DNA of 64,000 nucleotides, taken from assembly GCA_963815095.1 (NCBI GenBank), contig CAWFFH010000006.1, positions 32,001 through 96,000 on the forward strand. The letters run 5' to 3'. Shown one piece after another: positions 1-64,000 of this stretch; the first letter of the stretch is position 1; the number at the start of each line of letters is the position of its first letter. Source of the DNA: Candidatus Bathyarchaeota archaeon. GTDB taxonomy: Archaea; Thermoproteota; Bathyarchaeia; Bathyarchaeales; Bathycorpusculaceae. The position numbers and the translations under genes were made by a program. The notes beneath the pieces were generated by a model. It made no database searches and was not told where the DNA came from. It was given only the letters and a program-made list of their open reading frames with translations.

Positions 1-2111
1 GGACGTTAGCTTCAGAATTTATCGCAAACGCAACCCAAACCGCATTTATGGGGTCTCCACTTTTCTCCATCAACAGCACTGCTCTGGCTAACTTTCTTTC
101 GAGCCTACCACAAAACGCATCATCAACAGAGATTGATGGAGCAATCTCAAACACAATCACAAACCAAAGCTACGCAAACTTCCCCTATCAACCAACCAGC
201 GCGATAACCAAAAACTTTGTTGGTTCCGACAACAAAACTGTACTCATCATTTTGGGCTTCTCCTCAGAACCCGACGCTAAATCAATTGCCCAAGTAAAGT
301 TAGCTATAGACAACTCAGCGCTCAAGAACCTCGGCACTGCTTACATAACTGGATCGCCCATTCTAGGGCGAGACATCGAAAACGCCTTCATACCCGCACT
401 TGAAGTTACTGTGGGACCAGCAATTGGGATTTCGTTGTTGATTGTTGGACTCTTGTTTTTAGCACCCTTAGCTGCACTCATCCCACTAGTGATAGGAGGT
501 TTTTCAACCGTTATTTCCCTCGCCTCTATCTATTTTGGAATAGTGATTGTGGGCAAAGGCAGCATAACCTTCCTAACTCCCACACTAACCATTTTGCTAT
601 TGCTAGGACTGGCAGTTGATTACGCGGTTTTGCAGCTAAGACGAACAAAAGAAGAAAGACAACAAGGAAAATCCATAGAAGAAAGTGTGGGACTCTCAGT
701 GCGGTGGGCTGGACAAGCGGTTCTGACAGCAGGAATCACCGTTATTGTAGCCTACATCGTGATGGCCGTAGTAAACGTACCTATCTTCAGCGACGTAGGA
801 ACAGCCATAGCCATAAGCGTCTCCATCCTGCTTGCCGCCTCACTAACACTCCTGCCTGCCCTTGAAATTTCGTTGAAAGACAAAATCTTCTGGCCAGGAC
901 TAAACAAAAACAAAAATAACACATCCAAAACCCCGCGCTTAAGAACCCTCGCAAAAAACATCTTAAAACGGAAAAAGGTAATAGTCATCTTAATCAGTGC
1001 ACTTGCTTTAGGAGCCTTCTACGTTGAATACACAACACCAACTGGCTCAGATTTCCTCAAACTTATCCCCAACTTCCAAAGCAACCAAGGCTTAACCGTC
1101 ATCTCTAACAGTTTTGGCAGCGCCTTCACAAGCCCAACTACAATAGTTATAACGACTCCCACTCAGATCGTTTACGCCGACAACCAATTTAACCAAACCC
1201 TAATGGATCAACTTGAATTAATCACTAACACAGTCGCTAATTCACCGGGTGTTGTTAGTGTGGCCAGTCCAACAAGACCATACGGGTCCACGTTCAACTA
1301 CGCCGAACTATCTATCATGTCAGATATTCTTCAACCACAATATGAGAGCCAAATTCTCTCCATGATAGGTAAAGATAACAAAACGGCTCAGGTCACAATA
1401 GGTCTTTCAAAGGAATCACAAAGCCAAGCAGCAATGACAACATTGAAGCAAATAGAGAAAAACGTTAACGCACTCCCACTCATTAATGACGTCGATGTTA
1501 CTTTCGGTGGAGAAACACAATCCTCAATCGATAGCCAAGCCTTTATGGCTAATCTGCTTCCCGAAGTCGTTATAATCCTCGCCATCGCAGTATACATAAT
1601 TCTTTTCATCCAACTCCGTTCAGCCTTCACACCTCTACGACTCATTTTCACAATACTATGCAGCGTCGCCTTTGCTTTAGCTATACTTGCCGCTATTTTC
1701 TATTACGGCAGCAACCTGCCAATCCTCGACTTCGCACCCCTCTTCGTAGTAGTAACTATGCTTGGCGTAGGAATAGACTATGACATATTTTTTGTCACCC
1801 GAATACGTGAAGAAGCCCTCAAAGGCAACAGTGACGACGAAGCCATAAAAACAGCCATAGAAAAAGTGTGGGTAACTATACTTGGGCTTGGGCTGGTTCT
1901 CTCAACAGTATTTGCATCCTTGATAATAACTGGAATAGCCATTCTGCAGGAAATCGCTTTAGCTGTATCAGCCGCCATCATTATCGATGTTCTTGTGGTT
2001 ATCCTCTTTTTTGTGCCGTCCTTGATGGGACTTGCGCAGAAACTAAACTGGTGGCCACATAAATCCTCAAAAATTCCTCAAACCCCAAAAGACAAAAACG
2101 AAAACAAATAG
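1..2111 (+). CDS. MMPL/RND family membrane transporter (5' truncated by window)
   Basis: Frame is open from the window edge. Two TM bundles with GLAVDYA and GVGIDYDIFFVTRIREE motifs. Confidence 0.9.
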   Translation, partial: TLASEFIANATQTAFMGSPLFSINSTALANFLSSLPQNASSTEIDGAISNTITNQSYANFPYQPTSAITKNFVGSDNKTVLIILGFSSEPDAKSIAQVKLAIDNSALKNLGTAYITGSPILGRDIENAFIPALEVTVGPAIGISLLIVGLLFLAPLAALIPLVIGGFSTVISLASIYFGIVIVGKGSITFLTPTLTILLLLGLAVDYAVLQLRRTKEERQQGKSIEESVGLSVRWAGQAVLTAGITVIVAYIVMAVVNVPIFSDVGTAIAISVSILLAASLTLLPALEISLKDKIFWPGLNKNKNNTSKTPRLRTLAKNILKRKKVIVILISALALGAFYVEYTTPTGSDFLKLIPNFQSNQGLTVISNSFGSAFTSPTTIVITTPTQIVYADNQFNQTLMDQLELITNTVANSPGVVSVASPTRPYGSTFNYAELSIMSDILQPQYESQILSMIGKDNKTAQVTIGLSKESQSQAAMTTLKQIEKNVNALPLINDVDVTFGGETQSSIDSQAFMANLLPEVVIILAIAVYIILFIQLRSAFTPLRLIFTILCSVAFALAILAAIFYYGSNLPILDFAPLFVVVTMLGVGIDYDIFFVTRIREEALKGNSDDEAIKTAIEKVWVTILGLGLVLSTVFASLIITGIAILQEIALAVSAAIIIDVLVVILFFVPSLMGLAQKLNWWPHKSSKIPQTPKDKNENK

Positions 2112-2450
2112 CAAACTAAAAGAAAAAGAAAAACTCTGCACCACTACTTCTTCTTCTTCTATCCAACACAAAGAAATTTTTGGCCCCCGGTTAACTCACA
2201 TAAGGAAAGAAGCAAACTTTTACTTCGTAGTCCATTCTTTTTTTTCAGAAGTACGTTGCTGTAAGTTGGTTCCGACCAAAACCGAATTTAAAGAAGAAAA
2301 AAAATTTTCTTCTTCTCATCGGTCGCGGAAATTTAGCGGGCAGAACAACATCGGAAGAGTTCAGTGTTGTTCTACTGACTCAAATAAACTTAATAGTTGA
2401 ACGAAAGAAAATAAAAACAAAAAATGAGCTTGGAGAATTCCTTTTATTAG

Positions 2451-2627
2451 TTAAGGAACAACTTCTGCGTCTGCACAGCCGCTAATCAGGTTTGTTATTT
2501 TTATTTTTACGTGTTCATTGGCTTTTGCGTTTTTGATAAACACTGGAAAACCTTTGATTTTAGCGACGCCTTCACCGTTGGGACTCATATCTATAACGTC
2601 CACTTCAAATTCTTCTCCAATTTCCAT
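2451..2627 (-). CDS. Stand-alone TRAM domain protein (putative RNA chaperone), 58 aa, absent from ORF track
   Basis: Manual translation MEIGEEFEVDVIDMSPNGEGVAKIKGFPVFIKNAKANEHVKIKI... matches the TRAM pattern. A basic N-terminal extension lies upstream in frame but has no in-frame start. Confidence 0.85.
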   Translation of the reverse strand: MEIGEEFEVDVIDMSPNGEGVAKIKGFPVFIKNAKANEHVKIKITNLISGCADAEVVP

Positions 2628-2757
2628 GGGGTACTCAATACCTCTTCCGCGGTTTTTGGCGTTTCTTGGGGCTCTTTTTTTAGGGCTAAAAGCGCATCAT
2701 CCTCTTTTCAGATTAATAATGTGTTCCTAAGCATAAGGGTTTTGTTACCCATTTAAT

Positions 2758-3753
2758 TTATTGACGGTTTTTGCTAGTTTTTAGCGTTTCTATAGCATTC
2801 TCTGCCCATTGATGGTCTGTCCAAAATGCTCTGCCCACCGCAACCAAATCCACCTTGTCCTCTCGAACTAGCTTATCCGCAAATTCTGCCTCTCTGATTC
2901 CACCTACTCCGATAACTGGAACGTTGACTGCTTTCTTGATCACTTGTGCCTGAGGAACAAAGTAGCCTTTAACTTGCCTTAACTGCCTTGGTTCACTCCC
3001 ACACATACCACCAGAAACGTCTATTATATCAACTCCCAAAGCCTCAAGTCTTTTAGCAAAAATAACTGAATCTTCAATGTGGGTTCCATACGGAGCTAAA
3101 TCATCCGAGCCTAACCTGTAGAGCAAAAGTCTACGGCCAAGGTGCTCACGCACCTTTTCGGCGACCAATAAAGGAAAACGCATCCGTTTCTCTAATGAAC
3201 CTCCAAACTCATCTTCACGTCTATTAAAAAGTGGCGAATAGAACTGGTTTAACAGGTAACCGTGGGCTCCATGCAATTCAACACCGTCAAACCCAGCCTT
3301 AACCGCACGTTCAGCCGCCAAAGCAAACTCTTCAACTATTACGTAAATTTCACTCGAATCTAAAACGCGGCTTTTTTCCCTCGGCGAAGGGCCAACAGGT
3401 ATGGCACCGATGACTCTTTTATTCGTAACCGCGCCAGCGTGGGAAATCTGTACAACCGCAGGAGCACCAACCTCATGAATGGCATTGGCGAGCTTCTCAA
3501 AACCACCAATTAAAGAGTCATCGTGGATTGCAAGTTGTTTGGGTCCAATCTTACCCATTGGAGAAACGTAGGAGTGCTCAACAATCGGTAAGCCTGAATG
3601 GGCTGAGCGTCGAACATAAAAATTGATTAACCTTTTTGTTACCTCGCCTTCAAAACTTGCCCGTCCCGTTTGCATAGGCGGCAACACAATTCGGTTTCTA
3701 AGAGTGTAAGTCTTCACTTTCAAAGGCGAAATTAATTCCGGCAAACCCAACAC
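2758..3753 (-). CDS. NADH:flavin oxidoreductase (Old Yellow Enzyme family)
   Basis: LRNRIVLPPM, QISHAG, AGFDGVELHGAHGYLLNQF and DLVAVGR motifs. Confidence 0.92.
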   Translation of the reverse strand: MLGLPELISPLKVKTYTLRNRIVLPPMQTGRASFEGEVTKRLINFYVRRSAHSGLPIVEHSYVSPMGKIGPKQLAIHDDSLIGGFEKLANAIHEVGAPAVVQISHAGAVTNKRVIGAIPVGPSPREKSRVLDSSEIYVIVEEFALAAERAVKAGFDGVELHGAHGYLLNQFYSPLFNRREDEFGGSLEKRMRFPLLVAEKVREHLGRRLLLYRLGSDDLAPYGTHIEDSVIFAKRLEALGVDIIDVSGGMCGSEPRQLRQVKGYFVPQAQVIKKAVNVPVIGVGGIREAEFADKLVREDKVDLVAVGRAFWTDHQWAENAIETLKTSKNRQ

Positions 3754-3927
3754 CGATGCGATAAATGGGTAAAGTGGAATTATAAGAACATACCATTATA
3801 AAATTACCAAAAATACCGTTTGGGTAATGGTCTGAGAAGAAATTTTTTATACTTCATAAAGTTCTCTGTCTAGTGGAAACGTATAGTTTCTGGTTTCTGG
3901 AACTCAAAGTAAATTGAAGGATTCTTT

Positions 3928-4677
3928 ATGGATATAAAAGATAAATTTGCAATTGTTACTGGAGCATCTTCGGGGATAGGGCTATCGACTGCCCAATTGC
4001 TCTCTAAAATGGGCGCTAAAGTAGCGCTTGTTTCACGTTCAAAAGAAAAATTAGAAAAACTCTCAAACGAAATTCCCAACTCCATCGCGGTTCAAGCTGA
4101 CATGTCAAAGATTTTTGAAGTTAAACTCATGGTTAAGGAAGTTATGGACCGATTTGGCAACATCGACATTCTTGTTAATAATGCAGGTGTTGGATACGAC
4201 GCTTTTGCGGAGAAAATTGATGTTGACACGTACCACTATATTTTCGATCTCGACTTAGTTGGACCGCTCGAAGCCATGCAACAAGTCATCCCGATCATGC
4301 GTAAACATGGAGGAGGCACAATCATCAACATAAGCTCAGCAGTGGCCCTTATGACTCTACCCAACAATGCACCGTATGCTTCGATAAAACGCGCTTTAGC
4401 AGTTCTAAGTTTAACCGCCAGAGAGGAACTAAAAAATGACAAAATAACTGTCAGCGTAGTCTACCCCTACATAACACTAACTAATTTTGAGCGAAATACC
4501 ATCCGAGACGTCCCAGTTCCCGAAGCTGAGTTAGAACCTCATGGACCTTTTCCACCAGACTCCGCGGATTATGCAGCACAGAAGATTATTGATGGCATAG
4601 AAAGTGGGGAAGCGGAAATTTTTGCTCATGATTGGCTAAAAAATAGGGTTGGGGAAATCCACAGTAGAAAACATTAA
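3928..4677 (+). CDS. Short-chain dehydrogenase/reductase (SDR)
   Basis: TGASSGIG, NNAG and YASIK catalytic motif. Confidence 0.92.
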   Translation: MDIKDKFAIVTGASSGIGLSTAQLLSKMGAKVALVSRSKEKLEKLSNEIPNSIAVQADMSKIFEVKLMVKEVMDRFGNIDILVNNAGVGYDAFAEKIDVDTYHYIFDLDLVGPLEAMQQVIPIMRKHGGGTIINISSAVALMTLPNNAPYASIKRALAVLSLTAREELKNDKITVSVVYPYITLTNFERNTIRDVPVPEAELEPHGPFPPDSADYAAQKIIDGIESGEAEIFAHDWLKNRVGEIHSRKH

Positions 4678-5222
4678 GCATATTTTCCAACGATTTCCCT
4701 GATTATATTCATATTTCGCGTTGATGCTTTCACCTTTAGTTTTGCTTCCAAAAAAGAATTTGGCAATGCGCCTTCTCCGCCGCCATGGGTTACGCTAAAA
4801 ACTTCGGTGTCCTTGGCCGAAAGTATTTGTGCGGTGGATTTGGGGATCGTGAGTGGAATTGTCAAAGGAAATAGTGAAAATTGTGCTGGCAGAAATTTTA
4901 CAAGGCAGCTTGTGCCTTCTGCAGTTTGTCCCTTGAATGGATCTATATCGAGAATGCGTTTGAGTTGAGGAATTGTGCGCACAAAAACAGCAACATCATA
5001 CCCCAGGGCGTCACGGAGTTTTTCTTCGATTTTACTCTTAATTTCTTGAGGATTCGCTATATCAGTTTCGAAAATTACGTTGCCGCTCTGCTTGTAGGTA
5101 GAAACGTTTTGGAATCCAATCGAAGAAAAAGCTTCCTTGAGTTTCTCTTTGCTAACGATGTGTCCGCCAACGTTGATTCCCCTCAGTAAAGCTACAAACC
5201 TCAACATAAGAAGCTGTGACAC
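4674..5222 (-). CDS. DUF1697 family protein (start may be ATG 5207)
   Basis: ALLRGINVGG, YKQSGNVIF and STRNMN motifs. Confidence 0.85.
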   Translation of the reverse strand: MSQLLMLRFVALLRGINVGGHIVSKEKLKEAFSSIGFQNVSTYKQSGNVIFETDIANPQEIKSKIEEKLRDALGYDVAVFVRTIPQLKRILDIDPFKGQTAEGTSCLVKFLPAQFSLFPLTIPLTIPKSTAQILSAKDTEVFSVTHGGGEGALPNSFLEAKLKVKASTRNMNIIREIVGKYA

Positions 5223-5442
5223 AGGGCATTCTAATAAAATTTTGTTTGCTGTAAACTTGCAGCCAATTTGGATTCTAATAATATATTATTGCGGAAACCT
5301 ATTGGGAAGGAATGCAGGTATTGGCAGGTTCTTTGACAATCAACTATTAAAGTAGAAGAACCAGATGCCTGCTTTTGTTTGTTGTTGCCTCAGTACAGTC
5401 ACGTATGTTAATACAGCAATTACTGATGTTCTTTTAGGTGAG

Positions 5443-5616
5443 GTGAATATTTTTCCAGAAAAAAGCAAGAAAGGCGAATTTGTTATAGACCAGAGGAAAA
5501 AGAAACGAGAAATCATCCAGGAAGGCAAAAACCAGGTGGATATTCCACAAGAAGTTGGAGATGAAGAAAAGAAGGCTTTAGAGCAAACAGGAGACGATGC
5601 AACTTCAGGATGGTAA
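5443..5616 (+). CDS. Small hydrophilic protein ending ...DDATSGW (start GTG 5443 or ATT 5449)
   Basis: GGTGAGGTGA RBS at 5437-5446, charged composition and a downstream T-run. Confidence 0.5.
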   Translation: MNIFPEKSKKGEFVIDQRKKKREIIQEGKNQVDIPQEVGDEEKKALEQTGDDATSGW

Positions 5617-5770
5617 ATAATTCGTTTCAACACGACTCTTTTTTTTCTTTTAACACTATTCGAGCTAATAGCTTCTGTTTCGTTTAAAATAACGCCAATT
5701 TAGCTACTTTTATTTCAAAAACGTAAATCTTTTATTGCCATCGACTCCATTAAATCAATGAGGTAATTGC

Positions 5771-6028
5771 TTGGAAGAAGCCATAATTGAAATTGGGGAA
5801 GTAACTCATCTTTTCCCGAAAATTAATGTTGCAATAATAAGATTAACATTGCCTCTATACGTCAGAGATCGCATCCTCATTAAAGGGCCCTTAACAGATT
5901 TTGAACAAACTGTCCAGTCAATGCAAATTGACCGCAAAGATATCCAAAGGGCAGAAGGCGGACAAAACATAGGATTAAAATTGGAGCAATTAGCAAGAGA
6001 AAAAGACGTCGTATACAAGAAACTCTAA
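5771..6028 (+). CDS. Small beta-barrel protein (translation factor domain II-like / U32 peptidase C-terminal-like)
   Basis: IGEVTHLFPKINVAI...TDFEQTVQSMQID...GLK pattern and GAGGT RBS. Confidence 0.75.
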   Translation: MEEAIIEIGEVTHLFPKINVAIIRLTLPLYVRDRILIKGPLTDFEQTVQSMQIDRKDIQRAEGGQNIGLKLEQLAREKDVVYKKL

Positions 6029-6187
6029 GTAAAATTCGAAAACGCGATCGGTAATTTACTTAATTCCACATTATTTTATTCTAGCAATCTATTATTGCAA
6101 TTAGCTAAGAAAAACAGATCGCTTTTTCCGCATCAATTTGGACAAGACTTATAGGTTTGCTGTGCTAAGATTGGTTGGTTTTCAGAA

Positions 6188-6274
6188 ATGTACATATACG
6201 AAATTTTTAGAGAAGAAGACGAAGAAGAAGATTGCGAAGACTGCGATTGCGAAGACTGCGAGGATGAAGAGTAA
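6188..6274 (+). CDS. 28-aa acidic Cys-rich peptide MYIYEIFREEDEEEDCEDCDCEDCEDEE, absent from ORF track
   Basis: ATG start, TATA-like CTTATAG about 35 nt upstream, T-run at about 6290 and a 15-bp tandem repeat at 6230-6259. Confidence 0.55.
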   Translation: MYIYEIFREEDEEEDCEDCDCEDCEDEE

Positions 6275-6512
6275 ACTTCTCCCAACATCTTTTTTTTCCA
6301 ATATTGTTTTGTTTAACTTGGTAAATATAGGCTATTAATTGAACAATAAAAGAAAGTAAAATTTGTCTTTATGCAGTAGTTAACAAACTAGGTTGTTTTT
6401 TTATTGCTCTCATAGCAAAAACAAAATATATTCTGATTGTTGGTACCAATTTGTAACCACAATTCTTTATGTATTTTGTGAAGCTAATGTTTTGTAAGAT
6501 TGGTTATTCTGA

Positions 6513-6749
6513 ATGGATTTAGATGAAGCAATAGAATTTCTTAAGAAATTTCCCTTCTGTCACCCCAAAGTATTCAAAGGTTTTGTTGAATGGGGTATTT
6601 GTGATACTGACACAGACGGTTACGTAGTTTTAACGGATGCATTTTTGGCTAATGAACCATATTCCAACCAACTGCACGATTACGTTAAAAGTCATAATTT
6701 GAGAATAAATAACCAGAATGATTGTTTGATGATTCATTCGCGCTTCTAA
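6513..6749 (+). CDS. Hypothetical protein
   Basis: ATG-started 78-aa ORF with globular composition and an upstream TTTATGT TATA-like element. Confidence 0.6.
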   Translation: MDLDEAIEFLKKFPFCHPKVFKGFVEWGICDTDTDGYVVLTDAFLANEPYSNQLHDYVKSHNLRINNQNDCLMIHSRF

Positions 6750-6862
6750 GGTCTTGGGCTATAAAAAACCACTGTCGCAAGTTAGATTTGAGTATCATTC
6801 TGAAATTGAGGGGAATAAATTGTTTAGGAAAAGAAATCGATATAATGGATAATTTCCAAAAG

Positions 6863-7993
6863 CTAAGGTATAATTTCGCAGCCGTTGTACTTGAGGTAAT
6901 CGAAATCTTCAAGCCTAATTTTTTGGTTTTCTATTAGTTGCTGGATTCTTGGAACCTCACTTTTCACAGACTCGACTAGTTGCTCAACGGTGTAGCAAAC
7001 CTTGCTGTATGCTTCATCCGTCCATCTTTTTGTTATGTTTGTGTATAAGCATCTGCCGCCACAAATGTTGAGGATAGTGCATTGGCTACAGGGTTTTTCG
7101 TTAACAAACAGCTTCTTTAACTTAAGTGGATCAGAATCTTTAATGTGCCCCAAATAGTATTTTTTCATGCCCCACATCGTTGGACAAGGCATAATATAAC
7201 CATCCGTTTGGATGGCGTAATTTATCCAGCCACCTCCACAACGCATGAGACAGTTCTTCTCTTCATGCAAAAGCGACCCTGCAATACCCAGTAACGGATA
7301 AAGCTTCAGCGCCACGCCCTTTTCCTGCATTTGATCCACCCAGAACCGCGCGAGTTCTCGAACGCCTGGGATATAGTTAGTTTTTGTCCATTCTTCAAAG
7401 TTCCGTCTTTGATAATCGTTTCCCCAAAAACCGGCGTTAAGCTGCCAATGTATTGACGAAAACGAAAATTCTTCGTTATCCAGTAGCCATCGGACTTGTT
7501 TGTTGATGTCGGTTTGCTCCATTATTGTCATGCGAGCGATTAATTCGCCTGCGAAACCGTTTTTCTTTATTAGTTTTAGGTTATCGATGACTTTGCGGAA
7601 AGTGCCCACTCCACGGTAATAGTCTGTTAAGGCTTCTTCTCCATCTATGGAAACGAGGATTGTGTGGAAGCGATTAACGTACTTGGGCTCCAACTTGTCA
7701 AGAAGCAAGCCGTTGGTTTGAATCATAAAATGTTTTGGTTCAACTTTATCCATGATTTGCCGGAGTTTATCTATGCCCAGTAAGGGTTCGCCGCCGTAGA
7801 AAGTTAAAACGCATTCGGGGTCTTTACTGCAAAATTCTTTGAGTAATTCCAAATCATAGTTTAGTTTTCGAGGTAAATCGTAATCTACTTCGATGTCGTC
7901 GCCGAATTCTTCGTCGAAATCGTCTAGGCTCTCGCCAAAGCAGTATTTGCATTGCAGGTTACAATCACTTGTGAGTAGGACATGAAAGAACAT
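6863..7993 (-). CDS. Radical SAM/SPASM domain protein (resembles archaeal AF0577/TIGR04084-type)
   Basis: CNLQCKYC motif, FYGGEPLL and C-terminal SPASM cysteines (CGGG, MPCP, CSQC...CGGRC). Confidence 0.88.
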   Translation of the reverse strand: MFFHVLLTSDCNLQCKYCFGESLDDFDEEFGDDIEVDYDLPRKLNYDLELLKEFCSKDPECVLTFYGGEPLLGIDKLRQIMDKVEPKHFMIQTNGLLLDKLEPKYVNRFHTILVSIDGEEALTDYYRGVGTFRKVIDNLKLIKKNGFAGELIARMTIMEQTDINKQVRWLLDNEEFSFSSIHWQLNAGFWGNDYQRRNFEEWTKTNYIPGVRELARFWVDQMQEKGVALKLYPLLGIAGSLLHEEKNCLMRCGGGWINYAIQTDGYIMPCPTMWGMKKYYLGHIKDSDPLKLKKLFVNEKPCSQCTILNICGGRCLYTNITKRWTDEAYSKVCYTVEQLVESVKSEVPRIQQLIENQKIRLEDFDYLKYNGCEIIP

Positions 7994-8185
7994 GGTTAAT
8001 AGTGGATAAGTCGGGTTTAATAGGATTTTTCCTCTACCATAAGGCTCCTCATATCAAAAACTTTCAAAATGCACTTGGTCAGAAGTGTAAATTTAAGAAG
8101 TTTATGCTTCGATATATTCTTTTTTTCAGAATTTTGTTTATAAGAGTAATCATAAATCACTTTTTAACAAATACATCTTAATTAT

Positions 8186-8413
8186 TTGGTGCGGGCTTTG
8201 GTAGGTCTTTCTAAAAATCAAAAACGACTTGTGGAAATGCTAAAGATAAAGCCTGACATGACAACCAAGGAACTTGCCGAAATGATTTTTGGGAAAATTA
8301 TAGATTACAAATCAAAAGAATACGCTTCTGTCTATCGAAGCTTAATTTCCTTGGAAAAACAGGGTTGCATTAAAAGAGTACAGGTTCAACTTCGCTGGCA
8401 AACGACTAACTAA
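8186..8413 (+). CDS. Small winged-helix DNA-binding protein
   Basis: LSKNQKRLVEMLK...MTTKELAEMI...SVYRSLISLEKQGCIKR wHTH pattern. Confidence 0.75.
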   Translation: MVRALVGLSKNQKRLVEMLKIKPDMTTKELAEMIFGKIIDYKSKEYASVYRSLISLEKQGCIKRVQVQLRWQTTN

Positions 8414-8492
8414 AAAGGTATTTGCACTGTAAATTGCAGTTAGACACCGTTAATACACTGAAGAAAATATTTAGCTAAAGAATGAGTGTTGC

Positions 8493-9848
8493 TTAATAGT
8501 ATTTTTCAGCGAGTTTTCTTGCTTCAACTTCTTCAGGAGTTTCTTCCGCTTCATTTTCTTCTTGATCTTTTTCTTCCTTTTCGTGCTGGTCTGTTTCCTT
8601 TTCTTTTTGAACTTTCTTAAGCGCCTTGTTTACATAATTAAAAAGGTCTCTACTCTTCATTAATTTATCCGAAAGAGATTCGGGAGCATAAAGCAAAGGT
8701 ATAGTAGCTATAAACAGCAAGAAGCTTGCTAAGGAAAAAGCGGATCCAACCGGTTGGTCAGGTGGAGTAAGAAATTGAGCCATCACTTGAACAAATCCTG
8801 ATAGTAAAAATGGTAATCCTCCTAAGAAATAGTACTTCTCACGGTTGCTTGTTTCTGAAAGATCACCCCAGACAACAAAAACAAAATTAACATACAGGAA
8901 ACCCCAAGCAAGTCCATCGAAAACTGTAAAAAGAATTATGGCAACCAGACCTGTTGGAATTAAGCTTAGAAAGGCATAACCTATTCCTAACAGAACAAAT
9001 CCCACGATTCCAGTAACTTTTCTTCCTTTCAAATCACAAAGAAAACCTGCCGCGAGTGCTGTTAAGCTCGTTATTACAAGCGTTGCCAACTCATAATTTG
9101 AATAATAATTATTTGAATCAATACCGTCCATGTATCCTTTAACTAAGGGAGTTAACATAAAATTAACAAGTGTGAACATGAACCAAGGTAAGAAGTAAAG
9201 AATAAAAGTTCTGTCTCTCAAAATTTTTAATAGAGTTAATTTTCGTTCTTTGTCATTATTCTTTATTTCAATGAGAAAGAATATTCCTAATAAACCCATA
9301 ATTCGCCATATTGAAAAGATTAAAAATTTGTAATCTATAGTTGATTCACCTAAAATAAAAATAATTATCGCTGTCATTATTTGAATTATGAAGAACAAAG
9401 CTGCTCCAATTCTACCTAATTGTTCATTTTTGGTTTGGTTTGCGAACATTGAAAGGCATGTTGGAATTCCTAAACCGACCGATCCACCTAGTATAAACGA
9501 AATTACTCCCAAAATAACCCAATTTGTCTGAGGCACTAAGAAGAAATAGGTTAATAGTGACGACAAGACTCCCCAAAGTATCCATAACTTTAGAAATGAT
9601 TTCTCTTTCAGTTTTTGGGCTAAAAGAGTAGCTCCAATTAATGCAGAGAACAATAATGCCGCGAAATATGGAATAGAAACCACATAAAAAGTGTTGGCAC
9701 CACTAAATTGGATGTTATTTGGCAAATCCAATATTGTAACCATGGTTAATAAGAACCACGATATACTGTTTGCAACCACGAATAGCGGCAGTAAGGTCTT
9801 TAGTTTTGCTCCGAGCATCTTGTTTCTGAATATACTGCTTGTCACCAA
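8493..9848 (-). CDS. MFS-type membrane protein with charged C-terminal tail
   Basis: About 12 TM segments, motif-A-like AGFLCDLKGRK and a terminal PES motif. Confidence 0.8.
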   Translation of the reverse strand: MVTSSIFRNKMLGAKLKTLLPLFVVANSISWFLLTMVTILDLPNNIQFSGANTFYVVSIPYFAALLFSALIGATLLAQKLKEKSFLKLWILWGVLSSLLTYFFLVPQTNWVILGVISFILGGSVGLGIPTCLSMFANQTKNEQLGRIGAALFFIIQIMTAIIIFILGESTIDYKFLIFSIWRIMGLLGIFFLIEIKNNDKERKLTLLKILRDRTFILYFLPWFMFTLVNFMLTPLVKGYMDGIDSNNYYSNYELATLVITSLTALAAGFLCDLKGRKVTGIVGFVLLGIGYAFLSLIPTGLVAIILFTVFDGLAWGFLYVNFVFVVWGDLSETSNREKYYFLGGLPFLLSGFVQVMAQFLTPPDQPVGSAFSLASFLLFIATIPLLYAPESLSDKLMKSRDLFNYVNKALKKVQKEKETDQHEKEEKDQEENEAEETPEEVEARKLAEKYY

Positions 9849-9983
9849 TATATACTAACTTTATGAATTTACGATGCATTTTTTTGATTCATATTGGCTA
9901 ATTTTTTGTTTGTATTGTGTATAACTGTTTAACACAAAGCTTAAATTGAGTTGTTCTACACATATACAATTAAGGTGAGGAGA

Positions 9984-10037
9984 ATGAAGAAGGCAACGAA
10001 AAAAGAAATGAGGAAACCAGTAGTATTCGCTTGGTAA
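9984..10037 (+). CDS. 17-aa peptide MKKATKKEMRKPVVFAW (candidate prenylated peptide precursor), absent from ORF track
   Basis: AGGTGAGG RBS at 9973-9980 and TATA-like CTTAAAT at about 9940. Its stop is 7 nt from the convergent stop of the prenyltransferase gene. Confidence 0.7.
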   Translation: MKKATKKEMRKPVVFAW

Positions 10038-10044
10038 ATTATCC

Positions 10045-11037
10045 TCAAAGATCCTCCAACATTGAAGCGATAACAAGCTCTAAAGAGCCTCTTTCTCTCT
10101 TGCTCTTTAATTTAGAGAGAGCTTGTATCGCTTCATTTTCTAACCTTTTTAAGTATTTCATCAATAAGGGAAGAGTATTCGTTTCTTGAATAATTTTCAA
10201 AAGCTCACGAGAATCATTTGAACTAATTTTATCTTTTGATAATAGTTCCCGAATTTTTGACGAATAAGCCTTGTTCTGAAGAGCATATAACAATTGAAGG
10301 GGAAGGCACCCATTTTTTATCCTATCAAATAACTCGTCTGGTTCAAAAAGATCAGCAAACTCTGCCCTAACAGCCAACAGCGTACCTAAATTTCTCCCAT
10401 AGACGCCCATTGCCTCGATTTCCTCTTCAGATCCGCCGCTAAAGATTGCACCTATTTTCATTCGACCTTCAATTTCTGCAGCTTTCTTAGTCAAAACCTG
10501 TAAATATGTTTCCGGCTTCACACTCCGACGTATTTTTTTCAATTCTATTTCAGAGATATGAGCGTTTACAACTTCAGCCAAGAAACTATTCATAATCTTC
10601 ATTATTAGATCCTGACGATCATTCGGTAATTTTGAAATACATTGATGAAGATAGTAGAAACTTCTTGTCATATACTCATCACCGATGAGCAAAGTGGTTT
10701 CTAGACCAAGTTTACCATAGGGAGTCTTTATTTTCTTTTTAGACAATGATCCATCAATTAAATCATCATGAATATCCATAGTAACATCAATGAATGATAA
10801 TGCAACTTGCAAAGGCACTATGTCTTCCAACTTGCCACCAACTGCTTCACTGGCAATTGCAAGAACGCCCGGTCTGGTCGTATCCTTCCATCTAGAAATA
10901 TATTGTTCAATTGCTCTATCGATTTTGCCATAACCGAAATTATTTTCATTAACAAGTTGCTGAAAAATAGCAAGAGCCTTTTCGCTTTTTTGATTAAGAA
11001 GCAATAAAGCTTTTTCAGCTTTGTTTTCTTGAGTCAT
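10045..11037 (-). CDS. Polyprenyl synthetase-fold (trans-IPPS) protein with degenerate SARM; candidate ComQ-like peptide prenyltransferase
   Basis: FARM HDDLID intact. SARM position reads VRAEFAD, GKRxRP reads KDTTRP and post-FARM RRG reads KKK. Confidence 0.85.
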   Translation of the reverse strand: MTQENKAEKALLLLNQKSEKALAIFQQLVNENNFGYGKIDRAIEQYISRWKDTTRPGVLAIASEAVGGKLEDIVPLQVALSFIDVTMDIHDDLIDGSLSKKKIKTPYGKLGLETTLLIGDEYMTRSFYYLHQCISKLPNDRQDLIMKIMNSFLAEVVNAHISEIELKKIRRSVKPETYLQVLTKKAAEIEGRMKIGAIFSGGSEEEIEAMGVYGRNLGTLLAVRAEFADLFEPDELFDRIKNGCLPLQLLYALQNKAYSSKIRELLSKDKISSNDSRELLKIIQETNTLPLLMKYLKRLENEAIQALSKLKSKRERGSLELVIASMLEDL

Positions 11038-11226
11038 ATGGCTCTTATTGTGGGTAAATTGATATAATATTTTCGTAGCAAGAATTTTTGTAGAATTTAG
11101 AATTATTTTTTGACTGAGGTATGGTTGAATTCTTTTACAATCTGATATTATTCAAAATCATTATTTATGGGAATTATTTGTCGAATACAAAACTCTTAAT
11201 AGCTTTATTAATAATTCAACAGTTTC

Positions 11227-14109
11227 ATGAGCTCCAGCAAAGAAATTGAGGCTAAATGGCGTGGAAGTTGGGAATCAGCAGGGATTTTCGAATCAGATCC
11301 TGACCCAAAAAGACAGAAAATAATGGTTACTTTTCCCTTTCCATATATGAATGGTCCATTGCATGTAGGTCACACGTTCACAGCTTCCCGCGTGGATGCT
11401 TTCGCTCGATTCAAACGTATGCAGGGTTTTAATGTTCTTTGGCCTTGGGCTTGGCATTGGACCGGCCAACCGTTACTTGGAGCAAGTCAGCGTGTAGCTC
11501 GAGGTGACCAAGAATTCATCCGCGTCTTACGCGAAGTCGACGGTGTGCCAGAAGAGACAATTAAGAAATTCGTTGATCCCCTCTACATGGCTCAATATTA
11601 CACTGATGAAGGACGCTTAGCCGTCAAAGGCATAGGCTTCTCGGTGGATTGGCGACGAGAATTTACAACCGTTATGCCTACTTTCCAAAAATTTGTTGAG
11701 TGGCAGTATAAGAACCTTAAAGAAAAAGGATACGTCACACGAGGTACTCACCCAGTCGTTTGGTGCCCCAAAGACAAAAGCCCTACAGGCGACCATGACC
11801 GCCAAAGCGGCGAAGGCGTCACCCCCGAAGAATACACACTAATCAAATACAAACTCGAAAATGGCATCATTTTGCCAGCTGCCACTTTCCGACCAGAAAC
11901 CATCTACGCCATAACAAACATATGGATAAACCCGGAAGCCAAATACGTGGAAGCCACTGTAAATGGCGAATGCTGGATAATTAGCCAAGAAGCGGCAGAA
12001 AAACTAAAAGAACAGGAAAGAAAAATTGAAGTTAATCGGAGCTTCCAAGGCAAAGAACTCATCGGCAAAACCTTTGAGAACCCTGTCACAAAACTCAAGT
12101 TCCCAATTTTGCCTGGATGGTTTGTTGATCCCAAGACTGCCACGGGTGTAGTTTACAGCGTTCCCGCACATGCACCATATGATTGGCTTGCACTCAGAGA
12201 TCTTCAACAAAAACCCGAGGTTCTTACCCAGTTTGGAATAGACCCAGCAGTGGTTTGTCAGATTAAACCAATCTCAATTATCAAAGTTGAAGGCTTCGGC
12301 GATTTTCCTGCGATAGAAATAGTCGATAAAATGGGCATAAAAGATCAAAACGACCCAAAAGCTGACCAAGCTACAAAAGAACTCTACAAAAAAGAATTCC
12401 ACGGAGGAATCCTCAAGGAGAGTTGCGGTCCTTACGCTGGCAAGAGTGTGCGTGGAGTTAAGGATCTTCTTATCGAGGATTTTAAGAAGATGGGGGTGGC
12501 CGAAAGCATGTATGATTTGTCGGAACCCGTAGTTTGCCGCTGCATGACCCAATGCTTCGTAAAAATTCTCTCAGATCAATGGTTCCTAAACTATTCAGAT
12601 CCACAATGGAAGGAACAAGCCCACGCTGCCATCGCTCAAATGACAATTTACCCTGACTCCGCTAAGTCATCGTTCAACACAGTCATCGACTGGCTCCGCG
12701 AATGGGCGTGTGCAAGAACCACCGGTTTTGGAACGCCACTGCCATGGGGTAAAGGGTGGATAATAGAAACCCTCAGCGACTCCACAGTCTACATGGCGTT
12801 CTACACCATAAACAAACACATAAAACAACACAACATCAACCCACCGTCACTCAAGCCTGAAGTTTTTGATTACATATTCTACGGCAAAGGCAATTTGTCT
12901 GAACTTTCGAAAGACGTAGGAATCAAAACTGAGTTGCTGGATTCAATGCGTTCTGAATTCCTATATTGGTACCCATTTGACCTGCGAAACTCAGCCAAAG
13001 AACTTGTACCCAACCATCTCTCATTCTGCATCTTTCACCACGCAGCATTGTTTCCACCTGAACATTGGCCAAGAGCCATCGGCGTAAACGGCATGCTTAT
13101 GGTTGAAGGTCAAGGCATGCACAAAAGCAAAGGCAACTTTATAACCATGAAAAGCGCCGTCGAAAAATACGGTGCAGATGCAACCCGTTGCGGTTTATTG
13201 TTAGGTGCTGAGGGCATGGATGACCCAGATTGGCGAGCGGAAAACATAAGCGACTTACAAAGCAAGTTTACTGGGTTAATGGGTTTTGCAAGCGGCATTA
13301 TTGCGTCTGCCAAAAAAGAAGAAGACACAATGCTTGAGCGGTGGCTTCAGAGTAAACTTCAAACTCGAATAAAAGTGGTCACGGCGAGCTTAGAGGAACT
13401 TAAAACCCGAACAGCTCTGCAAGTGGCTTTGTTTGAAACTTGGAACGATTTACGTTGGTACATTCAACGAAAAGGCAACTCTGAATCTAAGGCATTGTGC
13501 GAAGCGGTTAAAGTTTGGCTAAAGATGCTTGCGCCTTTTGCTCCTTTCCTTTGCGAAGAGCTCTGGAACCAGACTGGTGAGGAAGGTTTCATTAGCGTTG
13601 CTTCGTGGCCAACTTTTGCAGCTCACAAGATTGATGTACCCGCAGAAGAGCAGGAGACCGAAATAACCAACTTAATGACTGACACATCCAACATCCTAAA
13701 AGCAACGAAAATAACACCAAAACGCATATGCTACTACACTGCTGCGCCTTGGAAATGGCAGGTTTACCTCAAAATCTTAGAAAAAACCGTGACTGGCGAA
13801 GCAAAAATTGGCGAGTTGATGAAGGAATTCGTCGCTGACAAAGACCTGAAACCTCACATGAAAGATATTGCAGGTCTGGTTCCGCGGGTGATTAAAGCTT
13901 TGACAAAAGTTTCAGGCGAGCGAAAAGTGAACATGCAACAAATCAAAATGGTGGACGAGAACGCCTTATTGATGGGTGCAGCCACTTTTTTGGGGGAACG
14001 CTTCAACGCAGAAGTATCAGTTTACAGCGAAACCAACCAAGAACGATTTGACCCCAAACAACGAGCAGCAATGGCAATGCCCTACCAACCAGCCATCTAC
14101 ATTGAATAA
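11227..14109 (+). CDS. leuS: Leucine--tRNA ligase (archaeal type)
   Basis: FPFPYMNGPLHVGH (HIGH), CP1 editing domain (ATFRPET, GVVYSVPAHAPYD), IETLSDSTVY and C-terminal AMPYQPAIYIE. Confidence 0.97.
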   Translation: MSSSKEIEAKWRGSWESAGIFESDPDPKRQKIMVTFPFPYMNGPLHVGHTFTASRVDAFARFKRMQGFNVLWPWAWHWTGQPLLGASQRVARGDQEFIRVLREVDGVPEETIKKFVDPLYMAQYYTDEGRLAVKGIGFSVDWRREFTTVMPTFQKFVEWQYKNLKEKGYVTRGTHPVVWCPKDKSPTGDHDRQSGEGVTPEEYTLIKYKLENGIILPAATFRPETIYAITNIWINPEAKYVEATVNGECWIISQEAAEKLKEQERKIEVNRSFQGKELIGKTFENPVTKLKFPILPGWFVDPKTATGVVYSVPAHAPYDWLALRDLQQKPEVLTQFGIDPAVVCQIKPISIIKVEGFGDFPAIEIVDKMGIKDQNDPKADQATKELYKKEFHGGILKESCGPYAGKSVRGVKDLLIEDFKKMGVAESMYDLSEPVVCRCMTQCFVKILSDQWFLNYSDPQWKEQAHAAIAQMTIYPDSAKSSFNTVIDWLREWACARTTGFGTPLPWGKGWIIETLSDSTVYMAFYTINKHIKQHNINPPSLKPEVFDYIFYGKGNLSELSKDVGIKTELLDSMRSEFLYWYPFDLRNSAKELVPNHLSFCIFHHAALFPPEHWPRAIGVNGMLMVEGQGMHKSKGNFITMKSAVEKYGADATRCGLLLGAEGMDDPDWRAENISDLQSKFTGLMGFASGIIASAKKEEDTMLERWLQSKLQTRIKVVTASLEELKTRTALQVALFETWNDLRWYIQRKGNSESKALCEAVKVWLKMLAPFAPFLCEELWNQTGEEGFISVASWPTFAAHKIDVPAEEQETEITNLMTDTSNILKATKITPKRICYYTAAPWKWQVYLKILEKTVTGEAKIGELMKEFVADKDLKPHMKDIAGLVPRVIKALTKVSGERKVNMQQIKMVDENALLMGAATFLGERFNAEVSVYSETNQERFDPKQRAAMAMPYQPAIYIE

Positions 14110-14388
14110 TTATGCATGGTTTTTTTATTACTCTTATTTAAGAAAGGATATGTTATTGGGGCAAGACTTTTGGTCTTTCTTGTTATTTTTTACAACATTT
14201 TTAGAGTAAAAGCTAGCGGGTACCTTGTCTATCTTTTTCCCCTTAAATTAAAATGGCAGATTCTTGAGCAGCATCAGTCAAAGATATATTCAAAAAAATC
14301 GTTGCACTTACTTTGTTAAACAAAGGTTTTTAATGCAAAAAATAATAAGGTTAGCCGAGTAAGCTCTAACGATAACGAGGCAAACAGT

Positions 14389-15669
14389 TTGAAACTAATC
14401 TTTGTTGCAATAGATGGTATGGGCGATATACCAATAAAGTCATTAGGTAACAAAACTCCCCTTGAAGTAGCCGAAACTCCCAACATGGATGCACTTGCCA
14501 AAACTGGAAAGACTGGCTTGATGTATTCGGTCAAGAAGGGTGTCGCTCCAGAGAGCGACGTTGCGGTTATTTCGCTTTTAGGCTATGACCCCTTCAAGTA
14601 TAGTACAGGCCGAGGCGTCATAGAAGCGGCTGGTGTAGGCTTGAAGATGAAAGATGGAGATTTAGCTCTACGATGCAATTTTGCCACATTGGGGAAAGGA
14701 AAAAACATACTTGACCGTCGAGTAGCTCGAAGTTTAAGCACTGAAGAAGCTACTGAGTTAACTAAAGCGGTAAATAAAGAAGTAAAACTGGAATCGTACC
14801 CTGCCACTTTTGAGTTCCGCAACACTCTTGGGCACCGGGCAGTATTGTTAATTAAGAGTAAAGCTAAGCCTCTTTCGAGCAATATAACCAACAGTGACCC
14901 CGCCTACACAATCGTTAACGGCATTGGTGTAGCAAAAGCTGAAGTTGAAATGATACTGCAAACCTGCGAACCTACAGATAACACCGAGGCAGCAAAAGTC
15001 TCGGCGGGGCTGGTAAACGAGTTCATAGAAAAATCACATGAGCTATGGGAAAATCACCCAATAAACCAAAAGCGCGCTGCAGAAGGTAAACTGAAAGCAA
15101 ACGTGGTCTTAACACGTGACGCAGGGCATTTGCTTCCAAAATTCTTCAACATAGATGAGCGCTACCACGTGGATTTTGCTTGTTTAGCGGACATGCATGC
15201 AGAACGCGGCATAGCTCAACTAGCGGGTATGGAGGCTTCCCTTCTTCCGCCGCCTTCAGGAAACCTACAGAAAGATTGCGAAGTCAGAGTAAAGGCACTC
15301 CTAGAAGCCTTGCCAAAGCATGATTGCTTCTACATTCACCTTAAAGGACCCGACGAACCAGGACACGACGGCAACTGCACACTAAAAACCCAGATTATAT
15401 CAGCCATCGACAAATACTTCTTTGGACCACTACTGAAGCAGATTTCTCTTGAAGACAACCTTATCTGCATAACCACTGACCACGCAACACCTTGCGCACT
15501 TAAAGTGCATAGTGACACGCCGGTTCCAGTGATGATCTCAGGAGACAAAATTATTGGTAGTGGCAAAGCAGTTAAGTTCAGTGAACGGGAATGTGCAAAA
15601 GGTAGCCTTGGAACTATAGAGCGTGGCTGTGAATTGATGCCTAAACTTATGGAGCTATTAAAAAAATAG
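14389..15669 (+). CDS. apgM: 2,3-bisphosphoglycerate-independent phosphoglycerate mutase (archaeal type)
   Basis: IDGMGD, KTPLEVAETPNMD, TGRG, HLKGPDEPGHDG and TDHATP motifs. Confidence 0.9.
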   Translation: MKLIFVAIDGMGDIPIKSLGNKTPLEVAETPNMDALAKTGKTGLMYSVKKGVAPESDVAVISLLGYDPFKYSTGRGVIEAAGVGLKMKDGDLALRCNFATLGKGKNILDRRVARSLSTEEATELTKAVNKEVKLESYPATFEFRNTLGHRAVLLIKSKAKPLSSNITNSDPAYTIVNGIGVAKAEVEMILQTCEPTDNTEAAKVSAGLVNEFIEKSHELWENHPINQKRAAEGKLKANVVLTRDAGHLLPKFFNIDERYHVDFACLADMHAERGIAQLAGMEASLLPPPSGNLQKDCEVRVKALLEALPKHDCFYIHLKGPDEPGHDGNCTLKTQIISAIDKYFFGPLLKQISLEDNLICITTDHATPCALKVHSDTPVPVMISGDKIIGSGKAVKFSERECAKGSLGTIERGCELMPKLMELLKK

Positions 15670-15923
15670 CCCACATTAATTTCTTTAAAAAAACAATTTT
15701 CCTATTGTTTTGTAATTAGACAATATGTTGCTTTATAAGGTTTTTTTTGGACAATTTTGTGATTAATTGGTTTTACCCGAATAATTGTTGTATGATCACA
15801 ACGCTTACGAGCATTTTGTTGGACATTTATCAAAATTTACCCTTCTATTCAATGCGAATGTATAGTTTAAATATTTGTTTGACAAAAATGGGGGATAAGC
15901 AATCACAAAGGAAGGGAAGAAGG

Positions 15924-17216
15924 ATGGCTGTAAATCCAGCGGACATAGCATGGGTTTTAACGTCAACAGCTTTGGTCATGTTGATGACTCCAGCCTTGGC
16001 CTTCTTTTACGGCGGTTTAGTGCGCAGAAAAAACCTCGTATCCACGTTGGTCCAATGCATTGCCATCTTCGCCGTTGTAAGCCTCGTGTGGTTCTTCTGG
16101 GGTTACAGTCTTGTTTTCGGACCAAGCGTCGGCGGAGTCATCGGAAACCTGTCACTGGTCGGCTTAAACGGAATAACTGTGAACACCATTAACACTACAT
16201 ATGCACAAGGAATTCCTGAAATCTTGTTTTTCGCATTCCAACTAAAATTCGCAGCAATCACCCCCGCACTCATTATCGGTGCCTGCGCAGAAAGAATCCG
16301 CTTCCGGTCCCTTCTAATCTTCGTCATCTTGTGGTCTACACTCATTTATTCACCAATCGCGCACTGGATTTGGAACGCCAACGGCTGGTTACGAGTTTTG
16401 GGAGCATGGGATTTTGCAGGCGGCATAGTAGTACACGTTGCAGCTGGATTGTCGGCGCTAGCGGCTGCACTTATTGTTGGTAGACGTAAGGGCTGTGTCT
16501 ACTGGAAAGACCAAATGAAAGCTTTAGACCACAAAAACCCAAATGCACCCGCCATGGGCACAGAGTTTAAACCAACAAACATTCCTTATGTGATTCTGGG
16601 CGCAGGACTGCTATGGTTTGGCTGGTTCGGATTCAACGGCGGAAGCGCACTTGGAGCCGACAGCATCGCAGTTTCCGCTGTCGTTGCAACTAATCTGGCG
16701 GCGGCTGCAGCGGCAGTAAGTTGGATGATTCTCGATTGGGTTATCAAGGGTAAACCATCCGCAATTGGAATATCGGTGGGTGCAGTTTGCGGCATGGCGG
16801 CGGTTACGGCGGCTGCGGGATACATTAACTTCACAGCAGCAGTCATCATCGGGTTGGCAGCGGGTATAATTTCGAATTTGGTTGCTAATTGGCGTGCAGG
16901 ACGCTCAAGAATCGATGATACACTTGATGTTTTTGCCTGCCATGGCATAGGCGGAATCATCGGTGCAGTAGCAGTTGGTTTGTTTGCCTCCGTCGCTGTT
17001 AACTTTACAGTCACTAACGGCTTATTCTATGGAAATCCCGCGTTACTTGGCATTCAAGTGTTAGCAGTGGTGGTTGTAGCGGCCTTCGCATTCTTCGGTT
17101 CTTATGCGCTTTTGAGGGTTGTGGATTTGTTCTCTCCGCTACGAGTGAGCCCAAAAGAGGAAGATGAAGGCTTAGACATGAGCCAGCATGGAGAAGAAGC
17201 ATACAACCTCGACTAA
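15924..17216 (+). CDS. amt: Ammonium transporter (paralog 1)
   Basis: LMTPALAFFYGG, DFAGGIVVH, WFGWFGFNGGS, DDTLDVFACHG and GLDMSQHGEEAY. Start revised to ATG 15924. Confidence 0.96.
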   Translation: MAVNPADIAWVLTSTALVMLMTPALAFFYGGLVRRKNLVSTLVQCIAIFAVVSLVWFFWGYSLVFGPSVGGVIGNLSLVGLNGITVNTINTTYAQGIPEILFFAFQLKFAAITPALIIGACAERIRFRSLLIFVILWSTLIYSPIAHWIWNANGWLRVLGAWDFAGGIVVHVAAGLSALAAALIVGRRKGCVYWKDQMKALDHKNPNAPAMGTEFKPTNIPYVILGAGLLWFGWFGFNGGSALGADSIAVSAVVATNLAAAAAAVSWMILDWVIKGKPSAIGISVGAVCGMAAVTAAAGYINFTAAVIIGLAAGIISNLVANWRAGRSRIDDTLDVFACHGIGGIIGAVAVGLFASVAVNFTVTNGLFYGNPALLGIQVLAVVVVAAFAFFGSYALLRVVDLFSPLRVSPKEEDEGLDMSQHGEEAYNLD

Positions 17217-17334
17217 GTCTTTGTCTTAAAATCTATAACGTTTGATTTAACGATAGGCGACTTATACTTCATTTAGCGCCCTTCATAATCGCTATACAAA
17301 TTGTTTTGAGTTGTCAATACGTTGTAATTCAGTC

Positions 17335-17385
17335 TTGGTCAAGAAATATTGACTAAAAGCTAATAGTTAGTTCAGAAACCTTGAC
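17335..17385. promoter_or_regulatory. Two GTCAA-N6-TTGAC-type palindromes
   Basis: GTCAA gaaata TTGAC at 17338-17353 and GTTCA gaaacc TTGAC at 17370-17385, the second followed by a TATA-like TTTTAT at 17394. Confidence 0.55.
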
Positions 17386-17495
17386 AAAAAAGGTTTTATT
17401 TTCAATCAACCGAACGTAAGTCAGATCAAACGGTAAGAACGCATGCGGTTGTTTGCAAAGATATATGAATAAAGAACAAGAATGGGGTAGCATAG

Positions 17496-19130
17496 GTGTG
17501 GATAGGTATTAAACAGCGGACACTTCTCTGTTTACTTATTGCAGCCCTCATAGCTGTTTATTTTCTGAGCGTACAGGTCGCACCAGCCAGCTCCTGCTTC
17601 GGCCCCTGCATAACCGCAGATATAAACAGCACACAAGTTATCCTCAACGAAACCGTCACAGTAACAGGACAAGTCTGTCCGCCTGAAGAAAACAAGACCA
17701 TTAGAGTAGCTTTCACCCGTCCCGACTACACTTACGTGGAACAATATGCTCTCACAGACCCCGTGTCAGGCAATTTTACGGTTACACAAAAACTTGACAT
17801 GTCAGGATACTGGAATATTTTTGCCATTAACGGACATATCTGTGACCGATTATTCGCGCAAGTAACTGACCCAGCAAACCCTAATGCGCCGTTGCCAAGC
17901 CCCAGTGTTCCATTAAATTATAAACCTAACTATGCCGTTATCGGTGGAGCTGCAGTTTTATTAAGCATCGGTACAATTACGCTTCTTTTTGGGACCCGAA
18001 ACAAAACTCGAAAAATAAGTTCTCTGCGCTTGTTTGTTCAAATAGGATTAATCTTTGTCATATTCTTCGGTATCTTCGTTGACCATTATGGCTTTCCTGT
18101 GCCTGCTGCGCAAATTGACCCTCATGAAGTAGACATTTCAACCAATGTGCTTGGCGTGGGTATGCCTGATGGGTTGCCTGCTCCGTTTTTTGGCTGTTAC
18201 TATCCATGCGGAAGAGTGGCAACTTGTGCGTTATGGCAGATTCAAGCCTACATTTACCCTTTCTTTACGACAGGGGGTGGTTGGGGCGTACACTATGATT
18301 CTACTGGGCTTGCGCGATTAGCGATAGTTTTTGGCATTATCATTTTGGCAGCCGTTGTTCTAGGGCGTGTCTGGTGCGGTTGGGTTTGTCCATTCGGATT
18401 ATATGTGGACTTGATGACGCGTCTACGAAAAGCGCTAAAGATAAAACGTCGCAACTTTTCCGACAGGTTTAACCAGCGTTTCCACCAACTAAGCTACGTC
18501 ATCTTAGCTCTACTCATCATTGTAAGCGTAGTTTTTGCTTCCCAAGCCATCGCAGGCACCCAACTGGTAGCGGGAAGCCAAAAAGGCGGATTTGTCTATA
18601 CCTATTTCTCAACACCATTCTGTCAAGTTTGCCCTATGAAACCTCTCTGCGTCTTAGCAGAAACGGGCGTTGGTTTAATGAAGCCTCAATGGATAACCCA
18701 GAACACCACAGGACAATTCTGGCAGCTAGGTCAGTACATAACCTCAACCAATCTCATCATTCTGGGTGTAGTTACGGTTGCCGCGTTCTTTTTCCGTCGT
18801 TCATGGTGCCGAATTTGTCCTCTTGGTGGCTTAATTGCTCTTTTCAACCGTTTTCCTCCCTTCAAATGGATCAGTGGCGTACACCTAAACAAAGTAGAAG
18901 AAAAATGCACTAAATGCGGCATTTGCAAACGGGTTTGCCCCACTCAAGTAAAGGAGGTTTATGAGCAAAAAAGCGGCGACGTTGCATCTTCCCAATGCAT
19001 CTTCTGTCTGCGCTGCGTTGAGATGTGTCCTAATCAGAATTGTTTGCAGTTCAAGTTTTTCGGCAAAACTTTAGTTAGATCAAGGGATTGGTTAAATAAT
19101 TCGAACAATGTGAAGGTGGATGGTGAATGA
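17496..19130 (+). CDS. Membrane polyferredoxin (NapH/MauN/NosR-like) with N-terminal extracytoplasmic Ig-like domain
   Basis: Signal peptide, CGWVCP/CQVCP/CRICP motifs and two CxxCxxCxxxCP clusters. Confidence 0.85.
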   Translation: MWIGIKQRTLLCLLIAALIAVYFLSVQVAPASSCFGPCITADINSTQVILNETVTVTGQVCPPEENKTIRVAFTRPDYTYVEQYALTDPVSGNFTVTQKLDMSGYWNIFAINGHICDRLFAQVTDPANPNAPLPSPSVPLNYKPNYAVIGGAAVLLSIGTITLLFGTRNKTRKISSLRLFVQIGLIFVIFFGIFVDHYGFPVPAAQIDPHEVDISTNVLGVGMPDGLPAPFFGCYYPCGRVATCALWQIQAYIYPFFTTGGGWGVHYDSTGLARLAIVFGIIILAAVVLGRVWCGWVCPFGLYVDLMTRLRKALKIKRRNFSDRFNQRFHQLSYVILALLIIVSVVFASQAIAGTQLVAGSQKGGFVYTYFSTPFCQVCPMKPLCVLAETGVGLMKPQWITQNTTGQFWQLGQYITSTNLIILGVVTVAAFFFRRSWCRICPLGGLIALFNRFPPFKWISGVHLNKVEEKCTKCGICKRVCPTQVKEVYEQKSGDVASSQCIFCLRCVEMCPNQNCLQFKFFGKTLVRSRDWLNNSNNVKVDGE

Positions 19131-20055
19131 GGAGTTGAAAGCTCAGAAAAAAGTGGTGTACGCTCTCATTGTTTTAATGCTTGCTTCACTAGTCGTCCTG
19201 GCCAAACCGGCAAATTCCCAAGTGCCTCTGCAAACCATAGTTATTAACGCTGATGGCAGCGTTTCTCCAAGCACGGCCCCAATCCAACGTAGCGGAAATA
19301 CTTACACCTTCACGGGTAACCTGTACGCTGCAATCAAGATTTTCAGAAGCAACATTGTGCTCGACGGCAATGGTCATACTCTGAGCGGGCCATATAATGG
19401 GACTGCATCGGACATTTGGGTTGTTGGCAGTGGACCCGACAAAAGTACATTGGCCCAATACGTGATAGGTGTAGACTTATCTAGTAGCAGCGTAAGTGGG
19501 GTCACAGTTGAGAATCTCAACGTTTTGAACTTTAGCATAGGCATGTACATTTGGACTGCAAATGACTCGGTAATTGGAAATGTAATATCCAACAACATAG
19601 TTGGGCTTCTTGTTTCGGGTTCAAACATGACTATAACCGAGAATTACATATCAAGTAATATTCGGGGGCTCTTTTTTGGTTTCACAACAGGAGGTATCCC
19701 TGAGGACATTTACATTTACAACAATGACTTCGAAAAGAATGATATTCAGATGAACGGTTGTACCTGCAAAGAGCTGAACATGTCCGAACTAATTCACGAC
19801 TGGGATTTTGGTAAAATTGGAAACTACTGGAGTGACTACAACGGCACAGACACAATTCGCGCCGGTATAGGCGATACACCCTACATCATCGACGCTCTAA
19901 ACCAAGACCGCTATCCCCTTATGGAGAGCCCGATTAAAACTTCCATTCCAGCAGCAAAAATTCCTGTTGAAGCAATAGCTTTGGGTGTTTCTGCTATGGG
20001 AGTGGTTGTTGTGGTCGGGGCTGCGTTTGTTTATAGGCGAAAAGAGAAAGCATAA
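19120..20055 (+). CDS. NosD/CASH parallel beta-helix surface protein
   Basis: Signal peptide, [17 protein letters not shown]...GIGDTPY...DRYPLM and C-terminal TM plus basic tail. Overlaps the previous gene. Confidence 0.85.
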
Positions 20056-20111
20056 GGGCTGTTTGCGGTATTCTTTTATCTCAATTTCAATTAACAGTTG
20101 ATGTGATTTGT

Positions 20112-20693
20112 ATGAAAGTTGTTGCCATAAACGGAAGCGCAAGAAAAGATGGAAACACGGCCATTTTGATTCGGCGCGTTTTTCAGGTTCTTGAGAGCGA
20201 AGGAATAGAAACTGAACTTATCCAGCTTGCTGGCGAGCAGATTCATGGCTGCATGGCGTGCGGAACATGCCGAAAAGTAAAGAATAAACAATGTAAAATC
20301 GTAAATGATAACGTTAATCTCTACATAGAGAAGATTGCTACCGCTGACGGGATAATTCTTGGTTCACCAACGTACTTTTCAATGATGACTTCAGAGATGA
20401 AGGCACTTATCGATCGAGCAGGATTTGTCGGCAGAGCCAATGATGATTTGTTTAAACACAAAGTCGGCGCAGCAGTAGTAGCTGTTCGAAGAGCAGGTGG
20501 CATCCCAACATTTGACGCCATCAACCACTTTTTCCTCATCAGCCAGATGATTGTTCCTGGCTCATCTTACTGGAACGTAGGTATAGGTTTAGCAAAAGGT
20601 GATGTCGAAAAAGATGAAGAAGGAATGAAAACAATGGAAGATTTGGGGAAAAATATGGCTTGGCTCTTAAAACAGCTCAAGCCATCTTCTTAA
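20112..20693 (+). CDS. Iron-sulfur flavoprotein (Isf/flavodoxin-like)
   Basis: [16 protein letters not shown]...C, GSPTYF and VAVRRAG motifs. Confidence 0.9.
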
Positions 20694-20695
20694 GT

Positions 20696-22312
20696 TTATT
20701 TCATTATTGCTTTGAGGTCTTCGTCTGGTGTTGTTATTGGCATTATGTTGAATTTGTCGACGAGCACTTTGAGTATGTTTGGCGTAATGAATGCTGGTAG
20801 GCTTGGTCCAAGGCGGATGTCTTTTATTCCTAAAGATAGCAGCGAGAGCAATATAGCAACGGCTTTTTGTTCGTACCAAGAGAGCACCAATGAGAGCGGC
20901 AGATCGTTGACCTCTACGCGGAAGGCATCTGCGAGTGCAAGGGCTATTTTTACTGCTGAGTACGCGTCGTTGCATTGTCCGATGTCGAGTAGGCGTGGGA
21001 TGTCGTCAATAGTTCCGAGTTCTTTGTCGAAGAAGCGGAATTTTCCACATGCCAGTGTCAGAATGATCGTGTTAGTGGGTGCTTTCTCCACGAATTCGGT
21101 GTAGTAGCTGCGTCCGGGTTTTGCGCCGTCGCATCCTCCGACGAGTAAGAAGCGTTTAATGTGTCCACTTTTGACGGATTCGATGACTTTTCCTGCTACG
21201 CTTAGAACTGCGTTTCTGCCAAAACCGACTAAGACACTTTTGCCTTCAACGTCATCTGGGAACCCTGGCATTGAGAGAGCTTTTTGTATTACTGGTGAAA
21301 AGTCTTTGCCTGTTATGTGAGATACGCCTGGGAAACCGACGGGTCCAGCGGTGAAGATGTTGCTCTTGTAGCTCTCGATGGGGCGTTGGATGCAGTTTGT
21401 TGTCATTAAGATTGCGCCTGGGAATTGTGCGAATTCTTTTTGTTGGTTTTGCCAGGCGGTTCCGTAGTGGCCATAGAAGTTTGGGTATGCTTTGAGTTTT
21501 GGGTATCCGTGTGTGGGGAGCATTTCGCCATGTGTATAGACGGTTATGCCTGTGCCTTGAGTTTGCTTTAGGATGTTTTCTAAATCGATTAGGTCATGTC
21601 CTGAAACAAGGATAGCTTTGCCTTTTTTGTGTCCCAAAGGTACCTTAGTTGGAACTGGGTGACCATAAGTTTCGGTATTGCCTGCGTCAAGAAGTTCCAT
21701 GGCTCGTATGTTGATTTCGCCGCATTTTAAAACTAGACCCACAAAATCATTTACGCCTAGGGATTTGTTGAATGGAGCCACTAAGCCTTCATGGATGAAA
21801 TCAAAGACTTTTTGGTCTTTTTTGCCTAAAAGATAAGAGTGGTATGAGTAGGCAGCTACTCCTTTCAACCCGTAGGTAAGCAGCCACTGGAGTGAATGCA
21901 AGTCGGGGTCTATTGTAGAGTCAGAATTTATGCCATACTTTTTGCCCTGAGCAATTAAACCTTCCGTAGTTTTTTCTAACGGTAAATAGGTAGCTTGGAT
22001 TTGTAACTCCTTATGCAACTTTTCGTGCAATTCAGCGGTTTTTCTGATGTAAGCAACAATTGCTTCTGGATCAAAATTCACATTTGTCAACGTAACAAAC
22101 AAAGCTTCAGCGGTAAAGACACTGGTTTGCTCATCTTTCACTCCAAATTTACCAGCTTGTATTACGAGTTGGCTTAGTTCCCGAAGTTTGTAAACTAAAA
22201 GGTCCTGGAGGTTTGCGACGTCCGATGTTTTTCCGCAAACACCTGCAATTGTGCAACCCTGCCCTTTAGCTGTTTGTTCACATTGGTAACAGAACATTTG
22301 GTTTTGACTCAT
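20696..22312 (-). CDS. hcp: Hybrid cluster protein (hydroxylamine/NO reductase)
   Basis: MFCYQCEQTAKGQGCTIAGVCGK, SGHDL, YTHGEMLP, GGCDG, DIGQCND and SWYEQKAV. Confidence 0.97.
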   Translation of the reverse strand: MSQNQMFCYQCEQTAKGQGCTIAGVCGKTSDVANLQDLLVYKLRELSQLVIQAGKFGVKDEQTSVFTAEALFVTLTNVNFDPEAIVAYIRKTAELHEKLHKELQIQATYLPLEKTTEGLIAQGKKYGINSDSTIDPDLHSLQWLLTYGLKGVAAYSYHSYLLGKKDQKVFDFIHEGLVAPFNKSLGVNDFVGLVLKCGEINIRAMELLDAGNTETYGHPVPTKVPLGHKKGKAILVSGHDLIDLENILKQTQGTGITVYTHGEMLPTHGYPKLKAYPNFYGHYGTAWQNQQKEFAQFPGAILMTTNCIQRPIESYKSNIFTAGPVGFPGVSHITGKDFSPVIQKALSMPGFPDDVEGKSVLVGFGRNAVLSVAGKVIESVKSGHIKRFLLVGGCDGAKPGRSYYTEFVEKAPTNTIILTLACGKFRFFDKELGTIDDIPRLLDIGQCNDAYSAVKIALALADAFRVEVNDLPLSLVLSWYEQKAVAILLSLLSLGIKDIRLGPSLPAFITPNILKVLVDKFNIMPITTPDEDLKAIMK

Positions 22313-22360
22313 AAAATATCACTATAAACATCTAGTGTGGGTTATCATAAATAGGTATTG

Positions 22361-22378
22361 TCCCTAACATGTAAGGGA
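22361..22378. promoter_or_regulatory. Palindrome upstream of the hcp promoter
   Basis: TCCCTAACATGTAAGGGA (16/18 self-complementary) just upstream of the minus-strand TTTATGA TATA-like box. Confidence 0.5.
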
Positions 22379-22412
22379 TGAAAAAACTTGAGGAAAATTA
22401 CAACTGAAGTCG

Positions 22413-23873
22413 CTAACTCTTCAAGGTGGCAAAGAACCCTCTAAAGACATCTTTAATTGATTGAACCAACGGACTCTTAATTTTCTCATCCCCAAGATTC
22501 TCCAAACGGTCCACTCTGAAATAAATTGGCGGATGCGAATCCAAACCAACCCACTCTTGCAGACGGAAGCTCGGTGCCCGCTCGAAGAGGAGCCTGTGGA
22601 ATCCAATTTTCTCCAGTGACCTTGCCATGACTTTTGGTTGTCCCATCATTATAGCCGACGTTAAGTCCGCGCGAGCTTCAAAGAATTTCGCTATGAAGAA
22701 TATGAGGGTCATAACTGCGAAGAAGTAGACAAAGAACAACAGTGAAGTGAATATTAGTGGAAACAGAGTAAGTAGCACGTAGAATCGGAACAGGAATTCT
22801 GCACTTAGTAGCCCAAACAGTATTAAGGGGTCTCTTCCTTTGAGGTGCCCAAATTCGTGTCCCAAAACGCTAACTACTTCAGGTTCTTCCAATTGAACAA
22901 GCAATCCGGTAGTTATCAAAACTATTCCTCTGCTTGGACTAGGACCGGAAGCTGCAGCGTTGGGAACCATTGTGTTGGAAATCACTATTTTAGGCACTTT
23001 GTACCCGAAACGGTCAGCTACTTTCTTTACTGTTTCGTAGACGTTGATTTTTTTGGTTGACAAACTACCCATTCTACAAGATACGCTGTATTTGGCGAAG
23101 ATTTTTTCTGCTTCTTGGCAGTCTATTGTGCCATGTTTAGCTATTATTTCTTCGTAGACTTCTTTCTTTAAGGCAACCAGTTGCTCGGGAGGGATTTGTT
23201 TGTAGTCGTCAAGGGTGCCCAGCGAACCAATTGGAGGCTGATATTCTAGAAATGTTATTGTGGGATTGTCTTTGGTGATAGTCCAGTCGCTTGATCGGGC
23301 TATTATCTTGTTTGAGTAGAAAACAAACACGGATTGTGAAGCAATCAAAATTATTGGGACCGTCCAGAAGTAAGATGGATAAAAGGTTAAGACGACAACG
23401 AATAACCCCAATCCAAGCCCAATAAACACGAAGGTTAGCAGAACTTGGGTTTCCAGAAAAAGGCGGTTGAAGCTTTTTTCGTGGAGAGTCACTTTTTCAG
23501 GTACGATTTCTTCGCCTTCTCGCCATGCAAAGTACCATGTTACTTTGCGGGCTTTTTCTTCAAACAATTCCGTGGCAATTAGTACATCTTGTCTTGCTTC
23601 TTTGATGTTTCCGTCTGAGATATTCGATTCTAAGGGTGTTATAGTTGCGTTTACGGTATCTGTGCCCGTTATTTCAACTTTGATTATTTGCCTTCCTTGT
23701 GCGTCAATGACAACGTATGAGATTTTGTTGCTTGTCGGAGTTGTTTCTCTGGATAAGTTTGCGAATCGCTGTTTTTGGGGAACAAGGTATTGTGTATAAA
23801 TGAAGTCAAATAGCTTCTCAAAGTACATTGATGGGACTTCAGTTTCTATTGTGTAAGTAAAGGGTGAAGACAC
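22413..23873 (-). CDS. M48 family membrane metalloprotease (HtpX-like) with long N-terminal extension
   Basis: PNAAASG, ITTGLL, LGHEFGH zinc motif, FEARAD and SHPP. Confidence 0.88.
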
Positions 23874-24150
23874 CTTTGGACCTCAAAACAAATTATTCTG
23901 TATTTCTGTTGGTTTTGCTTAGTTATAACTTTATTGTTAAACAAGTTTGCTTTGAGGTTTGGCTAAGGGGAATGTGTTTATTAATCTCGAAAAGTATTGT
24001 TAGAATTGCCCAAAGCTAAGGGCAGAGACGTCTTTGTTGAAATCAAACCCCTATCAATTTGGTTTGAAATCTCAAAGAATTTAACGGCTTATATTGACCT
24101 TCAAAGGTTTAAGAAAGCCGACATTGTGAATTTAAGAGGGAATGTAAGAA

Positions 24151-24549
24151 GTGGCAGCACCAAAAAAAACTATATTAGTTGTTGACGACGATAAATCAAT
24201 ACTTCGAACCTTCACACGTATTCTTCAAAAAAGCGGTTACGAGATTGAAACAGCCGAAACCGGCAAAGAAGCCATTGAAAAAGCTGAAAATAACCACTAC
24301 GACCTCGCGTTGGTTGACATCCGGCTTCCAGACATGGATGGTACAGATTTACTCGCAAAACTCAAAAAGCAACTTCAACACACCGTTAAAATTATGATTA
24401 CTGGTTTTCCTTCCCTTGAAACAGGTGTTAAAGCGCTCGATGAAGGAGCAGATGCTTATTTGGTAAAGCCTGTGAAGCCTCAGGAACTTTTGGTTCTTTT
24501 GGAAGAGAAACTCAAGAATCGAGAAGAATCCGCTGAATTAAGCCATTAA
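24151..24549 (+). CDS. Single-domain response regulator (receiver only)
   Basis: ILVVDDD, LVDIRLPDMDG, ITG and YLVKPV motifs. Confidence 0.93.
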   Translation: MAAPKKTILVVDDDKSILRTFTRILQKSGYEIETAETGKEAIEKAENNHYDLALVDIRLPDMDGTDLLAKLKKQLQHTVKIMITGFPSLETGVKALDEGADAYLVKPVKPQELLVLLEEKLKNREESAELSH

Positions 24550-24632
24550 TCTTAGAAAGTGGCATTTGGATTCTATTTAATCAACTATTTTACAAAAAGC
24601 TAGTGAAAGTATTTTTTACTCTAAAAAAACCG

Positions 24633-25259
24633 TTAGAGTTCCTTTTTGAAGTAATGCTCCAGCAACCTGCGAGTTCCCCGCCGCATTATTTCTGAGAGTG
24701 TCGCCGCGCTAATTCCTAATTTAGCTGCCAGTTCTGCCATTCCAATTTGCCGGGGGTAATCAAAAAAACCGCTCTTAAGTGCGAGCCAAAAAATTCTCTC
24801 TTGGTTTTCAGTTAAAACTCCAATTTGCTGCTCAAACTTGCCAACTTTGCGGACGTTAACAGGGTGTCCCGCCTTTTCGAGGTCGCCTATAATACCCTTG
24901 TAGGCTTCAAAGGTTGGAACCATAAAACTGTAGGTTATGATACTGTTTTGCATGCTTTTGCCCGACACCAAAAAAGCGTCATGTGCAAGAATTGTGTTGC
25001 ATACTTCGCAGCCTTCGCTCTCCAGCCAAACCGCCGATTTTCCCTCAACATGACCTTTAGCAGCTAGTTCTTTAGGAACTTTCTGGGCTTGGTCCTCACC
25101 GACATCCATTAAGTGCCGAACGGAACCACTGGAGGAACTTCGAACATCGACTACTTTGAGATGTTTAAATCCTAGTGATGCAAGTTTCCCAACCATTTTG
25201 CATTGCTTATTCTCAATTTCAATTACTACATGATAAGGTTCACGCCAAGTATCGACCAA
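24633..25259 (-). CDS. HTH-10 (bacterio-opsin activator-type) transcription regulator
   Basis: C-terminal LTENQERIFWLALKSGFFDYPRQIGMAELAAKLGISAATLSEIMRR. Confidence 0.88.
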   Translation of the reverse strand: MVDTWREPYHVVIEIENKQCKMVGKLASLGFKHLKVVDVRSSSSGSVRHLMDVGEDQAQKVPKELAAKGHVEGKSAVWLESEGCEVCNTILAHDAFLVSGKSMQNSIITYSFMVPTFEAYKGIIGDLEKAGHPVNVRKVGKFEQQIGVLTENQERIFWLALKSGFFDYPRQIGMAELAAKLGISAATLSEIMRRGTRRLLEHYFKKEL

Positions 25260-25353
25260 ACCAATCAGCCTGCACTTTTAAAGAAGAAACAAACTGTTAA
25301 ACTTAGTTGAACTGAACCAAAAAAGTAAAAAAGAAAAAATTGGGTGGGTGAGC

Positions 25354-26634
25354 CTAATCCAGTTGGTAGGCTTCTTCACCGTGCTCGCTGAGATCTAAAC
25401 CTGCATCCTCTGCTTCTGGACTCACCCTAAGAGGCGAGAACAGATTGACTGCTTTAAGCAATAGCCAAGAGCCTATGAACGAGAACGGCACCACTACACC
25501 GACAGCCAAGAGTTGAGCGAGGAATTGGTGAACGTTTCCGTATATTAGACCCGTTGCGCCGATGGACGCGAATATGCCTGTTCCTATTGCACCCCAAATG
25601 CCGCCGACACCGTGACAGGCGAAGACATCCAGTGTATCGTCGATTCGAGATCTGCCTGATCTCCAGCTTGAAATGAGGTTAGAGAGTACACCACCGATTA
25701 GACCCATTATTATAGCTGCGGTGGGACCCACGAAACCCGAGGCTGGTGTGATTACGACTAAACCTACAACTGCACCGATTGCCATGCCAGTTGCGGAGGG
25801 TTTGCCTTTAAGGAGCCAATCCATAAGCATCCAACTTACTGCGGCAGCTGCTGCGGCTAAGTTTGTCACGACTAGTGCTGAGACTGCGAGGTCGTTTGCT
25901 GCTAGTGCGCTGCCTGCGTTGAATCCGAACCAACCAAACCACAGTAATGCTGCGCCTAACAGTACATAGGGGATGTTGGTGGGTTTGAATTGTGTTGCTA
26001 CGCTCTTTTGGTCAAGTTCCTGCATGTGAGCTTTCCATGGAACTGCACACCCTTTTCTTCGACCAATGACCAACGCGGCTGCAAGTGCTGAGACTCCTGC
26101 AGATATGTGGACAACGAGTCCTCCTGCAAAATCAATTGAGCCCACGCCTTTAAGCCACCCGTCTGGGTTCCAAACCCAGTGAGCGATCGGCACATAGATG
26201 AGGGTTGACCAGAGAACTATGAATATTAGCAGTGATCTGAAGCGGACTCTTTCTGCGCAGGCACCTATGATGAGTGCGGGGGTGATTGCTGCGAATTTTA
26301 GCTGGAATGCGAAGACGAGTAACGTTGGTATTGTTGCGGCTAAGGCGGGGTTTATGTCATGTATACCTACGCCGTTTAATCCTGCGAGGGACAAGTTGCC
26401 TATTATGCCATGATAACTGGGTCCGAAGGCCATGCTATATCCCCATATTGCCCATGTGAGGCTGATAACGGCGAATATTATGAAGCATTGGGCGATTGTG
26501 GATACTAGGTTTTTTCTACGCACCAAACCGCCGTAAAAGAATCCTAGGGCAGGGGTCATTAGCATTACTAGGGCCGTTGAGGTTAAGACCCAAGCTATAT
26601 CTCCAGAGTTTGAAGTCAAAGTAGTTACACTCAT
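25354..26634 (-). CDS. amt: Ammonium transporter (paralog 2)
   Basis: Same Amt signature motifs as paralog 1, to which it is highly similar. Confidence 0.96.
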   Translation of the reverse strand: MSVTTLTSNSGDIAWVLTSTALVMLMTPALGFFYGGLVRRKNLVSTIAQCFIIFAVISLTWAIWGYSMAFGPSYHGIIGNLSLAGLNGVGIHDINPALAATIPTLLVFAFQLKFAAITPALIIGACAERVRFRSLLIFIVLWSTLIYVPIAHWVWNPDGWLKGVGSIDFAGGLVVHISAGVSALAAALVIGRRKGCAVPWKAHMQELDQKSVATQFKPTNIPYVLLGAALLWFGWFGFNAGSALAANDLAVSALVVTNLAAAAAAVSWMLMDWLLKGKPSATGMAIGAVVGLVVITPASGFVGPTAAIIMGLIGGVLSNLISSWRSGRSRIDDTLDVFACHGVGGIWGAIGTGIFASIGATGLIYGNVHQFLAQLLAVGVVVPFSFIGSWLLLKAVNLFSPLRVSPEAEDAGLDLSEHGEEAYQLD

Positions 26635-26991
26635 TTCATTACACCATTCAACATATGTTTAGTTATTTGTTTAATGACTGTGCAAATATCAGTCACAAAT
26701 ATATAAAACTATCCGTTTGAAATGAAACAATCCATTTTAGTGAACTAACGTTTTTAAAACCCTTCATAAAACAGTTATTCATTCATTTTCAAATAGTCAA
26801 TTAAACATAAAAATAAGAAAAAATCCAAAATATTCCCAAAAATGAATCAAAACAGTTAAAACATTAACCTGTTAGATAAGCGTCCAAACAAAGAAAGCAG
26901 GTCCAAAACCCCAACTACCCATAAAAGTCCCTTTAGCACAAAAAACTTATAACACTATAATTGCTTCTTTGCCGTAAAAGGCGCAGAAATT

Positions 26992-27897
26992 ATGAAGTTT
27001 GGTTCATTCACGTTTCAACCACAAAAACCCAATGGTTTCGACTTCCATGTTTTTCGTGTCAAACCTGAAACAGGCGTAAGGCTTCCACCAAGGCAAGATA
27101 TGTACAGCAACATAGCTGTCTTCGCAGACACCTTAACAGTTCAAAACCATCCTGACTGGGTTTCACAATCTCCTCTGGGTCCAGCCAAATTTGGAAACAA
27201 CAACTTCAACATTTACTGGAGTGTAGTATGCGCGACCCACCCGGAGTACCGCGAAGAACAACTCAAATACATCGCCGAAGTGGACAGACAATCGCCCGGG
27301 GTTTGGTTAAACAGCCAATATTTTGCTGACCATGAACACTGCACCTGTCCGCGTTGCATAGAACTATGGCAAAAGAGCGGTTTGAGCTGGTTTGCATGGC
27401 GAAGAAAAGAAGTCACCGATTACATTGCCCAAATCCGAGATGTTGTCAAAAAAGAACTTGTCTTAAGTATCCAACCTGACCCCATAACCTCTTGCGAACG
27501 CTACGGTGTAGATTTTGATGATTTAGCTAAGTACGCTGATGATTTCAATGTTGTAATGTTTAGCAAAAACTATGCTACACCATGGTATTGGGAAATGCTC
27601 GCACGCGGCTTCAAAAAATTGTTGAAAAAACCATTCTACATTAGTTTGTATGTTTTTGGCCCAGGCGACAACCCCAAGGACGCGCCATTACCCGAAGAGT
27701 TGCTTACTGTCACAACTCGCTGTGCAAGAGCAGGCGCAGATGGGTTCCTTTACTTAACTGATGGTGCCAGCCAAATGTTGGATTTCCAGAAAGCTGTCGT
27801 TGGGCAGGTTGAGCTTATAAAAAAGCTTAGAACTTATGGTGGGCAACCTGTGCAGGATTTTCTGGATAGGGTTGAAAGCTGGCAAAAAATCCTATAG
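26992..27897 (+). CDS. Hypothetical protein, possibly glycoside hydrolase-like TIM barrel with CxCxxC
   Basis: HPDWV, VCATHPEYRE, HCTCPRC and WRRKEVTDYI resemble GH-like (GHL) families. Confidence 0.55.
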   Translation: MKFGSFTFQPQKPNGFDFHVFRVKPETGVRLPPRQDMYSNIAVFADTLTVQNHPDWVSQSPLGPAKFGNNNFNIYWSVVCATHPEYREEQLKYIAEVDRQSPGVWLNSQYFADHEHCTCPRCIELWQKSGLSWFAWRRKEVTDYIAQIRDVVKKELVLSIQPDPITSCERYGVDFDDLAKYADDFNVVMFSKNYATPWYWEMLARGFKKLLKKPFYISLYVFGPGDNPKDAPLPEELLTVTTRCARAGADGFLYLTDGASQMLDFQKAVVGQVELIKKLRTYGGQPVQDFLDRVESWQKIL

Positions 27898-28004
27898 TCT
27901 TTTTTACTTAACGATTTTTTGAGCTTCACAAATATATTTCTTTGAGTTGCCGCTAGGTTTTTATCGAGTCAACCTCAGACTATAATTAAGCTGGGACTGC
28001 TTGT

Positions 28005-28616
28005 TTGGATTTCATTTCAGACTTAATTAAAGCCATCATCGCCCTATTCATAATTGTCGACCCGCTGGGTAGCATTCCTATTTTTATGAGTTTAACCGAA
28101 AACGTACCAGAAACCAAGAGAAAAAAGATTTTCAACACAGCCGTGATAGTCGGCACTGTTCTGCTTTTGGTTTTTGCGTTCACTGGACAGGAGATTCTCA
28201 ATATTTTTGGTTTATCAATTTACAGTTTCGAGGTTGCAGGAGGAATCTTGCTTTTAATCATCGCTATCAGAATATTAATTTCTGGAACACGTGAGAACCC
28301 TGAATCCCTAGAAACTGTTGGAGCGGTGCCGATTGCTATTCCACTTCTTGTAGGACCCGGAGCAATTACAACAACCATATTTACTCTTCAAGTTAATCAA
28401 CAGATTTATAATAGTGCTGTGATGGCAACTTTAATCGCGATTTTGGCAGTTGTTGTAGTAATGACGCTGACATGGGTTATTCTCAGATTCATAAACGGCA
28501 TTTACAAGTTCTTAGGCAAAACAGGTTCTTTGATTATAGCACGAGTTATGGCTCTGCTTATCGCCGCCATTGCTGTCCAGTATATCTTAACGGGAGTAAC
28601 ACATTTCGTGGTCTAA
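28005..28616 (+). CDS. MarC family membrane protein
   Basis: LFIIVDPLGSIPIF and AVPIAIPLLVGPGAITT motifs. Confidence 0.93.
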   Translation: MDFISDLIKAIIALFIIVDPLGSIPIFMSLTENVPETKRKKIFNTAVIVGTVLLLVFAFTGQEILNIFGLSIYSFEVAGGILLLIIAIRILISGTRENPESLETVGAVPIAIPLLVGPGAITTTIFTLQVNQQIYNSAVMATLIAILAVVVVMTLTWVILRFINGIYKFLGKTGSLIIARVMALLIAAIAVQYILTGVTHFVV

Positions 28617-28662
28617 GCACGTCAAACATTAAATAAAAGCATATCCAAATGTAAGTTCCAAC

Positions 28663-29166
28663 GTGAACAATATGCGGTCAGAATGCTACGGTTGCAAGAA
28701 ATCTTTTTCCGGTAAAGGCTTGATTGTGAGTATAAACTGTGAAGAACGGACTTATTGTGCTGATTGCTTATGGAAGCTTCAAAAGGAATATTCCCTGAAG
28801 AAATCCTGTGAAAACTGCGGTCACTTCGATGAGGAATCCTGCGAGAAACGTGGAAAAACGTTGGTGCCCGTAAAGGCTGGGTTTAACACGTATTTTACTC
28901 AAGCAGAAAAATGCGGAGATTACTCCACTGAACAAAAAGCGAGCTCAAAAAAGAAAAATGAACCAACTGAGCAGGAAAAAGAAGCAACTGTCCTTGTAAA
29001 GAAGCTCTCTGAGAAAGGTCAAACTCTTACTATCTACTGTTGTCACTGTGGTGCACCAATGAAAATCGGCGCAAAAGCGCCTGAAATCCAAAGCACCTGT
29101 CCTAGATGCAAAGGCGATCTCGAAATAGTGAACCTGACCAAATTCATCAAGCAACACCAATCTTAA
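28663..29166 (+). CDS. Cys-rich multi zinc-finger hypothetical protein
   Basis: Multiple CxxC pairs (CYGC, CADC, CENC, CCHC, CPRC). Confidence 0.7.
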   Translation: MNNMRSECYGCKKSFSGKGLIVSINCEERTYCADCLWKLQKEYSLKKSCENCGHFDEESCEKRGKTLVPVKAGFNTYFTQAEKCGDYSTEQKASSKKKNEPTEQEKEATVLVKKLSEKGQTLTIYCCHCGAPMKIGAKAPEIQSTCPRCKGDLEIVNLTKFIKQHQS

Positions 29167-29230
29167 ATTTTCCTGCCAAATCAACAGTTTTAGAAAATAG
29201 ATTAATAGTGTTTTGGCGCTTAGAAGCGCC

Positions 29231-29353
29231 TTAAGGGATTTTTGTGTGTTCCCTAACTTGCACCGTTTTCCTTTTAGCCCTTGTACTCATAAGGAAAGCA
29301 GTTACCAAGGTACATACACCGTAGACTTCAACCTCTGTAGTTTCAATATCCAT
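29231..29353 (-). CDS. 40-aa small protein MDIETTEVEVYGVCTLVTAFLMSTRAKRKTVQVREHTKIP, absent from ORF track
   Basis: GGTGAT RBS just upstream of the ATG and a TTTAAA TATA-like element further upstream. Confidence 0.4.
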   Translation of the reverse strand: MDIETTEVEVYGVCTLVTAFLMSTRAKRKTVQVREHTKIP

Positions 29354-29960
29354 TCTAATCACCGCTTGACTTTAGTAGTTCCGATGGTTTAAATTGGCAG
29401 TTATTCCATTCACTTTCTTTGCCACATATATTTCAGTTGCCAATGCACCTATCGCACTTGTGATAAGGCTTAAACCGACTACTATTAGGCTCAACATTTA
29501 ATATACACCTTTTAGTTACAACAGATAAACATTCAATCAAATATAAATATAGTTGTGATTTGTTCATAATTAGCAATAACTATTGAAATAATGGTGATTA
29601 AAAACGAATATTACTTAACACTCAAATATTATTCAGAGTGTACGCCCTTAACGATTATTTTTGAAGAAACAACAATTGATAATTGACAACAAAAGTCAGA
29701 TTACACTTTGTTTGAGACGTTTGATCTAAAAAACACCCAAATCTTCAATATCGAATAGAAGTTGTTGCTGCTGCGACTGCATTCTGCACAAAGGTTGCAA
29801 CAATAATTAATCAAACCATCTACAAACTAGTCAAATCAAAATATTCTAAATTTCACGGCGGCGACACATGATTTTTTAGGTTAACCCAAATAGAGAATTT
29901 ACAAGTAGGTGAACAACCCAGGATGAAATACTTATTTGCCTAGAAGCGGTAAACCTGATA

Positions 29961-31172
29961 GTGAAAGTTTTGGTAAACAGCAATCAGACGACCGGCGGCG
30001 TTCCTGTCAGCCGCTCAGCTTTGGCAGTGTTGTTCTCGGTTGTATTCCTTGACAACTTAGGCTTCGCAATCGTTGTACCCTACCTGTATTTTTATGTGGT
30101 TGCCCTTGGAGGCTCAGCTGTTCTGTATGGAGTGCTTTTGGCGTCGTATGCGTTGATGTCTTTTATTTTCACACCTTTTTTGGCAAGGTTTAGCGATCGT
30201 TTTGGGCGAAGAAAGATTCTGCTGTTAGGTTTGGCAATTTCTAGTTTAAGCTACTTTATCTTTGGTTCTGCACAGGTGATTTGGCTATTGTTTTTAGGCA
30301 GGATGCTTTCGGGAACCACTGCGGCTACGGTGCCAGTTGCACAAGCTTACGTTGCAGACATTACAACCCCAAACCAACGATTAAGGTACTTGGGGCTTTT
30401 AGGAGCGGCAGCGGGCGTTGCCTTCATTTTAGGTCCAGCCATCGGGGGAACCCTCAGCAGCCTTTTCGGCTATGGTGTGCCGTCTTTTTTGGCGTCGGGT
30501 TTGGCGTTCGCAAATTTGGTTTCGGCTTATTTTTTGTTGCCTGAACCAGCAAGTTTTAACATAAAGAAGACGGTTGTTTCCTTCGGTGCTCTCCTCGGCA
30601 TTCTGAGAAAGCGCAAAATCGCTCTGCTGTTGACTATTTATTTTCTGTTTTTTGTTTCATTTGTTTTTCTGCAGGCTTCTTTGTCGCCTTGGTTGGCAGC
30701 AGTTCTCGGATTCGGCGCCTTCCAAACAGGGCTGGTTTTCTTTTTAATCGGCGGAGTCAGCGTATTCACCCAAGCAGTGTTATTGCCTGTGCTGAGCAAG
30801 AAATTCAATCGCTTAACCTTAGTGTTGCTTGGAATTGCCTTCTTTGTTGTTGGGCTTTTGAGTTTAGCGATCGTTTCGAATCTTGCTGTTTTATTGGTAG
30901 TTGCTGTTGTGTTTTCGTTTGGTTTCGGAATCCAATACGTTACAATCAACACTTTAATTTCGGTAAATAGTCCAGAAAATGCTCAAGGCGGCGCGTTGGG
31001 GGTTGCTTGGGCAATTGCGGGTCTTGCGCAAACAATTACACCTGTTTTGGCTGCAATCGCATTATCCTTTGGGGTTTCAGGGGGGTTTGACGGGTTGGCG
31101 TTTGTTATTTCGGCAGTAATTTCCAGTGCAACCGTGCCGTTGCTTTTAAGTTTCAAAAAAATGTCGAATTAG
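29961..31172 (+). CDS. MFS transporter, TetA/DHA1-like
   Basis: ARFSDRFGRR motif A, AQAYVADIT and GPAIGG motif C. Confidence 0.92.
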   Translation: MKVLVNSNQTTGGVPVSRSALAVLFSVVFLDNLGFAIVVPYLYFYVVALGGSAVLYGVLLASYALMSFIFTPFLARFSDRFGRRKILLLGLAISSLSYFIFGSAQVIWLLFLGRMLSGTTAATVPVAQAYVADITTPNQRLRYLGLLGAAAGVAFILGPAIGGTLSSLFGYGVPSFLASGLAFANLVSAYFLLPEPASFNIKKTVVSFGALLGILRKRKIALLLTIYFLFFVSFVFLQASLSPWLAAVLGFGAFQTGLVFFLIGGVSVFTQAVLLPVLSKKFNRLTLVLLGIAFFVVGLLSLAIVSNLAVLLVVAVVFSFGFGIQYVTINTLISVNSPENAQGGALGVAWAIAGLAQTITPVLAAIALSFGVSGGFDGLAFVISAVISSATVPLLLSFKKMSN

Positions 31173-31376
31173 CTGATCGCCATATTTCGGTTCGGAAATA
31201 TCAAACTGAACAACCATTTCACAGTTGAATAACCAAATTAAACTTTGCAATGAATTTGATAATTATTCACTAGACTGCCACATTCAAGCTTGAGCAAATT
31301 AACGTTGGTTTGTGTTAAACCGAATTGTCCTAAAGCAATGCTTTAAAAGGAAAGCATATGTAAGCAACGGTAACAG

Positions 31377-31694
31377 GTGAAGACAATGAATAACTGGAGA
31401 ATCATCAAAAAATTCGCCGAATGGATTGGAACAGCATTCGCAATATTTACATTGATAGCAGCGATAATAAATTACGAGTTAAATTTAATGTACAATCCAG
31501 CTCCTCCTATGAGCTATTTTTTGATCAGCCTCATGACATCAATTTTGCCGTTCTTGCTTGGTGCAGTTGTTTTCTTCTTAGTGGCCGCTCTTAGTTCACA
31601 ACAAGAAAAAGCAGTTGAAAAAGAAATGGAAACAGAAAAAACATCAGCAAAATCAGTAGATACAGAGCCTAATCAAGAAGACGCCGTCAAATAG
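31377..31694 (+). CDS. Hypothetical 2-TM membrane protein
   Basis: Two hydrophobic helices plus charged tail, with upstream TATA-like and GGTGA elements. Confidence 0.65.
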   Translation: MKTMNNWRIIKKFAEWIGTAFAIFTLIAAIINYELNLMYNPAPPMSYFLISLMTSILPFLLGAVVFFLVAALSSQQEKAVEKEMETEKTSAKSVDTEPNQEDAVK

Positions 31695-31893
31695 AGCCAA
31701 ACTAAACTCTTTTTATTTATTTTTCCATTCTCAGGAAACAAAATTTCTAAAAACTATCTTTTTAAAAATAAGACTTGCAGCAAAGACAAAAAATTTTGCG
31801 AAAATCTAATATGTCAAGTTACCTCAATTTGGGTTCGGGACTAACCTGAAAAAGGCTAATAGATCACCAGCTGATTTCGCGATATTAATTTGG

Positions 31894-32184
31894 ATGAGTT
31901 TTAACGTTGTTTTCTACGTTTTGGAGCTGACCGTTTTTGGTGACATAGCAGACCTAAATAATTCAATACTGCTCATTCTGTGGATTTTGTCTATTGCAGG
32001 TTTAATCTCAGCAAGAAAGTTGGGCGCAGCAATTGCAACATTCTCACTGACTTATGCTTTTTGCTTCAACACATTCAACGTCATTTATTTCTCAATCTAC
32101 CTGCTTAACGGAACAAGTGCAATCATAAACGCAATAGCTATCACATACATGTTCCGCAGCATTTTTAAAAAAAAGTTTAATTGA
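31894..32184 (+). CDS. Hypothetical membrane protein (start uncertain)
   Basis: Hydrophobic ORF with basic C-terminus. Confidence 0.55.
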   Translation: MSFNVVFYVLELTVFGDIADLNNSILLILWILSIAGLISARKLGAAIATFSLTYAFCFNTFNVIYFSIYLLNGTSAIINAIAITYMFRSIFKKKFN

Positions 32185-32244
32185 CTCACAATTTTACAAT
32201 ATAATTTAAGTTCAATTATTGAAAATATAATCATGAATTGGCGA

Positions 32245-32300
32245 AATTTGGAAATGGCACAGAATATTAAATCTAAACCTCGTTTAGAATCTCTCGAAAA
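32245..32300 (-). repeat. Highly decayed copy of tRNA-Ser 3' end/att region
   Basis: AATTTGGAAATGGC is identical to 41471-41484. The rest aligns to 35171-35215 mostly by transitions. Confidence 0.45.
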
Positions 32301-32444
32301 AGCTTGATGTGACTGTATTATTTTGTATTCTTCCTTTCAACAAATATACTCCTGACCGGACTTACCAATTTATCGCAAAGAGTGTTAAGCACATATTGAG
32401 CTGGATTTACCAATGGGAAGCAAACGTAAATATGTAATATTTCT

Positions 32445-32471
32445 ATTACATGTAATCGTTGCTTACATGTA
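32445..32471. promoter_or_regulatory. Putative ArsR autoregulatory operator
   Basis: Perfect palindrome ATTACATGTAAT at 32445-32456 plus TTACATGTA at 32463-32471, abutting the start codon. Confidence 0.55.
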
Positions 32472-32779
32472 TGTCCAAAATAGAACTGCTGTCAACGAAA
32501 CTAAAGGCATTATCTCATCCAATGGCCTTGAAGATAGTAACCCTGTTGGCTAAGGAAGGCAAAGATATGTACCTAAATCAAATAGCCAAATGTATAGGAA
32601 TCAACAGGGCGCTAGCAAAAATACACCTAAAAAAGCTAGAACGAGGTGGAATAGTTAAAAGTAGAGTAGTTCTGGTTGAAGGAGAAGCGCTAGCCCTCAG
32701 ATACTACAAACTTGAAGACTTTAAAATCCATGTATCTCCTGAAGTACTGAAGAAGGAGGGAGAAGAATATGAAAAGTAA
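32471..32779 (+). CDS. ArsR-family winged-helix regulator
   Basis: LKALSHPMALKIV...YLNQIAKCIGINRALAKIHLKKLERGGIV. Confidence 0.85.
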   Translation: MSKIELLSTKLKALSHPMALKIVTLLAKEGKDMYLNQIAKCIGINRALAKIHLKKLERGGIVKSRVVLVEGEALALRYYKLEDFKIHVSPEVLKKEGEEYEK

Positions 32780-33059
32780 AAACCTAATAGTTCTAAGTGT
32801 CTGGTCAGCGGTTACAATAATATTTTCGTTACTTATTTCGCTAGGAGCAATTTATAGTGATAATGCTACACAATGGCTAATAACGATGTTTGATGACTGG
32901 TGGATTGTATTTTTGATAACCTTGGTCTTTACGGGTATTGTTAGTTACTTAGTCAAAGAACAGGAAGTTAACGTGCAACTCAATTTTCAAAACATTGGAA
33001 CAAAGTTAGATTCGCTCACTAAAGAAGTTGCGGAAATAAAGAAAGCAATCGAAGATTAG
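32769..33059 (+). CDS. 2-TM membrane protein with C-terminal coiled coil, coupled to the ArsR gene
   Basis: Overlaps the ArsR stop and has a GGAGG RBS. Confidence 0.7.
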   Translation: MKSKNLIVLSVWSAVTIIFSLLISLGAIYSDNATQWLITMFDDWWIVFLITLVFTGIVSYLVKEQEVNVQLNFQNIGTKLDSLTKEVAEIKKAIED

Positions 33060-33189
33060 ACTAAAAGATGTGCTTCAATTCTTGCTTTTCTCATTTTCTA
33101 ATGATAACCTTAACCGATTTTGTCCCTCTGAGGATAAGTCTCTATCTATATCGCCCTTGAACTTGTGGATGCTTTTGAGCTCTTATTAA

Positions 33190-33285
33190 GGGATGTTAAA
33201 TTTACACCAACGGTTAAATTCCACACGAAACCTATTCAGCAAGGTGAGCCAGACTAGGTTTATCTCAAAAGAGTCTGAGTCCCCA
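33190..33285 (-). repeat. Decayed att-like repeat related to 35171-35290
   Basis: GGGATGTTAAATTTACACCAACGGTTAAATTCCACACGA versus GGGATGTTAGGTTTACACCCACGTTTAAATTCCACACGA. Shared GTGAGCC.GAC...CTGAG follows in both. Confidence 0.7.
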
Positions 33286-33587
33286 GCCAAAATGCTACTT
33301 TGCCTTTGCTTTGGTAGCTTGGAGATAGATTCCAACCTCTAGAGCAGTATTTGCAAGTTGCAGTTGGAGAGTTGAGCATTTTTGGATACCTATTCCTGTC
33401 AATCAAAATTTAGATAGAGGAATTGCTAAGACTAATGCACTCGTTAAAATATCTATAATTAGATTTATGAGGATTCAATTTAAAAACTAATTAAACTATA
33501 ATAGTTAAAGCCCAATCAGACAGTGTTAGCTTAATTACGATCACATAGTCATATAAAATTAATGCCAGTTAAATTAAACTGAGTTAG

Positions 33588-34658
33588 ATGAGTGAAAAAG
33601 ACATGATTCAATGCAAGGGTTATTCTGCTCAAGACCCAAAAAGTGTTCTAAAACCGACTGAGTTTATTCGTCGCAGTCCCAGTCCTTACGACATATCAAT
33701 GGATATTCTATACTGTGGAGTTTGCCACACTGATTTGCATCAAGTACGAAATGAATGGAATGGCACTCTGTATCCCTGCATGCCAGGTCACGAGATAATT
33801 GGCCGCGTAACATCAGTAGGTAACAAAGTTACCAAATTTAACGTTGGTGACGTAAGCGGGGTAGGCTGCATGGTGGACTCGTGTCAACATTGCGAGAATT
33901 GCAACAATGGACTAGAACAATATTGCCTTAATGGCGGCCCAATTTATACATATAACAGCCCTGAAAAAGGATTTGATAGACCAACTTTCGGTGGATACTC
34001 AAACAAAATGGTAGTAACAGAAAGGTTTGTGGTGAAGATTCCAGAAAACATGGATCTCAAAGCAACGGCACCGCTGCTTTGCGCAGGAATAACCACTTTC
34101 TCACCTATGCAACACTGGAAAGTAATAGCCGGACAAAAAGTCGGTGTTGTCGGTATAGGCGGATTAGGCCACTTGGCCGTCAAAATAAGTAAAGCTAAGG
34201 GAGCAAGTGTAACTGCCTTCACCAGTTCACCCCAAAAAATGTCTGACGCAAAACGGCTTGGGGCGGAACAAGTTTTTCTGGAGACGGATGATCAAGCCAT
34301 TAAGAAGATGACAAGAACTTTTGATTTTATAATTTCAACCATTCCCCAAGCCTATGATATTAACCCTTACCTTGAGATGCTAAAAGTGAACGGTACGTTT
34401 GTTAACGTTGGCGCAATGGATCGTTTAGAACCTGGTATTAATGGATGGGCTTTAGCTTCCTCGCGTCACAGTTTAGCGGGTTCGACTATCGGCGGTATGC
34501 CTGAAACTCAAGAGGTCATCAACTTCTGCTCCGAGTGTGGCATCAAAGCGGACGTGGAGGTCATTCCGATACAGAAAATTAACGAGGCATTTGAACGCAT
34601 TAAGAGTCGTGATGTACGATATCGCTTCGTAATTGACATGTCGTCATTAACACCTTAG
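33588..34658 (+). CDS. Zn-dependent NAD(P) alcohol dehydrogenase (AdhC/YahK-like)
   Basis: CGVCHTD, GHE, structural Zn cysteines, APLLCAGIT, GIGGLG and DVRYRFVID. Confidence 0.95.
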   Translation: MSEKDMIQCKGYSAQDPKSVLKPTEFIRRSPSPYDISMDILYCGVCHTDLHQVRNEWNGTLYPCMPGHEIIGRVTSVGNKVTKFNVGDVSGVGCMVDSCQHCENCNNGLEQYCLNGGPIYTYNSPEKGFDRPTFGGYSNKMVVTERFVVKIPENMDLKATAPLLCAGITTFSPMQHWKVIAGQKVGVVGIGGLGHLAVKISKAKGASVTAFTSSPQKMSDAKRLGAEQVFLETDDQAIKKMTRTFDFIISTIPQAYDINPYLEMLKVNGTFVNVGAMDRLEPGINGWALASSRHSLAGSTIGGMPETQEVINFCSECGIKADVEVIPIQKINEAFERIKSRDVRYRFVIDMSSLTP

Positions 34659-35170
34659 AATTAGGTTTTTTTGACCGAGGTTGCTATAGAAAGACTCCTC
34701 GCTATGCTCGAAGACGAAATTATCATGCGTTGGCCCAAAATAGGGTAAGGGCGTGCTTTTAAAGCGTGATAATTAGATTCTTCAAAGTGATGAATTGTTG
34801 AAAACACTTTTTTCCTTAGAAGAGCTAATTTGTAGTGGCGGGGACAGGGTTAACCCCGGATGAGTTTGAGACCCAGGCACTCGATTGCCCATTTAAGCCT
34901 TTTTCTCCGATTTTGACCGAAGTTTAGAGCTACCGTCCCCTCATTAACGGGTTCAAAACCTTTAATGAATATTTGTTTGAATGATTTTTCAGTAAGCGCT
35001 GAGCGGGGGTGGATTCTAACGCCAATTTGCCAGTAAGAATGCATTTTGCCTGGTTCGCGTGGAATTTAAACACAAGGTCTAAAGCGGTATATGTCCAAAA
35101 CTTATGGACAAAAATTAGTCACAATGACCGAAAATAGGCTAAATATATGGCTGAATTTGAAAAATAAGCT

Positions 35171-35215
35171 TGGCGCGGGATGTTAGGTTTACACCCACGT
35201 TTAAATTCCACACGA
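35171..35215 (-). repeat. Duplicated tRNA-Ser 3' end (attR-like)
   Basis: TGGCGCGGGATGT...ACCCACG matches 41481-41509 (13-nt exact start). Confidence 0.75.
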
Positions 35216-35373
35216 GATATCAAAAGTTACAATATCTCGAACATCGACCAGAGTGAGCCGGACCGAACTTCCCCAAACGGGGCTGAGCCTCGCTTCGTCT
35301 CCTGACAAGTCTCCAACTGCAAGCAATTCCCTTTTTCTTACAAGTGTTCAGTAATAACAAACTAAGTCTAGAG

Positions 35374-35464
35374 CTGGGGATGGGCTTTTGAGTTGAAATA
35401 CGATTCCCTACCCCGCTTAGATTTCAAGGGAGAGGTTTGCATGCATATTACCGATCCTCCAGTA
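35374..35464 (+). repeat. About 90-bp intergenic repeat, copy 1 (copy 2 at 40761-40853)
   Basis: Identical 24-mer CTGGGGATGGGCTTTTGAGTTGAA, with similarity continuing to TTACCGATC.TCCAGTA. Confidence 0.8.
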
Positions 35465-35656
35465 GTAAAACTGGTTTATAAAATTGATCATCGTTCTCCA
35501 ATAGGGGTTGGATTCGAATTCTAGATCTGCAAATTTTTTGCCTAACATACCCATTGATAATCACCTGTGTAATTCATTTTATGGAAAATTCCTTTTATAA
35601 ATTGTGAACTCTCTTTGTCAAAAGAATTATTAATCAAGCAAGCGAGTAGTGTTGGC

Positions 35657-36067
35657 ATGAAGAAATCTAACGTAATAGTGATTGCAGTTATTGCGGTTGT
35701 AGTAGTGGTCTCAGTCGTCGGCGCTATGGTTTTCACTGGAATGATGAACTCTATTTTCTCGGCCAATGGCCCCCCTGAACTCAAAGAAGCTTCTGTAGCA
35801 ATCAGTGCTGGAGGAGGATACAATAGCCAGACAGGCATGTTTGATTTGCAGATCAATGCTCAAAACATGGGACAAAAAGACGCCAAGAACGTCAGAGTTG
35901 ACGTCACCTTCTTTAATGTTGACACTCAGGCAGAATTAAAGACAGAAACAATAACTATCGGCGATGTTTCAGCAGGAGGTTCTAAGGACCTCAGTACATC
36001 TGTCCAAGTTCCAGACGGCTCACCACTGGTTTCATGCAGAACTGGCACTCCTGTATGGGACGACTAA
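35657..36067 (+). CDS. Membrane-anchored Ig-like (CARDB-like) protein
   Basis: N-terminal TM, then beta-rich NMGQKDAKNVRVDV...IGDVSAGGS. Confidence 0.65.
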   Translation: MKKSNVIVIAVIAVVVVVSVVGAMVFTGMMNSIFSANGPPELKEASVAISAGGGYNSQTGMFDLQINAQNMGQKDAKNVRVDVTFFNVDTQAELKTETITIGDVSAGGSKDLSTSVQVPDGSPLVSCRTGTPVWDD

Positions 36068-36288
36068 ACAAACACTGAAATTCCTTTTTTTAATTTAGCC
36101 TCAAGAAACGATTGAACAGTTGCAAAGTCTAAAGAAAAGACGGCGGACAACATCCGTATTTGATTTGATGCACGCTTTCAGGACTAAAGAAAAGTACATA
36201 TTCGCACGGGAGTACCCGCTGGGATGCGCTTAATAAGCGGATCCTTTCTCCAACATACCCGTCGGAACCCTTACAGTTTTGCTTATAT

Positions 36289-36314
36289 TGGTGCAGGGGG
36301 TGGGATTCGAACCC
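36289..36314 (-). repeat. Orphan tRNA 3' fragment (T-arm, acceptor strand, ACCA; Leu-like)
   Basis: Reverse complement GGGTTCGAATCCCACCCCCTGCACCA. No 5' half is adjacent. Confidence 0.7.
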
Positions 36315-36433
36315 TCTGGGAATTGAAAAATCACCCGCGCAATCCCTTTTTTCTTTAGAGCCTGATTGTAATGCAGACTACTTGCCTAAGGTGACTGAGA
36401 GTTCCCTTCAATGAATCGTAAAGCCTAACAAGC

Positions 36434-38872
36434 TTAGCGTTTGAAAAGGTCCTCGGGAGTCATTAGACGTTGCAATATGATGTATGCTGCCTTTTTATCT
36501 AATGGTTCGTTCCCATTTCCACATTTAGGCGAGTATATGCATGATGGGCAACCTTCTTTGCATTCACAGGCTTCAATCAACTTTAACGTTTTTTCTAGTA
36601 GCGTTTTTATGTTTGAAAAGAGGTTTTCTGAAATACCAATTCCACCCTCAAAACCATCGTAAATAAAGACTGTTGCTTTTCCTGTGTCCATATGCACAGC
36701 TGTTGACATTCCACCTATATCCCATCGGTCACACATTGCAAACATTGGTGACATAGCAATAATGGCGTGTTCAAGAGCATGCAATCCACCCTCGAAATTC
36801 AAGCCTTTATCTTCTATTTCTTCTCTGATCAGTTCAGGAACAATAAACCACATACCTACCGTTGAGAAAGACGAAGAGGGCAAATCAAGCGTATGTTTTT
36901 TGATGATCACATCGTTGGATTTTACTACATATGAAGGATAATTTTCAGTGATTGTTAATTCGCCCAAAGCAGTTTCGAGGTCTTTTTTTGTTTCCTCCAA
37001 TGTTTTCTTGATTGATACTTCAACGGTTTTTTGGGTTTCAGTATAATAGTTGGTGCTCTCTTGGCGAACCTTAGCGGTGAAATTGTTGAGATCTAGTTCT
37101 TCTGAGCAGTAGGTTTCACCTTGATGTAGAAGAATTGCTCCTATATGGGTTTCTTCATAAGCCTTGTTTAAGGGAAGCGTTTCAAGAATACGCCCATTGC
37201 AAAGTACATTTACTGTCTTTCCGCTAATACTTTCAAGGTTAACAACTCTAGTTGCCTTTTCCAGCCCAGAGTAAGTCCAACCTTGAAAAGTTTTTTTCAG
37301 AAGACCTTTTTGTGCAAGGGCTTGAACGCTTTCTTTGAAGAGCTCTGGAAAATATTTTTGGTCAGAATCGGTAAGGGGCAGCTCGTCAGCTGCACACATA
37401 ATATGGCCTGAAGTAATTTGCCGATTGTGCAGATTAATGATCGCTTGTTCATGTGGTCTATCAAAGAAGTCTTGTGGATGCTTCATAAAATATTGATCAA
37501 GAGGGTTTTGGAAAGCAACCAAGGTTACGGTTGAATCATTTTTACTTCTACCTGCACGTCCAGCTTGTTGCCACGTAGAGATGACTGTCCCAGGATAACC
37601 CGAAATTATCACTGAATCCAAAGAACCTATGTCGATGCCGAGCTCTAATGCATTTGTTGAAACCAAACCGATTAAGTCCTTGGTTTTTAGACGATTCTCT
37701 ATGTCGCGTCGTTCTTGAGGAAGGTAACCTGCCCTGTAGGCAGTCACTGAACTATAAAGTTTAGGATTTCTTCGTTTTAGGTCTTCTTTAGTCCATCTTG
37801 TTATAAGCTCAGCCATTTGCCGTGAGGTTGTAAAGCAGAGGGTTTGCAAGTTTTTCATTACGCTCACTGTTAGAAGGTCTTTGGTTTCTTGATGGGTTGA
37901 GCGGCGGATTGTTTTTTGTGGGTTAATGAAAGGTGGATTCCAAAATACGAATGATTTTTTACCTCTTGGGGAGCCGTCGTTTGAAACTATTTCAAAATCT
38001 TTTCCAGTTAGTTTCTTTGCATGTTCTTGTGGATTAGCTATGGTTGCTGATGAGAGTATGATTTGGGGGTCCGAATGGTAAAAACTGCAGATTCTTAGCA
38101 GTCTTCGTAGAAGCATGGCTACGTTTGAGCCAAAAACGCCTCGGTAAACATGCGCTTCATCAAGTACGACGTAGCGTAAGTTTTGGAAAAAAGATCGCCA
38201 GAGATTATGCCAGGGAAGGTACAGATGCAAACCATAAGGGTTAGTTAAAATTATTCTGGAATTTTCCCGTATGAATGCCCGCTGCTCTTTTGGTGTGTCA
38301 CCATCGTACACGTTAGAATCTGCTTTAATGCCCGTACCTTTCTCGATTTCTTGTAAAACTTTGAGCTGATCATTTGTTAGAGCTTTTGAGGGATAAATGA
38401 AGAGTGCTGTTGCTTTTTTATCGTTTGTGAGGGCATCAAAAACGGGGATATTAAACGCCAAAGTTTTTCCTGAAGCCGTGGGGGTAGTAATAATTACATT
38501 TTTGCCTTGTCGTGCTTTGTTTATGGCTACTGCTTGATGGGAATAGAACTTAATTTTCTTATTCTGCAAATAAGTGCTTATATTTTCTGGAAGGGCTTTT
38601 TCAAGCTCTCCAAAACATGGGTCTTGTGCAGGAATTTCTTGAATGTGTGCAATAGAGTTTTGTGGGGTTTGCACTTTTTGCGGGATAATTTCTTTCTCTG
38701 GCAAGTTCACTGTTTTAGATTTTAACGAATTATTGATTGAGGAGGGTCTGAAATTATTTGGTTTGCTACCTCTTGTAAGAAAGGTGCCGCATTCTTTGCA
38801 GAATAAGCTCTGGGTATATTCCTGATGTGAGTGGGTTCTGCCACATTTTTTGCAATAGTATGAAATTGGCAA
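36434..38872 (-). CDS. DEAH-box helicase with DUF1998 (MrfA/Hrq1/SftH-like) and N-terminal zinc ribbon
   Basis: TASGKT, DEAH, SAT, ALELGIDIG, QQAGRAGR and CECKEGCPSC motifs. Confidence 0.93.
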   Translation of the reverse strand: MPISYYCKKCGRTHSHQEYTQSLFCKECGTFLTRGSKPNNFRPSSINNSLKSKTVNLPEKEIIPQKVQTPQNSIAHIQEIPAQDPCFGELEKALPENISTYLQNKKIKFYSHQAVAINKARQGKNVIITTPTASGKTLAFNIPVFDALTNDKKATALFIYPSKALTNDQLKVLQEIEKGTGIKADSNVYDGDTPKEQRAFIRENSRIILTNPYGLHLYLPWHNLWRSFFQNLRYVVLDEAHVYRGVFGSNVAMLLRRLLRICSFYHSDPQIILSSATIANPQEHAKKLTGKDFEIVSNDGSPRGKKSFVFWNPPFINPQKTIRRSTHQETKDLLTVSVMKNLQTLCFTTSRQMAELITRWTKEDLKRRNPKLYSSVTAYRAGYLPQERRDIENRLKTKDLIGLVSTNALELGIDIGSLDSVIISGYPGTVISTWQQAGRAGRSKNDSTVTLVAFQNPLDQYFMKHPQDFFDRPHEQAIINLHNRQITSGHIMCAADELPLTDSDQKYFPELFKESVQALAQKGLLKKTFQGWTYSGLEKATRVVNLESISGKTVNVLCNGRILETLPLNKAYEETHIGAILLHQGETYCSEELDLNNFTAKVRQESTNYYTETQKTVEVSIKKTLEETKKDLETALGELTITENYPSYVVKSNDVIIKKHTLDLPSSSFSTVGMWFIVPELIREEIEDKGLNFEGGLHALEHAIIAMSPMFAMCDRWDIGGMSTAVHMDTGKATVFIYDGFEGGIGISENLFSNIKTLLEKTLKLIEACECKEGCPSCIYSPKCGNGNEPLDKKAAYIILQRLMTPEDLFKR

Positions 38873-39141
38873 TTCTTTCTACTTTCAATTACTTATATTG
38901 TTATAAAAGCGCTATTGCCAAAATCCGCTTTTTATGCATTCAAGTACTGGAACTATGCTCCACAATAGTCCGTTCGTTTTAACGTGGTGTAGGGGGTGAT
39001 ACGAACCTTCTGAGTATAGATGTTTATGCGGTAGGTTGAGTCCAAACCCAATGGCTCCAGCGAGAGCGGAACACTTTGAACCACATACCAGTGGGGATAT
39101 CACCCGCATAATCCTTTTTTCCATACGGTGTTATGGCACGG

Positions 39142-39840
39142 TCAAATCTCAAAGCTGAAAGAAACGAAGCCGCCTTGCCTATGGGTAGAAAGCCAAAAAG
39201 TATAGTTACCAGAAGGCAAAGTGGTGTTAAAGTTAAAAAATAAAGTCTTTTCATTTCCAGGCGGTAGCTTGTAAAGGAAATTCATTGTCCAAATAGGCTG
39301 TCCCGTATTGTCTGTCTTAGTAGACTCCACCCAGTCGCTATTAATTTGTGTCACAATGGTTTGATTGTAAGCCTTAATGAATGCCGTATCAAAAGCGATT
39401 TCATAGTAGTAAGAGGATTTTGCCTCAACTGAGAATGTGAGTGGGTTAGTGCTTTCTAGTCTAAAATCGGTTATTGCCAGTTTTTCCGTTTCTTGGGATG
39501 AGAGAACAGAAGATGATAAAACAAGAGTTCCGAAAACGAGCAATGGAATTAGAACAGTAATAAGTATAGCGAAAATAGCTCTGTGCTTCTTAATAGACAG
39601 AACAATAATGCCGAGCATCCCAACCGTAATAAGTGCTGTTCCAGCTATTAGAGTGAAAAAGAAGAAAGAATTAAGCCCTGACCATTCAAGATATGAGTCG
39701 CCCAGAAATCTCTGGACTGTCAGAAGCTCAACCGACCATGTTTGCTCCCAATAGAAAACTATAAAGAAAATGGCTAAAATGACAGCGCCTAAAGCGGTTA
39801 AAGCTCCAAACAAGTACTTTGAATATTTTAAAATTAACAA
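39142..39840 (-). CDS. Hypothetical membrane protein (3 TM plus extracellular beta domain)
   Basis: Start revised to TTG 39840 because the upstream part of the track ORF overlaps tRNA-like repeat sequence. Confidence 0.6.
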   Translation of the reverse strand: MLILKYSKYLFGALTALGAVILAIFFIVFYWEQTWSVELLTVQRFLGDSYLEWSGLNSFFFFTLIAGTALITVGMLGIIVLSIKKHRAIFAILITVLIPLLVFGTLVLSSSVLSSQETEKLAITDFRLESTNPLTFSVEAKSSYYYEIAFDTAFIKAYNQTIVTQINSDWVESTKTDNTGQPIWTMNFLYKLPPGNEKTLFFNFNTTLPSGNYTFWLSTHRQGGFVSFSFEI

Positions 39841-40046
39841 TCTGTATCGTGACAGATATGATATAAGGTTTCTGAGGCACCCCCTGGCAAGTTGAGCAGC
39901 CGTGGCATCGAACCCTCTGTAAATGGAGATGTCACCCGCACCACCCCATTTTTGGCTATTCAGGGGACGCACGAGAACATTTTTTCACTTATCAAGAATG
40001 AACAAACCTAATAAATTATATATTACTATTCACTACAAGAGTTGCC

Positions 40047-40703
40047 ATGAGAAAGACAGTAATCTCACTAATCACAATAGCAGCATTGGTGCTTGTATGT
40101 GGCATCCTTCCCGCAGAAGCGCAATTGGCTCAGGAAACTACAATCAGCGTTGACATGAGGTACAGCGTCGCCGACTCACCATATATGGAGCAGTATATTA
40201 CAGCTATGCCTGGTCAAGGAATTGAAATTACTCACAGACTATATAATCCATCAAACGAATCAGAATCCACCGACATACAAGTAACCTACTCCATAGTGCA
40301 GGGACAACAAATCATAAAGCGTTTTGATGTAGGTTCACGTTTCTATCCAGAAGACAATATAGCTAATGTTCTGGGAAACAATTACTTCCCATTTCAGTAC
40401 GACCTTATTCCAAATGGCACTGGAACCATTGAGATAAGATTTTACGATAACGGCACACTGCACAACATAGATGGAACAACGCGTACTTTTAGTAACGACA
40501 TGAGCTTTTCGGATATTACAATCAACATGGAAAATCCAACAAATGTGGCCTTAAATAACATACCTTTGTTTGCGTGGGTAGGACTAATTCTTCTTTCAGC
40601 TTCAACAGTTGGTCTAAGTGTAGGACTTCTTGTTATGCGAAAAAAATGGACAAAACAAGAAGAACCCACTCAAAACAACGTTTCAATTAAGTCAGTTGAT
40701 TAA
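40047..40703 (+). CDS. Secreted, C-terminally anchored hypothetical protein
   Basis: Signal peptide (AEA) and C-terminal TM plus RKK. Confidence 0.7.
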   Translation: MRKTVISLITIAALVLVCGILPAEAQLAQETTISVDMRYSVADSPYMEQYITAMPGQGIEITHRLYNPSNESESTDIQVTYSIVQGQQIIKRFDVGSRFYPEDNIANVLGNNYFPFQYDLIPNGTGTIEIRFYDNGTLHNIDGTTRTFSNDMSFSDITINMENPTNVALNNIPLFAWVGLILLSASTVGLSVGLLVMRKKWTKQEEPTQNNVSIKSVD

Positions 40704-40760
40704 GCTGATAAGATCAGCCGTTGGGGATCCGAACCCTCTACATCCATGTCAGAATCTGTA

Positions 40761-40853
40761 CTGGGGATGGGCTTTTGAGTTGAAGTACGATTCCCGACCC
40801 GTTTAAAATTCAAAAGAAAATGCTTTGATACATTATTTACCGATCGTCCAGTA
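40761..40853 (+). repeat. About 90-bp intergenic repeat, copy 2
   Basis: Matches 35374-35464. Confidence 0.8.
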
Positions 40854-40925
40854 AAGGTAAATGGAGAAGTTAAATAACTTAAATTAAATAAATTCTATTT
40901 TGTTAATTCCTCAAAGGAGTGTGAA

Positions 40926-41327
40926 ATGTTTTTGACTTACATTCGTTGTTCTATAGGAAAGTGGCGTATTGACCTTTATTCTTCTGAAGCTGAGGCGATT
41001 TTTGGAAGGATAAACGATGAAGGAGTTAGACTGTTTCAGGAGCAGTCAGGGTTTATAAGTTATAGACTGATGCGGGCTAGCAATGATGTTACAGTTGCCA
41101 TCGCTGAGTGGGAATCGGAAGAACTAGGCAGGGCGGGTGCGGAGAATTACAGAAAATGGTTAAGGGCGAGCGGTATCTGGAATAAACTAGTTCTCACGAC
41201 TTATGAAGGCGAAGCTCGTAGCTTCCTCATGAATTTGAATTCAAATTTACAGAATGAGTTGGAAAAAGAGAGATTTAATCAAGGTGCTCGAAGGATACTG
41301 GCGCAAATTTCCAGAAAAAAATGCTAA
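40926..41327 (+). CDS. ABM/dimeric alpha-beta barrel protein, paralog of 56400-56699, with frameshifted C-terminus
   Basis: QSGFISYRLMR...VAIAEWESEE, near-identical to the 56.4-kb copy. Confidence 0.75.
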   Translation: MFLTYIRCSIGKWRIDLYSSEAEAIFGRINDEGVRLFQEQSGFISYRLMRASNDVTVAIAEWESEELGRAGAENYRKWLRASGIWNKLVLTTYEGEARSFLMNLNSNLQNELEKERFNQGARRILAQISRKKC

Positions 41328-41480
41328 GAACGAGCGGTACCAGGCTTAACCACAAAGCTTGGGCCAAATTTGAGTTGGCGTGGCTTCAAACACTAGACCG
41401 AATGGAGTAACGCATTTATTAGGAAAATAATTTAGGCTCAGTTTCTAAAATTAACGGTAATAATCAGCTGAATTTGGAAA

Positions 41481-41567
41481 TGGCGCGGGATGTGGGAATT
41501 GAACCCACGCGGCCTTTCGACCACAGACTTAGCAGGCCTGCCCCATACCAGGCTTGGGGAATCCCGC
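41481..41567 (-). tRNA. tRNA-Ser (GCT), long variable arm, encoded CCA
   Basis: Acceptor GCGGGAT/ATCCCGC plus G-CCA, anticodon stem CAGGC/GTCTG with loop CTGCTAA, and GGGTTCAATTCCC T-arm. Confidence 0.93.
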
Positions 41568-41730
41568 ACGCCTCAAGTTCAGCCAATCCATTATACTGTA
41601 TTTCAATTAAACCTTTCTGGGAATTAAAACTAGTGGATTCACCAAGCTATTTCCTGCACATGATTTACCATTAAATCTAAATCGGGGCACGCAAGAATAA
41701 ATAAAGAAATAACCTTTTTCAGGAATCAGT

Positions 41731-42102
41731 ATGGCGCCTAAAAAACAATTCAATACCATAGATGAATACATAGCTACTTTCCCACAAAATATCCAGAAGA
41801 TTTTGGAAACGATTAGGCAAACAATCCATGAAGCTGCCCCCCAAGCAAAAGAAGCTATAAGCTATCAGATGCCCGCCTTCAAACAAAACGGAATTTTAGT
41901 GTGGTTTGCGGCGCACAAAAACCACATCGGATTTTACCCAAGAGTATCCGCTATCGAGACCTTCAAAGAGGAATTGCGCGATTATCAGGTAACTAAAGGC
42001 ACGGTTAAATTCTTCTTAGACAAGCCTATTCCTTATGATTTGTTGAAGAAAATGGTGATGTTTAGAGTTAAGGAAAACCGGGAGAGTAGTCAAAAAAAAT
42101 AA
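41731..42102 (+). CDS. DUF1801 (YdhG-like) protein
   Basis: IDEYIA...EAISYQMPAF...HIGFYP...KPIPYDL. Confidence 0.9.
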   Translation: MAPKKQFNTIDEYIATFPQNIQKILETIRQTIHEAAPQAKEAISYQMPAFKQNGILVWFAAHKNHIGFYPRVSAIETFKEELRDYQVTKGTVKFFLDKPIPYDLLKKMVMFRVKENRESSQKK

Positions 42103-42139
42103 AAGAAATAAGAACAGAAAATTCTATCAGCTATTTTAG

Positions 42140-42637
42140 TTATGATGCTTTGCCGTCTTTGCAGAAGTAGATGTTTGGTCTAGCTTTGGCGAGGTTGAAG
42201 TCTTTAAAAACTTCGCATTCGCTGCAAATACACATCTTGCCGAAATCAAAGTCTTTGCATGGGGCAACCCCGTTGGCGCAGTAGGGTCCAGGCATATCTT
42301 CCGGTTTAGGAATCATCTTTAATGAACTATTATTTGACATGTTTTTCATCATTTCATTACTCATACTTTTTTGCTGCTCCCTCGACATTTTCATCATCAT
42401 TTCAGGAGTCATGTTCTTCATCATTTCAACGTTCTTCATCATTTCGGAACCTAAAATATCCTGCACATTTCCTGAGTTCATTTTATTTATCATGTCATTT
42501 CTTGCCAAAATTTTGGGTTTGGCGCATTCGCTGTTTTTTTGTACGGCGCAGTTAACACATTGGCACTTCGTTATTACATCATAAGTTAATGTTACTTTAG
42601 GCTGTGTTTTATGACCAAAAAAATCCAAAAAATTCAC
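42140..42637 (-). CDS. DUF2769 family Cys-rich protein with Met-rich insertion
   Basis: CQCVNC, YCANG, CICSECEV and YFC, with a central Met-rich stretch. Confidence 0.75.
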   Translation of the reverse strand: MNFLDFFGHKTQPKVTLTYDVITKCQCVNCAVQKNSECAKPKILARNDMINKMNSGNVQDILGSEMMKNVEMMKNMTPEMMMKMSREQQKSMSNEMMKNMSNNSSLKMIPKPEDMPGPYCANGVAPCKDFDFGKMCICSECEVFKDFNLAKARPNIYFCKDGKAS

Positions 42638-42882
42638 CTTATTCCAATATAAAATATAAAAAAACCCTCAATTAAAGTTTGCTCCCGACGCTGTTTGGCT
42701 AACCTAAGGGGGTCAACGACTCTGAAAACCATGTTCTATATGTCCACACAGCCTTGATATTGGAACTCTACCCTTTTGAGGAAGGAACTTTGCGTTAGGC
42801 GTCAATATAGTTTAAAAGGGTGACCTTGTTAACTATTCTCTTGCAGGTTTTCCTGCGTTTATGAAAATGTGTTGGTGCCTGA

Positions 42883-43314
42883 ATGGGGATTAAACTTTCA
42901 AAGTCCGATATAGCGTTTATAAAACAGTTACCAGTTTGTCGTCTTGCAACCGCAACCGAAGAATGTGAACCCGTTGTGAGACCTATTTGGGCGATTTTTG
43001 ATGGAGCAAACATCTACTTTGCATCTGACCCTGACACCCCCAAATTGGAACATATAGAAGCAAACCCTCAGGTATCACTGGTCTTTGATGATTACGACCA
43101 AAAAAACTGGTCAACCATCAGAGGCGTCCGCGTTCAAGGCGAAGCAGAAATTATGTTAAATGGCAAAGAATACCGTTACGCTCATGATCTTCTTAAAGAA
43201 AAGTATCCTGAGTATGCGAGTCCTGAAGGCAGCTGGAAAGAAGGCGATGTGCCTATTATTAAGGTGATACCTACGACTTTTAATAAGTGGTCTTCAGGAA
43301 AATGGCAAAAATAG
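42883..43314 (+). CDS. Pyridoxamine 5'-phosphate oxidase-like (flavin/F420-binding split barrel)
   Basis: CRLATA...PVVRPIW...KLEHIEANPQVSLV...LLKEKYPEY. Confidence 0.85.
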   Translation: MGIKLSKSDIAFIKQLPVCRLATATEECEPVVRPIWAIFDGANIYFASDPDTPKLEHIEANPQVSLVFDDYDQKNWSTIRGVRVQGEAEIMLNGKEYRYAHDLLKEKYPEYASPEGSWKEGDVPIIKVIPTTFNKWSSGKWQK

Positions 43315-43437
43315 TTTTAATTTAACCAACAAACCACTTTTCAAATCTGTTTTTCGGGTTTTTCCTTTTTGACTAAAGCGTGCCTACGGAAAAGCTTATC
43401 CCTAAACTGTATCTTATAGCAGTTGAGGGCTCAGTCT

Positions 43438-44217
43438 ATGTCACTTGAATCAGGCAGAAAACTAGGGTTAATCGCAAGTTTAATACAGGTTATCTTGCCA
43501 ATTGTGGCGGTTGTCGGAATAGTTGCTTTAGTCATATCGGCATTAGTCGCATCAGTATCAAGAACCACCATGGGCATACCTGCCGCTCCAATTTTTGGGT
43601 TCTCAGTGGGTCTAGTTGTTTTCTTTATTGCTGTGGGCGGTTTAGCCCTTATCGGATTTACCCTCTTTTTAGTGTCGATGCACCGCCTATCCATTTATTA
43701 CAGTGAGCCGTCAATTTTCAAGAATGTGCTATACGCATTCATCGTGAGTATCGTTTCTGGGGTAGTCTTTTTTGTTTATGAATTTGTCTTTGGGTCCTGG
43801 TCATTTGGGGGTTCACAAACCGGAGCAACACCAGCCCTGCCCATTCTATCCATTTTTGGCGTATTAGGAATAAGTCTTGTCTTCAGCATAATCAACGCAG
43901 TTCTCTACATGCAGGCGTTTAACAAGTTAGCGGAGAAATCAGGCGTCGATAATTTCAAATCGACCGGCTTGCTGTACTTAATTGGAGTTTTGACGGCAAT
44001 CTTGTTTTTTGGCAGCTTGTTGGTTTGGATAGCATGGATTTTCGCCGCCCAGGGATTCAACAAACTTAAGCCAGCTCCAATAGTAACCCAAAATGGTTCC
44101 TACTTTACCCCACCGCCACCGTCAACTACGTTGCAAACCAAGCATTGCTCCAACTGCGGAACAGAAAATAGCGCCGACTCTCTTTACTGCACTCACTGCG
44201 GCAAACCACTACAATAG
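43438..44217 (+). CDS. DUF996 membrane protein with C-terminal zinc ribbon
   Basis: LSIYYSEPSIFKN, FKSTGLLYLIG and CSNCG...CTHCG. Confidence 0.82.
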   Translation: MSLESGRKLGLIASLIQVILPIVAVVGIVALVISALVASVSRTTMGIPAAPIFGFSVGLVVFFIAVGGLALIGFTLFLVSMHRLSIYYSEPSIFKNVLYAFIVSIVSGVVFFVYEFVFGSWSFGGSQTGATPALPILSIFGVLGISLVFSIINAVLYMQAFNKLAEKSGVDNFKSTGLLYLIGVLTAILFFGSLLVWIAWIFAAQGFNKLKPAPIVTQNGSYFTPPPPSTTLQTKHCSNCGTENSADSLYCTHCGKPLQ

Positions 44218-44327
44218 AAAATACGCGATAATCAAGCAAGCAATGGATTATTCCTTAAGGGCACTTGATTTTTACAAAAAATTTTATATCTCAGTGCCTT
44301 CTCCTTTTAAACACAAGTTGTGATTAT

Positions 44328-45308
44328 ATGGCAGTCAAAATTTCACCAGATTATATTGACCTTCTAAACAAGGCAGTCGAACGCGAAATTCAAGTTTCTC
44401 TCCAATATATTCTTCAACATTCAAAAATGGAGAAATTGGTCCGAAGAACCCTCCCTGAAAATATCCTTCTCGAGAAAACCACCTACGACGCAGTTGGAAA
44501 GATTCTCAGAGAAATCTCCATCCAGGAAATGAAACATGCCGCCGCAATAATCGAGCGCATCTATTACCTTGGCGGAAAAGCCTCAACTAAATCCAGCAAA
44601 ATTACTGTAGGCGACAGCATAAGCGAATTCGCTAAGCTGGGAGTAAAAGCAGAGGAAGAAGCCGTAACACTATATCGCGAAATCATCGATACTTCAGGTA
44701 AAATGGGCGATTGGGAAACTCGTGAGCTCTTCGAGAAAATCTACGGTGAAGAAGAGCAGCATCTGTTCAAATTCCAAGAATATACAAAGTTCCCTGACGA
44801 AAAGGAAGAACCGAGCAAAGTGCCGCTTCCTGAATGGCGCAAAATCTACACGGAAGAATATTTCACACTCCTAAACAAAGCGGTTTCCGCTGAAATCGCA
44901 GGCATCATCCAGTACACTAACCAGCATGAGAAAATGGCATTGCTTGAACTCAGGATGAAGAACACATCACTTGAAACAATCACGGAATCCAACAAAGCAG
45001 CAGTCGTGAGCAAAATCCTCAAAGAAGTCTTCATGCAAGAAATGGATCACCTCGAAAAAATCAGTGAACGCATATACTTGCTCGAAGGGGAAGCGGTCTG
45101 GAAACCAGATCCATTGCCAGTTGTCGGCAACACTGCGCAGGAATTCCTTGTCTTAGACCACGCATTGGAAAGTAGCGCAATAACGCTCTACCGCCAAATT
45201 ATCGCGGAAGCACTCAAACGCGGCGACACAACCACCAGACGCATGTTCGAAGACATCATTATCCAAGAAGAAAATCACTTCTGGACCTTCGACGACTTCG
45301 TAAGATAA
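44328..45308 (+). CDS. Tandem bacterioferritin/ferritin-like double-domain protein
   Basis: Two repeats, each with LLNKAV..E...QY..QH, EMxH, ERIYxLxG and EExH. Confidence 0.85.
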   Translation: MAVKISPDYIDLLNKAVEREIQVSLQYILQHSKMEKLVRRTLPENILLEKTTYDAVGKILREISIQEMKHAAAIIERIYYLGGKASTKSSKITVGDSISEFAKLGVKAEEEAVTLYREIIDTSGKMGDWETRELFEKIYGEEEQHLFKFQEYTKFPDEKEEPSKVPLPEWRKIYTEEYFTLLNKAVSAEIAGIIQYTNQHEKMALLELRMKNTSLETITESNKAAVVSKILKEVFMQEMDHLEKISERIYLLEGEAVWKPDPLPVVGNTAQEFLVLDHALESSAITLYRQIIAEALKRGDTTTRRMFEDIIIQEENHFWTFDDFVR

Positions 45309-45515
45309 AAACCAAAAATTTTCTTTCCCTGTTTTCTTAGGGTTATTTTTTAATCTTTTTTCAACTATTTTCTAAGATAGTACAGCGTTGATTTTTTACT
45401 AATACGACCGATCTTCTTAGGATTCTGACCTCTTTCAGTGTTTCTTTAATAATTGGCATATTAGGCTCCACACAGGAATTCTAAAGCACCTGGAAACGAT
45501 TACTGCTTTTTTTTG

Positions 45516-46910
45516 TCAGCTTTTGTATGTTCTTCTTCTTTTTATTACAAGAGTAACCAAAACAATTAGCAAGACTATTATCACGATCAACGCGGCGAGA
45601 ATGCCGAGTTCAAATCCGTTAATTCCACTGGAAATAGAAGTTTGGGTTTGGTTGGGTGATAAGGTTGTGGTCGAGAACAAAGTTGTTTCAGGAGTTGGGG
45701 TGTCGGTTGGCTGTGTGATTGGCGTTGGAGCTATTGAGGTTACGGCTAAAGGAAGTGGCATTGCCGCGTTTGGGTTTGGGGCTGCTTGGATGTTTGGGCT
45801 GTCTAAAACTGGCTGAAAATTCACTGTGCCCAAGTTAAAATCGCTTTTGCCATCAAATATTGTTTGATTGATGACTGATTGATCGGTTGTTCCCCACCAG
45901 TTATTTGAGGCATTGAGGTCTGTGGTTTCGCCTATTGCAAAATAAATACTGTAATTTAAATTATCTTGCAAATTGTTGTTTTGAAACGCTAGGTACTGGG
46001 CTTCCCCAATAATTTTGACTCCGATCGAGTTTTTCGAAATTGTGTTGCTATTTATTGAGGGGTTAATGACTCCATAAGTAAATGCTGGATAAATTTCCAT
46101 ATGGATTCCTTCAGTGTTGCCCGATATTTTGTTTCGTTCAAGAACCTCATTTGGAGGAATACTCCCGGCAAGCGCCTGATGGGAAGTATATAGGTAAACA
46201 CCGTAATTGCAATTAAAAATACTGTTGTCAACAATCAAAGCATAACCTGTTGATGAAATTCCAGTCTTGAGGTAATTTGAACCACCAAAAATCTTGTTAC
46301 TTGCAATAACGGGATAGCCTGACAAAGTGCCTCCTGCACTACTAACGGTGCCTGAAATTGTATTATTCCAAACCACGGTGGTTCCTGTAATATAGACAGA
46401 GCCTACGATTATATTGTTTGAAATTATTGATGCATCACTAACACTAATATCCCCTTTAATGTAATCGTTATCAAGTTTAATCGCATGGTAAATATTAGTA
46501 ACTGAAACAGAGTTCAAGTTTGCATTCTCGATTATGCAGCCAGTTTGAGTCTGTTCATTCCAACCGGTACTATCATGAGTAAACTTGATGTTTCCCGTAT
46601 TGAATTTGATTGGATTAGAAATGACGCCGTAAGCTTGGATACTGCCCTCGACTTGGATGTAAAAATTGTTTAGGTTGACGACAACTCCCTGTTCGATTGT
46701 TAATGTTACTCCAGTCTTCACGTTTATGGGTCCAGTAAGATTGTATGGACTATTTTCTGAAGTCCATGTAATGTCAGAAGTTATTGCGCCTATTGTGTCA
46801 GTTGCCTGTACATTGCTGAAGACAAATGATGCGGTAATTAAGCTTGCAACAATAAAAGCAATTAGAAGTATTCTCATCAAAGCTATCCAATACAAATTGG
46901 TTGACTGCAA
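45516..46910 (-). CDS. Secreted right-handed beta-helix protein with P/T linker and C-terminal TM (start may be ATG 46877)
   Basis: WTSENSPYNLTG...TLTIEQGV, NASNNWWG and terminal TM plus KRRR. Confidence 0.82.
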   Translation of the reverse strand: MQSTNLYWIALMRILLIAFIVASLITASFVFSNVQATDTIGAITSDITWTSENSPYNLTGPINVKTGVTLTIEQGVVVNLNNFYIQVEGSIQAYGVISNPIKFNTGNIKFTHDSTGWNEQTQTGCIIENANLNSVSVTNIYHAIKLDNDYIKGDISVSDASIISNNIIVGSVYITGTTVVWNNTISGTVSSAGGTLSGYPVIASNKIFGGSNYLKTGISSTGYALIVDNSIFNCNYGVYLYTSHQALAGSIPPNEVLERNKISGNTEGIHMEIYPAFTYGVINPSINSNTISKNSIGVKIIGEAQYLAFQNNNLQDNLNYSIYFAIGETTDLNASNNWWGTTDQSVINQTIFDGKSDFNLGTVNFQPVLDSPNIQAAPNPNAAMPLPLAVTSIAPTPITQPTDTPTPETTLFSTTTLSPNQTQTSISSGINGFELGILAALIVIIVLLIVLVTLVIKRRRTYKS

Positions 46911-47122
46911 ATATTAAATTATTCGGAAAGCTTTTCAAAAAACTTAAATTCCTTAAACTACCAGATTAAGGATAGCCGCTTTAACAAAGGATGAATCAAA
47001 AAAATCATCCTAGTTACACAAACTGCGGAAACTTTATCGACAACTGCAACTGCTGTATAAGCAAAGATAAAGTAACAGGCGGACGAACTCCGTAAAAAGA
47101 AATTTTCGAACGTGAGACAAAA

Positions 47123-50000
<2,878 letters not shown>

Positions 50001-50107
50001 CTTTACTCGTTTAATGAGAGAAACTGTAAGGAGCTTCTCCTTTCTCCTCAAGGCACATAACTATTCTTCAGCATATAAACCGCTATTTCCACACTCGACA
50101 TATATCA

Positions 50108-50476
50108 CTAAGGCTTTTCAGGTTCATCATCGAAGTAGCAGGCTTCCTTAAACCGCGGAGTGCAAACACAGTAGAATACTAGGTCCGTTTGACCTGTGCT
50201 GGTTATTTTTTGGGATGCCCCAGTGGGAATAACAACAACGTCGCCAGCCCTCACCATGATTGGTTCTAAGCCGCTAAAAGCAACCTTGCCCTCTCCGGCT
50301 GTTATGATGTAAATTTCCTGGATGCCTTCTAGGTGATGCGCTCTGGTTGTTACGCCTGGTTTTACTGTAGCTATGGCAATTGAAACGTCTTTGTCGCTGA
50401 AATTTTCGGCAATGGTGCAGCGTTCTGGCGTTAAATATGGTTTTAGAGAATCGGCTTTTACGATTTTTGGCTGCAA
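50108..50476 (-). CDS. Cupin domain protein
   Basis: AHHL...EIYII..GEG and GDVVVIP motifs. Confidence 0.88.
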   Translation of the reverse strand: MQPKIVKADSLKPYLTPERCTIAENFSDKDVSIAIATVKPGVTTRAHHLEGIQEIYIITAGEGKVAFSGLEPIMVRAGDVVVIPTGASQKITSTGQTDLVFYCVCTPRFKEACYFDDEPEKP

Positions 50477-50708
50477 GTTTTCACCGTGTCTTATGGTTGA
50501 TTTAGTAAGATAAAAGGTAACTGTAGATTATGTGTGTTTTTTATTATATTGTTTGCGCAAGCCTTAACCTAAGATGTATTTGCTTGAAAAGGGGGGGTTT
50601 GGCGTAAAAGGGCTGTTTTTGGATTTTTTTATTTTGTGTTTTTTGTTTAAACTTTATGGAGTTTTGTATGGGTTTGTTGGTTGTATTGTATGTTTAATGT
50701 GAAAACAC

Positions 50709-50765
50709 CTTATATATGCGCTAAATGTAGTGTGTAGATTGAGCACTTAACACTATACGTGTATC
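50709..50765 (+). promoter_or_regulatory. TATA box followed by tandem NrdR boxes
   Basis: CTTATATAT at 50709-50717. Box 1 GCGCTAAATGTAGTGT at 50718-50733 (12/16 to ACACTATATATAGTGT) and box 2 ACACTATACGTGTATC at 50750-50765 (9/16), 32 bp apart. Confidence 0.7.
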
Positions 50766-50788
50766 ATCAGATTGAGTATGTTAAACCT

Positions 50789-51238
50789 ATGAGATGTCCC
50801 TACTGCAACTCGGAAAATTCAAAAACCCTCGAAACACGCGACTCCCCAGAAAACACCACACGCAGGCGAAGAGAATGTATCAACTGCGCCAAACGCTATA
50901 CAACCTACGAGTACCTCGAAACCGTGGAAATCATGGTGAGAAAAAAAGACGGCGAACTCCAACGCTTCGACGTAAACAAAATAATCCGCGGCTTGCAGAA
51001 AGCGTGCGAAAAAAGACCAGTAAACATGAGCCAAATCAACTCGTTAGCAGAACAAGTACGCCAAGATCTTATGCTTAAAGGCACCGAAGAAGTTGCATCT
51101 GGTGAAATCGGCGATTTAATCATGAAATATCTAAAAAATGTGGACCGCATTGCGTACATTCGGTTCGCTTCAGTTTACAAAGAGTTTGAAGAGCCTGAAG
51201 ACTTCAGGAAATTACTCTTGGAAGTGAAAAAACAATGA
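50789..51238 (+). CDS. nrdR: Transcriptional repressor NrdR
   Basis: MRCPYC...RRRRECINC...TTYE, ATP cone and AYIRFASVY. Start revised to ATG 50789. Confidence 0.96.
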   Translation: MRCPYCNSENSKTLETRDSPENTTRRRRECINCAKRYTTYEYLETVEIMVRKKDGELQRFDVNKIIRGLQKACEKRPVNMSQINSLAEQVRQDLMLKGTEEVASGEIGDLIMKYLKNVDRIAYIRFASVYKEFEEPEDFRKLLLEVKKQ

Positions 51239-53361
51239 AGTTTGTACTAAAACGTGATAGTAAATTAGAACCCTTCGATCAAGAACGAATTACAACTGCT
51301 ATTTGGAAAGCCGCTAAAGCAGTAGGCGGAAGAGACAAAGAACAAGCCAAACGCATCAGCGATGAAGTCGTAGCTCTACTAAACAAGCAATACGGCGACG
51401 ATGCCGTACCTACAGTTGAAGAAGTTCAAGACCTCGTTGAAAAACGCTTAATCGAAAACGGACACGCTTCAACAGCGAAAGCCTACATCCTCTACCGTAA
51501 ACAACACACTGATATGCGTGAGTTAGCGGCGCTTTTGAGTTCTTCAGACATGGTAGATCAATACCTTGAGGTTGAGGACTGGCGCGTAAAAGAGAACAGC
51601 AACATGAGCTACTCGCTCCAAGGTTTGAACAATTACCTTTCATCCACTGTCATTGCCAAATATTGGATTGCCCGAATTTACCCCTCAAAGATTGCTGAAT
51701 CCCATTTCTCAGGCGACATACATATTCACGATTTAGGCGTGCTTGGCCCTTATTGTGTCGGCTGGGACGTAAGTGATCTGTTACTTTCAGGCTTTGGCGG
51801 AGTAGCAGGAAAGATAGAAAGCAAACCTGCAAAACACTTCCGCACTGCCCTTGGACAAGTGGTAAACTTCTTCTACACCTTACAAGGAGAAGCAGCAGGA
51901 GCACAAGCATTTAGCAATTTTGACACATACCTGGCTCCTTTCATACGTTATGATCACTTAACACAGAAGGACGTGGAGCAGGCGTTACAGGAATTCTTCT
52001 TCAACATGAACGTGCCAACCCGCGTCGGCTTCCAAACACCCTTCACTAACCTAACATTGGATTTGACGGTTCCAGACTTCATGAAGAATGAAGCTGTCCT
52101 TTACAACGGCAAAGTTACCCAGGACACATACGGCGACATGACTAAAGAAATGGAAATGTTCAACTTAGCCTTCGCCGAAGGTATGCGCCAAGGCGATTCC
52201 AAAGGCAGAGTCTTCACTTTTCCAATCCCAACCTACAACATCACAAAAGACTTCGACTGGGATTCACCGGTTTCGCAGGCAATCTTTGAAGTAACTGCCA
52301 AATACGGAGTCCCATACTTCAGCAACTTCGTTAACAGCGACATGAAGCCTGAAGATGTACGCAGCATGTGCTGTCGTTTACGTATCGATAACCGTGAACT
52401 TCGAAAGAGAGGAGGCGGCTTTTTCGGCGCTAACCCCTTGACGGGCAGCATCGGCGTAGTTACCTTGAACCTTCCAAGAATCGGCTACCTATCCAAAAAC
52501 GAAGACGAATTCTTCGAGCGGCTCGTAACTTTAATGGAGACAGCTAAATCCAGCTTGGAAATTAAACGTAAAGTGCTTGAAGCATTCACAGATAATGGTT
52601 TGTACCCCTATTCAAAGCGCTACCTGCGGCATGTTAAGGAAGGCTATGACAAGTTCTGGAAGAATCACTTCTCCACCATAGGCATTGTCGGCGTTAACGA
52701 AGCAATCATAAACTTGCTGGGACAAGACATTGCCTCCAAAGATGGACAAGCCTTCGCCATGAAGATGCTCACGTTCATGCGTGACCGCTTAGCAGATTAC
52801 CAAGAGGAGACAGGCTGCATCTACAACCTTGAAGCCACTCCAGCCGAAGGAACATCCTATCGTCTTGCACGATTAGACAAAAAACGCTACCGAGACATTA
52901 TATTCGCTAACCAGAAACAAATCAATGCAAACCACGCAGAACCTTTCTACACTAACTCTTCCCAGTTACCAGTGGACTTCTCAGGCGACCTCTTCGACGC
53001 GCTTGAACACCAAGAAACCTTGCAATCACTCTACACAGGCGGTACAGTATTCCATATTTTCCTTGGCGAACGCTTGCAATCATGGAAATCAGCCGCAGAA
53101 CTAATCAAGAAAGTCGCATGGAACTCAAAGCTGCCTTACTTCACTTTGACGCCAACTTTCAGTGTTTGCCCAACTCACGGCTACACCAGCGGCGAACACA
53201 GACTCTGCCCCGTCTGCCAAGCACCAAGCGAAGTCTACTCACGAGTCGTCGGGTACCTGCGACCAATTGACCAATGGAACGATGGAAAACAAGCAGAATT
53301 TGACATACGCAAAACCTTCGACCGCTCAACAGTAATAAAATCTGCGCCCCTAACAGCTTAA
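51235..53361 (+). CDS. nrdD: Anaerobic (class III) ribonucleoside-triphosphate reductase
   Basis: ATP cone, SMCCRL, NLEATPAE and glycyl-radical loop YSRVVGYLRP. Confidence 0.96.
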   Translation: MKFVLKRDSKLEPFDQERITTAIWKAAKAVGGRDKEQAKRISDEVVALLNKQYGDDAVPTVEEVQDLVEKRLIENGHASTAKAYILYRKQHTDMRELAALLSSSDMVDQYLEVEDWRVKENSNMSYSLQGLNNYLSSTVIAKYWIARIYPSKIAESHFSGDIHIHDLGVLGPYCVGWDVSDLLLSGFGGVAGKIESKPAKHFRTALGQVVNFFYTLQGEAAGAQAFSNFDTYLAPFIRYDHLTQKDVEQALQEFFFNMNVPTRVGFQTPFTNLTLDLTVPDFMKNEAVLYNGKVTQDTYGDMTKEMEMFNLAFAEGMRQGDSKGRVFTFPIPTYNITKDFDWDSPVSQAIFEVTAKYGVPYFSNFVNSDMKPEDVRSMCCRLRIDNRELRKRGGGFFGANPLTGSIGVVTLNLPRIGYLSKNEDEFFERLVTLMETAKSSLEIKRKVLEAFTDNGLYPYSKRYLRHVKEGYDKFWKNHFSTIGIVGVNEAIINLLGQDIASKDGQAFAMKMLTFMRDRLADYQEETGCIYNLEATPAEGTSYRLARLDKKRYRDIIFANQKQINANHAEPFYTNSSQLPVDFSGDLFDALEHQETLQSLYTGGTVFHIFLGERLQSWKSAAELIKKVAWNSKLPYFTLTPTFSVCPTHGYTSGEHRLCPVCQAPSEVYSRVVGYLRPIDQWNDGKQAEFDIRKTFDRSTVIKSAPLTA

Positions 53362-53376
53362 GGAGAAAATATCTGA

Positions 53377-54054
53377 ATGAAGTTTAGCGGACTACAAAAA
53401 ATCAGTCTCGTCGACTACCCCGATAGGATAGCGTCAGTTCTGTTTACACCCGGGTGCAACCTTCGCTGCCCCTTCTGCCACAACTGGCGCATCGCTGTTG
53501 ACCCTCAACCGCCTTTTCTGCAGGAAGGCGTGGCATTAGAGATTTTGGAGAGTCGCAAAAAATACGTTGATGCAGTCGTGGTCACTGGAGGGGAACCGTG
53601 CATGCATAAGGAACTGCCTAAATTCTTAGCTAAACTCAAAGAGCGAGGTTTCATGGTAAAGTTAGATACGAACGGGTTCTTCCCAAATGTACTTGAAGAA
53701 TGCTTAGGTCATGTGGATTTTGTTGCTATGGATGTTAAAACCTGCAGTGACAAATACAAGTTGCTGGGCGCTAAAGAAACGACTGGTTTGATGCATACTA
53801 TGGAAATCCTGAAAACGGGTAAAGTGCCCTATGAATTTCGCACAACCGTTGTTCCTGAACTTGTCACGGCGCAGGATGCCACGTGCATTGGAGAGATGGT
53901 TAAAGGCTCAAAAACCCATGCGCTCCAACAATTTGTTCCACAGGACACATTGGACAAACGATATCAAACATTCAAGCCCTATGCACCCGAGACAATCACT
54001 GAATTTGCAAAATTAATTCAGCCCTTCACCGAAAAAGTGGTTGTCCGCATCTAA
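53377..54054 (+). CDS. nrdG: Anaerobic RNR activating radical SAM protein
   Basis: GCNLRCPFCHN, VTGGEP and KLDTNG motifs. Adjacent to nrdD. Confidence 0.92.
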   Translation: MKFSGLQKISLVDYPDRIASVLFTPGCNLRCPFCHNWRIAVDPQPPFLQEGVALEILESRKKYVDAVVVTGGEPCMHKELPKFLAKLKERGFMVKLDTNGFFPNVLEECLGHVDFVAMDVKTCSDKYKLLGAKETTGLMHTMEILKTGKVPYEFRTTVVPELVTAQDATCIGEMVKGSKTHALQQFVPQDTLDKRYQTFKPYAPETITEFAKLIQPFTEKVVVRI

Positions 54055-54316
54055 CTCTCTGTAGGGCGGACGTTGCCTTTTACCACAAGGCTAATTCCCA
54101 AGTTAGAATACTTAGAAGTAGTCGGCGCTAAGGCCCATAGGACTACTACTTCTATTTGAAAGAGAGAGGATCATTTTAGTTGAATGGTGACCGAAAAAAA
54201 TCTTGGTCCTTATCTATTACTGATATACTTGTTTTGCCCAAGGTGATATTTAGCGTTGAGGAGGTTCTAAAAGATCTGAATGCCTCTTTGGTTAGTTCTT
54301 CACTTGTTGGTTTTTG

Positions 54317-54837
54317 TCATTTCTTGAAGAATTTATCTATCACCAGATTTAGATGATAGAGGTAGTCTTCTTCGGGTCCAACGTATGTTTGAACCACCAA
54401 CATGGCCCTTTCTTTGATTTCGGCCTCTGAGACGTTTGCCTTCTTGATGCAGGCTTCGATGTCTTGCAAATCCCTGTGTCGTTTAGTCGTCCAATTTTGG
54501 TTACGATTATATCGACTGGTTGAAGAGCCCTCAGCACAATGTGGCTGAATTCTTTGATTTTGATGCTTTTCTCCAAGTAATCTTTGGGCAGTGTTTGGCA
54601 GAATATGCATCCGTCTGTCCATCGGTCAACTTTGTAGCCTGGCGGATTGCTTTTCAGAGCTTGCTCAAATTCTAGTCTATCGCAACCTGGAATTGTAAAG
54701 TCGATATCGATTGTTGAGGTTTTTAGGTCCAGCAGAGTCATGGCTGTCCCGCCTGCAGCGACGAGGGTGATCTTTTTAGTCAGGTCCTCGTTTAGTACGC
54801 TTAGAAAGTCAAAGAGGGAGTTTTTGTCACAGGGCAT
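54317..54837 (-). pseudogene. Frameshifted nucleotidyltransferase (DUF6036/AbiEii-like toxin)
   Basis: AGGTAM...STIDIDF NTase motif. KIGRLND continues as RDLQDIE in another frame after an extra AC at about 54475-54480. Confidence 0.75.
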
Positions 54838-55885
54838 TATAGAGTTCCAGCTTTTGCCTTATACTATCTTCATCTGCAGGAAATACTTGCGAGTTTATCA
54901 CTTTTAAGATTTTTACGGTTTTATCAACTTCTGGTTTAGGGTTTATTTGTCCCAGGACGGTTAGTATTCCCAATAATCTGGGTGAGACCTCGTACTTTTC
55001 GCTAAGAAACGCCAGAAGATTACTGTTAAAACTGTTCTTGGCGAGAATAACCGCTGCTGCATCAATCCCTCGCGCCTCTTCTCTGAGAAGCAATGATATC
55101 GTTATGTATTCAATGCAGAATTTTTTTCCCTCGACGAAGACAGTGCCAAACTCGCTGTACCCAAACCTGTTAAGGTTGAAGTTTAGGTCCGGGTCTGGGA
55201 TGCTTAGCGGTTTAGTTTCTGTGTGCAGTGTTCTGATTTGGTTTTTTTGTGCGATTTCTTTAATTTGGCTCCAGAACGCTTGAGGATTGTAGAGGATAAT
55301 TTGTTGGCTTAGAGCTTCTCTGATTGGGTTAATTTCATCTGAGGCTAAAAAGTCCAAAAAATAGTTTGCATCTAAGATTAGGCTACTTATTTTTAGGTTA
55401 AATTTTCGTTGAAGGTTCAGGGTGACTTTCTGGAGCTCTATTGTCTGATCGAGATAATCAGGAGTTACATTGAGGAGTGATAGTAGTTCGATTCGGTTTA
55501 ATTTAATGTTCTTTAGCGGGTTGATTGCGCTGATCGACCTAATGCAACATTTCTCACTTAGGGATTTGTCCATCTCGGCAAAGACGGAGAATAGGTTCGC
55601 TTTATTGGATAGGAATTCCAGTTTCTTTTCTAGCTCCATTTCAGAAAGAGTGTCAATCAAAAGGTAATTTTCAAAATTTAGCCTAATGCTTGAGGACCGT
55701 CCAATTGCTTCCAGGTTAAGCAAGCCCTTATTTTTTAGATCCTGCAATTTTTCGTAAATGTTTGCGTAATAAGCAGATCCATACCTACTCTTCATTCGGT
55801 TAGTTAATTCGTTAATTGATAAAGAATCACCTATGCTGGAAGAAATCGCTTCTAGGATTCGAATTGTGACAGTATTCATTACCAT
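54827..55885 (-). CDS. wHTH-containing putative antitoxin/regulator, coupled to the NTase gene
   Basis: N-terminal SLSINELT...YYANIYEKLQDLKNKGLL wHTH. Overlaps the NTase start. Confidence 0.65.
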   Translation of the reverse strand: MVMNTVTIRILEAISSSIGDSLSINELTNRMKSRYGSAYYANIYEKLQDLKNKGLLNLEAIGRSSSIRLNFENYLLIDTLSEMELEKKLEFLSNKANLFSVFAEMDKSLSEKCCIRSISAINPLKNIKLNRIELLSLLNVTPDYLDQTIELQKVTLNLQRKFNLKISSLILDANYFLDFLASDEINPIREALSQQIILYNPQAFWSQIKEIAQKNQIRTLHTETKPLSIPDPDLNFNLNRFGYSEFGTVFVEGKKFCIEYITISLLLREEARGIDAAAVILAKNSFNSNLLAFLSEKYEVSPRLLGILTVLGQINPKPEVDKTVKILKVINSQVFPADEDSIRQKLELYNAL

Positions 55886-55901
55886 TCATCACTGACCAAT
55901 C

Positions 55902-55941
55902 ATAGTATTTTTACTATAATGTTATAGTCAATTAACTATAA
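55902..55941. promoter_or_regulatory. Tandem inverted repeats ATAGT-N6-ACTAT
   Basis: 55902-55917 and 55924-55939 (the second extends to TTATAGT/ACTATAA), just upstream of the wHTH gene. Confidence 0.65.
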
Positions 55942-56399
55942 TAAAAAGACGACTAGCGCCATTTCATAAAAGTAAAAAACGATATAATCATATGAAATTT
56001 AAGTAATTACCTTTTTCCACCCTTAAGAATAAACATAGCTGTTTTGGCGTCCCAACCCTCAGTTAACATTCCCACTGAAATTACGTTTTGGATTTACTCA
56101 CCCTGTTTGCCAACACCGCCTACCGTATTTACCTGTTCACGCAGAAAGTCAGCCCCTTCTTCTATCAGTTAAATAGATGGCGAAATAGTCTTTAAGTCAA
56201 AAGAAGAAAAAACGTCGCTTCTGGAAAAAACTGATTTTTTCTTCTTCTAGAGTTTGTCTCAAGTTCTCGAGTGAAACGACTTCTCAACCCTTTGGTTCAT
56301 AGCAAAACAGAAAATAAAAAATTCAACGCACTATTTCTTCAAACTCAATAAAAGCCTAGCTGAATAGATCATCGTGGAAGACAATAGACATGGAACAGT

Positions 56400-56699
56400 T
56401 TATGACAAAGCTACGACGTCGCCATCATATGTCTGTAGAATAAGCTTGTCCCAAATGCCCTTTTTCCGCAACCATTTCCTATAATTCTCAGCTCCACTCT
56501 TGCCCAATTCTTCAGATTCCCACTCAGCAACAGCTACTGTCACATCAGCACTAGCTCGCATTAGCCTATAGCTTATGAACCCGGGTTGTTGATGAAAAAC
56601 CCTGACCCCTTCTGTATTAATCAGTTTAAAAATTTCTTTAGCCTCTGCAGAATGGAGATCAATGCGCCACTTACCTATTGAACAGCGAAGATAAGTCAA
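56400..56699 (-). CDS. ABM/dimeric alpha-beta barrel protein (intact paralog of 40926)
   Basis: QPGFISYRLMR...AEWESEE and GGTGA RBS. Confidence 0.78.
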   Translation of the reverse strand: MTYLRCSIGKWRIDLHSAEAKEIFKLINTEGVRVFHQQPGFISYRLMRASADVTVAVAEWESEELGKSGAENYRKWLRKKGIWDKLILQTYDGDVVALS

Positions 56700-56989
56700 A
56701 CTATCACCAATAGAGTGAGGGAGAGGTCTCTAATAGTATATTATGGAGCCTACCGATACAAAAATTATTTTTCCATATGTTTTGTTATTTTGAATTGTGA
56801 ATGAGTTGAAACAAGAAGAGCGCTGTATGCAGAGATTGTGTTTTCTTCTAGTTGCATGAGCGTTCTGCGTTTGTTGGAAAGCAAAGAAGAAACTTGCCGC
56901 GGGAAATCACGCGCTTTCAACACTTCGCAAAACATTAGAAAAGTAGTCATCTGTTGAATTTGCCGGACGACTCCTCTAATCCAAGACAG

Positions 56990-57232
56990 CTAATTTTCTT
57001 CTTGACACTCCGTTTTTGCTTCGGGTTTGTCTTGGAAGGCTTCGATGATCTCGAGGCTGCCATCGGTACTCCATGCTTTTGCGTCTGGAACAAAGGCTTT
57101 GTAGTGCTCCAGGTACTGCGAGTAGGCGCCATCTACAACTATCAGTGAGTCTGCGATGTCTCGGATGCTCTCAAGCATCTCAGCAATGAAAGTTCGATCA
57201 TTGTAGAGATTTAGTAGCGCATGCAGTTTCAA
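56990..57232 (-). pseudogene. N-terminal fragment of a GT-A (GT2-like) glycosyltransferase
   Basis: LNLYND...LESIRDIADSLIVVDG...STDGSLEII, truncated after about 70 aa. Confidence 0.6.
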
Positions 57233-57352
57233 AACTGACTTACCCCTGCATTTTAAAGAGGGTTTGTCAGCTAGCCATTATAAGACTTGAGCTATAGACT
57301 TTAATCACAAAACAATAGAGCAAATAACACTGAACTCGCCATTGAGTGCTTA

Positions 57353-57384
57353 GTCAAGGTTCCTTGACGAAAACCCTTATAAAA
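57353..57384 (+). promoter_or_regulatory. GTCAA-N6-TTGAC palindrome plus BRE/TATA
   Basis: GTCAAGGTTCCTTGAC at 57353-57368 and TTATAAAA at 57377-57384. Confidence 0.65.
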
Positions 57385-57417
57385 CAAAAATTTTTGGATA
57401 CCTATTGGAGATACCAA

Positions 57418-58386
57418 ATGAAAGCCCTGATTGTACTAATTACAATAAGCTTCATAGTTTCCCTTTCAATTGTTATGCTCCCTGTTAGAGCGCAAGAACC
57501 GCTCAGCTTAACCATTAAGCCAGATGGAAGCATTGAACCAAGTACAGATTTGCTAGAAAGAAATGGGAACACTTACACCTTTAAGGGCGACATTTTCGGC
57601 ACCATTTGGGTTCAAACCAACAATATTATAATTGACGGTGCAGGGCATTCGCTTCGAGGAAACGGAATTAGCACTGGTCAAAATTCGGAAATTGGCATAC
57701 TGCTAGGTGGACCTGATTTATCCTATCGAATATGCAGAAATGTCTTGGTTGAAAATTTAATGATTTCCAATATACCAAGAGGCATATTCTCTGTTGGCTC
57801 AAGTAACAACAGTTTCATCGGTAATTACTTCGATAAATCAGGTGTTCATCTCCAAGGAAGCGCAAATTACACAGGAGACTTGATAAAACACAACACTTTC
57901 ATAAATGCAAGCATCTTTGTTGATTACAATCCCCTTCCACTTGATGTTCTAACTGAGAATAATTTTATTTACACTGTGATATTCGTTGATTTATCTACTC
58001 CGCCAATTGTAGATAGGAATTACTGGAGCAATTATACAGCAGAATACCCCAACGCAAAGGAATTGGATAATTCTGGAATATGGGATACGCCAAATGTCTA
58101 TGACAAATTTATAGGCGGTAGCCATGGCAACTATTCAGCCATTGATTATCACCCATTAGTAAACCCCATAACCGATTTTGAGATTCCCAACTTCAGCCTT
58201 TTTCCATCAACGACACCTATCACAACAATGCATCCGACCATTAATACTGGTGCAGAACCACCACAAATCGAGCCTTTTTTAACAACATTAGTCATTGGGT
58301 CTGTAATTGTTGTTGCTGTGATTGGTGTTTTAAGTTTGCTGGTTTACCTCAAGAAACGCCATCCAAAATCGGGAGGTAAACCATGA
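57418..58386 (+). CDS. NosD/CASH-like beta-helix surface protein
   Basis: Signal peptide, IKPDGS, IDGAG, NYWSNY...GIWDTP and C-terminal INTGAEPPQIEPF plus TM. Confidence 0.82.
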   Translation: MKALIVLITISFIVSLSIVMLPVRAQEPLSLTIKPDGSIEPSTDLLERNGNTYTFKGDIFGTIWVQTNNIIIDGAGHSLRGNGISTGQNSEIGILLGGPDLSYRICRNVLVENLMISNIPRGIFSVGSSNNSFIGNYFDKSGVHLQGSANYTGDLIKHNTFINASIFVDYNPLPLDVLTENNFIYTVIFVDLSTPPIVDRNYWSNYTAEYPNAKELDNSGIWDTPNVYDKFIGGSHGNYSAIDYHPLVNPITDFEIPNFSLFPSTTPITTMHPTINTGAEPPQIEPFLTTLVIGSVIVVAVIGVLSLLVYLKKRHPKSGGKP

Positions 58387-60095
58387 GAAAGAATGTTGTA
58401 TTGCTGGTTGTTCTCGTCTTCTTGGCAACTTCATGTTTAACTGTAAATTTGCCCGTGAAGGCAGAATCTAAAACAATCACTGTACCGGACGATTTCCCCA
58501 CTATTCAAGAAGCCATCAACGCTGCCGACGAAGGAGACACAATATTCGTTAAGAGAGGCAGTTATGTGGAAAATCCAGTTGTCAATAAATCGGTTTCATT
58601 GGTTGGGGAAGATAGGGATGCAACTGTAATTGATGTGACAGCGGGTTTGAAGGTAGAAAGTGATAATGTGACTATAACAGGCTTGACCCTATATGATGGT
58701 TGGCAAGGAATAACAATATCTGCAAATTATTCCAAAATTTCAGGAAACAAGATAACAAATTGTCAATACGGCATAGTGTTACTCCATTCACAAAATAGCA
58801 CTATAACAGAAAATATACTTCAATCAATCGGACTTTCGGCTGCTATTCAGTTGAGCTACTCAAATAATAATTTGCTGAAAAATAATTATGTCGACTCATG
58901 CACGGAGGGAATTCAGCTTAGAGAAGGCAGTTCTAACAACATCGTTGAAGAAAATATTGTAACAAACTGTGACAATGTGGCTGTCCGATTGATGGGTTCG
59001 GGTGTTGGCAGAGTATGGTACGGTCCAAATAATAACACAATAACGCAGAATAGCATATCAAATTCAGGATGCGGAACAACCGTTTATGGTGCTAATGGAA
59101 ACATAATATCCAATAATAATTATGTTAACAATACCGTCCAGTTTTCAGCTAATGAAGATTATTATCTTGTCTGGGGTGGCAGCCGTTCTATTAACACTGT
59201 CGACCGAAATTATTGGAGTGAATACAACGGAACAGACACCAATAGGGATGGCATCGGTGATACCCCATACATCTTAGACGCATACAACCAAGATAATAAT
59301 CCAATGATGTTGCCGATTTCAGTTACAATGCCCAAGTCCGGACAAATTGGTGTTGTGCATTCGGGATCTCCTTCTGAACAGGATAGGGCGTTAGCGTTTA
59401 TTGAAAACGTTCTTCCAATAGATAGTACCCAATGGCATGTAGAACTCAAGGTTGACAGCAATGCAACAGATGCACAAGTTCGCCAGCGACTCGATATCAA
59501 TAACGTTTCTTTCAGTAATAGCGATAATGTGTTGATTTATTTTTTGGGTTCAATGGTAGGTACTGCGGATAGTCTGGAGGTCATTTTGGTAATCAGAGAA
59601 AACAGTTTTTACCAAGGAGTCGTGAATATCGATGACGCGCCATCTTACAATAGTTTTGGACGTCAACTCGAAGTGGCTAACATTACGAATTTCTTGGCTA
59701 ATTACCAGAGCTGGTCGGGGTCTGATTCAACAAAAATGATAGAGACGCTATCAAATGTCGATATAGCTCAAAATACCAGCACAACTTCAGGCAACCTCAC
59801 AATGTCAATCAATCGCACAAACGCTTCTACAGCGATCAGCTGGGTTTTCCAAGATTCTCGTACTTTTAGTGTTTCTTTCCAAAACAATTTCCCTGTCAGT
59901 TTTTATGATGAACGCCAGATTAATTCTATCATACCAACCTCAACACCGCTTCCAACAATTAATACAGGTGCAGAACCTCCACAGACAGAGCCATTCCCAT
60001 TAGTGCCTGTTTCAGCTGCTCTCTTATTTGTTGCAGTGGTTGGAGCCGTGCTGATCTACCCCAAGCTTAGGAAAAGAGGGAAAAACACTGGATAA
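58383..60095 (+). CDS. NosD/CASH beta-helix surface protein with additional C-terminal domain
   Basis: TITVPDDFPTIQEAINAA, NYWSEYNG...GIGDTPY and INTGAEPPQTEPF plus TM. Confidence 0.85.
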   Translation: MRKNVVLLVVLVFLATSCLTVNLPVKAESKTITVPDDFPTIQEAINAADEGDTIFVKRGSYVENPVVNKSVSLVGEDRDATVIDVTAGLKVESDNVTITGLTLYDGWQGITISANYSKISGNKITNCQYGIVLLHSQNSTITENILQSIGLSAAIQLSYSNNNLLKNNYVDSCTEGIQLREGSSNNIVEENIVTNCDNVAVRLMGSGVGRVWYGPNNNTITQNSISNSGCGTTVYGANGNIISNNNYVNNTVQFSANEDYYLVWGGSRSINTVDRNYWSEYNGTDTNRDGIGDTPYILDAYNQDNNPMMLPISVTMPKSGQIGVVHSGSPSEQDRALAFIENVLPIDSTQWHVELKVDSNATDAQVRQRLDINNVSFSNSDNVLIYFLGSMVGTADSLEVILVIRENSFYQGVVNIDDAPSYNSFGRQLEVANITNFLANYQSWSGSDSTKMIETLSNVDIAQNTSTTSGNLTMSINRTNASTAISWVFQDSRTFSVSFQNNFPVSFYDERQINSIIPTSTPLPTINTGAEPPQTEPFPLVPVSAALLFVAVVGAVLIYPKLRKRGKNTG

Positions 60096-60114
60096 AGCAT
60101 GAAGAAGCCAAAAA

Positions 60115-60573
60115 TTATGCTGCTTCTTTTTGAGCCCAAACAACTCGGCACTCCAAATTTCCAGCGCCGTTAGCAGTTGTCTTTCGCATCTCGATTTTTA
60201 TGCTGGGGTCTTCTAAGGGAGCATCAAAGCCGGTTAAGCGTTTATTTGCGGTGTCAAAGTCTAAGCCTTCACCATACATCTTTAGAAACGCCCAATAGTA
60301 AGTCGTGTGCGTTGCATTAAAGCTGCCTGTGAAAGTGCGGTTTTTTGTGGTGATTCTAACTTCAAGAGTCTCATCAGCCACCCAAACAATAGGCACAATA
60401 GAGTAGATACGAGCATTCACTTTGGTGTCTAAAACGGTGTACCATTGGTTCTGCTGTGGGTCAACTTGAACTAATACGGCGTCGGTCTGCAGAGCATACG
60501 GGGAATTCAGTGCCATTATAGCAGAGTAGATTGCTTTGTTTGCCTGCTCTTTATCGTTAAAATTTATGACCAT
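60115..60573 (-). CDS. Hypothetical beta-rich protein (possibly virus-derived)
   Basis: ATG start with upstream GGA-rich RBS. No recognised family. Confidence 0.6.
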   Translation of the reverse strand: MVINFNDKEQANKAIYSAIMALNSPYALQTDAVLVQVDPQQNQWYTVLDTKVNARIYSIVPIVWVADETLEVRITTKNRTFTGSFNATHTTYYWAFLKMYGEGLDFDTANKRLTGFDAPLEDPSIKIEMRKTTANGAGNLECRVVWAQKEAA

Positions 60574-60578
60574 CCCTT

Positions 60579-60662
60579 TCAGCTCCACTCAACAGCTACA
60601 AGAGCAGTCAATGCCACATAGATTGCCTCTACAGCTTGTTCCTCGTTATTGAAGTCAGTCAT
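60579..60662 (-). pseudogene. 27-aa ORF duplicating the N-terminus of the downstream gene
   Basis: MTDFNNEEQAVEAIYVALTAL versus INFNDKEQANKAIYSAIMAL. Confidence 0.5.
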
Positions 60663-60751
60663 ACGAGCGATCCCTAAATTCAATGGCTTGTTGATCGCTT
60701 TATAAAATTTGAGATGCACTCAACGGAGTTTGATTCACCTAGCTGCAAGTT
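60649..60751 (+). repeat. About 100-bp direct repeat, copy 1 (copy 2 at 61886-61986)
   Basis: Shared TTGAAGTCAGTCATAC.AGCGA and TCGCTTTATAAAATTTGAGATGCACTCAACG. Confidence 0.85.
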
Positions 60752-61057
60752 AACTCAACTCGCAGCTTTTGGATAAATGGGGCGAAGACCTAAAAAACGT
60801 TGAAGCGATTGCTCGCCTAAATTTCAGCGCAGAGGATATATCATCTTTCTTAAAATAATGTGTGCTCACTCAAAATTAGAAAGGTCAAGATAGAGCTGAA
60901 GAGTGATCCGTGGAAAATATTTTTGAGAAAAAATGCAAATTGGAGATTTGAGAATGTCACAGAAAAAATTTTAGAAAAAAAAGACGTTAATCCAAACGAA
61001 CTAAACAAAAAGAGTCGCTCGGTTTTAAGAAAGAAGAGATAGATTCTTAGTCTAAAA

Positions 61058-61462
61058 TTATATTCCCAATTCTGCGAGTTTTAGCGGACTGTTAATCTCT
61101 ATACCCTTTGTTTGTGTGATAAGACGAGTAAACTTGGAGTTTGCTTCAGCACCAATAGTCGCAACGCGATCGCCCTTATAATTCAGGGTTACAGTAATCC
61201 CTTCTCTGCATAAATCTTCAGCCATTTCTTTTAGGAGTGGTTGCATCTTTCTAGTTTCTTGGATAGTTTTGATGTTTCTGCGAATTGTTTGTCCGACACC
61301 CTTTTTTGTTGTCCCTTTGGTTGCACCTGATACTATTTCTTTAATAAATTTCTTATCAAGGGCATTTACTTCGATGTTTTTGTTCCGCACATTCACTTCG
61401 ATTTTTGGATCATTGTTTTGGCTTAGAGTTAACTTTCCAGACTTTAGAGTTTCAAATAGCAT
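61058..61462 (-). CDS. Hypothetical protein (start ATG 61462 or 61495)
   Basis: Globular basic ORF in an operon with 61512-61748. Confidence 0.65.
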   Translation of the reverse strand: MLFETLKSGKLTLSQNNDPKIEVNVRNKNIEVNALDKKFIKEIVSGATKGTTKKGVGQTIRRNIKTIQETRKMQPLLKEMAEDLCREGITVTLNYKGDRVATIGAEANSKFTRLITQTKGIEINSPLKLAELGI

Positions 61463-61511
61463 GGTAGTTAACTGCAAATCTGGTCGCCATCGCATTAGAA
61501 AATTAACTAAT

Positions 61512-61748
61512 TCATTTCTCCGCTTCTTTTGCCATCACGATGTCCAAGATTACTGCTCCATTTAGCCGAGCTTTAAAGACTCCTGCGTCAAGTGTTAGAT
61601 CTTCGAAGCTTAGTTTAATATCAGATTGTTTTCCAGCTAGCTTGTCTATAACTGCGATTATTGTATCACCAATTGTACCCGCGGCATTTTCCATTGATTC
61701 AGACACTTTTTCGGAAGCCTTTTTTAAATTTTCATCTTTATGTTCCAT
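61512..61748 (-). CDS. Small hypothetical protein
   Basis: AGGAG RBS and a TATA-like element upstream. Confidence 0.7.
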   Translation of the reverse strand: MEHKDENLKKASEKVSESMENAAGTIGDTIIAVIDKLAGKQSDIKLSFEDLTLDAGVFKARLNGAVILDIVMAKEAEK

Positions 61749-61885
61749 TAAAAATTCTCCTTAGATTATACCCATCTTTATAATTATTAACTGTATGTTG
61801 AGGTTGCCAGACTACAACATAGGCTTTTATGAGCTAAAAGGCATCCACTTATTTGGCTTTTCACAATTAAATTGATAATTATGGG

Positions 61886-61986
61886 TTGAAGTCAGTCATA
61901 CAAGCGAACCTAGATTCAATTGGGATATTGCTCGCTTTATAAAATTTGAGATGCACTCAACGAGTTGATCCACATACAAGCAAGTT
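61886..61986 (+). repeat. About 100-bp direct repeat, copy 2
   Basis: Matches 60649-60751. Confidence 0.85.
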
Positions 61987-61991
61987 CTGAT

Positions 61992-62114
61992 TTGACCAAT
62001 CCATCTCCAACCGATCCAGAATTTACATGGTTAACAATCTTTTCCTTGTTCCTCTCTCTGCTCTTTATTGTAATTAAGTTTAGGCATCGAAAAACCAGTA
62101 ACTTGAAGCAATGA
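61992..62114 (+). pseudogene. Orphan PEF-CTERM-like C-terminal tail (remnant or mini membrane peptide)
   Basis: NPSPTDPEFTWLTIFSLFLSLLFIVIKFRHRKTSNLKQ*, with no ectodomain upstream. Confidence 0.6.
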
Positions 62115-62236
62115 CCTTTTCAACGCTTGGGTGTATCCGCCCTCGGTATTCGTACTAGGTTAAAACTGTTGACTGGCCTTAGTCAAGGATGTTTTACCAA
62201 TAATCTTTTATTGCCTTTACCTACCTAATTTCAAGC

Positions 62237-62866
62237 ATGGGTAGAATCAGCAAGACTTTCACATTACTCCTAACTCTAACTATAATGATGTCATCTCTGA
62301 CATTTATGACAGTTAAGCTTGTAGATGCTCAATCAACACCTGTTACAGAAATTACGATTTTGTATCCTGCAAATGGTACGTTCTTCAATGTCAGTATGGG
62401 AGTTGATAGTTTCCAACTGAAATATACAACAAACAACCCTCCACTTTCATGGATAGGCTATAGTATTGATGGTGGTCAAAATAAAACCGCTTATGGAGAG
62501 TGGTTTAATGTTGATCAAATATTATATGATGCTGAAGGAAACCCAAGCGTTAGGGTATCTGGTGTTTTTGAGAGTGATGGAAACCATAGTTTGACCCTTT
62601 ACGCCAATAATACGGCAGGCGATTGGGCTATCCCTCAAATTGTTACGTATCTTGTCAACATTAATTCAGATACTGCCTTTCAACCAACAACTTCAACTCC
62701 AGTACAATCGCCATCTCTATCTCCAACCTCAACTCCAACACTATCTCCAAGAAATCCACCACATTTAGAACCGATAGATTACTTATTATCTATCAGCTTT
62801 GTACTGGCTGTTGTTATTGCATTATCTCTACTGCTTTTTACAATGCATCGAAAAACCAGTAACTAA
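62237..62866 (+). CDS. Secreted Ig-like protein with P/S/T linker and C-terminal TM
   Basis: Signal peptide, SWIGYSIDG...HSLTLYANN and tail HRKTSN. Confidence 0.8.
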   Translation: MGRISKTFTLLLTLTIMMSSLTFMTVKLVDAQSTPVTEITILYPANGTFFNVSMGVDSFQLKYTTNNPPLSWIGYSIDGGQNKTAYGEWFNVDQILYDAEGNPSVRVSGVFESDGNHSLTLYANNTAGDWAIPQIVTYLVNINSDTAFQPTTSTPVQSPSLSPTSTPTLSPRNPPHLEPIDYLLSISFVLAVVIALSLLLFTMHRKTSN

Positions 62867-62952
62867 AACAGGTAGACCTTTTCCGCGATGCTGCATAGAT
62901 TCCAATCATTAAGAACCAAGTTTGGAGCGTAATCAAAGAAACTAAATACTTC

Positions 62953-63282
62953 TTGTATAGAATAGGTGTTATGGTATCTTTGATTGAGATTCCATTCAGT
63001 TTAGTTGCTTATTCTATTATCGTTGCTCCATTTGTTATTCTAATTATTGGAGCTATTCTGTACCATTACAAACCCACCCATAGATTAACCGTTGGAATAT
63101 TTTTAGTTACTTTGGGAAGTTTTGGACTTGCTATCTTCTCTTTTGTCTTCTATCTTACTTTAATTAATGAGACTAGTAGCTTTGGAGTTTTACTTACTTT
63201 AACAACTGTTTGCACTGAAGTTTTTACTTTGTTTTTAGGGATAAAATCTTTAATGCGTAGAAATTCGAATCCAAACTTGTAA
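62953..63282 (+). CDS. Hypothetical 3-TM membrane protein
   Basis: Hydrophobic ORF. Confidence 0.6.
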   Translation: MYRIGVMVSLIEIPFSLVAYSIIVAPFVILIIGAILYHYKPTHRLTVGIFLVTLGSFGLAIFSFVFYLTLINETSSFGVLLTLTTVCTEVFTLFLGIKSLMRRNSNPNL

Positions 63283-63411
63283 TAGCCTTCGGAATTAACC
63301 TGGTAAATTTAGAAGGCATCGAAAAACCACTAACTTAGCAACTAGATAGACCTCGCGAGCGCTTTTTCAGCGATTTGGTGTATACACTCGCTATTGTCAA
63401 GTCATGAAATG

Positions 63412-64000
63412 TTAGGAAATTGGTGGGGCAAATGATGAAGTGATGTTTGTGGTTAGGACAGCAGACGGAACCATTTCGAGTGGACCCAAAAATGAAATAC
63501 ACCTTTCGTCAAAGTCGTTGAATTTGGTATTAAGAAAATTTATAATTTCCTTTTGTTTTGTGCTATCGTGCAGATGGACATCTAGTTTGTTTGCAATTTC
63601 ATTTACTCCTGTTGCATCGATACTAAATTTTATCATGACTCCAGTCAAAGCGTCTTGAACAGCATATAAGCGAGAAAGAGGAAATTTGGCGGTTTCAAAA
63701 ACTATTCCATCATAGTACCGCATCATATCTCGGTAGGTATTGAGTTTTATTGTGGTTGCATTGTTAGTAAAAATTAGATGCAGGATATAGACTGGTCGAG
63801 GTAAGCTCCTGCAAATTCGTCAGCGTTGGCAGCCTTTTCTCTAAGAAGGGCAATATGATTATCGGTAGCTTGATTGTATTCATATACTGCTATTGCGGAA
63901 CTTGCAATTAAGAGAGTTACAAGTAGAAAAGCAACTGGTTTTAGACCTATCTTGAAGCGTTTATGTCCTTTCTCTTTTGCCTCTTTTTTGGGTGATGCAT
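63412..64000 (-). pseudogene. Membrane-anchored hypothetical gene split by a frameshift near 63775-63790 (5' end outside window)
   Basis: Upstream frame (...KPVAFLLVTLLIASSAIAVYEY...SCI*) stops where a second open frame (LIFTNNATTIKLNTYRDMMRYY...) begins. Confidence 0.5.

Follow-up and report, generated by a model that had tools for sequence, protein, structure and literature searches.

The window (the whole stretch of DNA that was analysed, 64,000 nucleotides from a Candidatus Bathyarchaeota archaeon) contains, next to leuS, a compact block of genes whose features are collected in Table 1. A very short open reading frame of 17 codons, with the translation MKKATKKEMRKPVVFAW, lies between an MFS-like gene, from which it diverges, and the gene of a trans-IPPS-fold enzyme, on which it converges with 7 nt between the two stop codons. 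The frame, its Shine-Dalgarno sequence, its TATA-like box and this gene arrangement are all as stated in a first-pass annotation of the sequence. The radical SAM/SPASM gene was overlooked at that stage; it is part of the conserved neighbourhood.

Table 1. Features of the locus (window coordinates)
Feature	Position	Strand	Remark
Radical SAM/SPASM enzyme, TIGR04084	6863..7993	-	305 bits
Small wHTH protein, 75 aa; facultative neighbour, possible regulator	8186..8413	+	weak matches only
MFS-like 12-TM protein, putative exporter or receptor	8493..9848	-	exact start codon uncertain
Divergent promoter region common to mini-gene and MFS gene	9849..9983	.	
BRE/TATA-like box AAAGCTTAAATT	9936..9947	+	about 40 nt ahead of ATG
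Promoter-proximal element TGTTCTACACATATACA	9952..9968	+	between TATA box and Shine-Dalgarno sequence
Shine-Dalgarno sequence AGGTGAGG	9973..9980	+	3 nt ahead of ATG
Mini-gene, 17-aa basic peptide	9984..10037	+	Lys-Pro core at -7/-6 counted from C-terminus; tail hydrophobic, last residue Trp
Trans-IPPS-fold enzyme, 330 aa, putative peptide prenyltransferase	10045..11037	-	donor site kept, IPP site predicted to be lost
Pseudo-SARM RAEFAD, aa 224-229	10351..10368	-	HMMER alignment to 1wy0
FARM DIHDDLID, aa 88-95	10753..10776	-	
WKDTTRPG, aa 50-57, replaces canonical GGKRxRP	10867..10890	-	IPP-binding Lys replaced by Asp52

The mini-ORF is a real gene that annotation has overlooked. In the close family of the enzyme, it is found at the same place and on the same strand, convergent on the enzyme stop, at 19 of the 20 genome loci and 52 of the 55 metagenome loci that could be assessed, with its length and motif likewise kept. 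The scan of homolog neighbourhoods proposed in the first-pass annotation thus returns a conserved mini-ORF beside most enzyme homologs. The two stops are mostly 1-7 nt apart, with extremes of -27 and +48 nt. Pro stands exactly six residues from the end in 56 of the 58 distinct nucleotide versions of the mini-gene, and the preceding Lys(-7) is invariant (56/56 peptide versions). Across these versions, Pro is written with four codons and Arg with both AGR and CGN. Since the invariant Lys/Pro and the conserved Arg survive synonymous and AGR/CGN changes, selection acts on the peptide at the codon level. The peptide gene is moreover duplicated along with its own promoter at three loci (L037, L043 and L044).

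A 17-codon open frame is not rare per se in DNA of 29% GC, and the reading of the mini-ORF as a chance frame in an AT-rich spacer was considered on this ground. It is countered by the conservation, which extends to the metagenome loci, by the codon evidence, by the expression signals and by two controls. When the 3' ends of 1589 genes from the same genome were searched, loose mini-ORF criteria were satisfied at 45 of them (2.8%) and strict ones at a single end (0.1%). An out-of-sample profile, built from 54 distinct peptides taken only from loci whose enzyme is less than 65% identical, ranked the mini-ORF first among 127,965 ORF tails in the genome, with a score of 14.8 bits and an E-value of 0.17 that is not significant alone. 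A chance frame has next to no probability left, and we regard this reading as already refuted.

The upstream region is conserved as well. A Shine-Dalgarno sequence of the GGTGA/GGAG type occupies the equivalent site in 75 distinct aligned upstream regions, and in the same alignment the BRE/TATA columns AAAGCTTATAT are 60-90% conserved; in the window, the TATA-like part CTTAAATT lies at 9940-9947. The columns of the promoter-proximal element are conserved to 90-99% in close and distant cassettes, and the element is also found in two loci from another class. Its core motif occurs only four times in the 2.69-Mb genome, two of these in promoters of PadR-like genes. This element may be an operator or an initiator.

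Comparable arrangements are found beyond the close family. A convergent ORF of 12-23 aa is present in 22 of the 28 assessable class-level Bathyarchaeia loci, whose enzymes are 27-38% identical; the peptide core there is mostly Pro-Val/Ile-Arg, followed by Trp. No mini-ORF was seen in five of these 28 loci, and one (L032) is ambiguous. In other classes of the phylum, eight of 12 loci have a look-alike convergent ORF, and none was seen in the remaining four. These other-class peptides are not polybasic, and in four loci of one other-class family (f39) the peptide gene is tandemly doubled. The genome has a second enzyme-MFS pair, on contig C4, and no mini-ORF was seen there. As the window peptide is not among the 6,690 hits that a profile of 19 distant peptides gave in the 127,965 tails, homology of the close and distant peptide sets is not shown.

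The enzyme matches PF00348 with 64.5 bits (gathering cut-off 27) and scores far under every NCBIfam equivalog cut-off, the best being 72.9 versus 468 bits. Its AF2 model (pLDDT 93.4) has the all-alpha trans-IPPS fold, with Foldseek TM scores of 0.70-0.80 to GGPPS, OPPS and Ord1. The nearest solved structures are GGPPS and OPPS, and Ord1 comes at rank 17. The motifs FARM, KDTTRP, KKK and RAEFAD were all found as first read. The FARM aspartates D88, D91, D92 and D95 are invariant in 66/66 close-family enzymes, and FARM is also retained in the distant and other-class members. The RRG motif has become KKK, which retains the basic character. Changes are seen on the acceptor side: Asp52, read as the replacement of the Lys from an alignment with the canonical paralog of the same genome, is present in 66/66 close-family enzymes; Leu221-Ala222 precede the pseudo-SARM where canonical enzymes have Phe-Gln; and a gap of five residues follows the SARM, both versus the canonical paralog and versus 1wy0. 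Loss of IPP binding is predicted from these three features, namely the GGKRxR Lys replaced by an invariant Asp, Phe-Gln by Leu-Ala, and the deletion of the Lys-bearing loop after the SARM. The sequence and paralog alignments support a remodelled acceptor (IPP) site next to a donor site that is kept.

The description of the enzyme as SARM-less holds only in part. The SARM is indeed weakened to [A/S]-[E/D]-x-x-D in the close sub-family (AEFAD in the window enzyme), but distant mini-ORF-bearing relatives have DDxxD, EDxxD, DExxD or EExxD at this position. The suggested likeness to the ComQ pseudo-SARM did not stand, as the NDxxx or GDxxx form of known Trp prenyltransferases was found neither in the window enzyme nor in the close-family or distant enzymes aligned with it. 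The Gln expected just before the SARM is absent, the family having Ala, Val, Leu, Thr, Ile or Met at residue 222. A canonical IPP-elongating synthase was also considered, and rejected: the enzyme has neither GGKRxR, nor Phe-Gln with a DDxxD SARM, nor the post-SARM Lys loop, and it reaches no NCBIfam equivalog score. Two polyprenyl synthases with canonical scores (214 and 184 bits) are encoded elsewhere in the genome. The family, now mis-annotated as 'GGPP/heptaprenyl synthase', should not carry the annotation of a chain-elongating synthase.

The proposal of a Trp-terminal peptide has to be qualified in a similar way. Trp near the peptide C-terminus is common and strongly enriched, though some peptides lack it: of the 66 close-family peptides, 41 end in Trp and 42 have it within the last five residues. 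The other 24 have no Trp there, and in five of the 66 this stretch lacks any aromatic residue; the corresponding enzymes still keep FARM. Whole clades are without Trp; in the other classes, it is present in 8/8 peptides. The peptide tails track the enzyme clades. Residue 222 is Ala in all 41 rows with a Trp-ending peptide, and Val, Leu, Thr, Ile or Met in rows with Ile-, Leu- or Ser-ending peptides, apart from one Ile-ending row with Ala. This covariation, which amounts to only two or three independent contrasts and is not significant, would make residue 222 a possible contact between enzyme and peptide.

As anticipated, the mini-ORF is tied to both the enzyme and the MFS gene, the latter following the enzyme in 20 of the 21 genome loci and in most distant loci. 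The MFS protein matches PF07690 with 42.7 bits (gathering 33.4), and 64 homologs conserve Asp272, Arg276 and Lys277 of its motif-A-like G-x-x-x-D-x-x-G-R-K. The genes of the enzyme and the MFS protein flank that of the peptide, and together they form a hypervariable cassette that moves as one unit. LeuRS N-termini are 96-98% identical in loci whose enzymes are only 33-39% and MFS proteins 32-39% identical, the MFS thus being as divergent between loci as the enzyme. The cassette also differs in composition (35% versus 42-45% GC in the flanks). The block 8186-11037, described from the outset as more AT-rich than leuS, has indeed 35.0% GC versus 45.5% in leuS, 42.4% in the radical SAM gene and 41.2% in the window, and its GC3 is 30% versus 45-48%. 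The cassette is exchanged between related genomes as deeply divergent alleles within conserved flanks, in keeping with a system of specificity, for example one based on a pheromone or antagonistic peptide. Alleles so extremely divergent, set in near-identical flanks, suggest that specificity is under selection, the signature of a pheromone or antagonism locus.

The other neighbours are more loosely associated. The wHTH protein has only weak TrmB, FUR and Sta1 matches, and its gene adjoins the cassette in just seven of the 21 genome loci, plus some others, which does not bear out its earlier inclusion in the module. The radical SAM gene is found after the MFS gene in 19 of the 21 close genome loci and in many metagenome loci. 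Among 12 extended distant loci, six have it as a neighbour. It went undetected in five genomes with a cassette (G077, G136, G169, G184 and G124), and it shares neither the hypervariability nor the low GC of the cassette. TIGR04084 is moreover present in 91 of the 201 class genomes, versus 34 for the enzyme. The system probably does not depend on the radical SAM enzyme.

In our reading of these sequence data, the mini-ORF peptide is ribosomally made, is paired with the convergent enzyme as its cognate partner and most likely serves it as prenyl-acceptor substrate. The mini-gene is kept in many archaeal genomes, always with the remodelled isoprenoid enzyme next to it and usually with a membrane transporter, so the product is probably a peptide carrying a lipid tag, as otherwise known only from bacteria. 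The enzyme would still bind an allylic diphosphate through FARM, Lys100/Lys101 in place of RRG and the Lys185 that is kept. It would not bind IPP, and would move the prenyl group onto the C-terminal tail of the peptide, onto Trp where present, like PalQ and ComQ. The MFS protein may then export or sense the resulting cationic lipopeptide. Prenyl transfer, its acceptor atom, export and the biological role are what we infer in this scheme, and to the whole, a module for peptide prenylation of the ComQ/PalQ type that would be new to archaea, we give about an even chance.

The evidence can be read differently. Linkage and co-inheritance would be accounted for equally well if the peptide were a genuine partner without being a substrate. 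It would then serve the enzyme or the MFS protein as a small subunit (regulatory or structural) or as an inhibitor, and the enzyme would make a non-peptide isoprenoid moved by the MFS. The Trp-less and aromatic-less peptides that persist alongside intact enzymes, the full DDxxD SARM kept by distant enzymes and the one enzyme-MFS pair of the genome without a peptide would all suit such a partner. However, the enrichment of Trp and the fixed spacing from Pro to the C-terminus point to a tail read by the active site, tandem duplication is typical of precursor genes, and an enzyme that has lost its IPP site needs another acceptor; we consider a non-substrate partner unlikely. If the mini-ORF acted in cis, the enzyme or MFS genes would be regulated by its translation, for instance by a stall at the stop codon, or by its transcript as antisense RNA to the 3' end of the enzyme gene, and the peptide itself would be functionless. 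This seems very unlikely, since no gene lies downstream on the mini-ORF strand, two tandem copies on one transcript are ill-suited to a leader peptide, and the C-terminal residues vary by clade with the enzyme, which a ribosome-tunnel signal would not require. It would nevertheless explain why the mini-ORF stop abuts or overlaps the enzyme stop and why the length from Pro to stop is fixed; two tails even end in Pro, presumably resembling known arrest motifs.

The polybasic N-terminus and hydrophobic tail also recall an unmodified cationic peptide (an archaeocin or another membrane-active product), with the MFS as exporter or immunity protein and the enzyme as a mere neighbour, and bacteriocin loci are likewise hypervariable and horizontally exchanged. 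Such a peptide would not explain why the gene position is tied to the enzyme stop, why peptide tails and enzyme clades co-vary, why the other-class peptides lack the basic stretch, or why the peptide is kept at one locus (L007) with no MFS detected within 1.5 kb, and its probability is small. The peptide might instead be a substrate of the radical SAM/SPASM enzyme, with a cross-link such as Lys or Arg to Trp, in a radical-SAM RiPP cluster. The frequent position of the radical SAM gene after the MFS gene, the invariant Lys and frequent Trp of the peptide, and the next-best NCBIfam matches of the radical SAM enzyme (PapB, the nif11 type and the like, all peptide maturases) speak for it. Nevertheless, the co-occurrence of a maturase with its precursor is not what was found: TIGR04084 is single-copy and far more widespread than the cassette enzyme (it is also matched in Sulfolobus acidocaldarius), it is non-adjacent in half of the extended distant loci, it was not detected in the five cassette-bearing genomes mentioned above, and its gene is unlike the cassette in variability and GC. 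A radical-SAM RiPP cluster is scarcely probable.

If the peptide is indeed prenylated, a further step is conceivable, namely an archaeal peptide-pheromone or kin-recognition system, with a minimal leaderless prenylated peptide, a dedicated IPPS-fold transferase, a co-evolving MFS exporter or receptor, and pherotype-like alleles swapped among related Bathyarchaeia at a fixed chromosomal site. The cassette is also present in other classes of the same phylum. We put this pheromone reading forward as tentative and rather doubtful; if true, Archaea would have their first recognised module for signalling between cells by peptides. In sediments and soils, Bathyarchaeia rank among the most abundant archaea, and their interactions are little known. 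Prenylation by isoprenoid-synthase-fold enzymes is known from few bacteria (ComQ, PalQ, StheQ), and an archaeal case would be the first. A literature search found no published description of archaeal peptide prenylation by such enzymes, in agreement with the first-pass annotation. The module is directly testable, with a cheap synthetic 12-23-mer as substrate and an enzyme that folds confidently in silico; its tiny partner gene is of the kind that gene callers overlook.

Among known proteins, the best match in both sequence and fold is the archaeal GGPP synthase 1WY0 (E 3.3e-23, TM 0.80, 21% identity), which shares FARM. The window enzyme departs from archaeal GGPP synthases by the change of the IPP Lys to Asp, the loss of Phe-Gln and the deletion of the post-SARM loop. 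Ord1, an all-alpha-helical indole prenyltransferase (PDB 9V4G-J), has the same fold and matches the family profile with an E-value of 3.5e-14, but it acts on free tryptophan and is no closer to the window enzyme than ordinary GGPP or octaprenyl synthases.

A functional parallel may be PalQ of Paenibacillus alvei, which belongs to the same isoprenoid-synthase fold superfamily and is reported to prenylate a strictly C-terminal Trp (PMC10853753). There the C-terminal Trp of a ribosomal peptide enters the active site, much as the archaeal peptides keep a fixed distance from Pro to the C-terminus and mostly have Trp as their last residue. The proposed PalX core is reported to end with Arg-Arg-Phe-Phe-Trp (PMC10853753), which resembles the Pro-Val-Arg-Phe-x-Trp tails of the archaeal peptides. 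PalX is however made as a long NHLP-type precursor whose leader is cleaved off, whereas the whole product here is 12-23 aa with no evident leader, and the partner gene of PalQ encodes a histidine kinase instead of an MFS protein. PalQ/PalX is bacterial, and the window system archaeal.

ComQ/ComX of Bacillus and StheQ/StheX of Sphaerobacter, the latter a bacterial precedent for peptide prenylation with the same fold as ComQ (bioRxiv 10.64898/2026.08.29.745113), combine a trans-IPPS fold, a FARM that is kept and an altered second motif, as in the window enzyme, with a small Trp-bearing peptide gene adjoining the enzyme gene. The pseudo-SARM reported for ComQ-type Trp prenyltransferases is NDxxx or GDxxx (PMC5331326), in contrast to the [A/S]-[E/D]-x-x-D or full DDxxD found here. 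The conserved Gln directly upstream of the SARM in Trp prenyltransferases (PMC13290415), which marks ComQ, PalQ, StheQ and Ord1, is missing in the window enzyme. According to a 2026 review, every characterised trans-IDS-like peptide prenyltransferase targets Trp; a further difference is that the peptides described here do not all have Trp, and comQX and stheQX are co-directional, whereas the enzyme and peptide genes of the window are convergent. As cautioned at the outset, the ComP/ComA pair of Bacillus has no counterpart here, no histidine kinase being found among the five neighbouring genes (radical SAM, wHTH, MFS, enzyme and LeuRS). Between its conserved flanks, the com locus is polymorphic (pherotypes), a behaviour shared by the hypervariable cassette described here.

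The small gene lies between the genes of an enzyme with the trans-IPPS fold and of an MFS protein; together the three are referred to here as the cassette (see table). The observations of the first-pass annotation on this region were confirmed and could be extended. The mini-ORF, with its Trp-ending product, converges on the enzyme gene, the two stop codons being 7 nt apart, and it is preceded by AGGTGAGG, which ends 3 nt 5' of the ATG, and by a TATA-like box about 40 nt upstream. The enzyme motifs reported earlier (FARM DIHDDLID, WKDTTRPG, KKK and RAEFAD) were all found. The block is indeed AT-rich: its GC content is 35.0%, compared with 45.5% in leuS and 42.4% in the radical SAM gene, and its GC3 is 30% against 45–48%. 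The interpretation put on these features, a peptide-prenylating system built on a SARM-less enzyme, stands only in part: it holds for a real gene tied to the enzyme–MFS pair, and fails for the missing SARM (second Asp-rich motif) as a mark of the family. All matches of the enzyme to NCBIfam equivalogs lie far under their cut-offs (72.9 against 468 bits for the top one).

Features of the cassette, its neighbours and the genes with a related promoter element
Feature	Position	Strand	Remarks
Radical SAM/SPASM enzyme, family TIGR04084	6863-7993	-	305 bits; next gene along, absent from the first-pass annotation
wHTH protein, 75 aa	8186-8413	+	
MFS protein, 451 aa	8493-9848	-	
Mini-ORF, 17 codons	9984-10037	+	within the 196-nt enzyme/MFS spacer
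Polyprenyl-synthase homolog (the enzyme), 330 aa	10045-11037	-	PF00348, 64.5 bits
PadR-like gene with rare promoter motif	G000 C3:1160595 (window's own genome, outside the window)	+	
PadR-like gene with rare promoter motif	G000 C4:192097 (window's own genome, outside the window)	-	

Relatives of the enzyme were drawn from the protein database, from 201 class genomes, 200 of them in addition to the window's own, from one genome per species (21 loci) and from metagenome contigs (63 loci). The order enzyme–spacer–MFS is found in 20 of the 21 genome loci, whose enzymes are 46–98% identical, and the radical SAM gene comes next in 19 of them, the exceptions being contigs that end early. On the opposite strand, the spacer contains an ORF of 15–23 codons whose end falls a few bases from the enzyme stop codon. 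Such small ORFs beside enzyme homologs, the check proposed at the outset, are present in 19/20 assessable genome loci (in locus L036 through alignment) and in 52/55 assessable metagenome loci (exceptions: L086, L110 and L112). The one assessable genome locus lacking an intact copy, L054, has a decayed cassette: its flanks are intact, frameshifts affect both the enzyme gene and the MFS gene, and the mini-ORF no longer has its stop codon, which suggests that the module is dispensable. In four other loci (L035, L092, L100 and L125) the start codon of the mini-ORF is TTG or GTG in place of ATG, at the same place behind the SD.

The 69 copies from the close family, that is, loci with enzymes near the window's, represent 58 different sequences at the nucleotide level and 56 at the peptide level. 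Their consensus is a basic N-terminus followed by [R/K]-K-K-P-[V/R/K]-[R/V]-hydrophobic-x-[W/I/L/F/S]. In 56 of the 58 nucleotide versions the distance between a Pro and the C-terminus is exactly six residues, and the Lys preceding this Pro is invariant in those 56 (AAA 47 times, AAG 9 times). All four Pro codons are in use; Arg(-9) is encoded by AGG, AGA, CGG and CGA, and Arg(-4) by all six codons. Since Arg is kept through switches between AGR and CGN codons, selection acts at the protein level and not on a site in RNA or DNA. With an out-of-sample profile of 54 distinct peptides, taken only from loci with enzymes less than 65% identical to the window's, the window mini-ORF ranks first among 127,965 whole-genome ORF tails; with a score of 14.8 bits and an E-value of 0.17, the rank counts as the result and the E-value does not. 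As a control, the 3' ends of 1589 genes of the same genome were scored: 2.8% satisfied the loose criteria and 0.1% the strict ones. The mini-gene is very probably real and functionally tied to the enzyme–MFS pair. Ten peptides of 21–23 aa gave no match in Pfam and NCBIfam at E-values up to 10, the window's 17-mer being too short to query.

Alignment of 75 distinct upstream regions revealed a common layout, composed of CAAAGCTTATAT, 8–9 nt, TGTTCAACAGATATACAG, an SD of the GGTGA/GGAG type and the ATG. Several of its columns are conserved at 90–99%, distant cassettes included. A search for RNA runs covering window 8400–11100 found none; judged from these upstream signals alone, the mini-ORF would be expressed. 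In the whole source genome (2.69 Mb in nine contigs), there are only four copies of the middle element's core. One is the mini-ORF promoter, and two others lie about 33 nt 5' of the start codons of the two paralogous PadR-like genes. The mini-ORF and these two genes may share a regulator, which is a lead and nothing more.

The AF2 model of the enzyme, a confident one (pLDDT 93.4), has the fold of trans-prenyl diphosphate synthases, with the GGPPS structure 1WY0 as best match (TM 0.80) and the indole prenyltransferase Ord1 at rank 17; sequence comparison agrees with these structural matches. The active site was compared with that of the genome's own canonical paralog and with 1WY0. On the allylic-diphosphate side, the enzyme retains the Asp residues of the FARM, the first Asp-rich motif (66/66), a pair of basic residues where RRG is expected, and the KT-motif Lys. 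The altered positions are the Lys of GGKRxR, replaced by an invariant Asp, the pre-SARM Phe-Gln, replaced by Leu-Ala, and the Lys-bearing loop after the SARM, where the enzyme shows a five-residue alignment gap; in this enzyme family, these positions form the IPP side. The SARM itself reads [A/S]-[E/D]-x-x-D in the close sub-family, whereas distant members and those of other classes have DDxxD, EDxxD, DExxD or EExxD. The family is therefore marked by its remodelled IPP site and not by a missing SARM. Two canonical-scoring synthases are encoded elsewhere in the genome, which leaves the enzyme free for another role. Net charge across the enzymes was uninformative (median 0).

Mapped on a tree of 66 enzymes of the close family, the peptide tails group by clade. 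Trp is the C-terminal residue in 41 of the 66 peptides, with four changes on the tree, and an aromatic residue lies within the last five positions in 61. Enzyme residue 222 is Ala in all 41 rows with a Trp-ending peptide, in the three Phe-ending rows and in one Ile-ending row, a near relative of two of these three. Apart from that row, Val, Leu, Thr, Ile or Met goes with peptides ending in Ile, Leu or Ser, and the single peptide with Trp at -3 and Ile at its end belongs to this non-Ala group. In known Trp prenyltransferases, according to a 2026 review, this position is a Gln contacting the indole (PMC13290415). The covariation looks like a size compensation between pocket and tail; with only two or three independent contrasts, the pattern is suggestive and serves as a lead, short of a test.

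The enzyme/MFS/mini-ORF arrangement is much older than the close sub-family. A class-wide sample gave enzymes 27–38% identical, again with the MFS gene next to them, and a convergent ORF of 12–23 codons occupies the same place in 22 of 28 assessable distant loci of the class (not seen at L011, L014, L019, L025 and L030, ambiguous at L032). Most of these ORFs encode a basic start, Lys-(x)-Pro-Val/Ile-Arg and a short tail, usually with Trp. When 301 genomes of the phylum were scanned with the family profile, 42 matched, of which 22 belong to other classes. Twelve of these 22 loci were examined: a convergent mini-ORF with the core Pro-Val/Ile-Arg-x-Trp is carried by eight (Trp in 8/8) and was not found in four. 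Four of the eight have two tandem copies, and the promoter element is also present in two. A profile of 19 distant peptides gave 6,690 matches among the 127,965 ORF tails and the window's peptide was not among them; homology of the close and distant peptide sets is therefore not claimed, and the claim is limited to a common architecture and a likeness of the core.

Duplications take several forms. In f39, a family in another class of the phylum, loci L147, L148, L153 and L154 have a tandem mini-ORF pair with an SD before each copy. In the Bathyarchaeia loci L037, L043 and L044, the tandem-duplicated segment comprises the mini-ORF and its promoter, plus the enzyme 3' end at least in L037. A tandem pair of enzyme paralogs, with a single mini-ORF and a single MFS gene after it, was observed at G077:C13:75581-77633 and G136:C31:22696-24748. 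The window's own genome contains a second enzyme–MFS pair (G000 C4:139161-140153; L062 5120-7501), with a family profile score of 193 bits and an MFS protein 34% identical; no mini-ORF was found in its spacer of about 100 nt. AmoA was not found in five f39 genomes, in a search without positive control.

The radical SAM gene next to the cassette could be a candidate maturase of the peptide. It is, however, more widespread than the cassette it adjoins: the TIGR04084 gene is single-copy in 91/201 genomes of the class, against 34/201 for the enzyme, and the family search also matches in Sulfolobus acidocaldarius. Of 12 extended distant loci, only 6 have it next to the cassette, and in five genomes with a cassette it was not detected. 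It is read as a conserved neighbour and not as the peptide's maturase, and may still play a role in the close family. Its assignment as a lipid enzyme was not possible either, Grs enzymes being B12-type and Gms having an extra N-terminal domain, according to the published descriptions. Literature on TIGR04084 or AF0577 was not found, the matches being unrelated accession numbers.

The cassette itself is hypervariable. Over 31 loci with both leuS and the enzyme (465 pairs), enzyme similarity is decoupled from that of the neighbour gene. In L009, L013, L018 and L046 the LeuRS N-termini (240 aa) are 96–98% identical, the enzymes 33–39% and the MFS proteins 32–39%, and the mini-ORFs all differ. 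Same-genus genomes compared with the window show 78–80% identity for LeuRS, 76–81% for the radical SAM enzyme and 28–34% for the enzyme. Such divergence amid conserved flanks did not arise in place; divergent alleles must have been exchanged between the flanks, and the low GC of the cassette agrees with this. The Bacillus comQXP pherotype locus and bacteriocin-immunity loci show such an allele pattern. A pheromone-like role of the module in recognition is possible, if rather doubtful. The MFS proteins share a conserved C-terminus, with a ...PETLPEK... helix and a Glu-Lys-Tyr(-Tyr) end (window 8493-8700), before which some alleles, the window's included, have a low-complexity acidic insertion of about 35–45 residues. 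Docking of the basic peptide on an acidic MFS tail was rejected, since the acidic residues belong to a variable insertion and the tail is short and basic in many homologs.

Known peptide prenyltransferases of this fold provide the closest comparison. The Trp that PalQ of Paenibacillus alvei prenylates in a ribosomal peptide is strictly C-terminal, and residues added after this Trp abolish the reaction (PMC10853753); in the case of Bacillus ComQ and Sphaerobacter StheQ, the modified Trp is two or three residues from the end (bioRxiv 10.64898/2026.08.29.745113). ComQ requires the FARM and an ND/GD pseudo-SARM (PMC5331326), and according to the 2026 review every characterised trans-IDS-like peptide prenyltransferase targets Trp and shares a pre-SARM Gln (PMC13290415). 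Searches of the open literature found no description of such a system in archaea. The chances that the archaeal enzyme prenylates its peptide look about even. In outline the archaeal family resembles ComQ, PalQ and StheQ, with the same fold, a donor site that is kept, an acceptor site that is remodelled and, beside the enzyme, a small gene mostly encoding Trp at the peptide end. In contrast to the known Trp prenyltransferases, it has neither the ND/GD motif nor the pre-SARM Gln, and its cassette is convergent, has no kinase partner among the five neighbouring genes and includes some Trp-less alleles; for these reasons it is not filed in the ComQ family. We regard it as a system of this kind that is independent and archaeal, a variant with a putative chemistry.
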